NCBI GenBank assembly: GCA_045646345.1 | Contig: JAZRKN010000005.1 | Span: 13,594-77,593, forward strand | Source: Candidatus Scatovivens sp. | Lineage (GTDB): Bacteria; Bacillota; Clostridia; TANB77; CAG-508 | Direction of reading: 5' to 3' | Length of the DNA: 64,000 bases | Part shown: positions 1 through 64,000 of the stretch, in pieces | How positions within the stretch are numbered: position 1 is the stretch's first letter | Layout of the letters: each line of letters starts with the position of its first letter | Made by a program: the position numbers and the translations under genes | Notes under the pieces: model-generated | Database searches by the model: none | Told to the model about the DNA's origin: nothing | The model's input: the letters and a program-made list of their open reading frames with translations, nothing else

Positions 1-2
1 AA

Positions 3-275
3 GGAAAAAAAGTTTCTTTTGATAAAGTTGTTTTATTATCTAATGATGGAAAAGTACAAGTAGGAAATCCTTATGTAGCTAATGCCAAAGTAGAAGGAAA
101 AGTTATTTCTCACGGTAGAGGTAAAAAAGTTCTAGTTTTCAAATACAAACCTAAAAAGAATGAAAGAAAAACTAGAGGACACAGACAAGATTACACTAAA
201 GTAGAAATTACTTCAATTAAAGTTAAAGCTGAAAAAGCTGAAAAGACAGAAAAAGCTGAAAAAGCAGCTAAATAA
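3..275 (+). CDS. rplU: 50S ribosomal protein L21, C-terminal part (5' end outside window)
   Basis: Frame 3 reads ...[42 protein letters not shown] followed by a [16 protein letters not shown] tail, with stop TAA at 273-275. It lies directly upstream of rpmA. Confidence 0.8.
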
Positions 276-336
276 TTATATCGAAATAATTTGATAGATA
301 TAAATGAAATTATAAAGCGAAAGGAGTGAATCTTTC

Positions 337-594
337 ATGGCACACAAAAAAGGTCAAGGTAGTGTTAAGAACGGAAGAGATAGTGAGTCAAAAAGACTTG
401 GTGTTAAAAAATCTGATGGACAAATCGTTAAAGCTGGAAATATCTTAGTAAGACAAAGAGGAACTAATGTACACCCAGGAACAAACGTTGGAATCGGAAG
501 CGATGACACTTTATTTGCTTTAGTAGATGGAACAGTTAAATTTGAAAGAAAAGGTAAAGATAAAAAACAAGTAAGTGTTTATCCAGCAGAGTAA
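337..594 (+). CDS. rpmA: 50S ribosomal protein L27
   Basis: [25 protein letters not shown]... is the canonical L27 N-terminus. An AGGAG RBS lies upstream. Confidence 0.95.
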
Positions 595-603
595 ATAAGA
601 TAA

Positions 604-634
604 AAGAAGTGATTGAAAAATCACTTCTTTTTTG
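604..634 (+). terminator. intrinsic terminator after rpmA
   Basis: Stem aagaagtga/tcacttctt followed by a T-run. Confidence 0.7.
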
Positions 635-778
635 TTTTTAGAGAAAAATTGGGTTATACAAGTGAATAAGTATTTATGAAAAAATTGTAAAAAAATAGTT
701 TTTTTTACAAAAGGGTTTGAAAAAAATATGTATATATGATTTAATAGTTATATAATTTTACAAAAGGAGAGAAAGCAT

Positions 779-1903
779 ATGGGAGGTAAATTATCACCTT
801 TAATAATTATTGTTTTAATTGCGGTTTTAATAGGAGTTGGAGCTTTTGCTGTTAAATTATTTAGTGGGGATAGCTCTGGAAATAAACCAGGAGAGCAAAC
901 AGGAGTTGTAGAACAATTGGATGATGCAAAACCTGTAGTAATTTTAGAGAAAAAAGTTAATAATGAAGGAAAAGACGTAAAAGTAGAAATACATGTATTA
1001 GCTACACTTGAATCTGAAACAGATTATGTTGAAGAAATAATTCTTCCAGATGAAAGTAGAGTAACTGGTGATACAGTAATAGTAACAGCTGAAAATAATG
1101 GTATTTATGAATTTACTGCAGTTACAGCAGGTGGAAAGAAAAAAACAGAATCAATTGAAGTAACTGAAATAAATGAAAGATCAGCAACAAATCCTTATGT
1201 ACCAGAAGGGTTTGAAGTAACACATAATGTTGTAGATGAAGGATATACAATAGAAGATAAATATGGTAACGAATATGTTTGGGTTCCAGTACCAAATGGA
1301 AAATTAACAAGAAATACAATGTTAAGTACTGATTATGAAGAATCAGCAAGTACAGCATCAGCATTAGTAAACAGTGTTGCTAAATATTACGGATTTTATA
1401 TAGGAAAATATGAAGCATCTCAATATGAAATCGATGGACAAGTAGCAGCTGCAACTATGGCTGGAAAACAACCTTGGACAAATGTTACTTATTTAAATGC
1501 AGCAGAACATGCAAATAATGCAGATTCATTATTTAGATACACAGATTGTACAACAGCTTTATTAAACAGTTATGCTTGGGATACAGCAGTTGCATGGATT
1601 GATAAATCTATTTTAAATTATTCTTCAAGTATAAACTACGGAAACTATAGCGATACAATATATCCAACAGGATATACAGATACAGATTTTGTAAATAATA
1701 TTTGTGATATAGCTGGAAATGTTAGAGAATGGACAACAGAAATTTATAAATCTGTAGAACCAGAAAATAATGAAGATAACGTTATTCATAGAATTGTACG
1801 TGGAGGAAGTGCTAATTTAAGTAGAACTCCTGCAAGTCATATTTATTATCCAGAAAACACATCAGATAATTATTGGGGATTCAGAGTAATATTATATAAA
1901 TAA
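779..1903 (+). CDS. membrane-anchored FGE-sulfatase (SUMF1)-domain protein
   Basis: N-terminal TM helix. The C-terminal part has WVPVP, NVREWT and RIVRGGSANLSR...YWGFRVILY, which resemble the FGE-sulfatase fold signature. Confidence 0.55.
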   Translation: MGGKLSPLIIIVLIAVLIGVGAFAVKLFSGDSSGNKPGEQTGVVEQLDDAKPVVILEKKVNNEGKDVKVEIHVLATLESETDYVEEIILPDESRVTGDTVIVTAENNGIYEFTAVTAGGKKKTESIEVTEINERSATNPYVPEGFEVTHNVVDEGYTIEDKYGNEYVWVPVPNGKLTRNTMLSTDYEESASTASALVNSVAKYYGFYIGKYEASQYEIDGQVAAATMAGKQPWTNVTYLNAAEHANNADSLFRYTDCTTALLNSYAWDTAVAWIDKSILNYSSSINYGNYSDTIYPTGYTDTDFVNNICDIAGNVREWTTEIYKSVEPENNEDNVIHRIVRGGSANLSRTPASHIYYPENTSDNYWGFRVILYK

Positions 1904-1910
1904 AAAATAA

Positions 1911-1942
1911 AAGAAATCTAGGTTTTCTAGATTTCTTTTTTT
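1911..1942 (+). terminator. intrinsic terminator
   Basis: Stem aagaaatctag/ctagatttctt plus a T-run. Confidence 0.7.
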
Positions 1943-2009
1943 ATATTAAAAACATATAAAAAATGTGTTTTTTTATATGACAAAAAACCAAAATTTTCTT
2001 ACGGGTATA

Positions 2010-2038
2010 TTGAAAAAGGCGAATGAATATTATATAAT
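2010..2038 (+). promoter_or_regulatory. sigma-A type promoter for aspS
   Basis: TTGAAA-17 nt-TATAAT. The leader is only about 35 nt, so there is no room for a T-box. Confidence 0.55.
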
Positions 2039-2075
2039 GTATCCACATATGTGATATAAAGAGGGGAAATGTATT

Positions 2076-3824
2076 ATGGCAAATAAGTATAGAACTCATA
2101 ATTGTGGAGAATTAAGAATTACAGACTGCGGAAAAGAAGTAAGACTTGCAGGATTTGTACAAACAATTAGAAATTTAGGTAAAATGGTTTTCATTGATTT
2201 AAGAGATGAAAACGGAATTACACAAATTGTAGTTTCAGAAAATATAGAATTAAAAGATGTTACAAAAGAATGTACAATTACAGTAACAGGTGAGGTTGTT
2301 GAAAGAGCAAGCAAAAATGATAAAATTCCAACTGGAGAAATTGAAATTGTTGCAAAAGAAATAACAGTACTTGGAAAATGTAGAAATTCATTACCTTTTG
2401 AAATAAATGTAGAAGGTCAAACTGTAAGAGAAGATTTAAGATTAGAATATAGATTTTTAGATTTAAGAAATGAAAAAATTCATAATAATATAAAATTACG
2501 TTCAAAAATATTAAAGAACTTTAGGGATACAATGGATGAACTTGAATTTACAGAGGTTCAAACACCAATTTTAGCAAATTCATCACCAGAAGGAGCAAGA
2601 GACTTTTTAGTACCAAGTAGATTACATCCAGGAGAATTTTATGCGCTTCCACAAGCACCACAACAATTTAAACAATTGTTAATGGTATCTGGATTTAACA
2701 AATATTATCAAATCGCCCCTTGTTTTAGAGACGAAGATCCTAGAGCAGATCGTTCACCAGGAGAATTCTACCAATTAGACTTTGAAATGAGTTTTGCAAC
2801 ACAAGAAGATGTTTTCAAAACAATAGAAACTGTTCTTCCTAAAGTATTTAAAGAAAATACAGATTGGAAAGTTGATGAAGCACCATTTATAAGAATTCCT
2901 TATAAAGAAGCTATGGAAAAATATGGTTCAGACAAACCAGATTTAAGAAACCCATTAACAATTTCTGATTTAACAGATATATTTGAAGGAACAGAATTTA
3001 ACGCATTTAAAGATAAAACAGTAAAAGCTATAGTAACAGAAAATATGGAAGAAAAACCAAGAAAATTCTTTGATGCAATGAGTGAATTTGCAGTTACTGA
3101 ATTAGATGCTAAAGGTCTAGCTTGGGTTAAAGTAGATAGTGAAGGAAATCTAAATGGTGGAATTAGTAAATTTATAGATGACGAAAGAAAGGCAAAGATT
3201 TTTGAAAGAATGAATGTAAAACCTGGTTCTGCAATTTTCTTCGTTGCAGATGAACTTGCAAAAGCTGTAAAAATTGCAGGTGGGGTAAGAATTAAACTAG
3301 GAAATGAACTAGATTTATTAGAAAAAGATGTTTATAGATTCTGCTTTATAGTTGATTTTCCTATGTATGAGTTGTCTGATGAAGGAACAATAGATTTCAA
3401 CCATAACCCATTCTCAATGCCACAAGGTGGATTAGAGGCATTAAATACAAAGGATCCATTAGATATTTATGCATATCAATATGACGCTGTATGTAATGGT
3501 TACGAAATTTTATCTGGTGCTGTAAGAAACCACGATCAAGATATAATGGTTAAAGCATTTGAGATAGCAGGTTATACTGTTGAAGACGTAAAAGGAAAAT
3601 TCGGAGCTTTATTTAATGCATTCAGCTATGGTACACCACCACATGCTGGAGCTGCTGCAGGAATAGATAGAATTATAATGCTTTTATCTAAAGAAGATAG
3701 TATTAGAGAAGTTATTGCATTCCCTAAAAATAAAAAAGCAAGAGATCTTTTAATGAATGCGCCTTCAAAAGTATTTGATAAGCAATTAGAAGAAGTTCAT
3801 ATAAAATTAAATTTAGAAAATTAA
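2076..3824 (+). CDS. aspS: aspartate--tRNA ligase
   Basis: 582 aa. Contains the bacterial class IIb motifs FYALPQAPQQFKQLLM, CFRDEDPRADRSPGEFYQLD and GTPPHAGAAAGIDR. Confidence 0.95.
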   Translation: MANKYRTHNCGELRITDCGKEVRLAGFVQTIRNLGKMVFIDLRDENGITQIVVSENIELKDVTKECTITVTGEVVERASKNDKIPTGEIEIVAKEITVLGKCRNSLPFEINVEGQTVREDLRLEYRFLDLRNEKIHNNIKLRSKILKNFRDTMDELEFTEVQTPILANSSPEGARDFLVPSRLHPGEFYALPQAPQQFKQLLMVSGFNKYYQIAPCFRDEDPRADRSPGEFYQLDFEMSFATQEDVFKTIETVLPKVFKENTDWKVDEAPFIRIPYKEAMEKYGSDKPDLRNPLTISDLTDIFEGTEFNAFKDKTVKAIVTENMEEKPRKFFDAMSEFAVTELDAKGLAWVKVDSEGNLNGGISKFIDDERKAKIFERMNVKPGSAIFFVADELAKAVKIAGGVRIKLGNELDLLEKDVYRFCFIVDFPMYELSDEGTIDFNHNPFSMPQGGLEALNTKDPLDIYAYQYDAVCNGYEILSGAVRNHDQDIMVKAFEIAGYTVEDVKGKFGALFNAFSYGTPPHAGAAAGIDRIIMLLSKEDSIREVIAFPKNKKARDLLMNAPSKVFDKQLEEVHIKLNLEN

Positions 3825-3842
3825 TTATAAAAGAGGTTTTTT

Positions 3843-5234
3843 ATGAGTAAAGTAAGAAAAATATCTATAATTACTATACTTTTATGGTGCTTTTTACTAG
3901 GGGCTTGTTATGCGACTACAGCTACAGTTGATGTGTCTGCAGCAAGACTAAGAGCTGAAGCTAATGCAACTTCTAATGTATTAACTAACATCTATAAAGG
4001 TGAAAAAGTTGAAATATTAGAAAAAGATGGCGAATGGTATAAAGTTAAATATAAAAGTTCTGTAGGATATTTGAAAAACAATTTAATAAAAGAAGATTCA
4101 AATGAACCAGTAAAGGAAAATAAAGAAGAATCAAAAACAGTAGAAAATATTCAAAATATGCCTGTAGATTCTTCTAAAGTAAAAGTTAATGCTGATGTAA
4201 AAGTGAGATTTGTACCAAATCTTACTTCATCTGCAATAATGAATGCTACAGCAGGAAAAGAATTTACCAAACTTGCTGAAGTGGGGAATTGGATTCAAAT
4301 AACTGATGGAGTGGCATCAGGTTGGATTTTGAAAACTAAAATAGTAACAGAAAATCAAACTGTGGATTCTTCGAATTTTGAAAATAATAAAGAAGAAAAT
4401 AAAATAAATGAGAATAAAGTTGTAGAAAATAAAGTAGATAAAACTCAAAACAAAGTAACAAATACGGTTAAAAATACTAATAAGGTCTCAGAAAATAAAG
4501 TAAAAGAAAATAATACAAAACCAAATACAACTTCTACTCCAGTTAATAAAACGGGTGTTGTAAATGTAGAAACAGCCAAAGTAAGATCAAGTGCTGATAA
4601 AACAGCAAAAGTTTTAGGATTTTTAGATTATAATGATAAAATAACTATAACTGCAGAAGAAGGAGAATGGTATAAATTTACAGAAAAAGATATTTCTGGA
4701 TATGTACATAAAACTCTAGTTACTGTTAAAGGTGAAGAAGAAATAAGTTCAAGAAATCTAGAGGAAGAAAGAAATAAAAAAGATGAAACTGTAGCAAATA
4801 AAACTGTAAATGAAAGTAGTAATAATGCTTTGCAAGCAGAAAATATAACAAGTAAAAATGGTCAAAGTGTTGTAGATTATGCAAAACAATATATAGGATA
4901 TCCATATGTTGTTGGAGGGAAAAATCCATCTACAGGATTTGATTGCTCAGGATTTACAAGGTATGTATTTTTAAATTATGGATACAGTTTAGGAGCAACT
5001 GCAGCAAGTCAAAATAACATTGGTAGAGATGTATCAAGAGAAGAACTACAACCAGGTGATTTATTGTTATTCTATGATGAAGGGAAAACAAAGATTGGTC
5101 ATACTGGTATATATATTTCAAATGGGGATTTTGTACATGCAGCAAATCCAAAAAGAGGAGTTGTTACGGATAATTTAAATACAAGCAAATACTACAATGA
5201 ACGTTTTATAACAGCAAAAAGAATTGTTGAATAA
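3843..5234 (+). CDS. secreted NlpC/P60 peptidoglycan endopeptidase with SH3b-like repeats
   Basis: Signal peptide. Three repeats of the form ..V/LR..A...S.VLg.l..g.k..I....geWYK. An N/K-rich linker. C-terminal DCSGFTRYVF...GHTGIY catalytic Cys/His. Confidence 0.85.
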   Translation: MSKVRKISIITILLWCFLLGACYATTATVDVSAARLRAEANATSNVLTNIYKGEKVEILEKDGEWYKVKYKSSVGYLKNNLIKEDSNEPVKENKEESKTVENIQNMPVDSSKVKVNADVKVRFVPNLTSSAIMNATAGKEFTKLAEVGNWIQITDGVASGWILKTKIVTENQTVDSSNFENNKEENKINENKVVENKVDKTQNKVTNTVKNTNKVSENKVKENNTKPNTTSTPVNKTGVVNVETAKVRSSADKTAKVLGFLDYNDKITITAEEGEWYKFTEKDISGYVHKTLVTVKGEEEISSRNLEEERNKKDETVANKTVNESSNNALQAENITSKNGQSVVDYAKQYIGYPYVVGGKNPSTGFDCSGFTRYVFLNYGYSLGATAASQNNIGRDVSREELQPGDLLLFYDEGKTKIGHTGIYISNGDFVHAANPKRGVVTDNLNTSKYYNERFITAKRIVE

Positions 5235-5245
5235 AAGTAAAAAAG

Positions 5246-5277
5246 GAAGCTATATTAAAAAATATAGCTTCTTTTTG
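5246..5277 (+). terminator. intrinsic terminator
   Basis: Stem gaagctatatt/aatatagcttc plus a T-run. Confidence 0.7.
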
Positions 5278-5338
5278 TTTTTATAAAAATATAGAATAAA
5301 TACAGGAAAATTTTGCATACTACATATAGGTGATTAGT

Positions 5339-5887
5339 ATGAAAAGAATTTTAAATTATGGTATATTATTGTTTATTTTTTCAATAGGAACAGGATACTT
5401 TTATTCTAGTTTATGGAAAAATGAGCATATGTCAAAAGAGAATATTATGGCAGAAGATAATAAAGTCCAAGAAACATATGTGTTTGAAGAAAAGGTTGCG
5501 TTTGATGCTGAACTTTCTTTAAAGAAATATTATAATGAATGTGGGCATTGTAAAGTAAATCAAGTAGAGCTTCCGAAAGAATTTATAAATCTAACAGAAA
5601 AAGAAATCGAAGAAATTTATTCAGATTGGAGAGTAGAATCTTTTGATAGTAAAGAAATTATTTTAGGACAAAATATTGATTCTATGTGTGATGAACATTT
5701 TGTTTTGAGGTTAGGGAAAGATAATGTAGAAATTTATAGAATGGAAGAATTTGATGATTTTAGATTATTAAAAACTACAAATATAACAAGAGAGTATCTA
5801 ACTCCAACTGATATATTAAATCTAGAAGAGGGGATATTTATATATGGAAGTGGAAATCTAAATTCTGCTCTAGAAGATTTTGAATAA
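5339..5887 (+). CDS. hypothetical membrane-anchored protein (possibly BofC-like)
   Basis: ATG at 5339 follows an AGGTGA RBS. One N-terminal TM helix. The C-terminal ...VEIYR...GIFIYGSGNLNSALEDFE vaguely resembles the BofC C-domain. The product call is weak. Confidence 0.4.
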   Translation: MKRILNYGILLFIFSIGTGYFYSSLWKNEHMSKENIMAEDNKVQETYVFEEKVAFDAELSLKKYYNECGHCKVNQVELPKEFINLTEKEIEEIYSDWRVESFDSKEIILGQNIDSMCDEHFVLRLGKDNVEIYRMEEFDDFRLLKTTNITREYLTPTDILNLEEGIFIYGSGNLNSALEDFE

Positions 5888-5909
5888 AATAAAAAAGAGG
5901 CTATTTTTT

Positions 5910-5935
5910 GAAGTGAACCATAGATAGTTCACTTC
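5910..5935 (+). terminator. hairpin between convergent genes
   Basis: Stem gaagtgaac/gttcacttc. The T-run is weak on the + side only. Confidence 0.4.
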
Positions 5936-5955
5936 ATTTTATAGCATCTCTTATT

Positions 5956-8283
5956 TTATATACTAAATTTTAATTCTCCATTTTCCATATAACCATGAAT
6001 TGTTTGGCCTGAAATAACATCGCCTCTTAAAAGCATTTCTGCAATTTCGTCTTCAACTAATTTTTGTATTGCTCTTCTTAAAGGTCTAGCACCATACTTT
6101 AAGTCTGTTCCTTTTTTGGCAATATATTCTTTAGCTTCATTGTTTAAGCTTAAGTAAATTTCTTTATTAGCTAATGCTTCTTGGGTTTTGGCAAGAAGTA
6201 AGTCAACGATTTGTAATAGTTCTTGTTCTGTTAAAGAATTGAATACAATAACTTCATCAACTCTATTTAAGAATTCTGGTCTAAATAAATCCTTTAATGC
6301 ACCTAACATTTTATCTTTATTCATGATTGATTGATTTCCAAAACCAATTGAATTGTTATTTAAATTTGAGCCAGCATTTGAAGTCATAATTATTATTGTA
6401 TTTTCAAAATTAACTGTATTTCCTTGTGCGTCTGTTAATTTTCCATCATCTAATACTTGTAATAAGATATTAAATACATCTGGATGGGCTTTTTCAATTT
6501 CATCAAATAGAAGAATTGAGTAAGGTCTTCTTTTAACTTTTTCTGTTAATTGACCAGCATCATCATAACCAACATATCCAGGAGGAGATCCAATCAATTT
6601 TGAAGTAGAATGACTTTCCATAAATTCTGACATATCTACTCTAATTATATTGTCTTCACTACCAAACATTTCGAAAGCTAAAGCTTTTGCAAGTTCTGTT
6701 TTACCAACACCTGTTGGACCAACAAAGATGAAAGAAGGTGGACGTTTTGTACTTTGAAGTCCTGCACGATTTCTTCTTATTGCTTTAGAAACAGCAGTTA
6801 CAGCTTCGTCTTGAGAAATTATATGCTTATGAAGATTTGCTTCTAAGTTTAATAATTTTTGAGTTTCAGCTTCTGTGATTTTTGTAACTGGAATTTTTGT
6901 CCAACGTTCAATAACTTCAGCGATATCTTGAAGAGTAAGAACAGCTGGTTTTAAATCTCTTTCAATTTCTTCCATTCTTTGAATTAAAGTACATTCTTTA
7001 GTTTTTAGATCTGCTGCTTTTTGATATTCTTCGATAGAATCAGAAGAAACAGCTTCTTCTTTTTCTTCAGCAACTTTTTTTAATTCGTTTTTTATTAATT
7101 CAAGTTCAAATAACGCTTTGTTTTTTAGGTTAATTTTTGAACATGCTTCATCGATTAAATCAATAGCTTTGTCTGGAAGGAATCTGTCATGAATATATTT
7201 TTCAGACATTTTAACTGTTCTTTCAATAATATCTGGAGTAACAGTTACTTTATGGAATTCTTCATAATATTTTTTGATTCCTTTTATAATTTCGATTGTG
7301 TCGTCAATTGAAGGTTCTTCAACAATTATTGGTTGAAATCTTCTTTCTAAAGCTGAATCTTTTTCTATATATTTTCTATATTCTTTTAGAGTTGTTGTTC
7401 CTATTAATTGAATTTCACCATTAGATAGAGAAGGCTTTAATATATTTGCAGCGTTCATAGAATGTTCTGCGTCACCCGCACCAATAATGTTATGGATTTC
7501 ATCTATTACTAAGATTATATTTCCATAAGTTTTACATTCATCAACCAATGATTTCATTCTCGCTTCGAATTGTCCTCTAAATTGAGTACCTGCAATAATA
7601 GCTGTCATATCAAGTAAATAAACTTCTTTGTTTAATAGTTTTGCTGGTACTTCTTGGTTAGCGATTTTTATAGCTAAACCTTGAGCAATAGCTGTTTTAC
7701 CAACACCAGGTTCACCAATTAAACAAGGATTATTTTTTGAACGTCTATTTAAAATTTGAATCATTCTTTCAATTTCTTGTTCTCTACCAATTACAATATC
7801 TAATAAACCATTTTTTGCTTTGTCTGTTAAGTTTGTTCCAAAAGTATCTAAGAATTTTTTCTTTTTATTCTTTTCTTTTTTTTGAACTTTTACAGTTTTT
7901 CCAGAAGATGATTCTTGTGATTCTTCTTGAGTAGAATCTTGAGGGTTTGATGCTTTGAAAATACCAAAAATATTTTTAATTGGATTTTCATCTCCATCAA
8001 ATGAATTTTCCATTTTTTCAAGATTTTCTATATCTTCTGAAGTTATACCTAAAGCTTCAAGATTCATGTTTTCTGAAAAATCTTTTAAGATATTTTCAAA
8101 TTGGTTAGACATATCTTCAAGTTCTTCATTAGAGATATTTGCATTTTTTGCTAAAACTTCAAGAGGATTAATTCCTTTTTCTTTGGCACAGTTATAACAA
8201 AGTCCTTCAACTGTTTTTTTACCATTTTCAATTTTATTTAAGAACACAACTGCTGTGTTTTTATTACATACTGAACATATCAT
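5956..8283 (-). CDS. clpE: ATP-dependent Clp ATPase, ClpE-type (N-terminal zinc ribbon)
   Basis: N-terminal CSVCNK...CYNCAK CxxC pairs instead of Clp_N repeats. Two Walker A motifs (GEPGVGKTAIA, GPTGVGKTELAK) and a UVR-like linker. Confidence 0.85.
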   Translation of the reverse strand: MICSVCNKNTAVVFLNKIENGKKTVEGLCYNCAKEKGINPLEVLAKNANISNEELEDMSNQFENILKDFSENMNLEALGITSEDIENLEKMENSFDGDENPIKNIFGIFKASNPQDSTQEESQESSSGKTVKVQKKEKNKKKKFLDTFGTNLTDKAKNGLLDIVIGREQEIERMIQILNRRSKNNPCLIGEPGVGKTAIAQGLAIKIANQEVPAKLLNKEVYLLDMTAIIAGTQFRGQFEARMKSLVDECKTYGNIILVIDEIHNIIGAGDAEHSMNAANILKPSLSNGEIQLIGTTTLKEYRKYIEKDSALERRFQPIIVEEPSIDDTIEIIKGIKKYYEEFHKVTVTPDIIERTVKMSEKYIHDRFLPDKAIDLIDEACSKINLKNKALFELELIKNELKKVAEEKEEAVSSDSIEEYQKAADLKTKECTLIQRMEEIERDLKPAVLTLQDIAEVIERWTKIPVTKITEAETQKLLNLEANLHKHIISQDEAVTAVSKAIRRNRAGLQSTKRPPSFIFVGPTGVGKTELAKALAFEMFGSEDNIIRVDMSEFMESHSTSKLIGSPPGYVGYDDAGQLTEKVKRRPYSILLFDEIEKAHPDVFNILLQVLDDGKLTDAQGNTVNFENTIIIMTSNAGSNLNNNSIGFGNQSIMNKDKMLGALKDLFRPEFLNRVDEVIVFNSLTEQELLQIVDLLLAKTQEALANKEIYLSLNNEAKEYIAKKGTDLKYGARPLRRAIQKLVEDEIAEMLLRGDVISGQTIHGYMENGELKFSI

Positions 8284-8514
8284 TTGTTTTCTCCTTTAGA
8301 ATTAATATATTTAAGTTAAAAATTATATAAATTTTAAATTCTATAGACATAATCATACAATATTTTTTTTATATAGTCAATGGATTTTTAATCTAAAATT
8401 TGCCCAAATAATACAAATTACAGAAGAAAAATTAGCAATGTAGCTTATTGAGTGCTATTGGGAAAAAGTATAAATTTCAAGAGATTTTGAAAAGAATTAA
8501 ATTTGTATAAATAA

Positions 8515-8543
8515 TTGATATTTTTCAACATAAGTGCTATAAT
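8515..8543 (+). promoter_or_regulatory. sigma-A type promoter
   Basis: TTGATA-17 nt-(TGc)TATAAT. It lies inside the ORF-track extension, which argues for the ATG at 8572. Confidence 0.55.
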
Positions 8544-8571
8544 GAAGCTAATTTATGAGAAGGAGATTCAA

Positions 8572-9459
8572 ATGAAAAGAGCGTTAAGAAGATTTGTAAG
8601 TTCATTAACTGGAACTAAAAAATATGTTTTTTTTACAGTACTTGCTTTAATTTGTGTAATGTCTATATGTTTAGGAATCTACACACAGTTTTTTTATAAA
8701 TATTCTGATACGGATCCGTTAATGTTAGGAATAAATATTGGAAGTAAAAAAACAGCAGAAGAGCTTCTTATTTTAAAAGCAGATTTTGATAATTTATTTA
8801 AAAATTCAATTATAATAAATAGTGAAAATGTAAGAGTAGATAGAATAGAAAGTTCTAAGGATTTAGTTTATACAGGTTATAATCTATTAAATGAAGATGA
8901 AAATTTCTATAGTGTAAACGCTCAAATTCCAATTTTAAATATAGATACTGATGAAGCGAAGAAAATAAATGCTGAGATAAAAAAAGAATTTTATGATCTT
9001 GCAAATAGTGTAATGAGAAAAACAGAAGGTAATACAGTATATTCTGTTACATATGCATCATTTGTGAATGAGGATATATTATCTATAGTGGTAAAATCAT
9101 CTTTAAAAGAAGCTGGAAAAGCTGAAAAAGAAATTGTTAAAACATATTGTTATAGTTTACCAGAAAAGAGAATACTTACATTACAAGATGTTCTTAATTA
9201 CACAGACATTTTATCTGCAAAAGGTTTAACATTAGAATCGATGCAAACAACAATAAATGATGAAATTAAAAAAGCATATAATAATGCATTAATATTAGCG
9301 GCTGATTATGGAACTCTGTATGAAAGAGATTTAGCTAGTGATATTTATAAATTAGAAAACACAAGTAATTTCTTTTTAACAGAGGACGGATATTTATATA
9401 TTGTATATGCTTATGGTAATAATGATTATACAAATGAAATGGATTTAATAATTTTCTAA
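8572..9459 (+). CDS. membrane-anchored protein, DUF4163/DUF3298 (RsiV-like) fold suspected
   Basis: AAGGAG RBS before ATG 8572. One TM helix. The patterns IPILNIDTDEAKKINAEIKKEFY and FFLTEDGYLYIVYAYGN are typical of that family. Confidence 0.4.
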   Translation: MKRALRRFVSSLTGTKKYVFFTVLALICVMSICLGIYTQFFYKYSDTDPLMLGINIGSKKTAEELLILKADFDNLFKNSIIINSENVRVDRIESSKDLVYTGYNLLNEDENFYSVNAQIPILNIDTDEAKKINAEIKKEFYDLANSVMRKTEGNTVYSVTYASFVNEDILSIVVKSSLKEAGKAEKEIVKTYCYSLPEKRILTLQDVLNYTDILSAKGLTLESMQTTINDEIKKAYNNALILAADYGTLYERDLASDIYKLENTSNFFLTEDGYLYIVYAYGNNDYTNEMDLIIF

Positions 9460-9473
9460 TAGGAGGAGTTTAG

Positions 9474-10709
9474 TTGAAAAAAATTAGAATAGTACTTATT
9501 GTTTGTTTACTAATGATAAGCGTGATAGAGTTAAATGTAAATGCAACAGAAGTTGCGGCGGATAATCAAGCTGCACAACCAACTGAAACAGAATTAACAG
9601 CTAATGCAGAACTTGTGGAAAATAATGAGACATTAATAAATACATATGGAAAAATAGTGGATACTCAAGAAGTAAAAGATGTTCAAAATGGTTCTGTTAA
9701 AGAAAAAATACAAGTAGTAACTGTAGAAATTACAGAAGGTGATTATATTGGAGAAGAATTTACAACAGATTATGTATTATCATATGATATTGATGGTAAA
9801 ATTCTAGCATACGAATTAGAAGAAGGAGACGATGTATCTGTTCAAATTGTTGAAGAATCAGATGGAACAACTTCAGCAACGGTGTTAGATGTTGTTAGAG
9901 CTCCATATATTACTTGGATGTTTGTATTATTTTTAACAATAGTAATTATAGTTGGTGGCAAAAAAGGTGTTAAAGCTATATTAGGATTAATTTTTACTAT
10001 AGTATTGATTTATTTTATTATGGTAAAAGGGATTTTTAAAGGAGATCATGCAATTAAAAATTCTATAATTACATCAATTTTAGTAATTACAGGAACATTC
10101 ATAATAATAGGAGATGGAATAAACAAAAAAATATTAACTGCAGCAATAGGAACTTTTGGTGGTGTAATATCTGCAGGAATATTTGCCTTAATATTTAATA
10201 ATTTAGCTAAATTAACAGGTGCTGGAGAAGATGCAATTCAATTAAGTATAAATATGACTGCAATTAATTTTAATTTTAGACAATTATTATTTGCAGGAAT
10301 TATAGTTTCAGCGTTAGGTGCTTGTATGGACGTTGGAATGTCAATTGCATCAAGTTTAGATGAAATTAAAATAAAAAATCCAGATATAACATGGCAAGAA
10401 TTATTAAAAAGTGGTATGAATATAGGTAGAGATGTTATTGGAACAATGACTAATACGTTGATATTGGCTTATGTAGGTGGGTCACTAAACTTGATATTAT
10501 TATTCATGGCTTCAGATATGAATTTGTATGAAATATTAAATAAAGAAACAATAGCAGAACAAATAATTTCTGCTATTGCAGGAAGTATTGGTGTTGTATG
10601 TACAGTCCCAATCACTTCACTTGTATATTCTGTTTTGAATAGAGATAGAGTAGTATATAGAAAAACTTCAGAAAATAAATTAAATGGTAAAAGAAGTTTG
10701 AAAATATAG
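9474..10709 (+). CDS. YibE/F-family polytopic membrane protein
   Basis: GGAGG RBS plus a TTG start. Signal/extracellular domain, then about 8 TM helices. CMDVGMSIASSLDEI matches the YibE/F signature. Confidence 0.65.
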   Translation: MKKIRIVLIVCLLMISVIELNVNATEVAADNQAAQPTETELTANAELVENNETLINTYGKIVDTQEVKDVQNGSVKEKIQVVTVEITEGDYIGEEFTTDYVLSYDIDGKILAYELEEGDDVSVQIVEESDGTTSATVLDVVRAPYITWMFVLFLTIVIIVGGKKGVKAILGLIFTIVLIYFIMVKGIFKGDHAIKNSIITSILVITGTFIIIGDGINKKILTAAIGTFGGVISAGIFALIFNNLAKLTGAGEDAIQLSINMTAINFNFRQLLFAGIIVSALGACMDVGMSIASSLDEIKIKNPDITWQELLKSGMNIGRDVIGTMTNTLILAYVGGSLNLILLFMASDMNLYEILNKETIAEQIISAIAGSIGVVCTVPITSLVYSVLNRDRVVYRKTSENKLNGKRSLKI

Positions 10710-10719
10710 TTTTAAGAGA

Positions 10720-10751
10720 GCCTAAATTGTTTTGATACAATTTGGGCTTTT
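10720..10751 (+). terminator. intrinsic terminator
   Basis: 11-bp stem gcctaaattgt/acaatttgggc plus TTTT. It overlaps the ORF-track start at 10742. Confidence 0.6.
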
Positions 10752-10765
10752 ATTTGGAGAAGTTT

Positions 10766-12358
10766 ATGAAAGAAAAAGTTATTGAATTATTAAAATCATT
10801 AAAAAGACAATTTGTAGAAATAAGAAATGAATTTAGTAAAATTATAGAATATTGTGAAAGTAAAACATTTTTGTTACTAATTACATTTATTATTTTAATT
10901 GTTTGCCACGGTTATTTATTATTTAATTCGAATGTTGGAATAGATACTGATGTATTTGTCAATAATCCAGAAAATAATTATAATTGGATGGAAATTGGAA
11001 GATTTGGATTAATAATAGAAAAAAATATATTAAATTTAAAATTTTTTAATATGTTTTATGCAGAAGCTTTAACGATAGTATTTTTATTTTTGTTTTGTGT
11101 TTTATGTTATTACACGATATACAGATTATCTGGTAAAGATTTTAAAAATTTAAACTTAATATTACCTTTTATATGTTTTACTAATCCAATATGGGCAGAA
11201 GCATTTATTTTTGTTATTCAAATAGCAGAAATATCTTTTGCCTTGATGTTGATTGTTTTAGCCAATTTATTTATATATAAAGGTGCATTAGATGAAAATA
11301 TACTATCAACAATAATAGGGTGCTGTTTATTATTTCTGGCAATGGCAACTTATCAGTCATTTATGGTTGTATATATTGCGATTTGTATAGTAAGTTTTAT
11401 ATTAGTAATGGAAAATGAAGATATAAAAGAAGAAAAATTTTCAATGTTAAAACTTGCGTTATTTGTAGCAATTACATTTATACTTACTTTTACAATATAT
11501 CAAATTACTTTGAAAGCATTGAAGATAGAAAATACATATTTAATTAATGCATGGAAAACTACAACTTCCAAAAGAGATGTGCTAAAAAATATTTATTATC
11601 ATTGCAAAGCGATAATATTTGGAGAAGGGTTGTTTTATAATTTAGGATTAATAATTTCCCTTATAGGAATAGGAATAATAGGAATATATAATTCTATAAA
11701 AAATAAGAAGAATACAAATCTGTTTTTGAAAGTTATATACTATTGCGTATATTTAGCTTTTTGTATGACTCCATTTTTACTAACAATATATGTAGGACAA
11801 AATAGTGTTGTAAGAGCAGAAATATATCTTCCGATAATACAAGCTTTAGCGACTTTATATTGTGTATATTTTATAAAAATAAAAATTAATAATTCATTAA
11901 TAAATTTACTTTTAATTATTAGCATATGTTACTTAGGTATGAATCAGACTTACTATTTAGAGTCATTATATTATACAGATTATTTAACAAGAGAAAGAGA
12001 CAAAGAACTAGTTTATCAAATTGGACATGATATAGCAGAAGCAGGAGCAGAATTAGAAGATAAATTGTATTTTTATGGACATTATAATGGTTTGGACAAT
12101 AATTCTATAATAAGAGGACAATTAATAGGCACATCAGCATTTGAATATGCACATACAACTGATCCAATGTATTATTGGTCTTCACAAACAATAGTATATT
12201 TGCTTAGAGCATATGGCTATAAGTATAATTGGGTTCCAGCAGATATGGCAAGACAAGCAAGAGAAATAGCTGCACCAGAAACCGTTCCATGGTGGCCAGA
12301 AAAAGAGGGAATAATAAAATGTGATGGTTATTGGATAATAAAAATAAATCCATTTTAA
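10766..12358 (+). CDS. large polytopic membrane protein (glycosyltransferase-C/ArnT-like topology suspected)
   Basis: ATG at 10766 follows GGAGAAG. About 11 or more TM helices plus a soluble C-terminal domain. No specific motif recognised. Confidence 0.4.
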   Translation: MKEKVIELLKSLKRQFVEIRNEFSKIIEYCESKTFLLLITFIILIVCHGYLLFNSNVGIDTDVFVNNPENNYNWMEIGRFGLIIEKNILNLKFFNMFYAEALTIVFLFLFCVLCYYTIYRLSGKDFKNLNLILPFICFTNPIWAEAFIFVIQIAEISFALMLIVLANLFIYKGALDENILSTIIGCCLLFLAMATYQSFMVVYIAICIVSFILVMENEDIKEEKFSMLKLALFVAITFILTFTIYQITLKALKIENTYLINAWKTTTSKRDVLKNIYYHCKAIIFGEGLFYNLGLIISLIGIGIIGIYNSIKNKKNTNLFLKVIYYCVYLAFCMTPFLLTIYVGQNSVVRAEIYLPIIQALATLYCVYFIKIKINNSLINLLLIISICYLGMNQTYYLESLYYTDYLTRERDKELVYQIGHDIAEAGAELEDKLYFYGHYNGLDNNSIIRGQLIGTSAFEYAHTTDPMYYWSSQTIVYLLRAYGYKYNWVPADMARQAREIAAPETVPWWPEKEGIIKCDGYWIIKINPF

Positions 12359-12361
12359 AAT

Positions 12362-12392
12362 AAAAAAAGAAACCGTTAAGGTTTCTTTTTTA
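12362..12392. terminator. bidirectional intrinsic terminator
   Basis: A-run, stem agaaacc/ggtttct, then T-run, between convergent genes. Confidence 0.7.
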
Positions 12393-12397
12393 TTTTT

Positions 12398-13690
12398 TTA
12401 TCTAAAGAAATCAAATATACTTCCTCCAGAATTTCCTTGAGAAGGAGTTGTTTGAACTGGAGTTTTTGTTTCTGTAGTTGCCTCAGTTGGTAATTCGGCA
12501 AGAATGATATTTAATTCTAATGTTTCACCATTTCTATAAACTGTTAATTTTACTGTATCACCAATTTTATAATTATATTTAATTTTATTTAATTCGTTTA
12601 CTGATTTTACATTTTGATTTTCTATTTTTGTTATTATATCTGCTTGTTGTAATCCTGCAGATGCAGCAGGAGAGTTCTCTTCAACTTCTTCAACATAAAT
12701 ACCCTCAGGAAGATTATATCTTTTTGCTGTAGTACTATCTACTGAAGAACCAAGAATTCCTATATAAGGTCTTTTTACTGATTGGAATTCTATTAATTGA
12801 TCAATAATAGTTGTTGCAGAAGATATAGGAATAGCAAATCCAATTCCTTCAATTCCTGTTCCAGCAAATTTCATTGTATTAATACCAATTAATTCTCCTT
12901 TAGCATTTACTAATGCACCACCACTATTACCAGAATTTATTGCGGCGTCTGTTTGAATTGCTGTGAATGTAGAACCTTCACTTTCAAGTTCTCTATCAAT
13001 AGCACTTACAATACCGCTAGTTACAGAGTAATCCATTCCAAGTGGATTTCCAACTGCCATTACAAATTCGCCAACTTTAACTGAATTTGAATCGCCGATT
13101 GTAATTGGTTTAAGATCTTTTTTTTCTATTTTTAAGACAGCTAAATCTGTATATGCGTCAGTTCCAATTATTTTTGCTTCATAATTTTCTTGATCACCAT
13201 AAACATTAACTTTTATTCCTGTAGCTTCAGCAATAGTGAACGATGAAGATGTGTCTGAATTGATAACGTGGTTGTTAGTAACAATATAACCGTCTTCTGA
13301 AACTATTATTCCAGAACCAGTTGCTTCACCAGTAGAACTTCCACCAAAGAATGAACTGATTTGATAAGTAACTGTTATACCAACAACTGATGGTAAAGTT
13401 TTTTCAGCAACAGAAACTGCCGTGTTTGAGTAATCTGCAATATTTATTAAACTTGTTGTTTGGTCTTTAGAAGTGTTAGCGGTAGTTATTGTTTGAAAAC
13501 TAAAACCATTAAGTAATTTTGATTTTATAGTAGGAACTCCAAAACATGTTCCGATTACTAAAGTTGATCCTATAACTCCAGATAGAAAAGGAATAACAAC
13601 TGTTTTTCCAAATCCACAACTAGAACGTTTTGAAGAACTTTTTCTGAAATGATTATCTTGACTAAAATTAAATTCGTTTTCGTTATTCAT
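12398..13690 (-). CDS. htrA: HtrA/DegP-family serine protease with PDZ domain
   Basis: TM anchor. Catalytic triad context TNNHV, DLAVLK, GNSGGALVN. C-terminal PDZ domain. Confidence 0.9.
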   Translation of the reverse strand: MNNENEFNFSQDNHFRKSSSKRSSCGFGKTVVIPFLSGVIGSTLVIGTCFGVPTIKSKLLNGFSFQTITTANTSKDQTTSLINIADYSNTAVSVAEKTLPSVVGITVTYQISSFFGGSSTGEATGSGIIVSEDGYIVTNNHVINSDTSSSFTIAEATGIKVNVYGDQENYEAKIIGTDAYTDLAVLKIEKKDLKPITIGDSNSVKVGEFVMAVGNPLGMDYSVTSGIVSAIDRELESEGSTFTAIQTDAAINSGNSGGALVNAKGELIGINTMKFAGTGIEGIGFAIPISSATTIIDQLIEFQSVKRPYIGILGSSVDSTTAKRYNLPEGIYVEEVEENSPAASAGLQQADIITKIENQNVKSVNELNKIKYNYKIGDTVKLTVYRNGETLELNIILAELPTEATTETKTPVQTTPSQGNSGGSIFDFFR

Positions 13691-13913
13691 ATTGTACCTC
13701 CATAATAATTTTATCTTAATATATAATAACGCAAAAAATATTCAGACACAATAGAAATATTAAGAAAAAATTTAATTTTGTGTTGAAATATTTTCCTTGT
13801 ATAGATATAATAACTTTATGAAATTAAATTAAAATTGAATGAAACAAAAGATAAAATTATAAATTTATTAAAAATAGATATAATATAAAAATCAGAATGT
13901 AGAAGGCGAAAAA

Positions 13914-14543
13914 ATGAAAGAAAAAGAGATAGAAAGATTAAATTTGCTTAAAGAAGAGGAATTAAAATTATATGAAAATAATATAGAGTTTATATGTGGA
14001 ATTGATGAAGCAGGAAGAGGACCACTAGCGGGACCAGTTGTTGTTGGAGCAGTAATCCTTCCAAAAGATTCTTTTATCGAAGGAGTAAATGATTCAAAAA
14101 AAATCTCTGAGAAAAAAAGAGAAAAAATATATGATCAAATTTTAGAAGAAGCTATTAGTTATAGTGTTGGAATTGTTGATCAAAAAACTATAGATGAAAT
14201 TAATATTTTGAATGCAACAAAATTAGGGGTAAAAATTGCATTAGAAGGATTAAAACAAAAACCTGACGTAATAATGGTTGATGCTTTAACTAATATGGAT
14301 ACTTTAGGGATTCCTTATATATCAGTTGTAAAAGGAGATGCAAAAAATTATTCAATAGCAGCAGCTTCAATTATAGCAAAAGTAACTAGGGATAGAATAA
14401 TGAAAGAATGGGATGAAATTTATCCAATATATGGTTTTTCAAAGCATAAAGGATATGGTACTGCAGAACACATAAGAATAATAAAAGAAAACGGACCATG
14501 TATTTTACATAGAAAAAGTTTTATAAAAAATTTTGTTAAATAA
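13914..14543 (+). CDS. rnhB: ribonuclease HII
   Basis: GIDEAGRGPLAGPVVVGAV motif; 209 aa. Confidence 0.9.
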   Translation: MKEKEIERLNLLKEEELKLYENNIEFICGIDEAGRGPLAGPVVVGAVILPKDSFIEGVNDSKKISEKKREKIYDQILEEAISYSVGIVDQKTIDEINILNATKLGVKIALEGLKQKPDVIMVDALTNMDTLGIPYISVVKGDAKNYSIAAASIIAKVTRDRIMKEWDEIYPIYGFSKHKGYGTAEHIRIIKENGPCILHRKSFIKNFVK

Positions 14544-14570
14544 ATATACTAAAGAAAGGAAGAGAGTAGG

Positions 14571-15875
14571 ATGGATATTAAAAGTATCATTCGTAAAAAA
14601 AGAGTAAAACAAGAATTAACAAAAGAAGAAATAAGATATTTTGTTAGCAAATTAGTAAGAGGAGAAATAACTGAATCTCAAGCATCTGCAGTATTAAGTT
14701 ATATCTACATTAATGGTCTTACAGAAGATGAAATTCTTTATTTGAGTGTTGCGATGGCTGAATCAGGAGATATGATTGATCTATCAGATATTGCAGAAAA
14801 TATTGTAGATAAACATGCTACAGGTGGAATTGGAGATAAAGCTACAATTCTATTAATGCCAATACTTGCTTCTTTAGATATTCCTGTTGCTAAAGTTTCT
14901 AGTAGAGGATATGGAGTTTCAGGAGGAACTATAGATAAACTAGAATCAATACCAGGTTTTCAAACAGATCTTACAGTAGATGAATTTAAACAAAATTTAA
15001 GAGATGTTGGTGTTTGTATAATGAATCAAGGTTTAAACTTTGCACCAGCTGAAGGAAAAATATATAAATTAAGAAATGAAGTTGCTTGTGAAAATAGTCT
15101 TCCAATAATTGCTGCAAGTTTAATGAGTTTAAAAGTTGCAACTGGAAGTAATAAAATAGTATTTGATATAACATGTGGTAAAGGAACTTATATAAAAACA
15201 CATGAAGAAGCTAAAAGATTAGCTAAATTATTAGTTAGATTAGGAAAAGCATTAGGAAAAGATACAGCGTGTGTTATAACAGATATGAATCAACCAGTAG
15301 GGTATTCAATTGGTCATAACTTAGAAATGAAAGAAACTATAATGGCTTTAAGAGGAATCATTTCCACAGATTTAGGGGATGTCGTTGAAGCTTTAGGAAG
15401 TATAATGATTTCTTTGGCTACAGATAACAAAGATTTAAATGCTAATGCAAATATGATAAAAGAAGTCATGAAAACAGGTAAAGCTTACGAAAAATTTAAG
15501 GAAATGGTTGCAGCGCAAGGTGGAGATGTAGAATATATTGAAAATCCAGAATTGTTAGAAAAATCAAAATATATAATGCCTGTATTATCTACAGAATCAG
15601 GAACTGTTGAAGCGATAGATGCAGATATGGTTGGAAGTATTGCTAGATACTTAGGTGCAGGAAGAATGCAAGATTCTGGACAAATAAACAGAACAGCAGG
15701 AATTACTATTAACAAAAAAATTGGTGATAGTGTAACTGTTGGAGAAACGTTAGCTTATATTCATACAGATGAAGATTCTAAAATAAATGGAACAACACAA
15801 AACTTAAAAGAAGCATTTACAATAACAAATAAAAAATTAAACATGAAATCAAGAGTTTTAGAAATTATAAAATAA
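14571..15875 (+). CDS. pdp: pyrimidine-nucleoside phosphorylase (paralog 1)
   Basis: DKHATGGIGDK and SRGYGVSGGTIDKLESIPG motifs; 434 aa. Confidence 0.9.
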   Translation: MDIKSIIRKKRVKQELTKEEIRYFVSKLVRGEITESQASAVLSYIYINGLTEDEILYLSVAMAESGDMIDLSDIAENIVDKHATGGIGDKATILLMPILASLDIPVAKVSSRGYGVSGGTIDKLESIPGFQTDLTVDEFKQNLRDVGVCIMNQGLNFAPAEGKIYKLRNEVACENSLPIIAASLMSLKVATGSNKIVFDITCGKGTYIKTHEEAKRLAKLLVRLGKALGKDTACVITDMNQPVGYSIGHNLEMKETIMALRGIISTDLGDVVEALGSIMISLATDNKDLNANANMIKEVMKTGKAYEKFKEMVAAQGGDVEYIENPELLEKSKYIMPVLSTESGTVEAIDADMVGSIARYLGAGRMQDSGQINRTAGITINKKIGDSVTVGETLAYIHTDEDSKINGTTQNLKEAFTITNKKLNMKSRVLEIIK

Positions 15876-15878
15876 GGA

Positions 15879-17186
15879 ATGAGTTTTATGAATATATTAG
15901 ATATTATTGAAAATAAAAAAGTTGGAAAAGAATTGTCAAATGAAGAAATTGAATTCTTTGTTGAAAATTATACCAATGGAAGTGTTACAGATTATCAAGC
16001 TGCAGCTTTGATAATGGCAATATGTATTAATGGAATGACCCAAGATGAAATTTTATCATTAACAACTGCAATGGCAAATTCTGGAGATATATTAGATTTA
16101 AGTGATATTTCAGAAAATATTGTAGACAAACACTCAACAGGTGGAGTAGGGGACAAAGTTACATTAATTGTAGCTCCTATAATTGCTGCTCTAGGTATAC
16201 CAGTTGCAAAAATGAGTGGAAGAGGACTTGGAATAACAGGAGGAACTGCAGATAAATTAGAATCAATTCCAGGTTATAATATAAATATTTCTATAGATGA
16301 ATTTAAACAAAATATAAAAGATATTGGAATAAGTTTAATAACTCAAACATTAAATTTAGCACCAGCAGATAAAAAAATTTATGCTTTAAGAGATACAATA
16401 AGCTGTACAAATAGTATGCCTTTAATAGCATCAAGTATAATGAGTAAAAAGATAGCTGCAGGTGCAGGATCAATTGTATTAGATGTAACATGTGGAAGTG
16501 GAGCATTTATGAATACAAAAGAAGAGGCAAAAAAATTAGCTAAATTAATGGCTTTGATTGGAAAATTGGCAGGAAGAGAAACTGTATGTGTGTTAACTGA
16601 TATGGATGAACCTTTAGGCTATTCTGTAGGAAACACATTAGAAGTGATTGAAGCGATAAATGCTTTAAAAGGAAACATGGCTGAAGATGTTAAAGATGTT
16701 GTTTTGAATTTGTCAATTCAAATGATGAATTTATCTGGTTTATATCCAAATCCATTGGAGAATAAATATAAAGTAATGGAAGTTATTGAAAATGGAAAAG
16801 CCTTTGAAAAATTTAGAGAGTTAGTTGAAAGACAAGGTGGAGACATATCATTTATTGATAACCCAGAAAAATTTGAAAAAGCTCCAATAATAATGCCAGT
16901 ACTTGCAGAAGAAGATGGATATGTAGAAGAATTAAATGCTGGTAAAGTTGGAAAAGCAGGATTAGAACTTGGTATTGGAAGAAAACAAAAAGAAGATCCA
17001 ATAGATTATAGAGTTGGATTGATATTTAATAAAAAAGTAGGAGATCAAGTAAAAAGTGGAGATGTTCTAGCATATATACATGCAAATTCTGCTGAAAAAG
17101 CAATGGAATGTGTTGAACAAATTAAAGATGCATATAAATTTGGAAATAGAAAAATTGTAAAGAAAAATATAATAGAAATTATATAA
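15879..17186 (+). CDS. pdp: pyrimidine-nucleoside phosphorylase (paralog 2)
   Basis: DKHSTGGVGDK and GRGLGITGGTADKLESIPG motifs. Colinear with paralog 1. The start may be ATG 15888, which has better RBS spacing. Confidence 0.9.
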   Translation: MSFMNILDIIENKKVGKELSNEEIEFFVENYTNGSVTDYQAAALIMAICINGMTQDEILSLTTAMANSGDILDLSDISENIVDKHSTGGVGDKVTLIVAPIIAALGIPVAKMSGRGLGITGGTADKLESIPGYNINISIDEFKQNIKDIGISLITQTLNLAPADKKIYALRDTISCTNSMPLIASSIMSKKIAAGAGSIVLDVTCGSGAFMNTKEEAKKLAKLMALIGKLAGRETVCVLTDMDEPLGYSVGNTLEVIEAINALKGNMAEDVKDVVLNLSIQMMNLSGLYPNPLENKYKVMEVIENGKAFEKFRELVERQGGDISFIDNPEKFEKAPIIMPVLAEEDGYVEELNAGKVGKAGLELGIGRKQKEDPIDYRVGLIFNKKVGDQVKSGDVLAYIHANSAEKAMECVEQIKDAYKFGNRKIVKKNIIEII

Positions 17187-17226
17187 ATGTACAAAATATA
17201 CATAAGAAAAGAAAGGTGGTAATACA

Positions 17227-18636
17227 ATGTCAAAGACAGACGGAAAAGAACTAAGAGAAAGATTATTCACAAATAGAAACGATGGATGGGAAAATTTATC
17301 AGATGAAGAATTAAGAGGTATATTTCAATTTGCTGATGAATATATGTATTATTTAAATAATTCAAAAACCGAAAAAGAAATAGTTCAAAATTCAAAAGAA
17401 ATATTAATAAAAAACGGATTTGTTGATGTTTCAGAAAAAGAAACATTAAATGCAGGAGATAAAGTTTTCTATGTAAATAGAGGAAGAAGTCTTTATGCAG
17501 CTGTTATAGGAACAGAAAGTTTAGAAAACGGTTTTAAAATTGTTGCAGCACATGGAGATTCACCAAGAATTGATTTAAAACAAAATCCGCTATATGAAGA
17601 TAATGGTTTAGCTATGTTAAAAACACATTATTATGGTGGAATTAAAAAATATCAATGGACAAATATTCCACTTAGTATACATGGAACTGTTGTTAAACCA
17701 GATGGTGAAAAAATAAATATCTGTATTGGTGAAAAAGAAGAAGATCCAATATTTACAATTTCAGATTTATTACCGCACTTAGCTGGAGAACAAATGGAAA
17801 GAAAATTAAAAGATGGAGTTCAAGGTGAAGAACTAAATGTTTTAGTTGGAAGTATTCCTTATGATTCTCATGAAGTTTCAGAGAGAGTAAAATTAAATAT
17901 TTTAAATTTATTAAATGAAAGATATGGAATAAAAGAAGTTGACTTTACAAGTTCTGAAATAGAATTAGTACCAGCTTTTAAAGCTAAAAGTATGGGATTT
18001 GATTATAGTTTAATAGCAGGATATGGACAAGATGATAAGGTTTGTTGTTATACTGGATTAAGAGCAATTCTAGATACACAACAACCAAGAAAAACAGCAA
18101 TGTGCGTAATAACAGATAAAGAAGAAGTTGGATTCAATGGTGTAACAGGAATGTGCACAAGAATATTTGAAACATTCGTGTTAGAATTATTAGAAAAAAC
18201 AGGAAATACAAAAATGAGTTCATTAGATAAAGCCTTTTCAAATACTCAAGCAATTTCAGCAGATGTTGATGCTGCATATAATCCAAATTTTCCAAATGCA
18301 TTTGAGAAAAATAATTCAGCATATTTTGGAAGAGGAATGTCTTTAGTAAAATATACTGGAGCAAGAGGTAAATCTGGAGCTTCTGAAGCGCCAGCAGAAT
18401 TTGTAGCAGAGCTTAGAAAAGTATTTGATGAAGTTGGAGCAAGATATCAAGCTTGTGAACTTGGAAAAGTAGACAAAGGTGGAGGCGGAACAATTGCTTT
18501 AACTTTAGCTAACAGAGGAATGGATGTTGTTGATGTTGGTGTTCCTGTAATGGGAATGCACTCACCTTATGAAATAACAAGTAAATTCGATGTATATCAA
18601 GCTTATAAAGGGTATAGAGCATTTTTCAATAAATAA
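17227..18636 (+). CDS. M18-family aminopeptidase
   Basis: 469 aa. AAHGDSPRIDLK, GQDDKVCCY, ITDKEEVG and MHSPYE are typical of M18/M42-like aminopeptidases. Confidence 0.8.
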   Translation: MSKTDGKELRERLFTNRNDGWENLSDEELRGIFQFADEYMYYLNNSKTEKEIVQNSKEILIKNGFVDVSEKETLNAGDKVFYVNRGRSLYAAVIGTESLENGFKIVAAHGDSPRIDLKQNPLYEDNGLAMLKTHYYGGIKKYQWTNIPLSIHGTVVKPDGEKINICIGEKEEDPIFTISDLLPHLAGEQMERKLKDGVQGEELNVLVGSIPYDSHEVSERVKLNILNLLNERYGIKEVDFTSSEIELVPAFKAKSMGFDYSLIAGYGQDDKVCCYTGLRAILDTQQPRKTAMCVITDKEEVGFNGVTGMCTRIFETFVLELLEKTGNTKMSSLDKAFSNTQAISADVDAAYNPNFPNAFEKNNSAYFGRGMSLVKYTGARGKSGASEAPAEFVAELRKVFDEVGARYQACELGKVDKGGGGTIALTLANRGMDVVDVGVPVMGMHSPYEITSKFDVYQAYKGYRAFFNK

Positions 18637-18650
18637 TAAATAAAATTAAA

Positions 18651-18680
18651 ACTACTTACTTTTTAGTAAGTAGTTTTTTT
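18651..18680 (+). terminator. intrinsic terminator
   Basis: Stem actacttact/agtaagtagt plus T7. Confidence 0.8.
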
Positions 18681-18729
18681 GCTTTGCAAATACAAAAAAT
18701 CAAAAAGATAGAATAATTGGTTTACATAA

Positions 18730-18758
18730 TTGAAAAAGTATCTTATTCATGGTATAAT
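18730..18758 (+). promoter_or_regulatory. sigma-A type promoter of the vWA cassette
   Basis: TTGAAA-17 nt-(TGg)TATAAT. TTTACATAATT lies at 18721-18731, overlapping the -35 hexamer by two bases. The leader is about 120 nt. Confidence 0.55.
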
Positions 18759-18883
18759 GATAACAAGTAAAGTTATGCTTAAATTCAAAATACACAAGTT
18801 TAGAGGATAATTCCTGGTGTACTAAGCAGACTTTATAGGCACGTTGAAAAATTTATGTTTTGATACAATGGAGGTATCGCTTT

Positions 18884-20047
18884 ATGAAAATGAATGTTAA
18901 GAAAATCACTGTAATCGTTCTGGCTATTCTCTTCGCAATCAACACTGCAGCTACTGCATTCCTTGCACTCTCTGCTAAATCCAATGACAACAACGCAACT
19001 GCTAATGTGGAGGTTATGAATACCTCTGATGGAAAAACTCCAACTGTAACTCCTGAAAAGGAGGAAGCTGACAGAATTCTACTGATTGATGAGTCTGGTT
19101 CTATGAATGTGGACTTCATCATGGGTGTGGATTTTGATGAGACAATCAGATACTCTGACAGCAAAATCACTCAGAATATTTTGGATACTTTAAACGGTGG
19201 AGCTAGCTATGTGGTTTATGTTACAGATATGGAAGCATATCCTATTAGTGATCTGCAGCTTAATGTGGGTAATCATGAAAATGTTTATCTTGCGTTTGCA
19301 ATGACTGAGGAAGTTTCTTATTCTGAAATTGCAAAACACAAAGCTGTTTGGGCAAATGCTCTGAATCAGGAAAATTCTACACTGATTTTTGTGTATCCTG
19401 ATGGTAGTGAAATGGTTGTTTTCGACAATTATTCCGAAGATGTTGCAGAATCTGTGAACATTGAAGATGCTACGAATAACAATCTCTCCATCAAAGTTGA
19501 AGCAAAATCCACAACTGGTGACAGCATCAGTTTTAGAGTTCTGGTTCTGTTCCTTGGCACTATTATTGATTTGTTTTTAATCTTCGGTATCATTATTGCT
19601 GTTCTGATGGATAGAAATGATACTGTAAAAACAGATGGTGGTGTACCTACTGGAATTCAGAAAGCACTGCAGGATACAACAGCAATGGATGGTTCTGCTA
19701 GTGTTGTTGCAGAGTATCAGCAGATGGTTGAGTGGGCTGAGAAAATGGGTGTTTCCGAAGTTTATCGATTTGCGACTGAGGTTAAGAAAATGACTATTGA
19801 GGAAGCAAAGAAGATGAAAGCTGATGGTAATACTCATGGTTGGAAGTGTCTGAAGGAAATGTTTGAGGCTGGAGAACGCAGAATCACCATTGTATCTGAT
19901 ATGGAATTCAACGATGATGAGTCTGTTGTGGCTGGCATCGAATTTGAACATATCAACTTCATTCTTCCTGCTGGGGAAAAGTACAATAAGGAAATCATGG
20001 AGAGGGTATGTAAGATGGCCAAATCCTATAAAGTCGAACGCATCTAA
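18884..20047 (+). CDS. bitopic membrane protein with two vWA/MIDAS-like half-domains (compositionally foreign)
   Basis: GGAGG sits 9 nt before ATG 18884. Signal anchor, LLIDESGSM (DxSxS), central TM helix FRVLVLFLGTIIDLFLIFGIIIAVL, then a second DGSAS ... ITIVSDMEFND. The first 99 nt are about 39% GC, and CTG/ATC codons are used. Confidence 0.6.
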   Translation: MKMNVKKITVIVLAILFAINTAATAFLALSAKSNDNNATANVEVMNTSDGKTPTVTPEKEEADRILLIDESGSMNVDFIMGVDFDETIRYSDSKITQNILDTLNGGASYVVYVTDMEAYPISDLQLNVGNHENVYLAFAMTEEVSYSEIAKHKAVWANALNQENSTLIFVYPDGSEMVVFDNYSEDVAESVNIEDATNNNLSIKVEAKSTTGDSISFRVLVLFLGTIIDLFLIFGIIIAVLMDRNDTVKTDGGVPTGIQKALQDTTAMDGSASVVAEYQQMVEWAEKMGVSEVYRFATEVKKMTIEEAKKMKADGNTHGWKCLKEMFEAGERRITIVSDMEFNDDESVVAGIEFEHINFILPAGEKYNKEIMERVCKMAKSYKVERI

Positions 20048-20089
20048 AGTTCTAGGTGCGCTAGGATGATCTGAAATTTCAGTAATCCG

Positions 20090-20124
20090 GGAGGGTAGCG
20101 AAAGCTACCCTCCTTTTGATTTTT
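20090..20124 (+). terminator. GC-rich intrinsic terminator
   Basis: Stem ggagggtagc, GAAA loop, gctaccctcc, then TTTT. Confidence 0.85.
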
Positions 20125-20210
20125 AGATGAAAACTTATTATGTTTCTATTTACTTGCTACGAAAAAAGTGCTATAATGTAGATGTATTAACGAAAAGGAG
20201 AGATAAAAGT

Positions 20211-20408
20211 ATGCTTTATTTAGTATTAGTACCAATAATAATGTTAGCGGCAATTGTAAAATTAGTTTCAGATAGATATAAATTAAAAATATTAAGTACA
20301 ATTTCAAAAGTTGTTATTTTTATAGGAGTAGTATTATTTGTATATTTATATGCAGCTTCAAAAGGATTTGATATTGTACAAATAATTATTAATTTCTTTA
20401 CGTTATAA
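20211..20408 (+). CDS. small two-TM membrane protein
   Basis: AAAGGAGAG RBS before ATG 20211. 65 aa, hydrophobic. Confidence 0.5.
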   Translation: MLYLVLVPIIMLAAIVKLVSDRYKLKILSTISKVVIFIGVVLFVYLYAASKGFDIVQIIINFFTL

Positions 20409-20497
20409 TAAAAATAAATGAGATTAAAATTTAAACTTATAGTTTAGATTTTAATCTTTTTTTGTGTAAAAATAAAATTTAAAAAAAACGTATTTTT

Positions 20498-20519
20498 TAG
20501 CGAAAAAATAGCGAAAAAA
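20498..20519 (+). repeat. tandem 11-nt direct repeat TAGCGAAAAAA x2 abutting the hydrogenase promoter -35
   Basis: Exact copies at 20498-20508 and 20509-20519. The -35 TTGATA starts at 20521. Confidence 0.8.
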
Positions 20520-20520
20520 A

Positions 20521-20548
20521 TTGATATTTTTTATTAATATGATATAAT
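20521..20548 (+). promoter_or_regulatory. sigma-A type promoter of the hydrogenase operon
   Basis: TTGATA-16 nt-(TGa)TATAAT. The leader is about 140 nt. Confidence 0.5.
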
Positions 20549-20694
20549 CAAAACGACAAATTATACATATAATTAAAAGAAAAATTATGATTATAAAAAT
20601 GTCTATAATGGCTAAATGCCTAAAATAAATAAGAAAGGAGATATGTTAGAAAAAAATCTAACATAGAAAGTAGTGAGTATGGAGAATACAAGAT

Positions 20695-21171
20695 GTGAAG
20701 GATGTACTCGGAATTGATCCAAAAATGTCTGAAATACTTAACAAGTATGTTCAAACAAAAGACAATTTAATTCAAATTTTAAACGAAGTACAAGATTATT
20801 ATGGATATGTTCCAGAGAAAGCACAAGTGGCAATTTCAGAATATTTAAATATGCCAATGGCTGAAATTTATGGAGTTGTTACATTTTATTCAAGATTCAC
20901 TTTAAAACCAAAAGGAAAATACCATATAGCAGTTTGCTTAGGAACAGCATGTTTTGTTAAAGGATCTGAAAATGTATTAGAAAGAGCAAAAGAAAGATTA
21001 GGAATCGATGTTGGAGAAACAACAAAAGATGGTAAGTTCTCATTAGAAGCAACAAGATGTATTGGAGCCTGTGGTTTAGCTCCTGTATTTACAGTAAATG
21101 AAGAAGTTTATGGTAAAGCTACTGTAAAAATGATGGACGAAGTTTTAGATAAATATATGAATGAAGAATAA
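20695..21171 (+). CDS. hydC: NuoE-like [2Fe-2S] subunit of bifurcating [FeFe]-hydrogenase
   Basis: CLGTACFVKGS...CIGACGLAP thioredoxin-like 2Fe-2S motif. GTG start 9 nt after GGAGA. Confidence 0.85.
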   Translation: MKDVLGIDPKMSEILNKYVQTKDNLIQILNEVQDYYGYVPEKAQVAISEYLNMPMAEIYGVVTFYSRFTLKPKGKYHIAVCLGTACFVKGSENVLERAKERLGIDVGETTKDGKFSLEATRCIGACGLAPVFTVNEEVYGKATVKMMDEVLDKYMNEE

Positions 21172-21218
21172 TAAAAATAAATATTTATATATTTTAAATT
21201 TTAGAAGGGAGCAAAATA

Positions 21219-23078
21219 ATGAAGACATTAGAGGAAATTAGAATAATTAGAGAAGAAAAAAGAAGAGAATTAGACCTAAGAGTTAACATGAATGCAGATA
21301 CTAGAGAAAAACACATTTTAGTATGTCATGGAACTGGGTGTACATCTTCTAAATCACCAAAAATAATAGAAAATTTTAGAAAAATATTAGAAGAAAAAAA
21401 TATTGAAAATGTAAGAGTAATTCAAACAGGATGCTTTGGATTATGTGCTAAAGGTCCAATTGTAATTATTAGACCAGAAGATGTTTTTTATGCAATGGTT
21501 ACACCTGATGATTGTGCTGAAATTGTTGAAAAACATATTCAAAACGGAGAAATTGTTCAAAGATTACTTTGCAAAGATGTAGATAATAGCGTAGTTCAAA
21601 GATTAGATGAATTAAATTTCTATAAAAAACAAAAAAGAATTGCACTTCAAAACTGTGGTGTAATTGATCCAGAAAATATAGATGAATATATTGCATTTGA
21701 TGGATATAAAGCATTAGAAAAATGTTTGTTTGAAATGAACCCAGATTCTGTTATTGAAGAAGTTACAGCATCAGGTTTAAGAGGACGTGGTGGAGCTGGT
21801 TTCCCTACAGGTAAAAAATGGTCATTTACTAAAATGGCTGTTGGAGACCAAAAATATGTTGCATGTAATGCTGACGAAGGAGACCCAGGCGCATTCATGG
21901 ACAGAAGTATATTAGAAGGTGATCCACACTGTATTATAGAAGCAATGATGATTGCAGGATATGCAGTTGGAGCAAATAGAGGATATATTTATGTTAGAGC
22001 TGAATACCCAATAGCAGTTAAACGTTTCCAAAAAGCTATAGATCAAGCTAGAGAATATGGAATTTTAGGAAATAACATTTGGGGAACAGAATTCTGCTTT
22101 GATTTAGAAATAAGACTTGGTGCTGGAGCTTTCGTATGTGGAGAAGAAACAGCATTATTAGAATCAATTGAAGGAAGACGTGGTCAACCAAGATTAAAAC
22201 CACCATTCCCAGCAAATGCAGGTTTATTCCAAAAACCAACATTAATTAATAACGTTGAAACATATGCTAATATAACAAAAATTATTTTAAATGGAGCTAG
22301 CTGGTATGCTGGAATAGGAACAGAAAAATCTAAAGGAACAAAAGTATTTGCTTTAGGTGGAAATGTTAATAATATCGGTTTAGTTGAAGTTCCAATGGGA
22401 GTTACATTAAGAGAAATCGTATTTGATATCGGTGGTGGAATTCCAAATGGAAGAAAATTCAAAGCTGCTCAAACAGGTGGACCTTCAGGTGGATGTATAC
22501 CAGAAGAACACTTAGATACACCAATTGATTATGAATCACTTCAAGCAATTGGATCTATGATGGGTTCTGGTGGATTAATTGTTATGGATGATTCAAAATG
22601 TATGGTTAACTTAGCAAAATTCTATTTAGGATTTACAGTTGATGAATCATGTGGAAAATGTACACCATGTAGAATTGGTACAAAGAGATTATTAGAAATG
22701 CTTGAAAGAATAACAGATGGAAAAGGTGAAGCAGGAGATATCGAAAAATTAGAAGATCTTTGCAGAAATATTCAAAAAGCATCTGTTTGTGGACTTGGTC
22801 AAACAGCACCAAACCCAGTTTTAAGTACTTTAAAATATTTCAGAAATGAATATGAAGAACATATTAATGAGAAAAAATGTAGTGCAGGAGAATGTAAAGC
22901 ATTAATGCAATTACATATTGAAGCAGAAATGTGTAAAGGTTGTGGATTATGTAAGAGAAATTGTCCAGTTGATGCAATTGTTGGTAATATCAAAGAGCCA
23001 CATGTTATCGACTTAGAGAAATGTATTAAATGTGGTACTTGTATTAATAAATGCCCATTCCACGCTATAAAGAACTAA
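21219..23078 (+). CDS. hydB: NuoF-like FMN/NAD(H)-binding subunit of [FeFe]-hydrogenase
   Basis: GLRGRGGAGFPTGKKW motif, an N-terminal 2Fe-2S domain, and two C-terminal CxxCxxCxxxCP ferredoxin motifs. Confidence 0.9.
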   Translation: MKTLEEIRIIREEKRRELDLRVNMNADTREKHILVCHGTGCTSSKSPKIIENFRKILEEKNIENVRVIQTGCFGLCAKGPIVIIRPEDVFYAMVTPDDCAEIVEKHIQNGEIVQRLLCKDVDNSVVQRLDELNFYKKQKRIALQNCGVIDPENIDEYIAFDGYKALEKCLFEMNPDSVIEEVTASGLRGRGGAGFPTGKKWSFTKMAVGDQKYVACNADEGDPGAFMDRSILEGDPHCIIEAMMIAGYAVGANRGYIYVRAEYPIAVKRFQKAIDQAREYGILGNNIWGTEFCFDLEIRLGAGAFVCGEETALLESIEGRRGQPRLKPPFPANAGLFQKPTLINNVETYANITKIILNGASWYAGIGTEKSKGTKVFALGGNVNNIGLVEVPMGVTLREIVFDIGGGIPNGRKFKAAQTGGPSGGCIPEEHLDTPIDYESLQAIGSMMGSGGLIVMDDSKCMVNLAKFYLGFTVDESCGKCTPCRIGTKRLLEMLERITDGKGEAGDIEKLEDLCRNIQKASVCGLGQTAPNPVLSTLKYFRNEYEEHINEKKCSAGECKALMQLHIEAEMCKGCGLCKRNCPVDAIVGNIKEPHVIDLEKCIKCGTCINKCPFHAIKN

Positions 23079-23109
23079 TTTTAAAATAAAAATCGAGAGG
23101 AGAATACTC

Positions 23110-24846
23110 ATGGTACATTTAACAATAAATGGAAAAAATGTTGAAATTGAAGAAGGCTCAACAATATTAGAAGCTGCAAGAAAAATAAACATAGATATTC
23201 CAACACTTTGTTTCTTAAAAGATGTAAATGAAGTTGGAGATTGTAGAATGTGTGTTGTAGAAGTTGAAGGTAGACGTGGATTTGCTACAGCATGTATTCA
23301 AAAAGTAGAAGAGGGAATGGTTGTTAAAACAAGTACACCAGCTGTTATAGAAGCTAGAAGAATTGTTTTAGATTTAATTCTTTCAAATCACGATAGAGAA
23401 TGTCTAACATGTACAAGAAATGGAAATTGCGAATTACAAAAATTAGCACAAACATTCTATGTAGATGATATTAGATATAAAGGTGAAAGAAATGTTCATG
23501 AAATAGATGATCTATCACCAGCAATTGTTAGAGATTTTAACAAATGTGTTTTATGTAGAAGATGCGTTGCAACTTGTAAAAAAGTTCAAGGAATCGGTGC
23601 AATAGATTCTGCACAAAGAGGATTCGCATCAGAAGTTTCTACATACAAAAATAAATCATTAAATGATGTAAACTGTACATTCTGTGGACAATGTATTGAA
23701 GCTTGTCCTGTAGGAGCTTTGAAAGAAAAAGATTCAACAGAAGAAGTATGGAAAGCATTAAGAGATGAAGAAAAATATGTTGTTGTTCAAACTGCACCAG
23801 CTGTAAGAGTTGCACTTGGTGAAGAATTCGGAATGGAAATTGGAACTAATGTAACAGGAAAAATGGTATCAGCTTTAAGAGAATTAGGATTTGATAAAGT
23901 ATTTGATACAAATACAGCAGCAGATTTAACAATTATGGAAGAAGGAACAGAGTTCTTAGATAGATTCCAAAATGGTGGAACACTTCCAATGATCACATCT
24001 TGTAGTCCAGGATGGGTTAGATATCTAGAATTAAATTATCCAGATTTAATTCCAAATCTTTCTACATGTAAATCACCACACCAAATGTATGGTGCAATAA
24101 TAAAATCATATTTTGCTGAAAAACATAATATAGATCCAAGTAAAATATTTGTTGTTTCAGTAATGCCTTGTGTTGCTAAAAAATTCGAAAGCTCTAGAGA
24201 AGAAATGATAAATGATGTAGACGCAGTTATCACAACAAGAGAGCTTGCAAGAATGATTAAACAAGCTCATATTGATTTTGTTGGATTAGAAGATACATGT
24301 TTTGATGATCCGATGGGAGAAGCTACTGGAGCAGGAGCTATTTTCGGAACAACAGGTGGTGTTATGGAAGCTGCTATAAGAACTGTTCATGAAATAGTTA
24401 CAGGAAATTCTATGGAAAGATTAGAATATGAACCTGTTAGAGGAGCAGAAGGAATTAAAAAAGCTACATTAAACTTAAATGGAACAGAAGTTAAAGTTGC
24501 TGTTGCTTCAGGATTAAAAAATGCTCAAACTATAATGGAAGAAATTAAATCAGGAAAAGCTGATTATCAATTTGTTGAAATCATGGCATGTCCAGGAGGA
24601 TGTGTAATGGGTGGTGGCCAACCAATTAGATCTTCTAAAGAAAGAGCTACTATCGATATAAGAAGTAAAAGAGCTAATGCATTATATACAATTGATGAAA
24701 GAAGTACTATTAGAAAATCACATGAAAATCCAATCATCAAAAAATTATATGAAGAATATTTAGAAAAACCAGGAAGCCATAAATCTCATGAATTATTACA
24801 TACTCACTATGTAGCAAGAGAAAAATATAAATTAGATGGTGAATAA
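23110..24846 (+). CDS. hydA: [FeFe]-hydrogenase catalytic subunit
   Basis: H-cluster motifs TSCSPGW, MPCVAKKFE and EIMACPGGCVMGGGQP, plus N-terminal 2Fe-2S and 4Fe-4S domains. Confidence 0.92.
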   Translation: MVHLTINGKNVEIEEGSTILEAARKINIDIPTLCFLKDVNEVGDCRMCVVEVEGRRGFATACIQKVEEGMVVKTSTPAVIEARRIVLDLILSNHDRECLTCTRNGNCELQKLAQTFYVDDIRYKGERNVHEIDDLSPAIVRDFNKCVLCRRCVATCKKVQGIGAIDSAQRGFASEVSTYKNKSLNDVNCTFCGQCIEACPVGALKEKDSTEEVWKALRDEEKYVVVQTAPAVRVALGEEFGMEIGTNVTGKMVSALRELGFDKVFDTNTAADLTIMEEGTEFLDRFQNGGTLPMITSCSPGWVRYLELNYPDLIPNLSTCKSPHQMYGAIIKSYFAEKHNIDPSKIFVVSVMPCVAKKFESSREEMINDVDAVITTRELARMIKQAHIDFVGLEDTCFDDPMGEATGAGAIFGTTGGVMEAAIRTVHEIVTGNSMERLEYEPVRGAEGIKKATLNLNGTEVKVAVASGLKNAQTIMEEIKSGKADYQFVEIMACPGGCVMGGGQPIRSSKERATIDIRSKRANALYTIDERSTIRKSHENPIIKKLYEEYLEKPGSHKSHELLHTHYVAREKYKLDGE

Positions 24847-24854
24847 ATAAAAAA

Positions 24855-24886
24855 AGATACAGAATTTCTATTCTGTATCTTTTTTT
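24855..24886 (+). terminator. intrinsic terminator after hydA
   Basis: Stem agatacagaat/attctgtatct plus T6. Confidence 0.8.
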
Positions 24887-24890
24887 GTTA

Positions 24891-24921
24891 TGAAAAATCC
24901 CATTGCAAATAGCAATGGGAT
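24891..24921 (-). terminator. intrinsic terminator of the minus-strand cassette
   Basis: Stem atcccattgc/gcaatgggat, with a T-run on the minus strand. Confidence 0.7.
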
Positions 24922-24933
24922 TGAAAAGATGAA

Positions 24934-25179
24934 TTAAAAACCGCTTTGTTGCATGCGCTCTTTTATTTCTTCTTTGCTACAATCGCAAAGGATAGAGTAC
25001 ACTGCAATAGAAGTTTCAGAAGAACTGTTAAGTGCAACATATTTGTGGACATATCTCGTTAAATTATGCCAACATACTTCAGGCGCCCAAAAAGGCCTGT
25101 TAGACTTGAGGTCTGTTGCTAAACACTCCGGTGCTACAGTTAAAATTTGTTCATAAACGGTCTTAAAATCTCTTGCCAT
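24934..25179 (-). CDS. hypothetical 81-aa protein (compositionally foreign)
   Basis: GAGGAG RBS before ATG 25179 (MARDFKTVYEQ...). Hand counts give 34-42% GC. No recognised domain. Confidence 0.55.
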   Translation of the reverse strand: MARDFKTVYEQILTVAPECLATDLKSNRPFWAPEVCWHNLTRYVHKYVALNSSSETSIAVYSILCDCSKEEIKERMQQSGF

Positions 25180-25258
25180 TTTTTCTCCTCGTGCATTTTG
25201 CACTTGCCTGGGTCAATAGTAACATGATGTAACGGAGTAAAAACGTTTCATCAATAAT

Positions 25259-25287
25259 ATTATACCATAATTTACATAAAATGTAAA
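25259..25287 (-). promoter_or_regulatory. sigma-A type promoter containing palindrome TTTACAT-N3-ATGTAAA
   Basis: Minus strand reads TTTACA-TTTTATGTAAATTATGG-TATAAT (17-nt spacer). Confidence 0.6.
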
Positions 25288-25299
25288 TTTAAAGAAGGG

Positions 25300-26298
25300 T
25301 TATAATAAAACAAATGTAATAATTATAGAAAATAATCCATGAAGAATTTTTCCTATAAGATAAGGTTTTATAGAAATATTTTCTTTATAAATAATACTAT
25401 ATACTTGTAGTAAAACAGATAAACCACCAAATCCAAGTAAAAATGAGGTAAGTAGTATACTAAGATGAGGGAATGAAGAAAATGTCTGAGAAGACAAATT
25501 AACACCATTTGTTAATTCGATGATTCCAGTTATTAAAGTCATACTAATTTCTTTTGATAAACCCAATGTATGAAGAATGTTTGTTAATAAATTAATTAAT
25601 CCACTTGTCTGAAGTGTTGATAATATTATTGAAAATAATACAATAAAACCACAAATAGATAATAATGTAGAAATAGCTTGTTTAATTGAATTACTTAAAA
25701 TTTCTCCAAGTTCTTGAATTTTAATTGGAGAATTTTGCGTGTTAAAAAGCATTTCTTTAAAGTTGATTTCAAGATTATTTTTCTTCCAAAATTTAAAACA
25801 ATAACCAACTAATAAAGAGGAGAGAATGTGAGATATAAGAAGTATACAACCGATTTTTTTATTTGAATATAAAGATACGCCAACTGTTGCAAGTATAAAT
25901 AATGGACCAGAATTATTAGTGTAAGCAATTAATCGTTCAGCTTCAATTTTAGAAATTATTTTTTCTCTTTTTAAGTCACATACTACCTTGGCTCCAATAG
26001 GATACCCACTAATGGTTCCTAATATAATTGCCAAAGAACCTTCGCCGGGAACATTAAAAAGAGGTTTCATAAATTTATTCAAAAATTTTCCTAATATATA
26101 AGTAAAGTTTGTCTTGCTTAAAAGTTCAGTTGCTATAAAGAAAGGAAAGAGGCTGGGTAATACTTTAGTTGCCCAGAGAGCAAATCCATTTTGCGCTGCT
26201 ATGATATTAGATTCAGAATATAATAAAAGGGAAATAGTAAATAATAAGAAAATTATTGTAAAAAAATATTTTTTTAAATTGATTACCAAAAAATTCAT
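25300..26298 (-). CDS. ylbJ: YlbJ-like sporulation integral membrane protein (nucleoside-recognition/Gate domains)
   Basis: 332 aa, polytopic. The pattern GEGSLAIILGTISGYPIGAK... is typical of the YlbJ/Gate family. Confidence 0.6.
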   Translation of the reverse strand: MNFLVINLKKYFFTIIFLLFTISLLLYSESNIIAAQNGFALWATKVLPSLFPFFIATELLSKTNFTYILGKFLNKFMKPLFNVPGEGSLAIILGTISGYPIGAKVVCDLKREKIISKIEAERLIAYTNNSGPLFILATVGVSLYSNKKIGCILLISHILSSLLVGYCFKFWKKNNLEINFKEMLFNTQNSPIKIQELGEILSNSIKQAISTLLSICGFIVLFSIILSTLQTSGLINLLTNILHTLGLSKEISMTLITGIIELTNGVNLSSQTFSSFPHLSILLTSFLLGFGGLSVLLQVYSIIYKENISIKPYLIGKILHGLFSIIITFVLL

Positions 26299-26371
26299 AA
26301 ATACTCCTGATACTTAATTAGTAAAGATAATAGTATATATTCAATAAATAGCGAGATATGAATAAAATATA

Positions 26372-26400
26372 TTGAATAAGAATGTGAAAAGTGTTATAAT
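26372..26400 (+). promoter_or_regulatory. sigma-A type promoter of the small hydrophobic-protein cassette
   Basis: TTGAAT-17 nt-(TGt)TATAAT. The leader is about 145 nt. Confidence 0.55.
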
Positions 26401-26549
26401 CAAGTTTCCAAGTGAAAATTAGCAAGAGAATTTATGAATATAATCTCAAACTTGGTAATTTTTACTTTTAATACATAGAGGTGAAAAGTTTTAAGAATGA
26501 GCCAGTTTTTCTGTATGCAATTTTGATGAAGACGGGAGGAAAAGGGAAT

Positions 26550-26720
26550 ATGATGTTGGTAGAATTCAAATTGGCTTTGGCCTTGATTACTATCGTGATT
26601 TTGCTTGTAGTTATTGTCTTGTTGCTTGTGGCTATTTTGGCCTTGAACAAGCAGATTGCAAGTTTTATCAACGAGAAATTTTCCGAAAATGGAGAAAAGG
26701 ACGTGGGATCCAAAAATTAA
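26550..26720 (+). CDS. 56-aa single-TM hydrophobic protein (compositionally foreign)
   Basis: GGGAGGA RBS. MMLVEFKLALALITIVILLVVIVLLLVAILALNKQ..., then a charged tail. Confidence 0.5.
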   Translation: MMLVEFKLALALITIVILLVVIVLLLVAILALNKQIASFINEKFSENGEKDVGSKN

Positions 26721-26821
26721 ATATTGTTTTGGTTGTAATGTAGACTGTTGCATACAGAAAACTTATATAAAACAGAAATTTTTGTACCGACCACAAACAG
26801 TGTATTAAAAGCACTATGAAG

Positions 26822-26852
26822 GCTTGTCTCTTCTGAGAGACGAGCTTTTTTT
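26822..26852 (+). terminator. intrinsic terminator about 100 nt after the small ORF
   Basis: Stem gcttgtctc/gagacgagc plus T7. Confidence 0.8.
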
Positions 26853-26912
26853 ATTATATTTTACAAAATATGGAAAAAAATATTAATTTATGATAAAATT
26901 TTTTTAAATTTA

Positions 26913-26940
26913 TGGAACCGAATTAAAAAATAATACGTCT
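26913..26940 (+). promoter_or_regulatory. ECF-type promoter (GGAAC-17 nt-CGTCT) upstream of the ECF sigma gene
   Basis: tGGAAC at 26913-26918 and CGTCT at 26936-26940. This matches the AAC / CGT architecture of autoregulated ECF promoters. Confidence 0.55.
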
Positions 26941-26958
26941 AATGTATAGGAGGAACAA

Positions 26959-27483
26959 ATGAGAGAAGTAAATGAGCCTGGTAATAGCAATCCGGAAGCT
27001 TTTGAAAGACTTATTAATACTGTAAAAGTTAAATTGTATAAAACAGGAATGGCAATTTTAAAAAATGATGACGATGTATGTGATGCTATTCAAGAAACTT
27101 TAATGAGTGCTTATAAAAATTTTAGTAATTTAAAAGAAGTTCAATTTTTTGATACTTGGATTACAAGAATTCTTATTAATAAATGTTATGACATAATTAA
27201 AAAGAATAAAAAAGTTGCTTATTTAAATGAAAAAATGGAAGTAGAAGCTAATGAATCTTATTATGATAGATATAAAGAAGATTCAACAGTTGAAAGAGTT
27301 TTAAGTCAAATAAATCCTGAATTAAAACTTGTTAGTGTTTTATATTATTATGATGAATTCTCAGTTAAAGAAATCTCCGAAATGCTTAACATCCCAGAAG
27401 GAACAGTAAAATCTAGATTAGCAAGAGCGCGAGACAAAATGTATGAGATATTAAAAATGGAAGAAGGTGAACGCATTGGATAA
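26959..27483 (+). CDS. ECF-family RNA polymerase sigma factor
   Basis: Region 2 (DAIQETLMSAYKNF, WITRILINKCYD) and region 4 (VKEISEMLNIPEGTVKSRLARARDKM). Confidence 0.85.
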   Translation: MREVNEPGNSNPEAFERLINTVKVKLYKTGMAILKNDDDVCDAIQETLMSAYKNFSNLKEVQFFDTWITRILINKCYDIIKKNKKVAYLNEKMEVEANESYYDRYKEDSTVERVLSQINPELKLVSVLYYYDEFSVKEISEMLNIPEGTVKSRLARARDKMYEILKMEEGERIG

Positions 27484-29419
27484 TCAAAAAGATTTTTATA
27501 TTAAAAGCAAATTTAAACAAGACGATTTAATTTCAAAAAATGCAGACGAGGTATTTAATAATTTTTTAAGAGGTGAAATAAAAATGGAAGAAGAAAAAGT
27601 AGTAAATATTAATAATACTACAAAAGAGAAAGAATCGAAAAAAACAAATATAAGAAAAATATTATCAATAGCAGCAACTTTGGTTGTAATCTTTTTAGGA
27701 GCAAACGTTTATGCTGCAACACAAGGATATAATAATATATTTTTTATTATAAATAATTTATTTAATCCAACAGAAATTACAGATCCAAATGAAATATTAA
27801 CAGATAGAGATATTATAATCTCATATAGACCGATTGAAGTAAGCAAAGGTTTAAGTATTCAAATTAACAGATTAATAGTAAAAGATAATGAAGCTGTTCT
27901 TTATTTAGATGTAGAAAATGGTGAGTCTAAAGAAGAAATTGATACAATTGCAGTATATGATATAACAGATGGAAAAAAAGAATTAATAGCAAATCATTCA
28001 GCTTTAAGCAAAAAAGAAGGACGTCATACAGAAGAAATTAAATTAACAAAATTTTCAAATAAAACAGAATCAATTCAATTAGATCTACAAGATAAAGAGT
28101 TTAACAAAGTAATTTCTTTTGAAATTAACTTGGATAAAAAAGAAATTAATATATTATCAGCTTCTGAAAAAGAAATGAAAAAAATATCAGAAGTAGAATT
28201 AAAAGAGTTTTTATCAAAAATAGTAAGAATTAATTTCTTTAAAGATAAAGATGCGTTAACTAAATATCATACAGAACAAGAATACAAAGATGAAATTAAA
28301 GTATTATATGCTTTAGAATTATTGGATAAAGAAAAAGCTAGCTTCGAAGAAGTTCATAAAGTAATAAAAGAATTTACAGGAGAAACTTTTGAAGATCCAA
28401 TAAGCTTAGCCAATATAGTAGTTACCAAATATGATGATGGTTATAAATATGTAACTGAAAAAGATATGCATCAAGTTAAAGCATTGTGTTTAGAAGTTTC
28501 TGATATAAAATATTCTAATGGTATATATACAGTAAGTTGTATATATACATATCCAACAGATGAGGATTATAAAAATAATAAAATAGAAGAATTAGATAAA
28601 TTTACAACAACATTTGAATTTACATTAAATGAAAATTATGAATATACAGAATTTTGTGTATTATCTGTAAATGATTTTGTAAGTAGTTTATATGAAGTAA
28701 GTAAAGAAACAGAAGATGATATTGTAGAAATTCCAGACGAAAATGAAGAAAACAATTCTGAAAATAAAGAAGATAATTCAGATGATAAAGAAGTACCAGA
28801 AAACAACAATGAAAATAACAACCAATCAAATTCAAACGAAAATTCTGGAACAATACCAGAGCCGCCAGCAAATACAAATCCATCAGATAGTACTGTTATA
28901 AATCCAGGAAATGTTGATAATTATGCATCAACAATGGTATGGAATGATTTCTTTACACCAGGATTAAGAGGAAAAATGCCAGCTGGATGGAATATAAAAG
29001 AATTTATAACATCATATAAAGGACAAGAAGATGATGGAAAACTTGCTAAATCAGTATCAGGAGTTGCAATAGGAATAAACAAAGAAACAAACGAAATTGT
29101 AAGATCAAATTTAATAATTAATTTTTATATGCCTGAATTTATAGAAGCAGGAAATACATTAGATTATACAAGAATTGTAGCAAACAGATATAACATGGAA
29201 GCTTCAGAAGCAGGATATACAAGTAATGAAGGTATGGATTGGAAAATGGTTGTAGAACCATATAACAATAGAGAATTTTATTGTCATTATGAACCAATGT
29301 ATGGTAGTGCTGAAGGTGTAGGATATGTTGTAGAAATTATTTGTGACAATTATGATAACTATAAAGTAATAAATATAATTAACTGGATATTCGGAAATTT
29401 AAAAGGAGCATCTTTTTAA
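27467..29419 (+). CDS. putative anti-sigma factor, single TM helix with large extracytoplasmic domain
   Basis: Overlaps the end of the sigma gene by 17 nt. Short cytoplasmic N-terminus, TM helix ILSIAATLVVIFLGANVYA, about 560-aa outside part with an N/E/S-rich linker. Confidence 0.55.
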   Translation: MNALDNQKDFYIKSKFKQDDLISKNADEVFNNFLRGEIKMEEEKVVNINNTTKEKESKKTNIRKILSIAATLVVIFLGANVYAATQGYNNIFFIINNLFNPTEITDPNEILTDRDIIISYRPIEVSKGLSIQINRLIVKDNEAVLYLDVENGESKEEIDTIAVYDITDGKKELIANHSALSKKEGRHTEEIKLTKFSNKTESIQLDLQDKEFNKVISFEINLDKKEINILSASEKEMKKISEVELKEFLSKIVRINFFKDKDALTKYHTEQEYKDEIKVLYALELLDKEKASFEEVHKVIKEFTGETFEDPISLANIVVTKYDDGYKYVTEKDMHQVKALCLEVSDIKYSNGIYTVSCIYTYPTDEDYKNNKIEELDKFTTTFEFTLNENYEYTEFCVLSVNDFVSSLYEVSKETEDDIVEIPDENEENNSENKEDNSDDKEVPENNNENNNQSNSNENSGTIPEPPANTNPSDSTVINPGNVDNYASTMVWNDFFTPGLRGKMPAGWNIKEFITSYKGQEDDGKLAKSVSGVAIGINKETNEIVRSNLIINFYMPEFIEAGNTLDYTRIVANRYNMEASEAGYTSNEGMDWKMVVEPYNNREFYCHYEPMYGSAEGVGYVVEIICDNYDNYKVINIINWIFGNLKGASF

Positions 29420-29439
29420 TTGATATAAAATGAAAACGT

Positions 29440-29480
29440 AAGGATTATACTAAAAAAATGGTATAATCCTTGTTTTTTTA
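29440..29480 (+). terminator. intrinsic terminator
   Basis: Stem aaggattatac/gtataatcctt plus a T-run. Confidence 0.7.
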
Positions 29481-29531
29481 TTGATTTTTAAAGAAAAAAC
29501 GAAGAAAAAGCTTTAAAATACTTGATGTTTC

Positions 29532-29560
29532 TTGCAATTACGAAAAAGATAGTATATAAT
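29532..29560 (+). promoter_or_regulatory. sigma-A type promoter for mfd
   Basis: TTGCAA-17 nt-TATAAT. Confidence 0.5.
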
Positions 29561-29633
29561 TATGTGGCATTTTTAAATAATATATTAAAAATGGAGTAAT
29601 ATATTATATATAAATATAAGAAAGGAAAAAGAA

Positions 29634-32600
29634 ATGAATTCATTAATCAAAACAGTACCAAATGTTAAAAAGTTTAATGACTATTTGTTTGAGCTTAATA
29701 AAGGCACTACACCAATTATGCTATCAGGTTTAACTGATGTGGGAAAAATCCATATGGCTTATGCTACGAAATTTTATAGTGAAAAGCCAATTTGTATTAT
29801 TACTTATAATGAAATGCAAGCGAAAAAAATAATAAAAGATTTAGATTTCTTTGGCGAAAAAGTAAGATTTTTTCCTAAAAGAGATGTAATTAGTTTTGAC
29901 TATGTGGCAGAAAGTAAAGATACATTATTTAAAAGAATATCTGTATTAAATGCTTTAGTAAAAAACGAAAAGAAAATTGTAGTTACTACAATAGAAGCAG
30001 CAATGCAAAAAATGATTACTAAAGAAAACTTATATAAAAACGTAATGAAATTAAAAGTAGGGGCTCAAGTTGATCTTGAAGTTTTGAAAGAAAAGTTAGT
30101 ACTACTTGGATATGAAAGATATGATTTGATAGAAGGAAAAGGCCAATTTAGTGTAAGAGGTGGTATTGTTGATATTGCTACTTCTGTAAATAGCGGTGTT
30201 AGAATTGAATTTTGGGGAGATGAAATAGATTCTATTAGAAAATTTAGTTTAACAACGCAAAGAACTGTGAAAATGTTAGATGAAATAGAAATTTATCCAT
30301 CTTATGAATTTCTATTAACAGACAAAGTAGAAACAGTTTGTGAAAGAATTGGGGAAAAATTTTATCCAAATTCTGTTAAAGAAAAAGTTAAAGAAGATAT
30401 TTTCCAAATTCAAAATGGTGACTTCTTGACAAAAATTGACAAATATTTTGATTGTTTTTATACAGAAACAGCAACACTTTTAGATTACTTAGAAGATGAC
30501 TGTATAATATTTATAGATGAAATTGCAAAAATAAAAGCAAGAGCGGAAAATATAACTAAAGATAATACTCATTTAATAAAAGATTTAACTGAGAAAAATA
30601 AAATTGTTCCAGGAATCTTGACAGAGATGAAAGATTACATCAAATTCTCTGAAGGTTTAACTAAAAAACAAGTTGTTTATTTAGAAAAACAAGACATAGG
30701 TTTTGTGGATAAAGAAAGTATGCATGCAAAAAGAAACGGATATAGCTTTAGCTATAGGGAGGTCAACTTTTTTCGTAGTTCAATGGATTTACTGTTTCAG
30801 GAACTACAAGAAGCAATTAACAGAGGGAAACAAACAGTAATTCTAGGCGGAAGCACGGAAAATTGTCGCAAGCTTGCGAACTTACTTTTAGAAAAAGAAA
30901 TACCAAATATATATGCTGATTTTTTAGAAGATGACTTAACTCTTGGTGTGGTAAACATCACACCAGGAGCTTTTTCTGCGGGATTTGAATTTTATGATGC
31001 AGAACTTTTAGTAATTTCTACAGAAGAAATTTTTGAAAGCAAACCTCAAAAAAGATTAAAAACTCCAAGTGCTTTTAAAGAAGGAGAAGTAGTTGTATTT
31101 GCAGATTTAAAAGAAGGTGACTTTATAGTTCATAAAGCACACGGAATCGGACAATATCTTGGTGTAAATACAATTAGAGCAGATGGTATAACAAAAGATT
31201 ATATAAAATTAAAGTATAAAGATGATGATATTTTATATATTCCAACAAATAGTTTGGATAACATCAGAAAATATGTTGGACCAGAAAAAGTAGGACCAAA
31301 ATTAAATAGACTTGGTTCTAAAGAATGGGATAAGACAAAAGCAAGAGTAAAAAGTAATTTAAGAGAAGTTGCAGAAGAACTAATTGAATTATATGCAAAG
31401 CGTCAAAAAATGGAAGGATTCGCATTCTCGAAAGATACACCATGGCAACAAGAGTTCGAAGATAGTTTTAAATATGTTGAAACAGACGACCAATTAAGAT
31501 GTATTGATGAAGTAAAAAAAGATATGGAAAAACCTAAACCGATGGACAGATTATTATGTGGTGATGTTGGTTATGGAAAAACAGAAGTTGCTATAAGAGC
31601 AGCATTTAAATCGGTAATGGATCAAAAACAAGTTGTTTATTTAGTTCCAACAACAGTTTTAGCTCAACAACAATATGAGAGTTTTAGAGACAGAATGAAG
31701 GAATATCCTGTAAGAATAGAACTTTTAAATAGATTTAGAACTAAAAAAGAACAAGAAGATACATTAAAAAGACTAGAACTTGGAGAAACAGATATTTTAG
31801 TTGGAACTCATAGAGTTTTAAGTAAAGATGTTAACTTTAAAAATCTAGGATTACTAATTATAGATGAAGAGCATAGATTTGGAGTTAAAGCAAAAGAGAA
31901 AATAAAAGAAATGAAAAATTCAATTGATGTATTAACAATGACAGCAACTCCAATTCCTAGAACTTTACACATGTCTGTGGTTGGTATGAGAGATATGTCT
32001 GTAATTTATGAACCACCACAAAATAGAAAACCAGTTCAAACTTATGTTTTAGAATACGATAAAGAAGTTGTAAAAGAAGCAATAACTCGTGAACTTGAAA
32101 AAGGTGGGCAAGTATTTTATCTATTTAACAATGTTGAAGGAATAGAGAAAAAAGCATTCGAAATATCAGAACTTGTTGAAGAAGCAAAAGTAGAATATGC
32201 TCATGGAAAAATGACAGGTAATCAACTAGAAAATATTATGCAAAACTTTGTTGATGGTAAATGTAATGTATTAGTATGCACAACAATATTAGAATCAGGA
32301 ATTGATATTCCAAATGCAAATACTATAATTGTTGAAAATGCTGATAGATTAGGATTAGCTCAACTTTATCAAATAAGAGGAAGGGTAGGGCGTTCAGAAA
32401 AGCAAGCCTATGCATATATAACTTATAGAAGAGATAAATTATTATCTGAAGTTGCTGATAAAAGGTTAAAAGCAATAAAAGAATTTACAGAATTTGGATC
32501 TGGTTTCAAAATAGCAATGAGAGATTTAGAGATTCGTGGTGCTGGAAGTTTAATGGGAGAAATACAACATGGTCATATGGAACAAATTGGATATGATATG

Positions 32601-33089
32601 TATTGCAAACTTCTAGATGAGGTTGTAAAAGAAATCAGAGGAGAAGAAATAATTGAAGAAGTAGATGTTCAAATTGAATTAGATGTTACAAGTTATATTC
32701 CTGAAGAATATATTGAAAATGCGGGATTTAAAATTGAAGTATATCAAAATATTGCTCTATGTAAATCAGAAGAAGATATTGAGAATGTGACAGATGAAAT
32801 AATAGATAGATTTGGGCAAATGCCATATGAAGTAGAAAATCTATTGGATATTGCAAGAATAAAAATATTATCTAGAGAAAAATCAATTTTTAAAGTTGCC
32901 CAAAGAAAAGAGAATGTTATTTTTTATTTTGATAATACGAAATTTAATTTTGATGTAGTAGAGAAACTTATGAAATTATACAGAAATAGAATTAAGTTCT
33001 CACCATCAAAAGAACCTTATATAACATTTAAAATTGCTGAACTTAAAAATATTTTAGAAGAAGTGAAAGATTTTTTAAATAAATTATAA
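29634..33089 (+). CDS. mfd: transcription-repair coupling factor
   Basis: 1151 aa. CGDVGYGKTEVA Walker A, IIDEEHRFG, and a TRG-motif region. Confidence 0.95.
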   Translation: MNSLIKTVPNVKKFNDYLFELNKGTTPIMLSGLTDVGKIHMAYATKFYSEKPICIITYNEMQAKKIIKDLDFFGEKVRFFPKRDVISFDYVAESKDTLFKRISVLNALVKNEKKIVVTTIEAAMQKMITKENLYKNVMKLKVGAQVDLEVLKEKLVLLGYERYDLIEGKGQFSVRGGIVDIATSVNSGVRIEFWGDEIDSIRKFSLTTQRTVKMLDEIEIYPSYEFLLTDKVETVCERIGEKFYPNSVKEKVKEDIFQIQNGDFLTKIDKYFDCFYTETATLLDYLEDDCIIFIDEIAKIKARAENITKDNTHLIKDLTEKNKIVPGILTEMKDYIKFSEGLTKKQVVYLEKQDIGFVDKESMHAKRNGYSFSYREVNFFRSSMDLLFQELQEAINRGKQTVILGGSTENCRKLANLLLEKEIPNIYADFLEDDLTLGVVNITPGAFSAGFEFYDAELLVISTEEIFESKPQKRLKTPSAFKEGEVVVFADLKEGDFIVHKAHGIGQYLGVNTIRADGITKDYIKLKYKDDDILYIPTNSLDNIRKYVGPEKVGPKLNRLGSKEWDKTKARVKSNLREVAEELIELYAKRQKMEGFAFSKDTPWQQEFEDSFKYVETDDQLRCIDEVKKDMEKPKPMDRLLCGDVGYGKTEVAIRAAFKSVMDQKQVVYLVPTTVLAQQQYESFRDRMKEYPVRIELLNRFRTKKEQEDTLKRLELGETDILVGTHRVLSKDVNFKNLGLLIIDEEHRFGVKAKEKIKEMKNSIDVLTMTATPIPRTLHMSVVGMRDMSVIYEPPQNRKPVQTYVLEYDKEVVKEAITRELEKGGQVFYLFNNVEGIEKKAFEISELVEEAKVEYAHGKMTGNQLENIMQNFVDGKCNVLVCTTILESGIDIPNANTIIVENADRLGLAQLYQIRGRVGRSEKQAYAYITYRRDKLLSEVADKRLKAIKEFTEFGSGFKIAMRDLEIRGAGSLMGEIQHGHMEQIGYDMYCKLLDEVVKEIRGEEIIEEVDVQIELDVTSYIPEEYIENAGFKIEVYQNIALCKSEEDIENVTDEIIDRFGQMPYEVENLLDIARIKILSREKSIFKVAQRKENVIFYFDNTKFNFDVVEKLMKLYRNRIKFSPSKEPYITFKIAELKNILEEVKDFLNKL

Positions 33090-33099
33090 AAATAGAAAA

Positions 33100-33133
33100 C
33101 CACCGCGAAAATTATTTTTGCGGTGGCTTTTTT
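33100..33133. terminator. intrinsic terminator between convergent genes
   Basis: Stem ccaccgc/gcggtgg plus T6. Confidence 0.7.
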
Positions 33134-33163
33134 GTGTATCAATACGATACTGAGGATAGCGAT

Positions 33164-33688
33164 TTAGCCTTTCATACTTAAAATGTGACTGTTACAGTCT
33201 TCACTAACTTCGAACAATCCAACGGCTCTACGAAAGATATCTTCTGGATCAACGATTTTTTTGATTTCGTTTAAGATATCTTCATTGAACTCGTTGGTAT
33301 CTGAAGAGCTGAATTTGAAAGTGAATTCATAATTGCAAACGTCAAATTCAAGCAATTTAAATCCTTTTGCATTCAAATAATCATGAACACTAGAGATTTT
33401 GTCGTAATACTTCACACTGATAAGCAATGTGTCAGAATACTCGTAGAAGTGAACGAGACCAGTGATATATGGAACGGACAAGGTGTCGGTCCAATAAAAG
33501 AGTTCTCGCACTTTATTAAGCGCATCTTCTGAAAACGTTACCTTTTTTGGAAATTCCACATAGATCATATCGTCTTTGACGTAAATTGTACTATCTGTGT
33601 GGCCAAGCGAATGAAGGTATGCTTTCAAGTGGGTAATTGCTATTGATGTTGGGGTTTCGCTTACTACTGAATTTTCTCTTTGGGTCAT
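33164..33688 (-). CDS. hypothetical 174-aa protein (compositionally foreign)
   Basis: AGGAGG sits 6 nt before ATG 33688 (MTQRENSVV...). The promoter lies downstream of the ORF-track start. No recognised domain. Confidence 0.55.
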   Translation of the reverse strand: MTQRENSVVSETPTSIAITHLKAYLHSLGHTDSTIYVKDDMIYVEFPKKVTFSEDALNKVRELFYWTDTLSVPYITGLVHFYEYSDTLLISVKYYDKISSVHDYLNAKGFKLLEFDVCNYEFTFKFSSSDTNEFNEDILNEIKKIVDPEDIFRRAVGLFEVSEDCNSHILSMKG

Positions 33689-33731
33689 GCTATTCCTCCT
33701 TGTAGGGTTCAAAAAATTTGCTACAGTTTTT

Positions 33732-33760
33732 ATTGTATCACGAATTGAAAGAAAAATCAA
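33732..33760 (-). promoter_or_regulatory. sigma-A type promoter
   Basis: Minus strand reads TTGATT-17 nt-(TGa)TACAAT. Confidence 0.5.
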
Positions 33761-33931
33761 ATATATCAATGTGTTGAGATGTTTTTAATTAATATAAACA
33801 TTTTTAATCACAAATATTTACGTAAACCATTTGAATGTGATATAATATATATGCTTGAAAAAAATTAATAAAATCTGAATAATATTTTATTAATTAGATA
33901 AAAATAATAAAAAATATAAAGGTGAGAAAAA

Positions 33932-34726
33932 ATGTTAATTACAAGTAAAGATAATGAAACTGTAAAACATATAAAAAAGTTAAAAGAAAAGAAATATAGG
34001 GAAGAGTTTAAAGAGTTTATTGTTGAAGGAATAAAAATGATAGAAGAGGCTATTAATGAAATGGCTGAAATAAAATCTATTATTATATGTGACGATTGCA
34101 AAACTACAGGATGTATTCCGAATGAACTTATGTATGAAATTGCAAAATATGATTGTATATATGTTTCTGAAAAAGTATTTAGCTATATATCAGATGTAAT
34201 GAATCCACAAGGAATAATGGCTGTTATTAGAAAACCAGAAATTAAAGAAAATGCAATAGATTTTGATGAAGATAACTTTTTGATATTAGATAATATTCAA
34301 GACCCAGGCAATATGGGGACAATTTTAAGAACTGCAGATAGTTTGAATTTTAAACAAATCATAGTTTCTAAAGATACTGCTGATATTTATAATCCAAAAG
34401 TTGTAAGATCAACAATGGGAGCAATTTTTAGAATAAAAGTGGTTGTATCGAATGATTTAGTTAAAACAATAAAAGAACTTAAAAAACATAAAATAAAAGT
34501 TTACGCAACTGACTTAAGAACTGATAAAAGTATTTATGATGTAGAATATAAAAAGTCTGCTATAGTAATTGGGAATGAAGCAAATGGTGTTTCTGAAGAA
34601 GTATTAAATGAAGCAAGTGTTAGAATAAAAATACCTATGAGTGGAAAAACAGAAAGTTTAAATGCGGCTGTTGCAACAAGTATTATTTTGTATGAAGCGT
34701 ATAGAAGTACTGGAAAAATAAAATAG
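33932..34726 (+). CDS. TrmH/SpoU-family RNA 2'-O-methyltransferase
   Basis: DNIQDPGNMGTILRTA and ESLNAAVATSIILYE motifs. Confidence 0.85.
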   Translation: MLITSKDNETVKHIKKLKEKKYREEFKEFIVEGIKMIEEAINEMAEIKSIIICDDCKTTGCIPNELMYEIAKYDCIYVSEKVFSYISDVMNPQGIMAVIRKPEIKENAIDFDEDNFLILDNIQDPGNMGTILRTADSLNFKQIIVSKDTADIYNPKVVRSTMGAIFRIKVVVSNDLVKTIKELKKHKIKVYATDLRTDKSIYDVEYKKSAIVIGNEANGVSEEVLNEASVRIKIPMSGKTESLNAAVATSIILYEAYRSTGKIK

Positions 34727-34737
34727 AAAAAATAAAA

Positions 34738-34770
34738 AAAGAAGATAAAGTAATAATTTATCTTCTTTTT
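34738..34770. terminator. bidirectional intrinsic terminator
   Basis: Stem aagaagataaa/tttatcttctt flanked by an A-run and a T-run. Confidence 0.7.
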
Positions 34771-34776
34771 GTTTTT

Positions 34777-35313
34777 TTATTGTTCTCCAATTAATAACTC
34801 TAAAAGTCTCGGATAAATATCTGATGCTCTTGTGTTCCAATTTTCAACTATTTTCTTTGCTTGTTCTCTTGAACCAGCGTGAGCTTGAAGATCGAAAATT
34901 GTAACATTATTTTCAACTATTTTGCATCTTACTGAGAATTCTCTTTCTGTTAAAGGTGTATATTCAGCAGAAATAGAAAACTTATCTTTTATTGTGTCTA
35001 AGTTTGCTTTAAACTTACTATCAACTTCTAATTTTAAAATTCCAGGAACTATATCGATTGTTAAATCAACTGCATTTTTTCCTTCTTTAGTTATTTCATA
35101 TATTTCAGTATCTTCTTGTATATATTTAAAAATATAATTATCTTCTAATAAATCTAGTAAAAATTGTTGAAAGTAAAAGTAATTCATATCTACAATTGAA
35201 GTTACTAGTTCTAAAAGCTCATTATGAGATATTGGTTTTCCAACTTTGCTTAAAATGTATAAAAGCAAAATTTTACTTTCAGCCAATGTTTGATCATCTG
35301 AATTTAATTTCAA
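34777..35313 (-). CDS. DUF4364-family protein (PadR-like winged helix suspected)
   Basis: LAESKILLLYILSKVGKPISHNELLELV is a family-typical N-terminus. The second TTG (35313) has better AGGAGG spacing than the ORF-track start at 35322. Confidence 0.55.
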   Translation of the reverse strand: MKLNSDDQTLAESKILLLYILSKVGKPISHNELLELVTSIVDMNYFYFQQFLLDLLEDNYIFKYIQEDTEIYEITKEGKNAVDLTIDIVPGILKLEVDSKFKANLDTIKDKFSISAEYTPLTEREFSVRCKIVENNVTIFDLQAHAGSREQAKKIVENWNTRASDIYPRLLELLIGEQ

Positions 35314-35453
35314 TTTTAACAACCTCCTTACAATACTAGGCTAATGCTATTATATCACAGAAATTGAAAATGTAAATAAATTTATTGCTCTAATATTATA
35401 AACTATGATAAAATACAAGCAAATAAACTCAAAAGATAAATAAAGGAGGGACA

Positions 35454-37226
35454 ATGGAAAATAAATATAATTGGGATTTGACAGAGTTTTTTGAAAATGA
35501 GGAAGCTTTAGAAAATTCAATAAAAGAACTATATAATAAATTAGAATTATTAAGAAGTTTTAAAGGAAAACTTGCAAACAGCGTAGATGAGATGTTTAAT
35601 TGTTATAAAACTTTAGAACAAGCATTAGAATTACATGAAAAAATTTATGCTTATGCGATGCTAAAATATCATCAAGATATGAGTAAGCAAGAATCAATAA
35701 AACTTTACAAAAAGATAGAAATGATAACAACAGAGTTTTCAGAAACTGAAAGTTTTCTATCTCCAGAGATAAGCAAAATTTCAGATGAAAGATTAGAAGA
35801 ATATTTGAAAGATTCTAGAATGCAAGAATATGAAAAATCAATTCGAGATATCATGAAAGAGAAAAAACATATTTTAAGTGAAGAAGTAGAAGCGGTTTTA
35901 GCAAAATATTCTGAAATTTTTTCAAGTAGTGAAAATACCTATGAAATATTTACAAATACAGAATTTGAATATCCTTCAATAATTGATGAAGAAGGTTTTG
36001 AACATAAAATGTCATCAGCTTTATTTTCTAAATATTTAATGAATAAATCTGAAAGTGTAAGAAAACAAGCTTTTGAATCAATGTATTCTTTGTATAAAAA
36101 ACATATAAATACAATAACAGAACTGTATTTGGCTAGAGTAAAACAAAGAGTTATATCAAGTAAATTAAGAAATTATGAATCTTCATTAGATGCGGCTACA
36201 AACCATGATGATTCTAATGTAAAAGTATATGAAACATTACTAAAAGAAGTAAATAAAAATATTCATTTAAATCATGAATATATTAATCTAAAAGCTAAAC
36301 TTTTAGGAAAAGAAAAAGTTCATATGTATGATGTATATGTAAATAATTTAGAAGTAGAAGATTCAAAAACAGAGTATGAAGATGCAAAACAAATAGTATT
36401 AGATGCCCTAAAACCAATGGGAGAAAAATATACAGATACTCTAAAAAAAGCTTTTGAAAATAATTGGATTGATGTATATACAAATGATAATAAAATGAGT
36501 GGAGCTTATAGCTTAGGTGTTCATAACCTTCATCCATTTGTATTATTAAATTATATAAAATCTTCAAGAGATGTTTCTACAATAGCTCATGAACTAGGTC
36601 ATTCTATGCATAGTTTTTATGCAAGCAAAAATCAAAATATAATAAATGCAAATTATACGATTATGGTTGCAGAAGTTGCTTCAACTGTAAATGAAATTTT
36701 ACTAGCAAATTATTTAATAAATAAAGAAAATGATGTTAAAAAGAAAATGGCTTTAATACATGAACAATTGGACTTAATAAGAGCAACATTAATAAGACAA
36801 TCTATGTTTGCTGAATTTGAAAAAGAAGTTCATGGAAAAGTAGAACTTGGAGAGAGTTTAACATCAGATAATTTAAATGATATTTATTTTGAATTAGTAG
36901 AAAAATATTTTGGAACAGATTGTATTATTGATGAACAAATAAAATATGAATGGGCAAGAATACCTCATTTCTATAGATGTTTTTATGTTTATAAATATGC
37001 AACAGGAATTACATCTGCTATAGTAATTGCAAGTAAAATTTTATCAGGTGAAGACGGATATGTTGAAAAATATATAAATATGCTTAGCCAAGGTGGTGCA
37101 AAAGATTCTTTAACACTTTTAAAAATGGTTGATGTAGATTTAGAAAAAGAAGAAACATATGAAGAAGCATTTAAATATTTTGAAAATAATTTAAATGAAT
37201 TAAAAATGTTATTAGAGGCGCAATAA
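35454..37226 (+). CDS. pepF: oligoendopeptidase F (M3B)
   Basis: HELGHSMH zinc motif; 590 aa. Confidence 0.9.
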   Translation: MENKYNWDLTEFFENEEALENSIKELYNKLELLRSFKGKLANSVDEMFNCYKTLEQALELHEKIYAYAMLKYHQDMSKQESIKLYKKIEMITTEFSETESFLSPEISKISDERLEEYLKDSRMQEYEKSIRDIMKEKKHILSEEVEAVLAKYSEIFSSSENTYEIFTNTEFEYPSIIDEEGFEHKMSSALFSKYLMNKSESVRKQAFESMYSLYKKHINTITELYLARVKQRVISSKLRNYESSLDAATNHDDSNVKVYETLLKEVNKNIHLNHEYINLKAKLLGKEKVHMYDVYVNNLEVEDSKTEYEDAKQIVLDALKPMGEKYTDTLKKAFENNWIDVYTNDNKMSGAYSLGVHNLHPFVLLNYIKSSRDVSTIAHELGHSMHSFYASKNQNIINANYTIMVAEVASTVNEILLANYLINKENDVKKKMALIHEQLDLIRATLIRQSMFAEFEKEVHGKVELGESLTSDNLNDIYFELVEKYFGTDCIIDEQIKYEWARIPHFYRCFYVYKYATGITSAIVIASKILSGEDGYVEKYINMLSQGGAKDSLTLLKMVDVDLEKEETYEEAFKYFENNLNELKMLLEAQ

Positions 37227-37238
37227 TTCACACAAAAA
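37225..37238 (+). repeat. left copy of 14-bp direct repeat AATTCACACAAAAA
   Basis: Exact match to 39538-39551. It overlaps the pepF stop codon and the -35 position of a (TGg)TATAAG -10 at 37253-37258. Confidence 0.9.
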
Positions 37239-37320
37239 ACATAATTATATGGTATAAGTATACTGTTAAATTAGATTGATATAAAAGACGTAGAAAAAGT
37301 TTAAAATATGGAGGTAAAAA

Positions 37321-38001
37321 ATGGGAGATGCAACAATTTTAATAGTAGATGATGAATCTAGAATGAGAAAGTTAATCAAAGATTTTTTAATACAAAAGAA
37401 TTTTAATATTTTAGAAGCTGAAGACGGTGAAAAAGCTTTAAAAGTTTATGAAGAAAATAAAGAAAAAATAGATTTAATTTTATTAGATGTAATGATGCCA
37501 AAACTAGATGGATGGTCTGTGCTTCGTAACATACGTCAAGAAAATAAAAAATTACCAATAGTTATGCTAACAGCAAGAGCAGAAGAACAAGATGAATTGT
37601 TTGGATTTGAACTTGGTGTTGATGAATATATAACTAAACCATTTAGTCCTAAAATTTTAGTTGCCAGAGTTGAATCAATTTTAAAAAGATCAAAACCAGA
37701 TGCAAAAGAATTAAAAAGCTATGATGGAATTGTTATAGATAATGAAGGAAGAACAGTAACAGTTGATGGAAAAGCGGTTGAACTAAGCTTTAGAGAATAT
37801 GAACTTTTAAAATATTTGTTGGATAATGAAAATATTGCATTATCTAGAGATAAAATATTAAATACTGTTTGGAATTATGATTACTATGGTGATTCAAGAA
37901 CAATAGATAGCCATATCAAAAAAATTAGACATAAATTAGGTAAAAAAGGAAAACACATTCAAACAATTAGAGGAATAGGATATAAGTTCGAAATTAAATA
38001 A
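37321..38001 (+). CDS. OmpR-family response regulator
   Basis: Receiver motifs DDE...LLDVMMPKLDG...T/K, plus wHTH RGIGYKF. Confidence 0.9.
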   Translation: MGDATILIVDDESRMRKLIKDFLIQKNFNILEAEDGEKALKVYEENKEKIDLILLDVMMPKLDGWSVLRNIRQENKKLPIVMLTARAEEQDELFGFELGVDEYITKPFSPKILVARVESILKRSKPDAKELKSYDGIVIDNEGRTVTVDGKAVELSFREYELLKYLLDNENIALSRDKILNTVWNYDYYGDSRTIDSHIKKIRHKLGKKGKHIQTIRGIGYKFEIK

Positions 38002-38016
38002 TAAAGGATGAAATAA

Positions 38017-39534
38017 ATGATAAAGAAAAATTTATTTAAATCAGTTCGTGCAAAATTGTTTTTAACTTTATGTATTGTTATTTTAATGATTATTTTCTTT
38101 TTTATAGTAATAAATAATACTGTTTTAGAAACATTGTATTATTATTCAAAAAAAGAAGCTGCTTTAGAAATGTATGAATATGTAAATTCAAATATTCCTA
38201 AAGAAATTAAAGAAGAAGAAAAAAGTAAATACGATTCTAGTTTAGAAAGATTATCAGTAAATAACAATTTTGAGATTTTAATTGTAGATGGTGAAAATAC
38301 TGTATATGCTACAAATAAAAATTATATATCTGAATTTGGAACAATAAATGAAATTACATACAATATTGATTACAGTATATTTAATAAAACAGATATAATG
38401 TATTCAAAAGACAATTTAAGTATTAGAAAAATTGCTAATAAGAAAAATGGAATTTATTATATTTTAGTAAATTCGATTTTAGAAAATGGAAATGAATTTT
38501 ATCTAAGAACTCCTGTTGCTCCAATTCAAGAAAGTGCATCTCTTTCAAATAGATTTATTTATGTATTAGGATTTGCAGCAATTATTATGGGTGGAATCGC
38601 TATAATGTTTATAACAGAAAGATTTACTAAACCAATTGAAGAGTTAAACGAAATTGCTAATGAAATGAGTAAATTAAATTTCAAAAGAAAATATAGAATT
38701 AATGACAATGAAGATGAAATTGATGAGCTAGGTAAGAGTATAAATACATTATCAGACAAATTAGAAGAAACAATCAATCAATTGAAAATTAATAATTCTG
38801 AACTTGAAAAAGATATTGAAGCAAAATCAAAAATTGATGAAATGAGAAAACAATTTATTTCAGATGTATCACATGAATTAAAAACTCCAATTGCGTTAAT
38901 TCAAGGATATGCAGAAGGATTGGTAGAAAATGTAAATTCAGATGAAGAATCTAAGAAATTCTATGCAGAAGTAATTTTAGATGAAGCTAATAAAATGGAT
39001 AAATTGGTAAAACGTTTATTAGAACTTATGAAACTTGAATATGAGGACAGAAAATTTAATGATCAAAAATTCGATTTAGTAGAATTGATTCATTCTGTTG
39101 TAAAGAATTCAAAAGTGGTTTTATCAGAACAAAAAATTAATGTAGATTTTAATGAGGAAAATCCAATTTATGTTTATGCTGATGATTTCTATATCGAACA
39201 AGTTGTTACAAATTACTTTACTAATGCAATAAAAAATGCAGAAGAAGTAGAGAAAGTAAAAGAAATAAAAATTACTATCAAAAAGAGTAAAGAGCTAGGA
39301 AAATATAGAGTTTCAGTATTTAATACTGGAAAGAAAATTGATGAAGAAAATTTAAATAGAATTTGGACAAGATTTTATAAAGTTGATTCAGCAAGAACTC
39401 GTTCTAAAGGTGGAACAGGAATTGGGTTAGCTTTAGTAAAAGCTATTATGACAAAATATAATAGTGCTTATGGAGTGAAAAATAAGAAAAATGGTGTTGA
39501 ATTTTACTTCGATATTCAAGAAGCTAAAAGTTAG
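38017..39534 (+). CDS. sensor histidine kinase (2 TM, HAMP, HisKA, HATPase_c)
   Basis: SHELKTPIALIQGY H-box and GGTGIGLALVKAI G2 box. Confidence 0.9.
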   Translation: MIKKNLFKSVRAKLFLTLCIVILMIIFFFIVINNTVLETLYYYSKKEAALEMYEYVNSNIPKEIKEEEKSKYDSSLERLSVNNNFEILIVDGENTVYATNKNYISEFGTINEITYNIDYSIFNKTDIMYSKDNLSIRKIANKKNGIYYILVNSILENGNEFYLRTPVAPIQESASLSNRFIYVLGFAAIIMGGIAIMFITERFTKPIEELNEIANEMSKLNFKRKYRINDNEDEIDELGKSINTLSDKLEETINQLKINNSELEKDIEAKSKIDEMRKQFISDVSHELKTPIALIQGYAEGLVENVNSDEESKKFYAEVILDEANKMDKLVKRLLELMKLEYEDRKFNDQKFDLVELIHSVVKNSKVVLSEQKINVDFNEENPIYVYADDFYIEQVVTNYFTNAIKNAEEVEKVKEIKITIKKSKELGKYRVSVFNTGKKIDEENLNRIWTRFYKVDSARTRSKGGTGIGLALVKAIMTKYNSAYGVKNKKNGVEFYFDIQEAKS

Positions 39535-39537
39535 AAG

Positions 39538-39556
39538 AATTCACACAAAAATCACA
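39538..39556 (+). repeat. right copy of AATTCACACAAAAA, plus a second TCACA 11 bp downstream
   Basis: AATTCACACAAAAATCACA, with TCACA at 39541 and 39552 (11-bp phasing). It ends 10 nt upstream of the -35 at 39566. Confidence 0.9.
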
Positions 39557-39565
39557 TTTGAAATA

Positions 39566-39594
39566 TTGACTAATAAAAATTAATTTGATAAAAT
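39566..39594 (+). promoter_or_regulatory. sigma-A type promoter for the HExxH gene
   Basis: TTGACT-17 nt-(TGa)TAAAAT. Confidence 0.55.
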
Positions 39595-39628
39595 TTAGTT
39601 GAAAATAAATAACGGATATCATAGGAGA

Positions 39629-39671
39629 GGGGCTGAACTCTAAACAAGTTTTTGTGGTAGGGTTTAGCCCC
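39629..39671 (+). promoter_or_regulatory. GC-rich 10-bp stem hairpin in the leader of the HExxH gene
   Basis: ggggctgaac ... gtttagcccc with a 23-nt loop and no T-run. It is not a terminator. Confidence 0.5.
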
Positions 39672-39712
39672 GATTGATTTGTATAGACATATAATATAGA
39701 AAGGAAATTTTT

Positions 39713-40453
39713 ATGAAGTTAGGAGTTACAATAATTGCTATACTTACAATTGGATACTTAATATTTTTGTTCAGAGATTATATTATATGGTTTTTTAATG
39801 CGGCAAAAGTTACTTTCTTAAATCAAAAGGGAGTAAAAGATATTCAAAAAAAAGGAATGAATACTAGAAATTTAAAAAATGAAGATATAAAAAAATATAT
39901 TGAAATAGCAAAAAAATCACTTGATAAAATAAATGTAGATTACAATAGAAATTTTATATTGAATCAAGAATTAGAAAGACATTTAAGATATTCAAGATTT
40001 TCTGAAAAGTATGTACTTGAATTATTACATGAAATTTTAGAATATATGGGATTAAATAAAGATAATATAATTTTAAAAGTTAATTATATTTCGAGTAAAT
40101 ACTATATGCAATATGCTGGAATGTATTCAGAAAAGTTAGAGCATACAGATGATAAACAGATTTTAATAAATATTCAAAATGATATGACAATGGATACTGT
40201 GATTTCAATACTTGCTCATGAATGTACACATCATTTGTTATTATCAAATAATATTAAAATGAAAGAAAGATTACAAAATGAATGCTTAACAGATATTACA
40301 GCTATTATTCTTGGATTTGGAAAATTTATGGTAGAAGGCTATAAAATTTCCAATAGAGTAATATATGATGAAGAATTTCATAGAAGTATCAAAAAAGATA
40401 GGGTGGGATATTTAAGCTATAAAGATGTTAAATATGCAATAAAAAATAGATAA
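39713..40453 (+). CDS. membrane-anchored putative zinc metallopeptidase (HExxH)
   Basis: N-terminal TM helix. ILAHECTHHLL (HExxH), with a downstream NECLTD as a possible third ligand. Confidence 0.5.
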   Translation: MKLGVTIIAILTIGYLIFLFRDYIIWFFNAAKVTFLNQKGVKDIQKKGMNTRNLKNEDIKKYIEIAKKSLDKINVDYNRNFILNQELERHLRYSRFSEKYVLELLHEILEYMGLNKDNIILKVNYISSKYYMQYAGMYSEKLEHTDDKQILINIQNDMTMDTVISILAHECTHHLLLSNNIKMKERLQNECLTDITAIILGFGKFMVEGYKISNRVIYDEEFHRSIKKDRVGYLSYKDVKYAIKNR

Positions 40454-40458
40454 AACGA

Positions 40459-40484
40459 AAGACCTAGGTTGTTACCTAGGTCTT
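40459..40484. terminator. hairpin terminator shared by convergent genes
   Basis: Stem aagacctagg/cctaggtctt. It contains the stop codon of the minus-strand gene. Confidence 0.6.
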
Positions 40485-40696
40485 TGTTGTGATACTGTTG
40501 GTAGGTTGATTCGAATTTTTCTTAAAACACGCCATTCGCCTTTTTCTTCTATAATATAGGCTTTAATTTCAGGGTATTTGTCGGTTTTTCGTAATTTTTT
40601 TAACCGTTTGTCAGCATCATCTTGGCTTTTTTCATAAAAAACGCTAGTAAATGTTGTTTCCATGAGTGTTTGCCATCCTTTCGAAATTTTCGACAT
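40472..40696 (-). CDS. hypothetical small basic protein (compositionally foreign), 74 aa or 63 aa
   Basis: ATG 40696 lies 6 nt after the -10 hexamer, giving a possible leaderless mRNA. The alternative ATG 40663 follows AAGGA. Confidence 0.5.
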   Translation of the reverse strand: MSKISKGWQTLMETTFTSVFYEKSQDDADKRLKKLRKTDKYPEIKAYIIEEKGEWRVLRKIRINLPTVSQQRPR

Positions 40697-40702
40697 AACA
40701 AT

Positions 40703-40731
40703 AATATAACATAATTTACATAATTTTGCAA
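40703..40731 (-). promoter_or_regulatory. sigma-A type promoter homologous to the one at 25259-25287
   Basis: Minus strand reads TTGCAA-AATTATGTAAATTATGT-TATATT. 14 contiguous spacer nt are identical to the 25.2-kb promoter, in the same register. Confidence 0.6.
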
Positions 40732-40742
40732 CTGCGTGCTTT

Positions 40743-41456
40743 TTATTCTATTTCAAGCAAACTTTTTACTTTTTCTATTTCTTCAGGAGTAGGAGAAGGA
40801 ACATTTTCTAATTCGTACGGAACTCCGATTTCTTTCCATTTGAATTTTCCTAAACTATGATAAGGTAATAGTTCCACTTTTTCTACATTAGAAAGAGTAG
40901 AGATGAATTTTTTTAAATCTAATAAATCAAATTTATCATCAGTATAACCAGGAACTATTACTTGTCTAATCCAAACTGGTAAATTTATATTACTTAAATA
41001 TTTTGCAAATTCTAATGTGTTTTTGTTTGTATAACCGGTAAGATCTACACATTTTTCTGGATTAATATGTTTAATATCTAATAAAACAAGATCGGTATAT
41101 TTTAATAATTCTTTTATTGGTTCTGAAAGAGGTAGTGCACCTGATGTGTCTAATGCAGTATGGAAACCTAATGATTTTAAATCTTTGAAAAGTTCTGTTA
41201 TAAACGCGGTTTGTAATAATGGTTCTCCACCAGAGACTGTGATACCACCACCAGAAGTATCAATATAAGATTTATATTTTGTGATTTCTTTAATTAGTTC
41301 TTCTTTAGAAACTGTTTTACCACCATGTACGTTCCATGTGTCTCTATTATGGCAATATTTACATTTTAGTGTACAGCCTTGCATGAATATAACGAATCTA
41401 ATTCCAGGTCCATCAACAGTACCAAATGTTTCTATTGAATGTATTTTTCCGTTCAT
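40743..41456 (-). CDS. pflA: pyruvate formate-lyase activating enzyme
   Basis: Radical-SAM CTLKCKYCHN motif; 237 aa; adjacent to pflB. Confidence 0.92.
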   Translation of the reverse strand: MNGKIHSIETFGTVDGPGIRFVIFMQGCTLKCKYCHNRDTWNVHGGKTVSKEELIKEITKYKSYIDTSGGGITVSGGEPLLQTAFITELFKDLKSLGFHTALDTSGALPLSEPIKELLKYTDLVLLDIKHINPEKCVDLTGYTNKNTLEFAKYLSNINLPVWIRQVIVPGYTDDKFDLLDLKKFISTLSNVEKVELLPYHSLGKFKWKEIGVPYELENVPSPTPEEIEKVKSLLEIE

Positions 41457-41510
41457 AAATAAGTCTCCTTGTCTATATATTAATCCTTACAATTACATTA
41501 TAAAAAAAGA

Positions 41511-41540
41511 ATTAAAAAAAGGCAAACATTTTTGTTTGCC
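41511..41540 (-). terminator. intrinsic terminator/attenuator between pflB and pflA
   Basis: Stem ggcaaac/gtttgcc, with T7 on the minus strand. Confidence 0.6.
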
Positions 41541-41559
41541 TTTTAAAAATCTATTTTAA

Positions 41560-43794
41560 TTAGATACTTTCATGAATAGTTCTATTGATAACATCTAATT
41601 GTTGTTCTCTTGTTAGTTTTACAAAGTTAACTGCATATCCTGAAACTCTGATTGTTAATTGAGGATATTTTTCTGGATGTTCCATTGCATCTTCAAGTAA
41701 TGCTTTGTCAAATACGTTAACATTAATGTGATGACTGAATTTTGAGAAGTATCCATCAAGTAATGCTGTTAAGTTTGTAATTCTAGATTTTTCGTCTTTT
41801 CCTAAAGCTTTAGGAACTACGGCAAAAGTATATGAAATTCCATCTTCTGCGTGTTTATATGGTAATTTAGTCATAGTATTAAGTACTGCTAAAGCACCAT
41901 GTGTATCTCTTCCGTGAATTGGGTTTGCACCAGGACCAAAAGGTTGACCAGCTTGTCTTCCGTCTGGAGTTGTTCCAGTTGCTTTTCCATAAACAACATT
42001 TGATGTGATAGTTAATATTGACATTGTTGGTTTTGAATTTCTATAAGTTGGTTGTTGTTTTAATTTATTCATAAACATTTTTACTATATCAACGGCAATA
42101 GAATCAACTCTATCATCATCATTTCCATATTTAGGGAAGTCACCTTCAACTTTGTAGTCTACAGCTAATCCTGTAGCATCTCTGATAACTTTTACTTTTG
42201 CATATTTCATTGCTGAGAATGAATCTGCAACAATTGAAAGTCCTGCGATACCACAAGCCATTGTTCTTAATATTTCTTTGTCATGTAATGCCATTTCTAG
42301 TTTTTCATAACAATATTTGTCATGCATGTAATGGATGATATTTAATGCGTTTATATAAACTCTAGCAACCCAATCACACATATTTTCAAATTTTTCCCAA
42401 ACATCATCATAATCTAAATATTCTGATGTAACTGGTACTGTTTTACTTGTGATTTGTTTTCCAGAGATTTCATCTCTACCACCATTAATTGCATATAATA
42501 ATGTTTTTGCAAGGTTTGCTCTAGCACCAAAGAATTGCATTTGTTTACCAATTCTCATAGCAGAAACACAACAAGCTATTCCATAATCGTCACCCCAATA
42601 TTCTCTCATTAAATCGTCATTTTCATATTGGATTGAACTTGTTTTTATAGATAATTTTGAACAATAATTTTTGAATCCTTTTGGTAATTTTGTTGACCAA
42701 AGAACTGTTAAGTTTGGCTCTGGAGCAGGGCCTAATGTTTCTAATGTATGAAGCATTCTAAAGGCGTTTTTTGTAACTAATGTTCTTCCATCAATACCCA
42801 TACCACCGATACTTTCAGTAACCCAAACTGGATCTCCACTGAATAATTCATCATATTCTGGTGTTCTTAAGAATCTAACCATTCTTAATTTCATAACAAA
42901 GTGATCCATTATTTCTTGAGCATCTTCTTCAGTTAAAACTCCTGATTTTAAATCTCTTTCAAAATAAATATCTAAGAAAGTAGCAACTCTACCTAAACTC
43001 ATAGCTGCACCATTTTGTTCTTTGATTGCTCCTAAGTAACCAAAATATGTCCATTGAACAGCTTCTTTTGCATTTTTTGCAGGAACTGAAATATCAAATC
43101 CATATTTTTTTGCCATTACTTTTAATTCTTCTAATGCTAATATTTGATCAAAATGTTCTTCTCTTTGTTTAACTAATTCTTCTGTTATAGAAGCGTGAGC
43201 TAAACTTTCTAAATCTTTTTTCTTTTCTTCAATTAAGAAGTCAACACCATAAAGAGCAACTCTTCTATAGTCACCAATGATTCTTCCACGGCCATAACCA
43301 TCAGGAAGACCAGTTATTAAGTGTGAGCTTCTAGCAGCTCTTATTTCTGGAGTATAAGCAGTGAAAACACCGTCATTATGTGTTCTTCTATAATTATGAT
43401 AGATATCTGCTAAGTTGTCTGCGATTTTTTCATTATAAGCTCCACATGATTTTTCAACAATTCTAATACCACCATTTGGCATAATTGCTCTTTTTAATGG
43501 TTCTTCTGTTTGAAGCCCAACAATTTGTTCTAGATTTTTATCTATAAAACCAGCTTCATGGCTAGAAATTGTAGAAGCAACGTCTGTTGATATAGCTAAT
43601 ACACCACCAGCTTCTCTTTCTTTTTTATATAGCTCTAAAACTTCGTCCCAAAGCTTTAATGTTCTTTCTGTAGCTCCAGCTAAGAAAGATGCATCACCTT
43701 CATAAGGTGTGTAGTTCTTTTGAATGAAGTCTCTAACATTTACTTCATTTTCCCAAGAACCAGAATTGAAGTTATTCCATTCTTCAAATCTCAT
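41560..43794 (-). CDS. pflB: formate C-acetyltransferase (pyruvate formate-lyase)
   Basis: Glycyl-radical RVSGYAVNF and catalytic GIACCVSAM motifs; 744 aa. Confidence 0.95.
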
Positions 43795-44065
43795 AAGTCC
43801 CTCCTTGTAAATCTATGATATTTTTAACATTTCTGTTAAAGGTTATTCAATCTATTTTTTCCAATTACAAATTCTAACATAATGATGTGTTTTTTTCAAT
43901 AGGGGGAAATGTAACTTTTTTGTGATTAATTTGTGTTTCCGAAAAGAAAGCTGAGAAAATAGGAATATTTCCTAAAAAAATATTGTGAAAATTTCTACAA
44001 TAATTGACATGAATTTTTAATAAATATATAATGCTATTGAAGAAAAAAATAAAGAGGTAAAAAGT

Positions 44066-44641
44066 ATGAAAATTATATTAGCGTCACAATCACCAAGAAG
44101 AGCTGCATTATTAGATCTAGCAAAAGTAGATTTTGAAGTAATGCCAAGTAGTTTTGAAGAAAAAATTAGAAATGGAATGAATATTGAAGAACAAGCCAAA
44201 GAACTTGCATATGGAAAAGCATTAGAAGTTTTTAATAATACACAAGGGGATAGAACAATTATTGGTGCTGATACAATTGTTGTAAAAGATAATAGAGTTT
44301 ATGGAAAACCAAAGGATAGAGCTGATGCAATAAGAATGCTTAAAGAATTACAAGGTGATTATCATGTTGTATATACAAGTTTATCTATATTAATAGAAGA
44401 TCATGAAGAATATAAAGAATATAAAGAAATTTCTAAAACATTGATTGAAGTGGCTCCTATGACAGATGACGAAATAAAAGAATATGTAGATTCAGAAGAA
44501 CCATATGATAAAGCAGGAAGTTATGCGATTCAAAGTTATTTTAGTAGATATATTGAAAAAATTGATGGTAATTATATGAGCGTTATTGGACTTCCAATCG
44601 ATAAAGTTTATAAAATTTTAAAAGAAAATGAAATAATCTAA
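44066..44641 (+). CDS. maf: Maf-family nucleoside triphosphate pyrophosphatase
   Basis: ILASQSPRRAALL and YDKAGSYAIQ motifs. Confidence 0.9.
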   Translation: MKIILASQSPRRAALLDLAKVDFEVMPSSFEEKIRNGMNIEEQAKELAYGKALEVFNNTQGDRTIIGADTIVVKDNRVYGKPKDRADAIRMLKELQGDYHVVYTSLSILIEDHEEYKEYKEISKTLIEVAPMTDDEIKEYVDSEEPYDKAGSYAIQSYFSRYIEKIDGNYMSVIGLPIDKVYKILKENEII

Positions 44642-44643
44642 AA

Positions 44644-44679
44644 TAAAAAAAGACTTTTGATATTCAAAAGTCTTTTTTG
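44644..44679. terminator. bidirectional intrinsic terminator
   Basis: Stem aagacttttga/tcaaaagtctt flanked by an A-run and a T-run. Confidence 0.75.
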
Positions 44680-44685
44680 TTTTTA

Positions 44686-44958
44686 TTAATTTCCCATTTT
44701 TGCAAATACAGTAAATTGCAACGCTTTTTTTACAGTACTCCATTCTTCGGTTGGAATATCTGATACATAGATATATTTAGATTTTGTTTGAGTAACTTCG
44801 AAGATATCTATATTAGCATATCTACTGTTTGCTTCGAATATATCATCATTATTATTTAATGCAACATAATTTTTTCCATTTTCTTGACAAGTGAATGAAA
44901 AAATTAATTCCATATTTAAAACTTCGCCATTTTCATTTAAAATTTCTATACTTTTCAT
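44686..44958 (-). CDS. DUF1292-family small protein
   Basis: The pattern ILNENGEVLNMELIFSF...GKNYVAL...IFE is typical of DUF1292. Confidence 0.6.
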   Translation of the reverse strand: MKSIEILNENGEVLNMELIFSFTCQENGKNYVALNNNDDIFEANSRYANIDIFEVTQTKSKYIYVSDIPTEEWSTVKKALQFTVFAKMGN

Positions 44959-45002
44959 ATTATTAATTTGTTAATAAATAATATTAACTTCTCCTTTGTA
45001 TT

Positions 45003-45365
45003 TTAATTAATAGGTGTTAATGTTTGGAAGAATGGATTTGAAAGAATATCTTCATCAGATATTTTTTCTTCAGCATTTCCTACAGCAGTTTCTGAATTTT
45101 TAGATACAGTTTCTGCTGGAACTTCTCTATATATTCCTAAAATTTTTCTCATTTTTTCAATAGTTAATACATTCGCTTTATATAAAACTAATGAAGATTT
45201 TCGAGGAATATAATTAAAATTACCAACTTGTACAGTAACGTTTGAAGTTTTATAAGTTTCAACTAATTTCGAAGTTAAAAGATTTGTATTATAAAAAGCT
45301 TTTAAAGTTTCTAAATCTTGTTTTAATAATACAAGAGATCCTGTACAAGGAAAAACTACTTTCAT
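45003..45365 (-). CDS. hypothetical protein
   Basis: 120-aa ORF with native composition. No motif recognised. Confidence 0.4.
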   Translation of the reverse strand: MKVVFPCTGSLVLLKQDLETLKAFYNTNLLTSKLVETYKTSNVTVQVGNFNYIPRKSSLVLYKANVLTIEKMRKILGIYREVPAETVSKNSETAVGNAEEKISDEDILSNPFFQTLTPIN

Positions 45366-45507
45366 TTTTAATTCACCATCCTAAGTATAATATATATTTC
45401 ATCTTAACAATAATATGTTTTTTTTTCAATATATTTTTTTATAAATTTGAGTAGAAGGTTAAAAAAATATATGTTATAATGCAAGAAAAAAAAGAAGAGG
45501 GAAGAAA

Positions 45508-46005
45508 ATGAAATTAAATATAGTTTTAGTAGAACCAGAAATACCACAAAATACAGGGAATATTGCAAGAACATGTGCTGCAATTGGAGCAAAATTACAT
45601 TTGGTATATCCACTTGGCTTTTCAATTTCAGAAAGAGAAGTAAAAAGAGCTGGCTTAGATTATTGGGATAAATTGGATATAGAAGAACATACAAGTTTTT
45701 CTAAATTTTTAGAAAAATATAAACCAGAAGAAAATAATATGTTTTTTGTCACAACAAAAGGAAAAAATGTGTATTCTGATGTTGATTATTCAGAAATGGA
45801 TGAAGTTTTTTGCTTATTTGGAAAAGAAACAAAAGGATTACCAGAAGATATTTTAAAAGAATATCTAGATAAGACAATAAGAATTCCGATGAGAGAAACA
45901 CTACGTTCTTTAAATTTGTCAAATTCGGTTGCTATTGTAGCATATGATATATTTAGACAATGTGACTTTTACAATATGGAAGAGATAAGTTCTTATTTTG
46001 AATAA
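45508..46005 (+). CDS. trmL: tRNA (cytidine/uridine-2'-O-)-methyltransferase TrmL
   Basis: 165 aa, SpoU class. IVLVEPEIPQNTGNIARTCAA and LNLSNSVAIVAY motifs. Confidence 0.85.
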   Translation: MKLNIVLVEPEIPQNTGNIARTCAAIGAKLHLVYPLGFSISEREVKRAGLDYWDKLDIEEHTSFSKFLEKYKPEENNMFFVTTKGKNVYSDVDYSEMDEVFCLFGKETKGLPEDILKEYLDKTIRIPMRETLRSLNLSNSVAIVAYDIFRQCDFYNMEEISSYFE

Positions 46006-46096
46006 ACTTTTATTTAAATAAAACTATTTATTTTTTATAGAGTTTAGTATAAAATTAATAAAGAAAAATAACTATTATAATTCAAGGAGGAATTTT

Positions 46097-46330
46097 ATGA
46101 AAAAAATAATTTCAATAATATCATTAATAGTAGTATTACTAGTATTAGCAGTATTTTTAACAGGATGTACATTAACATTTGAAGCAACTGATAACTCAGT
46201 TTCTGCAACTGTTGATGGAGAAACAACTGAAAAAGTTGATAATGTAATTGATTGGATAAAAGAAAGAATAGAAAGAGTATTTAATACAGACTCAAATTCA
46301 GAATCAGCTTCTGGTTCAGAAGTAGTTTAA
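46097..46330 (+). CDS. small lipoprotein
   Basis: Signal peptide with lipobox LTGC. Confidence 0.55.
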   Translation: MKKIISIISLIVVLLVLAVFLTGCTLTFEATDNSVSATVDGETTEKVDNVIDWIKERIERVFNTDSNSESASGSEVV

Positions 46331-46344
46331 TTTTGGGAGGCAAT

Positions 46345-47154
46345 ATGAGAAAAAATATTTCGATTATACTAGTAGTATTAATGAGTGTATTATTTGTTTT
46401 TACTGGATGCAGTGAAACTGATAATACAACTACAACATCATCTTCAAATAATATAAACACTACTCAAACAAATACAGTAGATGAAGCAGAAATTGAAGAG
46501 GGAGAAAAAATTCTAAACGAATTTGATTATAAAACTGCTGCAGATAAGCAAATGGCAATGCCACAAGATGGAGAAACAGTTGCTACTATAAAAGTAAAAG
46601 GTTATGGAGATATTAAAGTTAAATTCTTTCCGGAAATAGCACCTAAAGCAGTAGAAAATTTTACTACACATGCAAAAAATGGTTATTATAACGGAGTAAC
46701 ATTCCATAGAGTAATAGATGAATTTATGATTCAAGGTGGAGACCCAGAAGGAACAGGTATGGGAGGAGAAAGTATTTGGGGAACAGGATTTGGCCCAGAA
46801 CTTGCTCTTGAATTAGTTCCGTATAGAGGATCTCTATGTATGGCTATGTCAAGTTTGCCAAATAGTATTGGTAGTCAATTTTTTATAACACAAGCTAATT
46901 ATTCTGATTATATTAACTCATATTATAAAAGTTCAGGTTTTCCAGCTGGATTGTTAGAACAATATAAAATTCATGGTGGATATATAGGTTTATATTTACA
47001 ATATACTGTTTTTGGACAAGTATACGAAGGAATGGATGTAGTTGATAGAATTGCTAAAGTAACAACTTATTCAGAAGAAGAGGGACAAGCAGACAAACCT
47101 AAAAAAGATGTAATTATAGAAAAAATAGAAGTTACAACTTATAAAGGAAAATAA
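46345..47154 (+). CDS. cyclophilin-type peptidyl-prolyl isomerase, lipoprotein
   Basis: Lipobox FTGC. FHRVIDEFMIQGGDP and SQFFIT motifs. ATG 46345 follows GGGAGG. Confidence 0.88.
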   Translation: MRKNISIILVVLMSVLFVFTGCSETDNTTTTSSSNNINTTQTNTVDEAEIEEGEKILNEFDYKTAADKQMAMPQDGETVATIKVKGYGDIKVKFFPEIAPKAVENFTTHAKNGYYNGVTFHRVIDEFMIQGGDPEGTGMGGESIWGTGFGPELALELVPYRGSLCMAMSSLPNSIGSQFFITQANYSDYINSYYKSSGFPAGLLEQYKIHGGYIGLYLQYTVFGQVYEGMDVVDRIAKVTTYSEEEGQADKPKKDVIIEKIEVTTYKGK

Positions 47155-47161
47155 ATTTAAA

Positions 47162-47194
47162 ATGGATACTTTTAAAAAAGAGTATCCATTTTTT
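47162..47194 (+). terminator. intrinsic terminator
   Basis: Stem atggatact/agtatccat plus T5. Confidence 0.75.
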
Positions 47195-47219
47195 AGGAAT
47201 TGGGTAAAGGAGAAATAAA

Positions 47220-48479
47220 ATGTATAAAGAATTTGGAATAAGAGATGAAATTATTAATGTTTCAAACGAAGTAGAAAAAGAATTAGAGCCAATATTTGCA
47301 GAATATGAAAAAAATTGCTTGAATTCTAGTATGAAAGTTTTAAAAGCGTTTCAAGATAATAGAGTATCAACAACTGATTTTAATGAAGTGACAGGATATG
47401 GATATTATGATGGAGGAAGAGAAAAATTAGAAAAAATTTATGCTCAAATATTTGGAGCTGAAGATGCTTTAGTTAGACCTCAAATAATGTCAGGAACACA
47501 TGCTTTAACAATAACATTGTTTGGTTTATTAAAATATGGAGATACTATGATTAGTATTTCAGGAGAACCATACGATACTTTAAAAAGCGTTATAGGACTT
47601 TCTGGAAATAGCGAAAATTCTTTAATAAAACACGGAATTAAATATGAACAAATTGAATTAGTTGATAATGATTTTGATTACGACAAAATCGAAGAGAGAG
47701 CAAAACAAGGAAATATAAAATTAATAGAAATACAACGTTCAAAAGGATATTCTCAAAGAAAAAGTTTGACAATGGATAAAATAGAAAAAGTAATTTCTAG
47801 AATAAAAGCTGTTAACAAAGATGTAATAGTGATGGTAGATAATTGCTATGGAGAATTTGTAGAAGATAAAGAACCAACACAAGTTGGTGCTGATATTTTT
47901 ATCAGTTCATTAATGAAAAACTTAGGTGCAGGTATTGCAACAAGTGGTGGATATGTTGTTGGAAGAAAAGATCTTGTTCATCAAGTTGCAGAAAGACTAA
48001 CTGCGCCTTGCATAGGAAAAGATTTAGGTGCTAACTTTAACCAATTATTAGCTTATTATAAAGGAATATTTATGGCTCCATCTGTTGTAAAATCAGTACT
48101 AAAAACAATGACTTATGCGAGCAGAATGTTAGAAAAATATGGTTTCGAAGGCGTTAGCCCAAGATATGATGAAAAAAGAACTGATATTATTCAAACAATT
48201 GAATTGAAAACAGCAGAAAAATTAATAAAATTTTGTCAAGGAGTACAAAAAGGGTCACCGATTGAATCTTATGTAATACCTGTACCCGATGACATGCCGG
48301 GATATGAACATAAAGAAATTATGGCTGGAGGAAGTTTTACACCAGGAGCAACTATTGAATTAAGTTGCGATGGTCCTGTATGTGAACCATATACAGCATA
48401 CATGCAAGGCGGATTAACTTACGAGTACGGCAAACTTGGGATTATGATGGCTATCGAAAGTATGCTTTCAGAAGAATAA
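47220..48479 (+). CDS. ynbB: YnbB/aluminium-resistance family PLP-dependent enzyme
   Basis: SLMKNLGAGIATSGGYVVG is typical of the Met_gamma_lyase/YnbB family; 419 aa. Confidence 0.75.
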   Translation: MYKEFGIRDEIINVSNEVEKELEPIFAEYEKNCLNSSMKVLKAFQDNRVSTTDFNEVTGYGYYDGGREKLEKIYAQIFGAEDALVRPQIMSGTHALTITLFGLLKYGDTMISISGEPYDTLKSVIGLSGNSENSLIKHGIKYEQIELVDNDFDYDKIEERAKQGNIKLIEIQRSKGYSQRKSLTMDKIEKVISRIKAVNKDVIVMVDNCYGEFVEDKEPTQVGADIFISSLMKNLGAGIATSGGYVVGRKDLVHQVAERLTAPCIGKDLGANFNQLLAYYKGIFMAPSVVKSVLKTMTYASRMLEKYGFEGVSPRYDEKRTDIIQTIELKTAEKLIKFCQGVQKGSPIESYVIPVPDDMPGYEHKEIMAGGSFTPGATIELSCDGPVCEPYTAYMQGGLTYEYGKLGIMMAIESMLSEE

Positions 48480-48659
48480 AATTGGTTTGACAAAAAATAA
48501 TATTAAGATTAAAATTATTATGAATATTTTACAATCAAAGTGTTATCAAAAAAATTGATAAATTTGGTAATTTTAGGTTGATATTTTCTACAATATATAG
48601 TATTATATTATATGTATAATATTGGAAAAAATTAGCCTAAAGGGGGTTTTTTATAAATT

Positions 48660-49079
48660 ATGGTAAAGAAAATATCAATGGTTGTAATAATTTTTGCAAT
48701 GCTAGTTGGAGTGTTAACAATTTTTTCTTGTAGCGCTTATGCTGTTACGGGAGAACAAGTTTTAAACTCTACACAAGCAACAGAATTAGTAGAAATTAAA
48801 GAAACAACAAAAGGAAAATTAGCTGAATATATTGAAAAATATGGCTCAACACCATTTGGAGTAGCAGCTTACGTTTTAAATGTCGTAAGAATTTATAGTA
48901 TTCCATTTTGTTTTGTTGGTATTGCCTTAGGTTCAATATTTCAATATGTATTAGGTATTAGAAAATTGGACGTTAGAGATAGAGGTTTTATGCTTATTAT
49001 CACTTTCGTAACAATTTTATTAATATGCCAAGTATTACCATTAATATTTGCTATAGTAGTAAATGGTTGGAGGGGTTAA
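48660..49079 (+). CDS. signal-peptide protein with two C-terminal TM helices
   Basis: Signal peptide MVKKISMVVIIFAMLVGVLTIFSCSAYA, then a soluble segment, then two hydrophobic helices. Its 3' end is adjacent to the next gene. Confidence 0.5.
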   Translation: MVKKISMVVIIFAMLVGVLTIFSCSAYAVTGEQVLNSTQATELVEIKETTKGKLAEYIEKYGSTPFGVAAYVLNVVRIYSIPFCFVGIALGSIFQYVLGIRKLDVRDRGFMLIITFVTILLICQVLPLIFAIVVNGWRG

Positions 49080-49083
49080 ACAA

Positions 49084-52000
49084 ATGAAAGTTTTATTTGC
49101 GGTTAATAGTGAGAAAATTTCTGAAGCGATTATTAAGAAATATCAAAAAGATTATAAAGAAATTCTTTCTTATAAGAATGTATATTACTTTAACGCAATA
49201 TTAAAAGAGATACAAAAAGATAAAAGTTATGATAGAATAATTATACATGAAGAATTAGAGTCTTTCTCTAATAACAATTATGATGCAATAGATAAATTTA
49301 TCTTTGAAAAACTTGATGATATTAGCGATGAAGCACAAGATATAGATGGAAATGAAACATCTATAATTTTTCTTTGTGCCAATAGACGTACAAAAGGTAG
49401 TTCATTTTTAGTTAAATTATTTGGAATTGGAATTTACAATGCTATTTTAGCTAGTGACCAAAGTGTTGAACAAATATGTAAATTAATTAACAAACCAAAA
49501 CTAAAAAAAGAAGCTAAAATGTATTACCAAATAGATTCTGATGAAGTTAATTATTCTAATAAAAGTTCAGAAGAAGTAAGTGAACTTGAAATTCAAAATA
49601 TATTAACTCACTTCAAAAAATTAGGAAAAAATACAGATAAATTTGCTGATAGCTTTAATAATATAGCTTCACAATACACAGACGATCAATTAAAAATTAT
49701 TGTTAATTGTTTACCAAACAATGTAAAAGTTGTTCTTGAAGATGATTGTAAAAAATATCAAGAACTAATGTCTGGTGAAGGTGGAATAAAAAAAGTAAAT
49801 AGAGGCGAAAGTATAAACAGAGAAGCTAGAAAACAAGCTGGAATAAAAATAGATCTTATAGAAAATAAAATGAATACTAATAAAATGTCTGGACCTATAG
49901 TTATACCATCTTCTGTTAGAACTTCAAAAAATAAAGGACCAGCTCCAGTTAGACCTATGGGTAATAATATAGAAATACCTACAGTAAAATCAGGAGAAGA
50001 ACGAACAAAGAAAATTGTAAAAAAATCTGAATTACAACAAATGAAATCTGGTATAGCACAAGCTAAGCCTGTTAGACAAGAGGGAATTGGTGGACAAAAA
50101 GTTGCGGTTCAACCAAAAACAAATCCAGTAGCTACAGAAAAAACTGTATCAAAAGTGGCTCCAGAAAATAGAGTTGCAAGACCAGTAGCTCCTCAAGTAA
50201 AAAAAGAGCAAGTGCCACCAATAAACTTGAGTAAAACACCAAAAGCTGTTGTTACAGATCCAGCTGAAAAGAAAGGTAGAGGAAGACCAAAAAAAGTCGA
50301 ACCTCAAATTATAGAAGAAGATGAAGATTTAGATGATATCATGTTACCAGGAATGATTGAAGATTTCGAGGATGACGAATTGATATTACCAGAATCTCAA
50401 GCGCCTTCTTTTGAAGAAGATTTATTATCAGACATGGAAGATGATTCTTTAGAAAGTGAAGAAGAATTCTTACCAGGAATGATTGAAGATTCATTAGAAG
50501 AGGACGAAGAATTTTTACCAGGAATGGAAGAAGATTCATTAGAAGAAGATGAAGAATTCTTGCCAGGAATGGAAGAAGATTCATTAGAAGAAGACGAAGA
50601 ATTTTTACCAGGAATGGAAGAAGATTCATTAGAAGAAGATGAAGAGTTTTTACCAGGAATGGAAGAAGATTCATTAGAAGAAGACGAAGAACTATTACCA
50701 GGAATGGAAGAAGATTCATTAGAAGAAGACGAAGAATTTTTACCAGGAATGGAAGAAGATTCATTAGAAGAAGACGAAGAATTTTTACCAGGAATGGAAG
50801 AAGATTCATTAGAAGAAGATGAAGAATTCTTGCCAGGAATGGAAGAAGATTCATTAGAAGAAGACGAAGAACTATTACCAGGAATGGAAGAAGACTCATT
50901 AGAAGAAGATGATGAATTTATTCCAGACATGGAAGATGATTTTGATGATGATTTCCTACCATCTATGGGCGATGATTTTGAAGATTTTGAAGAAGATACA
51001 TTACCTGTAATGGAAGAAGAATTCGAAACAGTTGATGAAACCTTACCAAGTGCTGATGAAGTGATTGAAGAAGTGGAAGAATATACCGAAGAAGTTGCAC
51101 TACCAGGACTTGATGAATTAGATGATTTAGAAGATATTGAAGCGTCTAATGAAACAAGTATAGATGAAATATTACCAGGTGTTGGTGATGATTTTGAAGG
51201 TGAAGATGATGACTTATTAGCAGGATTTGAAGGTGATGATTTTAATGTAGAGCCAGCACAAGCAAATCAAGTAAATAAATCAACAGAAATAGAAAGTATC
51301 AAACCAAAAGTTGATTATTCAATGTCAAGTTTAAATAGTTTATTAACTAAGGATAAGAAGATAGTAACTTTTGTAGGAACAAGTAAAAATGGAACATCAT
51401 TCTTAATTAATACATTAGCAGCATTGTTCGCTTCATTAGGAATAAATACTGCAATTTTAGATATGACAAAAAATAAAAATTCTTATTACATTTATACAAA
51501 TAATGAAGAAGAATTAAGAAATATTGCATATAATTCAATTAGTAAATTACAAAAAGGATTTGCAGAAGGAATAAAAGTTGGTAAAAACTTAAGTATTTAT
51601 ACAGCATTACCAAATGATGGAAAAGATTATTCAGATGCTGAACCAATCTTATCAACATTAGTTCAAAACCATTCATTAATTTTAATAGATTGTGATTTTG
51701 ATACTGATACATCATATTTTGCAAGTTGCCAAGAAATTTATTTAGTACAATCAATGGATATATTAACAATCCAACCACTAACAGCTTTCTTAAGAAAGTT
51801 AAAAACAGAAGGTGGATTAGAACCAGAAAAAGTTAGAGTTGTAATAAATAAAGAATTAAAAGTTAGAAGTTTAACAACAAAAGCTATAATTGCTGGTATG
51901 TCATTTTATAATGATCCATCAATGTCATTTATGACAGAACTATTTAATAAAGATTTAGTTAAAGCTTGTAGTATACCATTTGATGAAAGTGCATATTCTA

Positions 52001-52209
52001 AATATTTAGATGCTATGGTAAATTGTAATGTATCAATAAATGGATATTCAAAACAATTTATGAGCAAATTAAGAAATTTAGGAGATATGGTATATCCATT
52101 AGTTGGTAAATCAACATATGGAGGAACAGCTTCACAAACAAATTATGGAAAAAATAACTTTTCAAGTACGACAAATAAAACATTAAATCAAATGAAGAAA
52201 AAATATTAA
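49084..52209 (+). CDS. giant acidic-repeat protein: receiver-like N-domain, AT-hook, (EFLPGMEEDSLEEDE)x10, degenerate ParA/MinD-like C-domain
   Basis: GGAGGGG RBS before ATG 49084. N-terminal MKVLFAVNSEK...DRIIIHEELES beta-alpha pattern. KKGRGRPKK. C-terminal KKIVTFVGTSKNGTSFLINTLAALFASLGINTAILD ... LILIDCD resembles TadZ/CpaE or MinD, but with a non-canonical P-loop. Confidence 0.6.
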   Translation: MKVLFAVNSEKISEAIIKKYQKDYKEILSYKNVYYFNAILKEIQKDKSYDRIIIHEELESFSNNNYDAIDKFIFEKLDDISDEAQDIDGNETSIIFLCANRRTKGSSFLVKLFGIGIYNAILASDQSVEQICKLINKPKLKKEAKMYYQIDSDEVNYSNKSSEEVSELEIQNILTHFKKLGKNTDKFADSFNNIASQYTDDQLKIIVNCLPNNVKVVLEDDCKKYQELMSGEGGIKKVNRGESINREARKQAGIKIDLIENKMNTNKMSGPIVIPSSVRTSKNKGPAPVRPMGNNIEIPTVKSGEERTKKIVKKSELQQMKSGIAQAKPVRQEGIGGQKVAVQPKTNPVATEKTVSKVAPENRVARPVAPQVKKEQVPPINLSKTPKAVVTDPAEKKGRGRPKKVEPQIIEEDEDLDDIMLPGMIEDFEDDELILPESQAPSFEEDLLSDMEDDSLESEEEFLPGMIEDSLEEDEEFLPGMEEDSLEEDEEFLPGMEEDSLEEDEEFLPGMEEDSLEEDEEFLPGMEEDSLEEDEELLPGMEEDSLEEDEEFLPGMEEDSLEEDEEFLPGMEEDSLEEDEEFLPGMEEDSLEEDEELLPGMEEDSLEEDDEFIPDMEDDFDDDFLPSMGDDFEDFEEDTLPVMEEEFETVDETLPSADEVIEEVEEYTEEVALPGLDELDDLEDIEASNETSIDEILPGVGDDFEGEDDDLLAGFEGDDFNVEPAQANQVNKSTEIESIKPKVDYSMSSLNSLLTKDKKIVTFVGTSKNGTSFLINTLAALFASLGINTAILDMTKNKNSYYIYTNNEEELRNIAYNSISKLQKGFAEGIKVGKNLSIYTALPNDGKDYSDAEPILSTLVQNHSLILIDCDFDTDTSYFASCQEIYLVQSMDILTIQPLTAFLRKLKTEGGLEPEKVRVVINKELKVRSLTTKAIIAGMSFYNDPSMSFMTELFNKDLVKACSIPFDESAYSKYLDAMVNCNVSINGYSKQFMSKLRNLGDMVYPLVGKSTYGGTASQTNYGKNNFSSTTNKTLNQMKKKY
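50461..50910 (+). repeat. ten tandem in-frame 45-bp repeats
   Basis: The (t/g)cca of the LP codons recurs at 50471, 50516, 50561 ... 50876, exactly 45 nt apart. The units differ only by a few synonymous or conservative changes. Confidence 0.95.
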
Positions 52210-52228
52210 AATATAGGGGTGAATTGTT

Positions 52229-53365
52229 TTGGTAATAGCAATAATCGCAATCTTAGTTGTAATAATAGGACTTCTTATAATGTATAACGTTCATATTCAA
52301 AAAAAGATTGATACTTATAACAATATAAATCAACAAATAAGTAATCTATCTGTTTTACAAGATTTTATGAAGGTTGCAGGAGAAGAAGATTCTGTAGAAG
52401 CTAAGTTAAATAAAATTAATGAAATAGTTATAGAGCAATATGATATAAAATATTCTACAATAGTAGTTTTTGATGGTGCAGAATATGTAATAAAAGCAAC
52501 AAACGTAGATAAATTACATCATGAAACTCTAACTAATTTACACAACGAGGAAATTTTCCAAGATAGTGTTGCCACAGCAACCCCTAAATATATAACAATA
52601 GAAAATGAAAATGAAAAGCTTCCATATCAAAAAGTAGAAATGGGAAGAGCTAAATCAGCAATGTTTTTCCCACTATATATAGACAATATTTATATAGGAT
52701 ATTGGATTATGGAAAGTGGAAGAATGCATGCATTTGATAAAACTGATACAACTATAATTGAAGTTGTAAAAGATAATATAATTTCTGTGTTATCTACAAT
52801 CTCTTATCAAGATGCTATGGAAAATATTGTTAGAACAGATAAATTCACAGGATTATTTTCTGCAGAATATTTATATAGTAAAGCAAAAAGAACATTTGAT
52901 AAATATCCAACTTCAGCAGTTTGTATGTTTAAAGTTACAAATATCGAAGAGATAAATGAAAAAGCTAGTAGACAAATTGGAAACGATATAATTACAGAAA
53001 TTAGTAATATAGTAAAATCTAAAATGGCTGCTCAATATGTTTTTGTAAGATATATGGGACCTAAATTTGTAATTGTATTTTCTGGAGTTGAAGAAACAAG
53101 TGTTGAAGAATTCTTAAAAGAATTAAAACGCGAAATGGAAGAACTTGAGATTGTTGAAGAGGCAGAAGAAGTTCAAGTAGTAAAAGTAATTAATGGCAAA
53201 AAAGTAAGAGTTAGAGAACTAAAAGAAGAAAAATCAGCATCTCCAAAAATCAATTTTGTAGTATCAACATATTACAAAGGTACAGGAATTGAACAATTAA
53301 ATAAAAAATTAGAAGAATATTTAGATTCAGTTGATAAATCTGAAAATCAAATTAATTATATTTAG
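52229..53365 (+). CDS. TM + GAF-like + degenerate GGDEF-domain protein
   Basis: TTG start after AGGGGTG. RTDKFTGLFSAEYL matches the D-x-LTGL-x-NR entry of GGDEF. YMGPKF replaces the GGDEF signature. Confidence 0.55.
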   Translation: MVIAIIAILVVIIGLLIMYNVHIQKKIDTYNNINQQISNLSVLQDFMKVAGEEDSVEAKLNKINEIVIEQYDIKYSTIVVFDGAEYVIKATNVDKLHHETLTNLHNEEIFQDSVATATPKYITIENENEKLPYQKVEMGRAKSAMFFPLYIDNIYIGYWIMESGRMHAFDKTDTTIIEVVKDNIISVLSTISYQDAMENIVRTDKFTGLFSAEYLYSKAKRTFDKYPTSAVCMFKVTNIEEINEKASRQIGNDIITEISNIVKSKMAAQYVFVRYMGPKFVIVFSGVEETSVEEFLKELKREMEELEIVEEAEEVQVVKVINGKKVRVRELKEEKSASPKINFVVSTYYKGTGIEQLNKKLEEYLDSVDKSENQINYI

Positions 53366-53377
53366 GAGGTAAAGAAT

Positions 53378-53632
53378 ATGGCTATAGACAAGACAATGAG
53401 TTTTAAAGTAGATAAAGATAAGGCCTTAAGAGCTAAAGAAATTTTAAAAGAAGTATACCAAGCGTTGGTAGAAAAAGGGTACAATCCAATTAACCAAATT
53501 GTTGGATATATTTTATCAGGAGATCCTACTTACATTACTAGCCATAATGATGCTAGAAATTTAATAAGATTAATTGAAAGAGATGAACTATTAGAAAAAA
53601 TGGTTAAATCTTATATCGGATTGGAAGACTAA
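53378..53632 (+). CDS. ireB: IreB-family regulatory phosphoprotein (UPF0297)
   Basis: [29 protein letters not shown]. Conserved position upstream of ruvX. Confidence 0.85.
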
Positions 53633-53638
53633 TTATAT

Positions 53639-54058
53639 ATGAGAACTTTAGGTATAGATTATGGAGATAGTAGAGTAGGCATTGCTGTAACAGATGCACT
53701 AGGGATTACTGCGCAAGGATTGGAAACTATAACTCATAATGGTAATGATAAAATTTTACTAAGAAGATTAGATGAGATATTAGAAAAATATCCAGAAGTA
53801 GATACTATTGTTGTTGGTATGCCATATAATATGGATGGTACAAAAACAATAAGAGCTGAAGTTACAGAAAAGTTTATTCATAAATTAAAATGCAAATATA
53901 ATAAACTAAAAATAGAGACAATTGATGAAAGATTAACTACAGTTGCGGCTCATAAAACAATGAATTTTTTAGATGTAAATAAAACTAAAAAAAGAGGTAT
54001 TGTAGATACGATATCTGCAGTTTATATTTTAGAAATGTATATGAATAAAAATAAGTAA
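53639..54058 (+). CDS. ruvX: Holliday-junction resolvase-like nuclease RuvX/YqgF
   Basis: LGIDYGDSRVGIAVTD motif; 139 aa. Confidence 0.9.
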   Translation: MRTLGIDYGDSRVGIAVTDALGITAQGLETITHNGNDKILLRRLDEILEKYPEVDTIVVGMPYNMDGTKTIRAEVTEKFIHKLKCKYNKLKIETIDERLTTVAAHKTMNFLDVNKTKKRGIVDTISAVYILEMYMNKNK

Positions 54059-54171
54059 TACGAATAGATTTAAAAAAACTATAAATAATCAAAAAAAGTA
54101 TTGCAAAAAGAATATGTTTAGTATATTATATTTTTAGATTTGTATTGATATACAAAGGAAGGAGATAAAAA

Positions 54172-54477
54172 ATGGACGAAAATTTAGAAGAATTAAGCAA
54201 TATCATAATATTAAACGATGAAAATGGAAACGAAGTACAATTTGAATTTTTAGATTTAATAGAATATGAATCAGAAGAATTCGTAGTATTATTACCAGTT
54301 CTTGAAGAAGGACAAGAAGATGATGGAGAAGTAGTAATATTAAAAGTTGATGATTCAGAAGAAAACAGTGATGAAGAATCATATGTAAGTGTTGATGATG
54401 AAGAAACATTAACAGCAGTATTTGAAATATTTAAAGAAAAATTCAAAGAAGAATTTAACTTTACAGATGGAGAATAA
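54172..54477 (+). CDS. DUF1292 (UPF0473) acidic protein
   Basis: ILNDENGNEVQFEFLDLIEYESEEFVVLLP. Completes the conserved ireB-ruvX-UPF0473 trio. Confidence 0.75.
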   Translation: MDENLEELSNIIILNDENGNEVQFEFLDLIEYESEEFVVLLPVLEEGQEDDGEVVILKVDDSEENSDEESYVSVDDEETLTAVFEIFKEKFKEEFNFTDGE

Positions 54478-54486
54478 TATAAAAAA

Positions 54487-54508
54487 GAGCAGAGTATGCT
54501 CTTTTTTT
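54487..54508 (+). terminator. intrinsic terminator
   Basis: Stem gagca/tgctc plus T7. Confidence 0.6.
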
Positions 54509-54627
54509 GTTGCATTTTATTTAATATATGAAAAATAAAGTTTAAGATGTTTTGGTTTATTTATTGAAATTTATGTTAATGTATGATACACTTTTTTTAT
54601 TAGAGAGATAATTAGGAGGATATACAT

Positions 54628-55098
54628 ATGACAAGTTTATTTAGTTATTTACTTACATTTATGGCAGTAATATTCTGGGTTTTTAGAGCGATAGCTACAT
54701 TACTATATCAATTAGAGGTGGATTTCTTTACAACACCTTTAAATGAGACTTATGAAATTATTGTATTATTTGCAACATTACCTTGTTTAATTTTAGTTGT
54801 TAAAAGAAATATTGTAGGAGCCGCAGCATATTTAGGGTTATATGTTGCTTATTTTGGAAATGCTATATATAAAACTATAACAGGAGCTCAAGAATTTGGT
54901 TTTACAATTGCAAATACTACAGATTTGTTAATAACAAGTGTAGGAATATTAATTGCTTTATTGACATTTTTGGATGTTTTATTTAATAAACATAGAACAT
55001 TAGGAAAAGGAAATAAAAAAGGAGATTGGTTTTATACAAACGAAGCATTTGATAGAGAATTTGACGAAAGAGCTGATAGAAATCAATATAAAATTTAA
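54628..55098 (+). CDS. four-TM membrane protein, hypothetical
   Basis: AGGAGG RBS. Hydrophobic helices and a charged C-terminal tail. Confidence 0.5.
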   Translation: MTSLFSYLLTFMAVIFWVFRAIATLLYQLEVDFFTTPLNETYEIIVLFATLPCLILVVKRNIVGAAAYLGLYVAYFGNAIYKTITGAQEFGFTIANTTDLLITSVGILIALLTFLDVLFNKHRTLGKGNKKGDWFYTNEAFDREFDERADRNQYKI

Positions 55099-55104
55099 TT
55101 ATAA

Positions 55105-55132
55105 AAAGCCTTTGGAAAAACCAAAGGCTTTT
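55105..55132 (+). terminator. intrinsic terminator
   Basis: Stem aaagcctttgg/ccaaaggcttt. Confidence 0.75.
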
Positions 55133-55250
55133 ATATATTTATATAAAAAACAATCTACAACAAGTAGACATAATGTTGAAAATATAATAGACTTTATAAT
55201 AAATATATGATATAATACAAATTGTATTATATTTAGTAGGTGATATATAT

Positions 55251-55583
55251 ATGGAATTAATAATAATTATTGGTGTGATTTTATTAATTTCTTCTTTTTT
55301 CAAAAATACAATAGAAGATAAAACTGAAATCGAAATTGAACCAATAAAACAAAACGACGTTAAAAATAAATTAAAAAAAGTTTTATTAGGAATACTGATG
55401 TTTATTCCGTTGTTTATAGTATATTATTTTGGTTTAGCTCTATTTGGTATGATAATATTAAATGTATTTGTAGGACCAGAAAATAGAGAGTGGGTATATA
55501 GTATGATATTTGCTATTTCTGCATCACCAATATGTGCAGTAATATCAATTTTAAGAATTTTAAATAGAGGAAGAGATAAGTGA
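55251..55583 (+). CDS. small membrane protein, hypothetical
   Basis: 110 aa, three hydrophobic segments. Its stop overlaps the rbgA start (ATGA). Confidence 0.45.
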   Translation: MELIIIIGVILLISSFFKNTIEDKTEIEIEPIKQNDVKNKLKKVLLGILMFIPLFIVYYFGLALFGMIILNVFVGPENREWVYSMIFAISASPICAVISILRILNRGRDK

Positions 55584-56464
55584 TGAGTGAAAATAAAATG
55601 AATATTAACTGGTTTCCTGGTCATATGGCAAAGACTAGAAGGCAGATTGAAGAAGATTTAAAAATAATAGATGTAGTTATCGAATTGTTAGATGCAAGAA
55701 TACCTTTATCAAGTAGAAATCCAGATATTAAAAGACTGACAAAAAATAAAAAAAGAATTATTCTTTTAAATAAGTGTGATTTAGCCAATGAAACAACAAA
55801 TAGTAAATGGGTAAGTTATTTTTCTAAAGAAGCACCAACAATATTAACAGATTCAAATTCTGGAAAAGGAATAGATAAAGTAACAAAAGCAATTGATAAT
55901 ATAATGGCTGATGAAATTGCAAAACAAGCTGCTAGAGGAAGAATAAACAAAACAATAAGAGTAATGATTTTAGGTATTCCTAATGTTGGTAAATCATCAT
56001 TTATTAACAGAATTTCTAAAAAGAATTCAACAGAGGTTGGAAATAAACCAGGGGTAACAAAAGCTAAACAATGGATTAGAATTGGGAAAAATCAAGAATT
56101 ATTAGATACTCCAGGTGTATTATGGCCAAAGTTTGAAAGTGATGAAGTAGGTTTAAATTTAGCTTTTACAGGAACAATAAAAGATGATATTTTAGAAAGA
56201 ACAGAAATTGCATACGAACTTTTAAAAATATTATATGCAAATTATAAAGAAAATTTAAAAGAAAGATATAAATTAGCTGACGAAGAATTAGTTGAAATTG
56301 ATAAAAAAATGAATCCAATATATGAGCTTATGCAACTTATAGCTAGAAAAAGAGGGGCTATAGTTTCAGGTGGAAATACTGATGATGAAAAAGTTGCTAG
56401 AATTATTTTAGATGATTTTAGAAATTGTAAAATTGGAAAAATAAGTTTAGAGGAGCCAAGATAG
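55580..56464 (+). CDS. rbgA: ribosome biogenesis GTPase A (YlqF)
   Basis: Circularly permuted GTPase: NKCDL precedes GIPNVGKSS and DTPG. Confidence 0.9.
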   Translation: MMSENKMNINWFPGHMAKTRRQIEEDLKIIDVVIELLDARIPLSSRNPDIKRLTKNKKRIILLNKCDLANETTNSKWVSYFSKEAPTILTDSNSGKGIDKVTKAIDNIMADEIAKQAARGRINKTIRVMILGIPNVGKSSFINRISKKNSTEVGNKPGVTKAKQWIRIGKNQELLDTPGVLWPKFESDEVGLNLAFTGTIKDDILERTEIAYELLKILYANYKENLKERYKLADEELVEIDKKMNPIYELMQLIARKRGAIVSGGNTDDEKVARIILDDFRNCKIGKISLEEPR

Positions 56465-56860
56465 ATGGAATTTATTAAAAGAGAAAAAGATATTGATGAA
56501 GCGAAATTACTTTCTCCACTAGTTTGGGCATATGTTGGGGATAGTGTATATGAACTTTTTGTAAGAACTAAATTAACTAATAAATCAAATGCTAAACCTC
56601 ATAAATTACATATTGAATCTATAAAATATGTTAAAGCGAAAGCGCAAGCTGATATATTAAAAAAGATTCAAGATAAATTAACTGATGACGAAAAAGACAT
56701 TGTAAGAAGAGGAAGAAATACAGAAAATCACCATGTTGCAAAAAACGCTAATGTAGCAGATTATAGCCAATCTACAGGATTTGAAGCACTAATTGGATTT
56801 TTATATTTAACAAGGCAAGATGAGAGATTAGAAGAAATTTTAAATATGTGTATAGAATAA
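56465..56860 (+). CDS. mrnC: mini-ribonuclease III
   Basis: LVWAYVGDSVYELFVR and GFEALIGFLYL motifs. Confidence 0.88.
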   Translation: MEFIKREKDIDEAKLLSPLVWAYVGDSVYELFVRTKLTNKSNAKPHKLHIESIKYVKAKAQADILKKIQDKLTDDEKDIVRRGRNTENHHVAKNANVADYSQSTGFEALIGFLYLTRQDERLEEILNMCIE

Positions 56861-56862
56861 AT

Positions 56863-56894
56863 AAAAACCCCATCAATTTCATGATGGGGTTTTT
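56863..56894. terminator. bidirectional intrinsic terminator
   Basis: Stem ccccatca/tgatgggg flanked by an A-run and a T-run. Confidence 0.8.
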
Positions 56895-56905
56895 ATTTTA
56901 TTAAA

Positions 56906-57607
56906 TTATTCAAATTCTCTATCATCTGATGTTTTTTCTGGTTGTTTAAAAGCTATAATATTTGCAGTTGGAGTCGGTTGAGAAACTTGGGCTGCAAATT
57001 CTTCTCTTCTTTTATCATTTTTTTCATCTATAGGTTTTTGGTTTACATCATAATTTAATAATTCTTTATTTAATGCATCTACTTCTTTTTTGGCATGTCT
57101 TGCCAATGGATCTTTTTTAAATGCTCTTTTAAATTTTCTACCATTAGTTACATGCATAGAATCATATTCTGCAGATGGTGGTGCTGGTTTAATATTTTCT
57201 ATACACTTTGCGACGTGTTCCATTAAATGGTTAAAATCTTCTGGACTATACATTAGTCTTGCATATTCTAGAATTTCACCAATTTGCAGCTCAAACATCA
57301 TATTATTTCCAATAACAGTTTGATTTAAGATTTCTCCATTTTTCTCTACAGTGATTCTTGCAGCTCTATAAGCAATCTCGTAGTCTGAAAGAGACATTGT
57401 TTCTACTTTTACATGTTTTCCACTTTCAGTTTCATGCTCAACAGTTGGTAAATGTTTAGCATAATCAAAGTCAGGTGGATATAACCATGAATTTAAATGG
57501 TCACTAGCAGCTCTTTCTGGAGTTTTAAACTCGGATTTATGTTTTTCTGGAATTACAGGATCGTTTTTAAATTTTGAATGTATTTTTCTTAAATTATTTT
57601 CACTCAT
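56906..57607 (-). CDS. hypothetical 233-aa protein
   Basis: AAGGAGG RBS before ATG 57607 (MSENNLRKIH...). No recognised domain. Confidence 0.5.
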   Translation of the reverse strand: MSENNLRKIHSKFKNDPVIPEKHKSEFKTPERAASDHLNSWLYPPDFDYAKHLPTVEHETESGKHVKVETMSLSDYEIAYRAARITVEKNGEILNQTVIGNNMMFELQIGEILEYARLMYSPEDFNHLMEHVAKCIENIKPAPPSAEYDSMHVTNGRKFKRAFKKDPLARHAKKEVDALNKELLNYDVNQKPIDEKNDKRREEFAAQVSQPTPTANIIAFKQPEKTSDDREFE

Positions 57608-57835
57608 AATAAAATTCCTCCTTAAATACAAAAACAAATTTAGATTTATACTAAATTTGTCTATTTATTTTTATATGCATTTAAGGGATACGAGACGTAA
57701 TCTAGTATAAACATTTTTATTTTTATCTTTATCTTTATCTTTAGTAAGTCTCATATTTTAAAATAGCACCAGGTACTGATTCCGGTTGTTGATGCCATTC
57801 CATACTAAGTATGGTTATTACTCCCTTACAAGTAT

Positions 57836-57864
57836 AGTATAACATAGTTGACCATAAAAGTCAA
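57836..57864 (-). promoter_or_regulatory. sigma-A type promoter, gives a leader of about 220 nt
   Basis: Minus strand reads TTGACT-17 nt-TATACT. Confidence 0.5.
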
Positions 57865-57900
57865 ATTATGTAAATGTTTGCGGAGCTATCAATAAAAAGA

Positions 57901-57929
57901 TTTACATTTTATGTAAACAGTGATAGAAT
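57901..57929 (+). promoter_or_regulatory. sigma-A type promoter containing palindrome TTTACAT-TTT-ATGTAAA
   Basis: TTTACA-TTTTATGTAAACAGTGA-TAGAAT. Its first 17 nt are identical to the minus-strand promoter at 25271-25287. Confidence 0.6.
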
Positions 57930-58020
57930 ATAATTAAGATACAAAATATAGCTGCCTTAAATGTACGAAATTCGCATTAAGAGGTTTGCATGCCTCGTGA
58001 TATAATTATCGGAGGAAAAA

Positions 58021-58338
58021 ATGATAGAAGATAAGATATTAAACATTATTATAGTTTTATTTGTGATTTGTGCTTTTTTGGAAATATACAGGGTTAAATC
58101 CTTGTGCTCTGATTATCAGAAGGCAAAAATAAAAGAAGAAACGATATTAATCATTATGTTTATTTTAATGTTGATTTGTTTTGCTTTGGCAATAATTCTA
58201 CTTTTAAATGTCATTTCAGGTATTGATATCGGATACTTGTATGATTCCAATGTTATTTCAAAAAATAATGCTTCAAATCCAAATTTTGTAGCTTATTATG
58301 ATCCGGCTACAAAAACGGTTAGGTATCGAGCACAATAA
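58021..58338 (+). CDS. two-TM small membrane protein, hypothetical
   Basis: GGAGG RBS. 105 aa. Two hydrophobic helices, then a polar tail. Confidence 0.5.
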   Translation: MIEDKILNIIIVLFVICAFLEIYRVKSLCSDYQKAKIKEETILIIMFILMLICFALAIILLLNVISGIDIGYLYDSNVISKNNASNPNFVAYYDPATKTVRYRAQ

Positions 58339-58370
58339 AAATTAAACTCTATGCAGCTATGTATATCGTG

Positions 58371-58403
58371 AGCTGAAGGGGCTAACTCTTCAGTTCTTTT
58401 TTT
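58371..58403 (+). terminator. intrinsic terminator
   Basis: Stem ctgaag/cttcag with a 9-nt loop, followed by a T-run. Confidence 0.65.
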
Positions 58404-58537
58404 GTAAAATTATTTGAAAATTTGCTGTGCAAAATTATGTGCAGATTCGTTAAAAATGAAAATGACTGAAAAACAATAAAAAATGAGTAAAGTCTTAAAC
58501 TTCACTCATATCAATAAATATAGCAGTTTGGAAAATA

Positions 58538-58571
58538 ATAAAAAAAGATGAAAAAGGTTAACTTTTTCATC
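58538..58571 (-). terminator. intrinsic terminator after the tRNA
   Basis: Stem gatgaaaaag/ctttttcatc, with T7 on the minus strand. Confidence 0.75.
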
Positions 58572-58576
58572 TTCTA

Positions 58577-58651
58577 TGGTGACCCCTACGGGAATCGAAC
58601 CCATGATTCCACCTTGAGAGGGTGGCGTCTTAGCCGCTTGACCAAGGGGCC
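58577..58651 (-). tRNA. tRNA-Glu (anticodon CUC), CCA encoded
   Basis: Reverse complement is GGCCCCTTGGTCAAGCGGCTAAGACGCCACCCTCTCAAGGTGGAATCATGGGTTCGATTCCCGTAGGGGTCACCA. Acceptor stem GGCCCCT/AGGGGTC, anticodon stem CCACC/GGTGG with loop CT-CTC-AA, T-loop TTCGATT. Confidence 0.9.
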
Positions 58652-58806
58652 GTATTTGTCAGCTATTTATTTATAACATATTTTTATTTTTTAGTCAATA
58701 ACTTAAATGATTAAAATTAATAAATAGACTTTAAAAAATAATAGAAATCTTTTTTACCTTGAAAATTGTGTTTGAGTGTGATATAAAAAAATTATGAGGT
58801 GATTTT

Positions 58807-59301
58807 ATGGAAGAAAAAAAAGTTGGAAAAAGAGAAGATTATATATCATGGGATGAATATTTTATGGGGATAGCAATGCTATCTGCTGAAAGAAGTAAAG
58901 ATCCAAATACTGAAGTAGGAGCTTGTATTGTTAGTCAAGACAATAGAATATTATCAATGGGATATAATGGGGCTCCAAGAGGATTACATGATGATAAAAT
59001 GCATTGGAATAGGACTGGATCTTTTACAGAAACTAAATATGCATATGTATGTCATGCTGAGCTTAATGCTATATTAAATTATAGAGGGGATTTAAGTAAT
59101 TCAAAAATATATGTAAAATTATTCCCTTGTAATGAATGTGCAAAAGCGATAATACAAGCTGGAATAAAAGAAGTTATATATAAAGAAGATAAATATAAAG
59201 ATGCTGACAATGTAATTGTTTCAAAAGCGATGTTAGATTCTTGCGGAGTAAAATATACACAATATGAATCAACAGGAAAGAAAATTACATTAGAATTATA
59301 A
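58807..59301 (+). CDS. comEB: dCMP deaminase (ComEB family)
   Basis: CHAELNAI and PCNECAKAIIQAGI zinc motifs. Confidence 0.9.
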   Translation: MEEKKVGKREDYISWDEYFMGIAMLSAERSKDPNTEVGACIVSQDNRILSMGYNGAPRGLHDDKMHWNRTGSFTETKYAYVCHAELNAILNYRGDLSNSKIYVKLFPCNECAKAIIQAGIKEVIYKEDKYKDADNVIVSKAMLDSCGVKYTQYESTGKKITLEL

Positions 59302-59318
59302 AATTAAAGAGGATAATT

Positions 59319-59942
59319 ATGAAAATAATATATGGAACAACAAATAAAGCAAAAGTTCATGCTATGTATGGAATTGTAAAAAATTATGGATTTGATGCTG
59401 AAATATATACATTAAAAGATATTGGTTTTACAGATGAAATTATAGAAGATGGAACAACTTTTGAAGAAAATTCGCTAATAAAAGCAAAAGCAATAGCTGA
59501 ATTTTGTAAAAAGAATAATATAACAGATAAAATAATATTAACTGATGATGCAGGGTTGTGTGTAGATTATTTAGATGGTGCTCCTGGAATATATACAGGA
59601 AGATATGCAGGAGATCATGCACCACAAATAGATAATATAAATAAGCTATTAGAAAATATGAAAGATTGTACTAAATTAGAAGATAGGACTTGTAAATTAG
59701 TTTGTGTGTTAACTGCTATATTGATAGATGGAAATGTTTATACAGCAAGAGGTGAATGTACTGGAACAATTGCTTTCGAACATGGAAAATTAGGAGGATT
59801 AACTTTCGGTCCTGTGTTTATTCCAAAAGGTTTTGATAAACCAATGGGAGATATGGAAGAGGAAGAATATATATCAGTGCATAATCATAGGGATTTGGCT
59901 ATGAATGAATTGATGAAAAAATTCAAAGAGTTAGGATATTAA
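59319..59942 (+). CDS. rdgB: non-canonical purine NTP pyrophosphatase (RdgB/HAM1)
   Basis: GTTNKAK and DDAGLCVDYLDGAPGIYTGRYAG motifs. Confidence 0.85.
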   Translation: MKIIYGTTNKAKVHAMYGIVKNYGFDAEIYTLKDIGFTDEIIEDGTTFEENSLIKAKAIAEFCKKNNITDKIILTDDAGLCVDYLDGAPGIYTGRYAGDHAPQIDNINKLLENMKDCTKLEDRTCKLVCVLTAILIDGNVYTARGECTGTIAFEHGKLGGLTFGPVFIPKGFDKPMGDMEEEEYISVHNHRDLAMNELMKKFKELGY

Positions 59943-60040
59943 TAAATATACCACTTAGATTAAGAAAACAACCACATGGCTTAAATTTAAGATTTTTCAT
60001 AATAATGATGTTATAATTAATTTACAAAGGAGGAAGATAG

Positions 60041-60496
60041 ATGGCTAACAATTTGGATATAGAGATAAAAATTGATGAAAATTATAAAGCTCCCAAAATA
60101 GTTGTTTATACAAGTGAAATAAATGATGATTTAACAAAAATTATAAATAAACTAAAATTAGCTGAAGAAGAAAAAATAATTGGATTCAAAGATGACGAAG
60201 CTTATATAATGGATTTTTCAAAAATTGAACTTATATATACGGAAAATAAAAAGATTTTTGCAAGAATGGAAAATGGTTTTTCATATCAGATAAAAAGAAG
60301 AATTTTTGAATTAGAAGAAAGTTTAATTGATTTTAATTTTGTTAGAATATCTAACTCCGAAATAGTAAATTTTAAAAAAGTTTTAAGTATTGATTTTAAA
60401 TTAACGGGAACGATGATGTTAAAATTAAAAAGTGGAAATAATACGTTTGTTTCAAGAAGATATGTAAAGAAAATCAAAGAATACTTAGGCTTGTAA
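60041..60496 (+). CDS. stand-alone LytTR-domain DNA-binding protein
   Basis: C-terminal FVRISNSEIVNFKKV...FVSRRYVKKIKE LytTR pattern. No receiver domain. Confidence 0.75.
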   Translation: MANNLDIEIKIDENYKAPKIVVYTSEINDDLTKIINKLKLAEEEKIIGFKDDEAYIMDFSKIELIYTENKKIFARMENGFSYQIKRRIFELEESLIDFNFVRISNSEIVNFKKVLSIDFKLTGTMMLKLKSGNNTFVSRRYVKKIKEYLGL

Positions 60497-60506
60497 GGAG
60501 GTTATT

Positions 60507-60983
60507 ATGAAAGAAAAAGTGGAACGTTTTTGTGATAGTTTTAAAAATGGTGTTTTCTTATGGCTTGTATCTTATTTTTTATTATATGCTGTAGGGGTAC
60601 ATATAGGAGATAACTCATTATATAATGCAGAAATAATGAAATTATTAGATGTAAAAAATTTTTTAACACAAGTTATAATTGTTGGTGTTACATATATTGC
60701 TTTAGATTTGGCATTTTCAAAATATTTTAATAATATTGTAGAAGTAGTTAGTTTAAATGTTTCTTCTAAGAAGAAAGTTTTAAAAGATGTTATAGCAATA
60801 ATTGTAATCTTATTAATAATACTTCCAACAATTGAATATATAAAAGATAACAATATTGTAAATAAAGCAATAATGAAATTAATGATAGGATTAATTATTT
60901 TTAAAACAATGATATTTTGTATGGTACAAACAGTAAAAACAGATATATATAATAAGAAGTTGCAAGAGAAAAATAAAGAATAA
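60507..60983 (+). CDS. four-TM membrane protein (DUF3021-like partner of LytTR)
   Basis: Starts 10 nt after the LytTR gene. Four hydrophobic helices. Confidence 0.55.
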   Translation: MKEKVERFCDSFKNGVFLWLVSYFLLYAVGVHIGDNSLYNAEIMKLLDVKNFLTQVIIVGVTYIALDLAFSKYFNNIVEVVSLNVSSKKKVLKDVIAIIVILLIILPTIEYIKDNNIVNKAIMKLMIGLIIFKTMIFCMVQTVKTDIYNKKLQEKNKE

Positions 60984-60999
60984 TATAAAAAATAAAAAA

Positions 61000-61028
61000 C
61001 ACTTCAATATTATTGAAGTGTTTTTTTT
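61000..61028 (+). terminator. intrinsic terminator
   Basis: Stem cacttcaat/attgaagtg plus T8. Confidence 0.8.
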
Positions 61029-61039
61029 ATACAAAAAAG

Positions 61040-61079
61040 CGAACAAATGTATTGACAAAAAATGAATTAGATATATAAT
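61040..61079 (+). promoter_or_regulatory. recN promoter with partial LexA (Cheo-box-like) site
   Basis: CGAACAAATGTATT (61040-61053) overlaps TTGACA (61052-61057), followed by 16 nt and TATAAT (61074-61079). Confidence 0.4.
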
Positions 61080-61191
61080 ATCAGTAGCAAACATAAGTTT
61101 GCATTATTGATAATATAGTTTATAGGCTAATCTTTAAACCTAAATTAACTGTAAGGAGAAAAGATATTTTAATATATCTTTAAATTGGAAA

Positions 61192-62823
61192 ATGATAAAT
61201 ACTTTACATATAAAAAATATGGGAATTATAGATGAAATAACATTAAATTTAAACGAAGGATTTAATGTATTGACGGGAGAAACTGGAGCGGGAAAAACTT
61301 TGATAATTGGGTCTCTTCAAATATTAGCTGGAGGTCGTTTTTCAAAAGAAATAATAAGACATGGAGAAAAATATGCTTTTGTAGAAATGTCTTTATATTT
61401 ACCTAATAAAGGCTACGAAGATGATACTGTAATTGTTTCAAGAGAATTAAGCTTAAGTGGAAGAAATGTCTGTAAAATAAATGGAAGATTAGCAACTGTG
61501 AGTGAATTAAAACATTTTATGAGTGATGTTTTGGATATTCATGGCCAAAATGATAATCAATCTCTTTTAAATGTAAATACACATATTGAATTATTAGATG
61601 GATATGCGGAAAAAGAAATAAAAGAGTTAAAAGCAAAATATAAGCTTTTATATAATCAATATTTAAAAACCAAAGCAGAATTAAATAAAAACTATGGGGA
61701 TGACAAGGAAAAACAAAGGAAACTCGATTTATTAAATTATCAAGTAAATGAAATTGAAATTGCTAATTTAAAAAGCGGAGAAGAAGAGGAATTAGAAGAT
61801 AGAAGGAAATTAATAATGTCTGCTGAAAAAATTAGTACAAGTTTTGCGGAAGCAGAAAATCAAATTAGCAATAACGTAATGGATGGTATGAGTATTGCTT
61901 TAAAAGCAATGGAGAAAATTGAACAATATAATTCAGAATATACAAATATAATTTCAAGATTAAGAGATGCATATTATGAAATACAAGAAGTTTCCTATGA
62001 TATTAGTTCTTTTTCAGAAGATATGTATTTTGATGAAGAAGAGCAAAATAAAATAGAAGAAAGATTAGATTTGATTAATTCTTTAAAGAGAAAATATGGA
62101 AATACAATCGAAGAAATTTTAGAATATAAAGAAAAAGTGAATCAGGAAATTTTTGAGATTGAAAACTTAGAAGAATATATTATAAAACTAAAGAATGAAT
62201 TAAAGAAAACTGAAAAAGAAATGCTTGAGATTGCAAGAAATTTAAATATTGTAAGAACTAAATATGCAGAAAAATTAAGCAAAAGGATAAATAAAGAACT
62301 TAAAGAATTAGAAATGAAAAATGCCAGATTTGGAATATCTGTAGATTTTTCAAAAGAAAATAATTTTAATCCAAATGGATTAGATAAAATAGAGTTTGTA
62401 ATTTCCACAAATGTTGGAGATGAAGCAAAATCTTTAATAAAAATAGCATCTGGTGGAGAAATGTCTAGAATAATGTTAGCAATAAAAAGTGTATTAGCAG
62501 ATGTTGATCAAATACCAGTAATTGTGTTTGATGAAATAGATACTGGAATAAGCGGAATAGCAGCAAATGCAACAGGAGAAAAAATGAAAAATATTTCTAA
62601 AAATCACCAAGTAATATGTGTAACTCACTTGGCAAGTATTGCCGCTAAGGGAGAACATAACTATTTTGTTTGCAAAGAAGTTGTAAATGAAAAAACAAGA
62701 ACAAAAGTAAAAGAGTTAAATGAAGAAGAAATATTAAAAGAAATTGCTAGAATTTCAAGTGGTACAATAACGGATATATCAATTAATCATGCTAGACAAT
62801 TAAGGAATAGCAAAATTGCATAA
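61192..62823 (+). CDS. recN: DNA repair protein RecN
   Basis: MINTLHIKNMGIID, GETGAGKT Walker A, long coiled coil, C-terminal GGEMSRIMLAIK signature and VFDEIDTGISG. Confidence 0.9.
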   Translation: MINTLHIKNMGIIDEITLNLNEGFNVLTGETGAGKTLIIGSLQILAGGRFSKEIIRHGEKYAFVEMSLYLPNKGYEDDTVIVSRELSLSGRNVCKINGRLATVSELKHFMSDVLDIHGQNDNQSLLNVNTHIELLDGYAEKEIKELKAKYKLLYNQYLKTKAELNKNYGDDKEKQRKLDLLNYQVNEIEIANLKSGEEEELEDRRKLIMSAEKISTSFAEAENQISNNVMDGMSIALKAMEKIEQYNSEYTNIISRLRDAYYEIQEVSYDISSFSEDMYFDEEEQNKIEERLDLINSLKRKYGNTIEEILEYKEKVNQEIFEIENLEEYIIKLKNELKKTEKEMLEIARNLNIVRTKYAEKLSKRINKELKELEMKNARFGISVDFSKENNFNPNGLDKIEFVISTNVGDEAKSLIKIASGGEMSRIMLAIKSVLADVDQIPVIVFDEIDTGISGIAANATGEKMKNISKNHQVICVTHLASIAAKGEHNYFVCKEVVNEKTRTKVKELNEEEILKEIARISSGTITDISINHARQLRNSKIA

Positions 62824-62848
62824 ATTATTGAAAAAAATATACTAAAAT

Positions 62849-62877
62849 TTGAAAAATGTTCAAAAATTTGGTATAAT
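62849..62877 (+). promoter_or_regulatory. sigma-A type promoter of the SleB-like cassette
   Basis: TTGAAA-17 nt-(TGg)TATAAT. Confidence 0.55.
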
Positions 62878-62948
62878 AAAAGGAGCTTAACTTTTTTTGT
62901 AAGCGTTGTTGCCTTTCACATATCATAAAGTGGAAAAGGGAGGAAAGT

Positions 62949-63830
62949 GTGGAAAAAAACAAAAAAATGTACAAGAATTGCCCTTATGAAGATTTTGGTT
63001 TTTCTTCATGTCGGGTGTGTCCAAATTTTTCAAAATGTTCCAAGAGAAAGGGGGAGCAGATTAAGAAAAGAAAGGAAGATGATTTTAAACAATTTGTTTT
63101 AAAGGTTGAGATCATTCTTGTATTTATGCTGATTATTAGCTTATTTGTCGGCATGTTTGCTGGTTTTACTTCTTTGGCGCAGGAGCTTCCTGATGACAAG
63201 AAGACCCAGAGTGCAGAACCTGCAGAAGGTGTGGGAAGAGAACCTACTAATATCGTTCCAAATGTTCGAGATGAGATTGTGCCAGTGACTACTCCTATAG
63301 TAACAGTAGAGGCTGCTGAATTTGAAAATGCACCGGAATTCTTTGAAGGAATTGAAGTTGTTGATTTAATGAAAGCAAATCCGTTTGGTCCGTGCAAAAA
63401 GTGGATATATATAATTTCTGAAGAAGATATGGAATATATAGCCAGAGTTGTATGGGCAGAAGCTAGGGGGGAATGCCTTGAGGGGCAGGTTGCGGTTGCA
63501 GCTGTCATTTTGAACAGATATTATTCTGGTTTGGGAGTCTTTAATACATCAAGCATTTATGCTGTGGTAACACAGCCTGGTGCTTTTGCAAGTATTAGAG
63601 GAGTTGATGACGCTGATCTTGCTGAGTATCCTGATTGTATGAGAGCCGTTAGATTGGCGTGCCGTGGTTGGGATCCGACAAGAGAGACGTTTGATACTGG
63701 AGCTCTTTATTTCTTCAATCCTGATGGGGTTTATGGCTATCAGGCTAGAATCAGAACAGGCATCGTTGTACACACAATTGGTGGTCATGATTTCCATGTT
63801 GATTTTAACTGGGATGAAGTGAACAAGTAA
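62949..63830 (+). CDS. SleB/Hydrolase_2-family cell-wall hydrolase with Cys-rich N-terminus and TM anchor (compositionally foreign)
   Basis: CPYEDFGFSSCRVCPNFSKC, a TM helix, then VVWAEARGECLEGQVAVAAVILNR ... VVTQPGAFAS ... ALYFFNP. A 100-nt sample is about 43% GC. GTG 62949 or ATG 62967 is the start. Confidence 0.7.
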   Translation: MEKNKKMYKNCPYEDFGFSSCRVCPNFSKCSKRKGEQIKKRKEDDFKQFVLKVEIILVFMLIISLFVGMFAGFTSLAQELPDDKKTQSAEPAEGVGREPTNIVPNVRDEIVPVTTPIVTVEAAEFENAPEFFEGIEVVDLMKANPFGPCKKWIYIISEEDMEYIARVVWAEARGECLEGQVAVAAVILNRYYSGLGVFNTSSIYAVVTQPGAFASIRGVDDADLAEYPDCMRAVRLACRGWDPTRETFDTGALYFFNPDGVYGYQARIRTGIVVHTIGGHDFHVDFNWDEVNK

Positions 63831-63843
63831 CCTCAAAAAGAAA

Positions 63844-63887
63844 AGTCGAAAAAGGTGGAATCACCAATTTCGACTTTTTCTTTTTTT
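63844..63887 (+). terminator. long-stem intrinsic terminator
   Basis: Stem agtcgaaa...ggtg/cacc...tttcgact plus a T-run. Confidence 0.8.
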
Positions 63888-63963
63888 AATAAAGGTCCAG
63901 GCACGAAGAAAAATTATACACATATACTGTATCTATAGGTATTGAATTATGGAGGTATATGGA

Positions 63964-64000
63964 ATGATTGGATTTTCTACGTCTAGTCTTTTAATATTAA
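63964..64000 (+). CDS. start of an ORF running off the window
   Basis: GGAGG sits 8 nt before the ATG. Only MIGFSTSSLLIL is visible. Confidence 0.25.
   Translation, partial: MIGFSTSSLLIL

Follow-up and report, generated by a model that had tools for sequence, protein, structure and literature searches.

Repressor operators that lie in the spacer between the -35 and -10 hexamers, such as those of Fur/PerR, CI/Cro, TetR and MarR, are short palindromes or pseudo-palindromes placed inside the footprint of RNA polymerase. The sites of LytTR regulators (AgrA-type) consist of two 9-bp direct repeats 12-13 bp apart and are located upstream of the -35, and phage morons and other single-gene cassettes are self-contained units of promoter, leader, ORF and terminator. 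Published consensus sequences include TACA-N2-TGTA for CopY/BlaI (PMC7253601), ATGT-N8-ACAT for PadR (PMC5728393) and, for AbrB, an old consensus WAWWTTTWCAAAAAAW together with TGGNA pairs (PMC3025583). The dif site of B. subtilis reads ACTTCCTAGAATATATATTATGTAAACT (PMC4845504) and the dif sites of many proteobacteria have TTATGTAAA.. or TTATGTTAA.. as their end (PMC2731167).

The window analysed here is a stretch of 64,000 nucleotides from Candidatus Scatovivens sp., in which a sequence-only reading had pointed out the same palindromic 17-mer at two distant loci. This was confirmed exactly: the minus strand at 25271-25287 (site 1) and the plus strand at 57901-57917 (site 2) both read TTTACATTTTATGTAAA, letter for letter, and the identity of the two sites in fact extends to 18 nt (ATTTACATTTTATGTAAA). 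The conserved unit within this sequence is the 9-mer TTATGTAAA, which is part of a 9-10-mer pseudo-palindrome, TTTAYRTAAA (TTTA-YR-TAAA), referred to below as the element.

Like the spacer operators of known repressors, the element is a short pseudo-palindrome inside the polymerase footprint that recurs at dispersed, unrelated genes and is kept by orthologous promoters, but unlike them it is only 9-10 bp long. Operator families were compared by eye with consensus sequences, some of them quoted in papers, and by this comparison the spacing or orientation did not fit CopY/BlaI, PadR, OhrR/MarR, WalR, PhoP, Fur/PerR, Rex, CodY or Spo0A, nor was there a fit to SigD/E/F/G/H/K promoters or to a TcdR-type -35. 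With respect to the CopY/BlaI/MecI operator, TACA and TGTA are 5 nt apart here, and with respect to PadR the half-sites face the opposite way (ACAT-N3-ATGT) and the sites contain no ATGT-N8-ACAT. The resemblance to a LytTR site (TATGTTAAT versus TACGTTAAT) did not extend to the arrangement of the repeats, as there is mostly a single copy per promoter and 43 nt separate the two direct copies at site 2.

The element has the core of the XerD-binding arm in common with dif, but dif is one site at the terminus whereas here there are many sites and they are in promoter register. Compared with the complete 28-bp dif/XerCD site (11-bp XerC arm, 6-bp centre, 11-bp XerD arm), only the XerD-arm core is present, and none of the sites in the window has the ..ATAA/..AGAA that is required at -10 to -7. 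AbrB sites are also AT-rich and overlap the promoters of many non-essential genes. This likeness is weak (TTTACATAA matches TTTWCAAAA at 8/9 positions), AbrB recognizes degenerate sequences, in contrast to the exact 9-mer conserved here, there are no TGGNA pairs, and no abrB-like gene was found in the Scatovivens-like related loci examined. Sites 1 and 2 resemble phage morons in belonging to self-contained promoter-leader-ORF-terminator units that are strain- or species-specific, inserted between housekeeping genes and raised in GC3; unlike morons, these units are chromosomal and outside a prophage, and some of the motif-bearing genes belong to the core gene set of the genus.

Two promoters with an identical 17-mer and the word they share

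The coordinates of the promoters and of the units that they serve are given in Table 1. As had been proposed, the 17-mer provides the -35 and the first 11 spacer nucleotides of a promoter with a 17-nt spacer at both sites, and both promoters are directed toward small ORFs (81 and 105 aa), each with a ribosome-binding site and a terminator. In a consensus scan for sigma-70-type promoters, site 1 scored 11/12 (TTTACA-17-TATAAT with TG) and site 2 scored 10/12 (TTTACA-17-TAGAAT with TG). The hexamers, 17±1 spacer and TG at -15/-14 of sigma-A/sigma-70 extended -10 promoters were found at both sites and likewise at a third (40703-40731) and at a promoter at 54.57 kb. From this consensus anatomy, the two 17-base palindromes are predicted to be parts of real and strong promoters. 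The palindrome around site 1 locally has a 9-3-9 form (25269-25289), and the 17-mer at this site was unaltered in six conspecific metagenome contigs, with at most five changes in the adjoining 12 nt upstream. The one metatranscriptome run contained contigs of relatives only (90-95% identity), which yield no read or transcript starts. Two other functions of the palindrome were discarded: an antisense promoter using the TTTACA of the opposite strand would have no -10 at a usable distance, and the 7-bp stem, which has a single G-C pair, was judged too weak to terminate ylbJ.

Table 1. Features of the window with their coordinates, and the forms of the promoter found upstream of orthologues of the 105-aa gene
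Feature	Position	Strand	Description
Site 1 promoter	25259..25288	-	-35 TTTACA 25287-25282; TG-extended -10 TATAAT 25264-25259
9-mer in site 1 spacer	25279-25271	-	TTTTATGTAAATTATGG, contains TTATGTAAA at this position
Site 1 transcription unit	24896..25252	-	leader ~73 nt, 81-aa orphan ORF 25179-24934, terminator hairpin 24922-24896
Site 2 promoter	57900..57929	+	-35 TTTACA 57901-57906; TG-extended -10 TAGAAT 57924-57929
9-mer in site 2 spacer	57909-57917	+	TTTTATGTAAACAGTGA, contains TTATGTAAA at this position
Site 2 transcription unit	57936..58396	+	leader ~85 nt, 105-aa membrane ORF 58021-58338, terminator 58370-58396
Third promoter	40703..40731	-	TTGCAA / AATTATGTAAATTATGT / TATATT; serves 63-aa gene 40663-40475 downstream of pflA
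Fourth promoter	54564..54592	+	TTGAAA / TTTATGTTAATGTATGA / TACACT; serves 156-aa membrane gene 54628-55098
9-mer copy upstream of a -35	57866..57874	-	TTTACATAA on minus strand, directly upstream of -35 TTGACT 57864-57859
9-mer copy upstream of a -35	18721..18758	+	TTTACATAA 18721-18729, then TTGAAA-17-TATAAT 18730-18758; directly upstream of -35
tRNA-Glu(CTC)	58577..58651	-	intact; right-hand landmark of variable segment
105-aa orthologue promoter			ATTTACT AT TTATGTAAA TTGTGA TATAAT
105-aa orthologue promoter			ATTTACA GC TTATGTAAA CTGTGA TATAAT
105-aa orthologue promoter			GTTTACT TT TTATGTAAA TTGTGA TATAAT
105-aa orthologue promoter (2/5 of this form)			ATTTACA AT TTATGTAAA CTGTGG TATAAT

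The sequence-only reading had also held that an exact 17-nt match is far below chance expectation. When the tandem-repeat gene was masked, 18 independent exact repeats of at least 17 nt were found in the window as compared to a simulated expectation of 3.5-6.6 (Markov order 1-5). Long exact repeats are thus common in the window and the argument from base composition fails. Similarly, the palindrome pattern with up to two mismatches had four matches in the window where 2.8 were expected. An exact 17-mer or a tidy palindrome is therefore weak evidence alone in DNA of 28% GC, and the signal emerged only through composition-matched controls and orthologous promoters.

What did exceed chance was the 9-mer TTATGTAAA that is common to both sites in a fixed promoter register. 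It has five exact copies in the window, all of which are intergenic (intergenic sequence makes up 10.6% of the window) and located at a promoter. Three of the five (site 1, site 2 and the copy at 40731-40703) occupy the same register of TG-extended promoters, and the remaining two read TTTACATAA and lie directly upstream of a -35 (18721-18729 and 57866-57874). The promoter at 18730-18758 serves a 395-aa gene (18860-20047) and a small membrane gene (20127-20408), and the TTGACT promoter is a divergent one for a 243-aa gene (57637-56906). The -35 of this latter gene also lies within a second palindrome, TTGAC-N7-GTCAA (57847-57863). The spacer of the fourth promoter holds a one-mismatch variant, TTATGTTAA.

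As a control, all 630 9-mers of the same composition were counted over 1.24 Mb (the window and about 66 related loci). The total count of the 9-mer was ordinary (93, rank 205 of 630), its intergenic count was 53 (rank 3, median 12), and 15 copies were followed by a TG-extended -10 at an offset of 5-7 (rank 1, median 0); the runners-up in this last test were one-nucleotide shifts of the same 9-mer. TTTAYRTAAA was by these measures enriched in intergenic and promoter positions relative to composition-matched words. Among 85 occurrences for which the offset to a -10-like hexamer was determined, 10 were at 6 and 4-5 each at 5 and 7, most other offsets having 0-3. We also grouped promoters with a 17-nt spacer and TG by downstream similarity into 122 clusters, and the sole recurrent in-register spacer 8-mers that were not anchored on the TG came from ATTTTATGTAAA, two of the clusters behind this result being one orthologous group. 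The spacers of this lineage are in general T-rich and then A-rich, which raises the odds of such a word but does not account for the G or for the exact conservation of the 9-mer.

Orthologous promoters and the genes served

The comparative set, about 66 related genomes with about 1.24 Mb in total, was taken from the loci around Mfd, RbgA and the 105-aa gene. Mfd was 95% identical to that of ruminant MAGs and 87-88% identical to that of named Ca. Scatovivens MAGs, by which the source is an uncultured member of the gut Clostridia near Candidatus Scatovivens, and the DNA runs that contained the region were bovine, pig and other gut metagenomes. The 7-3-7 inverted repeat, which had been interpreted as the operator of a dimeric repressor, was not borne out by this comparison with related genomes: no perfect TTTACAT-N3-ATGTAAA was present in the 1.24 Mb from about 66 related loci. 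In the five orthologous promoters of the 105-aa gene the left arm read TTTACTA, TTTACAG, TTTACTT or TTTACAA and the centre also varied, while the right arm, TTATGTAAA, was invariant; in L032 the arms were spaced as 6-4-6.

TTTACA is a common -35 variant in the lineage, present in 13/122 promoter clusters, and it was not significantly enriched in the motif promoters (3/11 versus 13/122; rough p about 0.1). The 17-mer would then be a composite in which this -35 variant, plus a T, is joined to the conserved 9-10-bp element. Sites 1 and 2 would be identical over 18 nt because the element and the same -35 variant are combined in each, and the look of an inverted repeat would arise because TTTACA(T) is a 7/9 reverse copy of the element. 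TTTACA(T) may contribute a second, weak half-site, with a left arm that would not be maintained by selection. A left-arm half only, without TTATGTAAA, was observed in the promoter of a gene for a DUF4364 (PadR-like winged-helix) protein at 35349-35376 on the minus strand (TTTACATTTTCAATTTCTGTGA-TATAAT), which has ATTTACATTTT in common with sites 1 and 2 and is kept in L007, L009, L013 and L022.

The 9-mer itself was retained in orthologous promoters of several genes. In the five orthologues of the 105-aa gene (L214-L218, 67-86% amino acid identity) the bases of the spacer flanking the invariant 9-mer vary. For the 63-aa gene, 5/6 orthologous promoters, among them L009 with one change (TTATGTTAA), retain the 9-mer in the same register, although the -35 boxes (TTGCAA, TTGTAA, TTGAAA) and the leaders differ. 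Upstream of the 243-aa gene, TTTACATAAT-TTGACT was retained in 3/3 cases (window, L087 and L088); a metagenome scan with the 243-aa protein returned a single conspecific locus.

Other orthologous groups showed turnover. The promoter of the 156-aa membrane gene has TTATGTTAA in the window and in L088, TTATGTAAA in L090 and the inverted TTTACATAA at the same place in L091, and no element was found in L089 and L092. Given the inversion in L091, the element is read as the pseudo-palindrome TTTA-YR-TAAA. In at least 10 related species, the promoter of the orthologue of the small membrane gene at 20127-20408 has TTTACATAA as its -35 (TTTACA+TAA), and in the window the 9-mer is instead located just upstream of a new -35. 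For a 291-aa gene, L039 and L085 carry the element within the spacer, and L060 carries it reversed and upstream of the -35. The element is thus conserved in orthologous promoters, as a site for a trans-acting factor would be, and it tolerates shifts of ±1 as well as inversion.

None of the downstream proteins tested had a Pfam family. The 81-aa protein of site 1 had no Pfam or NCBIfam family, and homologues of it were found nowhere but in near-identical contigs. Its gene lies in the convergent gap between hndD (Fe-hydrogenase) and ylbJ (sporulation) at 24847-25299, which is a hot spot for insertion: in relatives (L007-L056) the gap is either empty (40-60 nt) or filled with 0.3-1.2 kb of small, unrelated genes that each have a strong promoter. 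The 63-aa product, encoded by the target that is conserved best, was considered as an autoregulator and rejected, its confident beta-alpha-beta-beta model (pLDDT 84) having no match to a DNA-binding fold; it had no sequence match in the PDB.

A unit of about 0.7 kb (57875-58576), composed of promoter, leader, ORF and terminator, adjoins the tRNA-Glu(CTC) gene and has site 2 as its 5' edge. The 105-aa protein had no Pfam or NCBIfam family. In the conspecific L087 (96% identity over 2 kb) the homology stops inside the palindrome and the unit is absent, and L088 is also without the entire unit. In L214-L217 the unit lies between direct repeats of about 85 nt, each consisting of a terminator and the 3' part of tRNA-Glu. 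No integrase was found near the unit. The features of a mobile promoter-gene cassette were accordingly observed for site 2 only; site 1 varies in presence or absence among species and has no flanking repeats. The 105-aa gene of the window lies between the two copies of an imperfect 27-nt direct repeat (57860-57886 / 58404-58430, 74%). The 85-nt leader (57936-58020, plus strand) is almost invariant though the orthologous proteins are only 67-86% identical, and it could be folded as two mutually exclusive hairpins (GAGG...CCUC or CCUC...GGAGG), the second of which would mask the ribosome-binding site. No Rfam family matched this leader, which is a candidate cis-regulatory RNA.

GC3 was 0.32 for the site 1 gene, 0.25 for the site 2 gene, 0.22-0.41 for the 63-aa family, 0.35 for the 395-aa gene and 0.40-0.63 for three further accessory genes, as compared to about 0.10-0.15 for core genes, with about 0.13 as the core value set against the site 1 gene. 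It was well above the locus median in about 8/13 independent groups and ordinary for the membrane genes among the motif-bearing set. The genes that the element would control are mostly those for small proteins without a known family, many of them accessory and with raised GC3.

What the element might be

We lean towards the reading that TTTAYRTAAA is the putative site of a clade-conserved, trans-acting DNA-binding protein in a subclass of near-consensus promoters. Within the spacer the element occupies the half nearer the -35, at about -31 to -22, and it defines a subclass of TG-extended sigma-A-type promoters in Candidatus Scatovivens-like gut Clostridia. Because the site falls within the footprint of RNA polymerase or abuts it, the candidate binding protein would most likely be a repressor that blocks otherwise strong promoters. 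We infer protein binding and repression from the sequences; what was observed directly is how the promoters are built, that the 9-mer is enriched and conserved in orthologues, and that it tolerates changes in position and orientation. Since the element stays with the promoter yet changes in position and orientation, a protein site is likelier than a polymerase contact. Several points speak against a regulator: most instances are within ±1 nt of one register, which would fit a promoter-intrinsic role too; the element conforms to the T-rich-then-A-rich spacer profile of the lineage; 9-10 bp is short for a typical dimeric regulator; and phage spacers carry the motif in several registers and both orientations, at only about twice the scrambled control.

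Rather unlikely in our view, though the strongest competitor to a protein site, is an element intrinsic to the promoter, in which TTTAYRTAAA is read by or shaped for RNA polymerase and tunes promoter strength without a dedicated regulator, for example through a bendable YR step between T- and A-tracts in the spacer. Such a role agrees with the spacer profile and with the setting of the element, as the promoters that carry it are always near-consensus and TG-extended and its offset from the -10 is preferentially 6 (±1); the same arrangement is moreover found in bona fide phage promoters on contigs of 27-54% GC, with the exact 17-mer in L111. Against this, the element is in just a few percent of strong promoters, what is conserved is an exact 9-mer and not a degenerate structural pattern, and within orthologous groups the element may be inverted, be the -35 itself or lie upstream of it. 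The phage counts show no preference for a register or an orientation: the strict 21-mer had no matches in the phage collection, and looser patterns gave 10 unique promoters in register 0, 7 for the reverse complement, 7 at +1, 8 at -1 and 4 for the scrambled pattern, which is neutral and roughly as the T-then-A spacer profile predicts. L111 is an IMG/VR viral contig of 32% GC with the exact TTTACATTTTATGTAAA in the same arrangement at minus-strand offset 1921, followed by CGATGG TATAAT, and L097 has TTTACATATTATGTAAA. Pure chance, by which two strong AT-rich promoters would share 17-18 nt in a genome of 28% GC, is already disfavoured and we consider it improbable: long repeats are frequent (18 real versus 3.5-6.6 simulated), the palindrome with up to two mismatches is at chance level and TTTACA is a frequent -35 variant, but the ranks among composition-matched words (third intergenic, first promoter-spacer, of 630), the in-register recurrence over promoter clusters grouped by downstream similarity and the conservation in orthologous promoters all argue against it.

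Common descent, with the 18-mer as a remnant of the 5' end of a moved cassette and not a selected binding site, deserves about as little credence as coincidence. Site 2 is the exact left edge of the homology between the window cassette and its orthologues, the cassette is missing from the conspecific L087 and from L088 and in L214-L217 has direct repeats of about 85 nt on either side, and the orphan gene of site 1 is in a gap with different inserts in each species. Yet the likeness of sites 1 and 2 ends at the 18-mer and generic -10 features, there are no repeats around site 1, and the 9-mer is also conserved at the core, vertically inherited 63-aa, 156-aa and small-membrane genes, so that copying of a module accounts for the inheritance of site 2 and not for the core-gene instances. 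Highly improbable, finally, is a role for the sites as stand-alone XerD-type half-sites, in cassette recombination or in organising the chromosome. TTATGTAAA and the variant TTATGTTAA, both of which occur here, read the same as the inner part of the dif arm to which XerD binds; two homology breakpoints of the site 2 cassette coincide with copies of the motif; and the existence of XerD-only sites (XDS) in B. subtilis is cited in PMC11894783. There is, however, no site with a XerC-type arm and a 6-bp central region, the XerC-like stretch of site 1 varies among conspecifics, the sites hold their register with the -35 and -10 elements, and no GC skew switch was found in the window.

The suggestion of either a dispersed regulon or a copied promoter module stood in part. 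There is a common cis-element, the promoters that carry it are dispersed, and the site 2 promoter travels with its gene as a module; what did not hold was the 7-3-7 repeat as the unit. Under the favoured reading of a protein site, we raise as a tentative and rather doubtful extension that there might be an undescribed global regulon, in which one clade-conserved protein acting at TTTA(TG/CA)TAAA silences moron-like genes and controls a few core small membrane proteins. Its sites would be inside or beside the -35/spacer of consensus-strength promoters, and the pool under its common control would be made up of single-gene cassettes, orphan or accessory, that are small, fast-evolving and GC3-rich. 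In a bolder variant, proposed because the site equals the XerD arm of dif, the binder may be XerD or a XerD-like protein.

If the element is the site of a regulator, it would give a handle on gene control across a genus of uncultured gut bacteria. It would also mark co-regulated dark-matter genes that have no Pfam family, many of them strain-specific and with oddly GC-rich codons, and a 30-mer carrying TTTATGTAAA would be a concrete bait with which the protein could be recovered.

Other features of the window

A stand-alone LytTR DNA-binding protein (151 aa) and then a 158-aa membrane protein are encoded at 60041-60983, in a layout as in the LytTR regulatory systems HdrRM/BrsRM, and no copy of the motif was found upstream of this pair. 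At 26959-29419, the gene for an ECF-type sigma factor (174 aa) and the start of a gene for a 650-aa membrane protein overlap; the membrane protein has no family and is probably the anti-sigma factor of this sigma factor. A copy of the palindrome with two mismatches is located upstream of the sigma factor gene (26860-26876) and is within chance expectation. The ORF at 49063-52209 encodes a product of 1048 aa without a family, and at 50344-50960 it contains a 45-nt unit in nine or more tandem copies, each encoding 15 acidic residues.

Follow-up and report, generated by a model that had tools for sequence, protein, structure and literature searches.

Genes g1, g2 and g3 lie next to each other on the plus strand of a 64-kb stretch of DNA from an uncultured gut Clostridium, called the window below. 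They encode a small membrane protein, a very large multidomain protein and a protein with a GGDEF domain. The first-pass annotation regarded them as a self-contained cluster and suggested a positioning or scaffolding module, possibly linked to the nucleoid or to c-di-GMP. The questions are whether the three genes indeed form a unit of their own, and what such a combination of proteins might do.

Genomic organization and conservation of the locus

All three genes are genuine co-oriented open reading frames, located at 48660–49079 (g1), 49063/49084–52209 (g2) and 52229–53365 (g3), and their native AT-rich composition was confirmed (G+C of 0.27–0.31). The likely start of g2 is the ATG at 49084, which is directly preceded by a ribosome-binding site (GGAGGGG) and yields the central protein of 1041 aa described before. 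The g3 gene (378 aa) starts with a TTG after an AGGGG ribosome-binding site. Upstream of g1, the sigma-70-type promoter-like site TTGACA-17-TAAAAT that had already been noticed was found at 48487–48515 on the plus strand, with 11 of 12 matching positions. It is the best promoter match between 47000 and 55000, and both hexamers, separated by a variable spacer, are kept in 25 related loci; we infer a promoter function. The 7-nt inverted repeat TTATCAA-N5-TTGATAA, reported from the same region, is present at 48543–48561, but its significance did not hold up. By chance, 180 nt of this window should contain about 0.46 perfect inverted repeats of 7 nt with a spacer of 3–9 nt. In L001, the closest relative, the repeat is disrupted, and it was found in none of 72 related upstream regions. 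Therefore, it is a chance occurrence.

The notion of a self-contained cluster had to be abandoned. The g3 gene is followed, after a gap of 12 nt, by ireB (53378–53632; Pfam IreB, 1.6e-39) and, after a further 6 nt, by ruvX (53639–54058; Pfam RuvX, 3.5e-38), and then by a DUF1292/yrzB-like gene (54172–54477; Pfam DUF1292, 2.5e-16). This block (53378–54477, plus strand throughout) makes up the downstream half of the operon. From the promoter-like site to the operon end, the only terminator-like site on the plus strand is a hairpin with an 11-bp stem and a subsequent T-run at 54481–54507, after DUF1292. Because of the tight gene spacing and this single terminator-like site, the predicted transcription unit is a six-gene operon, g1-g2-g3-ireB-ruvX-DUF1292.

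Co-conservation of the trio was found in all 80 species-level loci retrieved, and the full order of six genes is likewise kept in 80 of 80 as far as the contigs extend; g3 accompanies g2 also in L086. However, co-conservation does not extend to distant relatives (34–42% identity), which carry g1-g2-ireB-ruvX-DUF1292 without g3, usually after a Peptidase_S11 PBP gene. Even at 34–39% identity, where g3 is missing, the pair is found beside ireB. As these lineages do without g3, the conserved core is the g1-g2 pair, and g3 is an addition in this lineage. The g1 gene is located directly 5' of g2 in every case, including relatives with 23–42% identity, and the pair was recovered again by a search started from g1. 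In nearly all sufficiently long related loci, ireB-ruvX-DUF1292 come after g2 or g3. This adjacency may reflect inherited synteny and not a functional coupling.

The gene neighborhood also bears on the idea that g1-g2 is a sporulation-specific organizer that anchors, for example, the chromosome or the coat to the pole or to the forespore membrane, which would be a special case of the explanation preferred below. Spo0A is encoded 4–5 kb downstream in the distant loci L083 and L088, the Peptidase_S11 gene that precedes g1 in distant lineages is of the Dac type, and the window contains a SleB-type cortex hydrolase domain at 62949–63830. Nevertheless, we consider this specialization quite unlikely, given that the promoter is sigma-70/sigma-A-like, that neither a promoter for a sporulation sigma factor nor a sporulation gene is linked directly, and that ireB, ruvX and DUF1292 are vegetative housekeeping genes.

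The membrane protein g1

The g1 product is a membrane protein of 139 aa. Its open reading frame and its alignment with relatives show a signal peptide, a short helix outside the cytoplasm, and a hairpin of two TM segments whose loop is basic (GIRKLDVRDRGF). This topology would fit a VirB2/TrbC-like pilin, which, together with g2 as a VirC1/ParA-like ATPase, could descend from a Gram-positive conjugation (type IV secretion) system as its domesticated remnant. Indeed, distant-branch relatives of g1 have weak matches to PF18895 (T4SS_pilin; E = 4.9e-4 and 7.5e-3, that is, below the cutoff, and between short TM hairpins such matches are error-prone), and many of them carry PF18895 in their precomputed annotation. 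However, g1 of the window has no Pfam match, PF18895 included, the composition is native, and the chromosomal place among housekeeping genes is fixed in at least 80 species. VirB4, VirD4, relaxase and other transfer genes are absent from every locus. Such an origin is thus highly improbable.

A degenerate GGDEF domain in g3

The g3 protein has a TM helix at its N-terminus and a conserved middle domain of unknown fold, and carries a GGDEF domain at about aa 195–320 (Pfam, E = 1.7e-9; profile against diguanylate cyclases in the PDB, E = 1.5e-12). The domain had been suspected to be degenerate on account of its signature YMGPKF, and this was borne out: YMGPKF aligns onto GGEEF, and RYMGP[KR]F was found in 62 of 81 g3 orthologs and is invariant in an alignment of 18 sequences. 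In addition, the metal-binding Asp residues are absent (their positions are taken by R/K and T), Asn replaces the Asp that contacts guanine, and the position of the RxxD I-site reads AAQY or PSQY. Judged by these residues, the GGDEF domain is degenerate and non-catalytic.

The possible link to c-di-GMP thereby lost its support, because g3 has lost active site, metal-binding Asp and I-site alike. In a c-di-GMP-responsive module, g3 would sense or bind c-di-GMP and control g2, similar to FleQ-FleN or to the cellulose-secretion proteins BcsE-BcsQ-BcsF. The GGDEF fold and the co-conservation of g3 and g2 described above are compatible with such a module, FleQ-FleN structures are among the fold matches of the g2 C-domain, and BcsQ/BcsE and FleN/FleQ are known examples of MinD-like proteins paired with degenerate GGDEF proteins or c-di-GMP effectors. 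Yet not only are the catalytic, guanine-contacting and I-site residues lost, but distant g1-g2 lineages lack g3 altogether, and the window does not code for any active cyclase or phosphodiesterase. Overall, we regard this alternative as improbable.

Domain architecture of g2

The g2 protein has no sequence match in Pfam, NCBIfam or the PDB and falls into no named family, in accord with the first-pass annotation, which had recognized no described system. The AlphaFold models of its two ends are confident (pLDDT 87–88; 87 for the N-domain, 88 for the C-domain). In the model, aa 1–150 (49084–49533) form a CheY-like pseudo-receiver domain of five beta/alpha units (pLDDT of about 95). Foldseek retrieved CpaE (4n0p) and CpaE2 (4myr) with target TM values of 0.63–0.74 and an rmsd of about 3.5, and TadZ (4lda) with 0.52–0.59 and an rmsd of about 5. 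Response regulators also match, and the best compact matches are the N-domains of CpaE/TadZ. The receiver-like N-terminus seen initially is thus recovered as a fold, and the lack of a phospho-acceptor Asp was verified: the acceptor position after strand 3 is occupied by an invariant Glu (Glu56). The domain has no match to Pfam Response_reg. It is followed at aa 167–230 (49582–49773) by a five-helix bundle (pLDDT of about 90; helices 167–180, 184–195, 200–209, 212–221 and 223–230). Full-length RcsB, NarL and DesR align with g2 over 230–244 columns, with low TM.

The folded ends are joined by a disordered, fast-evolving linker, which is about 500 aa long here and 61–864 aa long in the family. 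Its first part is a basic, Pro/Lys-rich block (aa 233–404, 49780–50295; 22% K/R, 10% P), which ends with the canonical AT-hook KKGRGRPKK that had been reported (aa 398, 50269–50295). Of 86 linkers in the family, 58 contain RGRP cores, commonly as two copies of KRGRGRPRK with about 20 aa between them. Distant relatives and some close ones lack AT-hooks, and therefore DNA binding may not be family-wide. The second part is an acidic block (aa 405–727, 50296–51264) of 323 aa, with 48% D/E, not a single K/R, and motifs of the type (D/E)-x-LP(G/S/V)M, part of which are encoded by a 45-bp tandem repeat of 11.7 copies (50416–50941). Acidity and motifs are as originally described, but the count of about 18 was slightly too high: there are 17 motifs of the form [LI]P[GSVD][MLVA], compared with 2–13 in the 60 closest homologs. 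Motifs of the type LPG[FLM] are found throughout the family.

The C-terminal assignment to MinD/ParA/TadZ-like proteins was substantiated by the AF2 model (pLDDT 88) and Foldseek, which place aa 733–1010 (51280–52113) in the MinD/ParA (SIMIBI) class. The top matches are ParA, MinD, FlhG, Soj and NifH (E of 2e-8 to 1e-6), and TadZ (3fkq) appears at rank 31 (E = 2.3e-6). A profile search against the PDB matched the BY-kinase CapB (E = 0.015) in an alignment that pairs the P-loops and the Walker B motifs, and weak Pfam CbiA matches were found in 24 of 40 relatives. The P-loop indeed reads GTSKNGTS (G765-T-S-K768-N-G770-T771-S) instead of KGGxGK(S/T), and the equivalents of both K11 and K16 of E. 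coli MinD are Thr. Across 40 relatives with identities down to 29%, G765, G770, F773, N776, D793, D869 and D871 are conserved without exception, K768 and T771 are conserved in 38, and none has a Lys at 771. The new Lys768, the P-loop glycines and the Walker-B/switch aspartates are thus almost invariant, and this conservation of the altered P-loop suggests a retained ligand site. On the other hand, with both canonical lysines gone, nucleotide binding could be absent altogether.

The last residues (aa 1011–1041, 52114–52209) form a disordered tail with a terminal basic amphipathic helix (FSSTTNKTLNQMKKKY; AF2 helix at residues 296–308 of the C-domain). Its conserved form is FSxxMNxTLNKMKKxY, whereas distant relatives have KKKGLFGK, with a MinD-like KKKGLFG, or RRGLFG. 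In the family, the mean best hydrophobic moment is 0.50, versus 0.40 for shuffled tails, and the last 12 aa carry a net charge of +2.2 on average; the amphipathic statistic is modest, and the moment of the window tail alone is reached by 5% of shuffles. The tail is a candidate membrane-targeting sequence similar to that of MinD, for which we infer membrane binding.

With a receiver-like domain and an atypical MinD-like domain, g2 has the architecture of TadZ, and both ends match the respective structures (4n0p, 4myr and 4lda; 3fkq). It could therefore be a true TadZ/CpaE that localizes a Tad (Flp) pilus machine encoded elsewhere, with g1 as an accessory membrane component. However, the C-domain is no nearer to TadZ than to MinD or ParA, the fixed partners of g2 are g1 and ireB-ruvX-DUF1292, and, to our knowledge, TadZ has neither a linker of 61–864 aa nor a MinD-like tail. 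In accordance with the earlier observation, no genes for CpaF/TadA, TadB/C, prepilin peptidase or Flp were found in the 64-kb window, and none of them is located within 7–10 kb of g2 in loci L082–L092. A search of the window for T4SS, T7SS, flagellar, min and par genes was also negative. The probability of g2 being a pilus-localizing TadZ is low.

A model for the g1-g2 module

Our preferred, albeit tentative, explanation is that the locus belongs to the MinD/ParA scaffold class, as a member not described before and with a TadZ-like architecture, and that its main product is a membrane-bound organizer of division, envelope growth or nucleoid-membrane attachment. This functional assignment of g1-g2 was built on fold analogy and gene neighborhood, and a positioning or scaffolding function of g2 is suggested by the modeled folds. 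The core is a module of two genes, the small two-TM protein g1 and the large MinD/ParA-class protein g2, a putative scaffold. Both are predicted to share a transcript with ruvX, DUF1292 and ireB, a regulator gene of the cell wall, and in this lineage the membrane-anchored, non-catalytic GGDEF protein g3 is added. The MinD-like domain of g2 may still bind nucleotide, with slow or no turnover. Upon binding, g2 would dimerize and be held at the membrane by its tail, perhaps with the cytoplasmic loop of g1 as a docking site, and the basic/AT-hook block would hold AT-rich chromosomal DNA. The acidic LPxM repeats might recruit many copies of a partner or, alternatively, fold back on the basic block and gate DNA binding, and the pseudo-receiver might mediate localization or oligomerization, as in TadZ. 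The role of g1-g2 would be the spatial organization of one of these processes, and neither pilus assembly nor c-di-GMP signaling.

Comparison with known systems

By the searches described above, the g1-g2 operon is conserved and unnamed, and g2 lacks a characterized homolog. Both halves of g2 match structures of TadZ/CpaE (3fkq, 4n0p, 4myr, 4lda). Like g2, these proteins start with a receiver-like domain that has no functional acceptor site and end with a domain of the MinD/ParA fold whose variant Walker A lacks the canonical Lys. In contrast to TadZ/CpaE, g2 is encoded outside of a tad locus, with g1 as an obligate neighbor and ireB-ruvX-DUF1292 further downstream, and has an additional five-helix bundle, the long disordered linker, a MinD-like tail and a P-loop of the form GxxKxGT[ST]F, whereas the loop of TadZ/CpaE is of the KGG type.

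MinD/FlhG (FleN) have the fold (Foldseek E of 1e-7 to 1e-6) and the basic amphipathic C-terminal tail resembling a membrane-targeting helix in common with g2, but g2 is four times longer, with its pseudo-receiver and charged linker, has Thr at both lysine positions of MinD, and is not accompanied by genes for MinC, MinE or FlhF. The ParA fold is shared with ParA/Soj, and the combination of DNA and membrane binding proposed for g2 resembles Noc, which tethers DNA to the membrane. However, g2 would contact DNA via the AT-hooks of its linker, which are not universal in the family, and not via a ParA dimer surface or a ParB fold, and no parB or parS is located nearby. By analogy, the parts list of BcsQ-BcsE-BcsF and FleN-FleQ is similar, with a MinD-like protein and a small membrane protein in addition to degenerate receiver and GGDEF domains. 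However, these systems allot the domains to their proteins in another way, and the locus in the window differs by an I-site-less g3 and by the absence of cellulose synthase and flagellar genes.

A further Bacillota protein, TsfV of the clostridial T7SSf cluster, is encoded among T7SS genes and contains a AAA+ ATPase, whereas g2 has a MinD/ParA domain and no EssC or WXG100 neighbors; nevertheless, TsfV and g2 have in common that a TadZ-like atypical receiver is fused to an ATPase outside of a Tad locus (PMC11217815).

Operon structure and conservation of the gene neighbourhood

The three open reading frames reported by the first-pass annotation were all confirmed, namely g1 (48660-49079), coding for a membrane protein of 139 aa, g2 (49084-52209), coding for a central protein of 1041 aa that likely starts at the ATG at 49084, behind a GGAGGGG ribosome-binding site, and g3 (52229-53365), coding for a protein of 378 aa with a degenerate GGDEF domain. 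However, they do not form the self-contained cluster that had been proposed. Because the gaps that follow measure 12 nt (between g3 and ireB), 6 nt (between ireB and ruvX) and 113 nt (between ruvX and the DUF1292 gene), and because the sole terminator-like site downstream of the promoter is located at 54481-54507, the operon comprises six genes, g1-g2-g3-ireB-ruvX-DUF1292. The promoter-like site TTGACA-17-TAAAAT was the top match of an 8-kb scan, and both hexamers are retained in 25 related loci, with spacers of variable length. The inverted repeat described near 48543-48561 is present but attributable to chance, the expectation for this DNA being about 0.46 repeats of this type in every 180 nt. 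It is also not conserved, being broken in the closest relative and found in 0 of 72 related upstream regions, and its candidacy as an operator was rejected. The 145-nt leader contains no known RNA, riboswitches included, at the Rfam gathering thresholds, at which a tRNA-Glu was the sole match in the whole window. Downstream of the terminator, at 54628-55583, there are two small membrane-protein ORFs, one of 156 aa, without a Pfam match, a homologue of which occupies the equivalent place in the majority of the 80 related loci, and one of 110 aa, with a weak match to TctB under the cutoff.

The source lineage belongs to the uncultured gut Clostridia, and the DNA of the window is low in G+C (0.24-0.35). 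The nearest public locus is found in a roe-deer caecum MAG (96% identity over the C-domain of g2); other near loci carry the titles Candidatus Scatovivens or "uncultured Clostridia bacterium". According to Pfam scans of the ORFs, the 64 kb have ordinary housekeeping content, including aspS, a clpB-like gene, htrA, rnhB, pdp, an [FeFe] hydrogenase, mfd, pepF, a two-component system, pflB/pflA, maf, trmL, a cyclophilin, ynbB, rbgA, mini-RNase III, recN and a SleB-type hydrolase, and the same scans revealed no genes for pili, conjugation, T7SS or flagella in the window, nor any min or par genes. Three further regions were recorded. The gene for an ECF-type sigma factor (Sigma70_r2/r4; 26959-27483) overlaps the beginning of an ORF of 650 aa (27467-29419) without a Pfam match, which might encode an anti-sigma factor of unusual size. 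A 395-aa ORF at 18860-20047, also without a Pfam match, lies in the most G+C-rich 2-kb bin (0.354 vs about 0.28 elsewhere). At 14571-17186, two adjacent paralogous pyrimidine-nucleoside phosphorylase genes encode proteins of 434 and 435 aa with the same three Pfam domains.

For the g2 family, species-representative genomes contain at least 343 matching stretches; 80 of these, all from separate species genomes of uncultured gut Clostridia, were examined. In 80 of 80 of these GTDB loci, which were screened solely for the genes that neighbour g2 in the window, the order g1-g2-g3-ireB-ruvX-DUF1292 is preserved as far as the contigs extend, whereas the upstream genes vary. Co-conservation of the trio thus holds within this set, but not in relatives with 34-42% identity, which lack g3 and have the arrangement Peptidase_S11-g1-g2-ireB-ruvX-DUF1292-ynbB. 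This arrangement was obtained again when the search began from a distant g1, and an intermediate relative (L086) has the order g1-g2-g3-ireB. The lineage-independent core is therefore g1-g2 plus ireB-ruvX-DUF1292: g2 is partnered with the small membrane protein g1 throughout, and ireB is in constant vicinity. In six of the distant loci (L082, L083, L085, L088, L089 and L091), a gene for a Peptidase_S11/PBP5-type D,D-carboxypeptidase directly precedes g1 every time, and in the distant lineages ynbB (Met_gamma_lyase family) comes after DUF1292. The window differs in that ynbB is located upstream of g1 and a nearby S11 gene is absent. A short metagenomic contig (L081:1-3144) carries two tandem g2-like genes, the C-domain of one (tblastn match at 241-1044) being immediately followed by a complete 649-aa paralogue (P0264; 1195-3144), which suggests that the gene was duplicated in one distant lineage.

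The g2 protein family and its receiver-like N-domain

Searches of g2 against Pfam, NCBIfam and the PDB sequences yielded nothing meaningful; matches to Peptidase_S49 and MXKDX scored under their cutoffs and were dismissed. The exact sequence has no existing record in a sequence look-up. Its relatives are numerous: 6943 matches were obtained among 8000 scored candidates, and clustering at 50% resulted in 348 representatives from 1.84 billion proteins. All of the matches are unnamed and without Pfam domains, which places g2 outside of the known annotated families, as had been surmised. The family is large yet taxonomically narrow, and a search outward from a distant C-domain led to just 14 relatives, none of them named. 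A constant plan was observed in 83 full-length representatives, that is, an N-domain beginning with MKVLFAV, followed by a linker and a C-domain. Literature searches found no published system with this architecture; the nearest mention is the TadZ-like domain of TsfV in T7SSf (PMC11217815).

The model of the N-domain (pLDDT 87) shows a receiver fold with five strands and, behind it, a bundle of five helices. Its top compact matches are the receiver-like N-domains of CpaE (4n0p) and CpaE2 (4myr), with target TM values of 0.63-0.74, while TadZ (4lda) fits more poorly (0.52-0.59) and ordinary response regulators rank next. Strand 3 comprises residues 51-55 and is followed by an invariant Glu56 at the expected acceptor site, which thus lacks the invariant phospho-acceptor Asp of Response_reg, in agreement with the description of a CheY-like part in which no clear phospho-acceptor could be identified. 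Identification was by fold search alone, because the N-domain profile had no match in the PDB, and Pfam, Response_reg included, matched 0 of the N-domains of 29 relatives. Long low-TM alignments with RcsB, NarL and DesR had prompted a tentative assignment of helices 167-230 to a LuxR/NarL-type HTH, for which sequence support is absent.

A MinD/ParA-type C-domain with a rewired P-loop

The C-domain was modelled with AlphaFold from a 40-sequence alignment with identities down to 29% (pLDDT 88), and the top 50 Foldseek matches in the PDB were all SIMIBI-class NTPases (E 2e-8 to 5e-6), mostly ParA, MinD, FlhG/FleN, Soj and NifH, but also HypB, CooC and the BchL-type protein of DPOR. The leading matches had E values of 2e-8 to 1e-6, and TadZ (3fkq) ranked 31st. 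Model and matches agree on the ParA/MinD fold that had been read from the sequence. At the sequence level, support for this fold is weak but consistent. The family profile matched the BY-kinase CapB in the PDB (E=0.015) with the P-loop and Walker B in register, and 24 of 40 relatives matched Pfam CbiA weakly (best 2.3e-5); in the window's g2 itself, Pfam CbiA, ParA and AAA_31 had no match at E<=0.1.

The P-loop GTSKNGTS was found at aa 765, as annotated. In an alignment with E. coli MinD, G765-T-S-K768-N-G770-T771-S lies over G10-K11-G-G-V-G15-K16-T, and therefore both lysines are replaced (K11 by T766 and K16 by T771), while Lys768 occupies the position of G13. The deviant Walker A motif xKGGxGK[ST], with its signature and catalytic Lys, is thus not found in g2. 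Nevertheless, the family pattern GxxKxGT[ST]F is as strictly conserved as it is unusual. G765, G770, F773, N776, D793, D869, D871, Q889 and N922 are invariant in the 40 sequences, K768 and T771 are retained in 38 of them, and a Lys at position 771 occurs in none (0/40). This pattern of conservation indicates that the P-loop is not decaying, and we infer that a non-canonical nucleotide or ligand site has been retained. For the ATP binding, ATP-dependent dimerisation and hydrolysis typical of the class, what g2 shows is conservation of the P-loop glycines, K768, D793, D869 and D871. The C-terminus of the family is a conserved basic amphipathic segment, which takes the form FSxxMNxTLNKMKKxY among close relatives; distant ones have KKKGLFGK, RRGLFG or GGFWRK.

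The linker: AT-hooks and an acidic motif array

The linker evolves fast and spans 61-864 aa across the family. In the branch of the window, it is made up of a basic block rich in Lys and Pro and, behind it, an acidic block in which LPG[MLFV] motifs recur. The reported AT-hook, KKGRGRPKK, is present at aa 398; canonical KRGRGRPRK hooks, typically two, were found in 58 of 86 linkers. The distant branch lacks them, as do some of the close relatives; the distant linkers have coiled-coil-like or QQPPM repeats instead. The acidic block (aa 405-727) contains 48% D/E and no K/R. The acidic array was correctly recognized, but the exact count of [LI]P[GSVD][MLVA] motifs is 17 rather than about 18. Eleven to 12 of the 17 are encoded by a 45-bp tandem repeat at 50416-50941 (11.7 copies, 89% matches) with FLPGMEEDSLEEDEE units. 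In the 60 closest homologues, the LPxM-type motif count varies from 2 to 13, so that the 17 of the window are the highest number seen, and the protein length from 826 to 1016 aa. Therefore, the acidic array expands and contracts quickly. Antisense ORFs at 50339-50899 and 50397-50930 were discarded as by-products of the tandem repeat.

Just past the helical bundle, at 49873-49914 (aa 264-277), the short motif NKMSGPIVIPSS has the consensus P(V/I)(V/I)IP(S). The words VIIP, PVII, VVIP and VIPS each occur in 15-23 of 86 linkers and are among the commonest linker words family-wide, and the motif is a candidate docking motif.

The partner proteins g1 and g3

The g1 protein combines a signal peptide with a short external helix and a two-TM hairpin, the cytoplasmic loop of which is basic. 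The g1 of the window did not match any Pfam family, including PF18895 (T4SS_pilin), to which the g1 homologues of the distant loci L082 and L083 scored 20.6 and 16.8 bits, respectively (cutoff 26.6). Many relatives of the L082 homologue (P0284-P0312) bear a precomputed PF18895 label, and the labelled relatives occupy the usual housekeeping g1-g2-ireB context. Either g1 is derived from a VirB2-like hairpin, or PF18895 takes in proteins that are not T4SS pilins. That the locus is a T4SS remnant draws some support from this similarity, but VirB4/VirD4-type transfer genes, a defining test, are missing from every locus examined, and we consider this explanation very improbable.

In the g3 protein, the N-terminal TM helix is followed by a middle domain with strong conservation and by a GGDEF domain (Pfam 1.7e-9, TIGR00254 1.6e-10, PDB profile 1.5e-12). 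The degeneracy of its YMGPKF signature was borne out. MGPKF replaces the active-site GGEEF, the DxD of the DIDxFK segment of the metal site aligns to R/K-I-T (R/K-x-T), so that the metal-site Asp is lost, and the guanine-binding Asp is an Asn. The RxxD I-site, five residues upstream of the motif, is required for a role as c-di-GMP receptor; in g3 this position reads AAQY or PSQY. At the same time, RYMGP[KR]F is present in 62 of 81 orthologues and invariant in an 18-sequence alignment. Therefore, the domain is under selection, but not as a cyclase or as a classical c-di-GMP receptor. The possible c-di-GMP link raised by the first-pass annotation is thus unsupported: a c-di-GMP module of g1-g2-g3 has the GGDEF fold in its favour, but fails at its defining residues, and is quite unlikely.

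Possible cellular role

Proteins of the MinD/ParA class determine the placement of division sites, chromosomes, flagella, pili and organelles, and new branches of the class have tended to bring new cargo. The g2 protein would associate with the membrane in a nucleotide-dependent manner, possibly docked on g1; its basic/AT-hook block would touch DNA, and the acidic motif array would serve either multivalent partner recruitment or inhibition of the basic block. A scaffold of this kind, connecting membrane, DNA and partners, could act in division, envelope growth or nucleoid attachment. We regard this reading as a real possibility, though one with somewhat less than an even chance. IreB/ReoM proteins control peptidoglycan synthesis as substrates of PASTA kinases, and the enzymes of the Peptidase_S11 family act as D,D-carboxypeptidases; for this reason, an envelope or division role is favoured. 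However, the adjacency could also reflect inherited synteny.

A more far-reaching version is unlikely. It holds that g1-g2 would be an undescribed cell-organising system, present in a large group of gut Clostridia, in which g2, as a nucleotide-gated pseudo-ATPase of the MinD class, bridges the membrane, reached via g1 and its own tail, and the AT-rich nucleoid, reached via the AT-hooks. It would offer the multivalent acidic LPxM array as a landing pad, have the IreB/PASTA-kinase pathway as a partner in coupling chromosome position to the synthesis of septum or wall, and thus stand in functionally for systems of the Min and Noc type.

A SleB-type cell-wall hydrolase domain (Hydrolase_2) is encoded in the window at 62949-63830, and Spo0A genes lie near two distant g1-g2 loci (L083:12015-12812 and L088:14746-15546). 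These genes hint at endospore formation in both the window's lineage and the distant ones. They lend some support to a sporulation-specific organiser, a special case of the scaffold reading, which nonetheless fails a defining test and has a low probability.

The g2 branch contains thousands of sequences. Its operon context is fixed and includes ireB, which regulates cell-wall synthesis, and AT-hooks and a multivalent array of acidic motifs are united in a single bacterial protein. If its function is confirmed, it would show how division or the nucleoid is organised in an abundant, poorly known gut lineage, and would provide a naturally occurring P-loop that functions despite lacking the Walker lysine.

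Comparison with known systems

The closest architectural likeness is to TadZ/CpaE, with which g2 shares an N-terminal atypical receiver and a C-terminal atypical MinD-like domain (4n0p, 4myr, 4lda; 3fkq). In g2, however, this architecture is stretched by the long charged linker, and a MinD-like tail is added. The likeness speaks for g2 being a true TadZ that serves a Tad locus elsewhere, but a defining test fails: CpaF/TadA, TadB/C and Flp genes are found neither in the 64-kb window, as already remarked in the first-pass annotation, nor among the genes tabulated for the distant loci, and the CpaE/TadZ NCBIfam models do not match g2 at E<=0.1. We therefore assign little probability to this explanation. 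With MinD/ParA, the C-domain has the alpha/beta fold in common, whereas the Walker A lysines and a match at the Pfam threshold are missing; the tail resembles the membrane-targeting helix of MinD.

Given the known folds and the TadZ-like architecture, g2 is not a new kind of protein. What is new is an unnamed family without a Pfam model, with a conserved rewiring of the P-loop, and the union, in one protein, of AT-hooks with an acidic array of motifs and a membrane tail, together with genetic partners unlike those of any described MinD/ParA subfamily.
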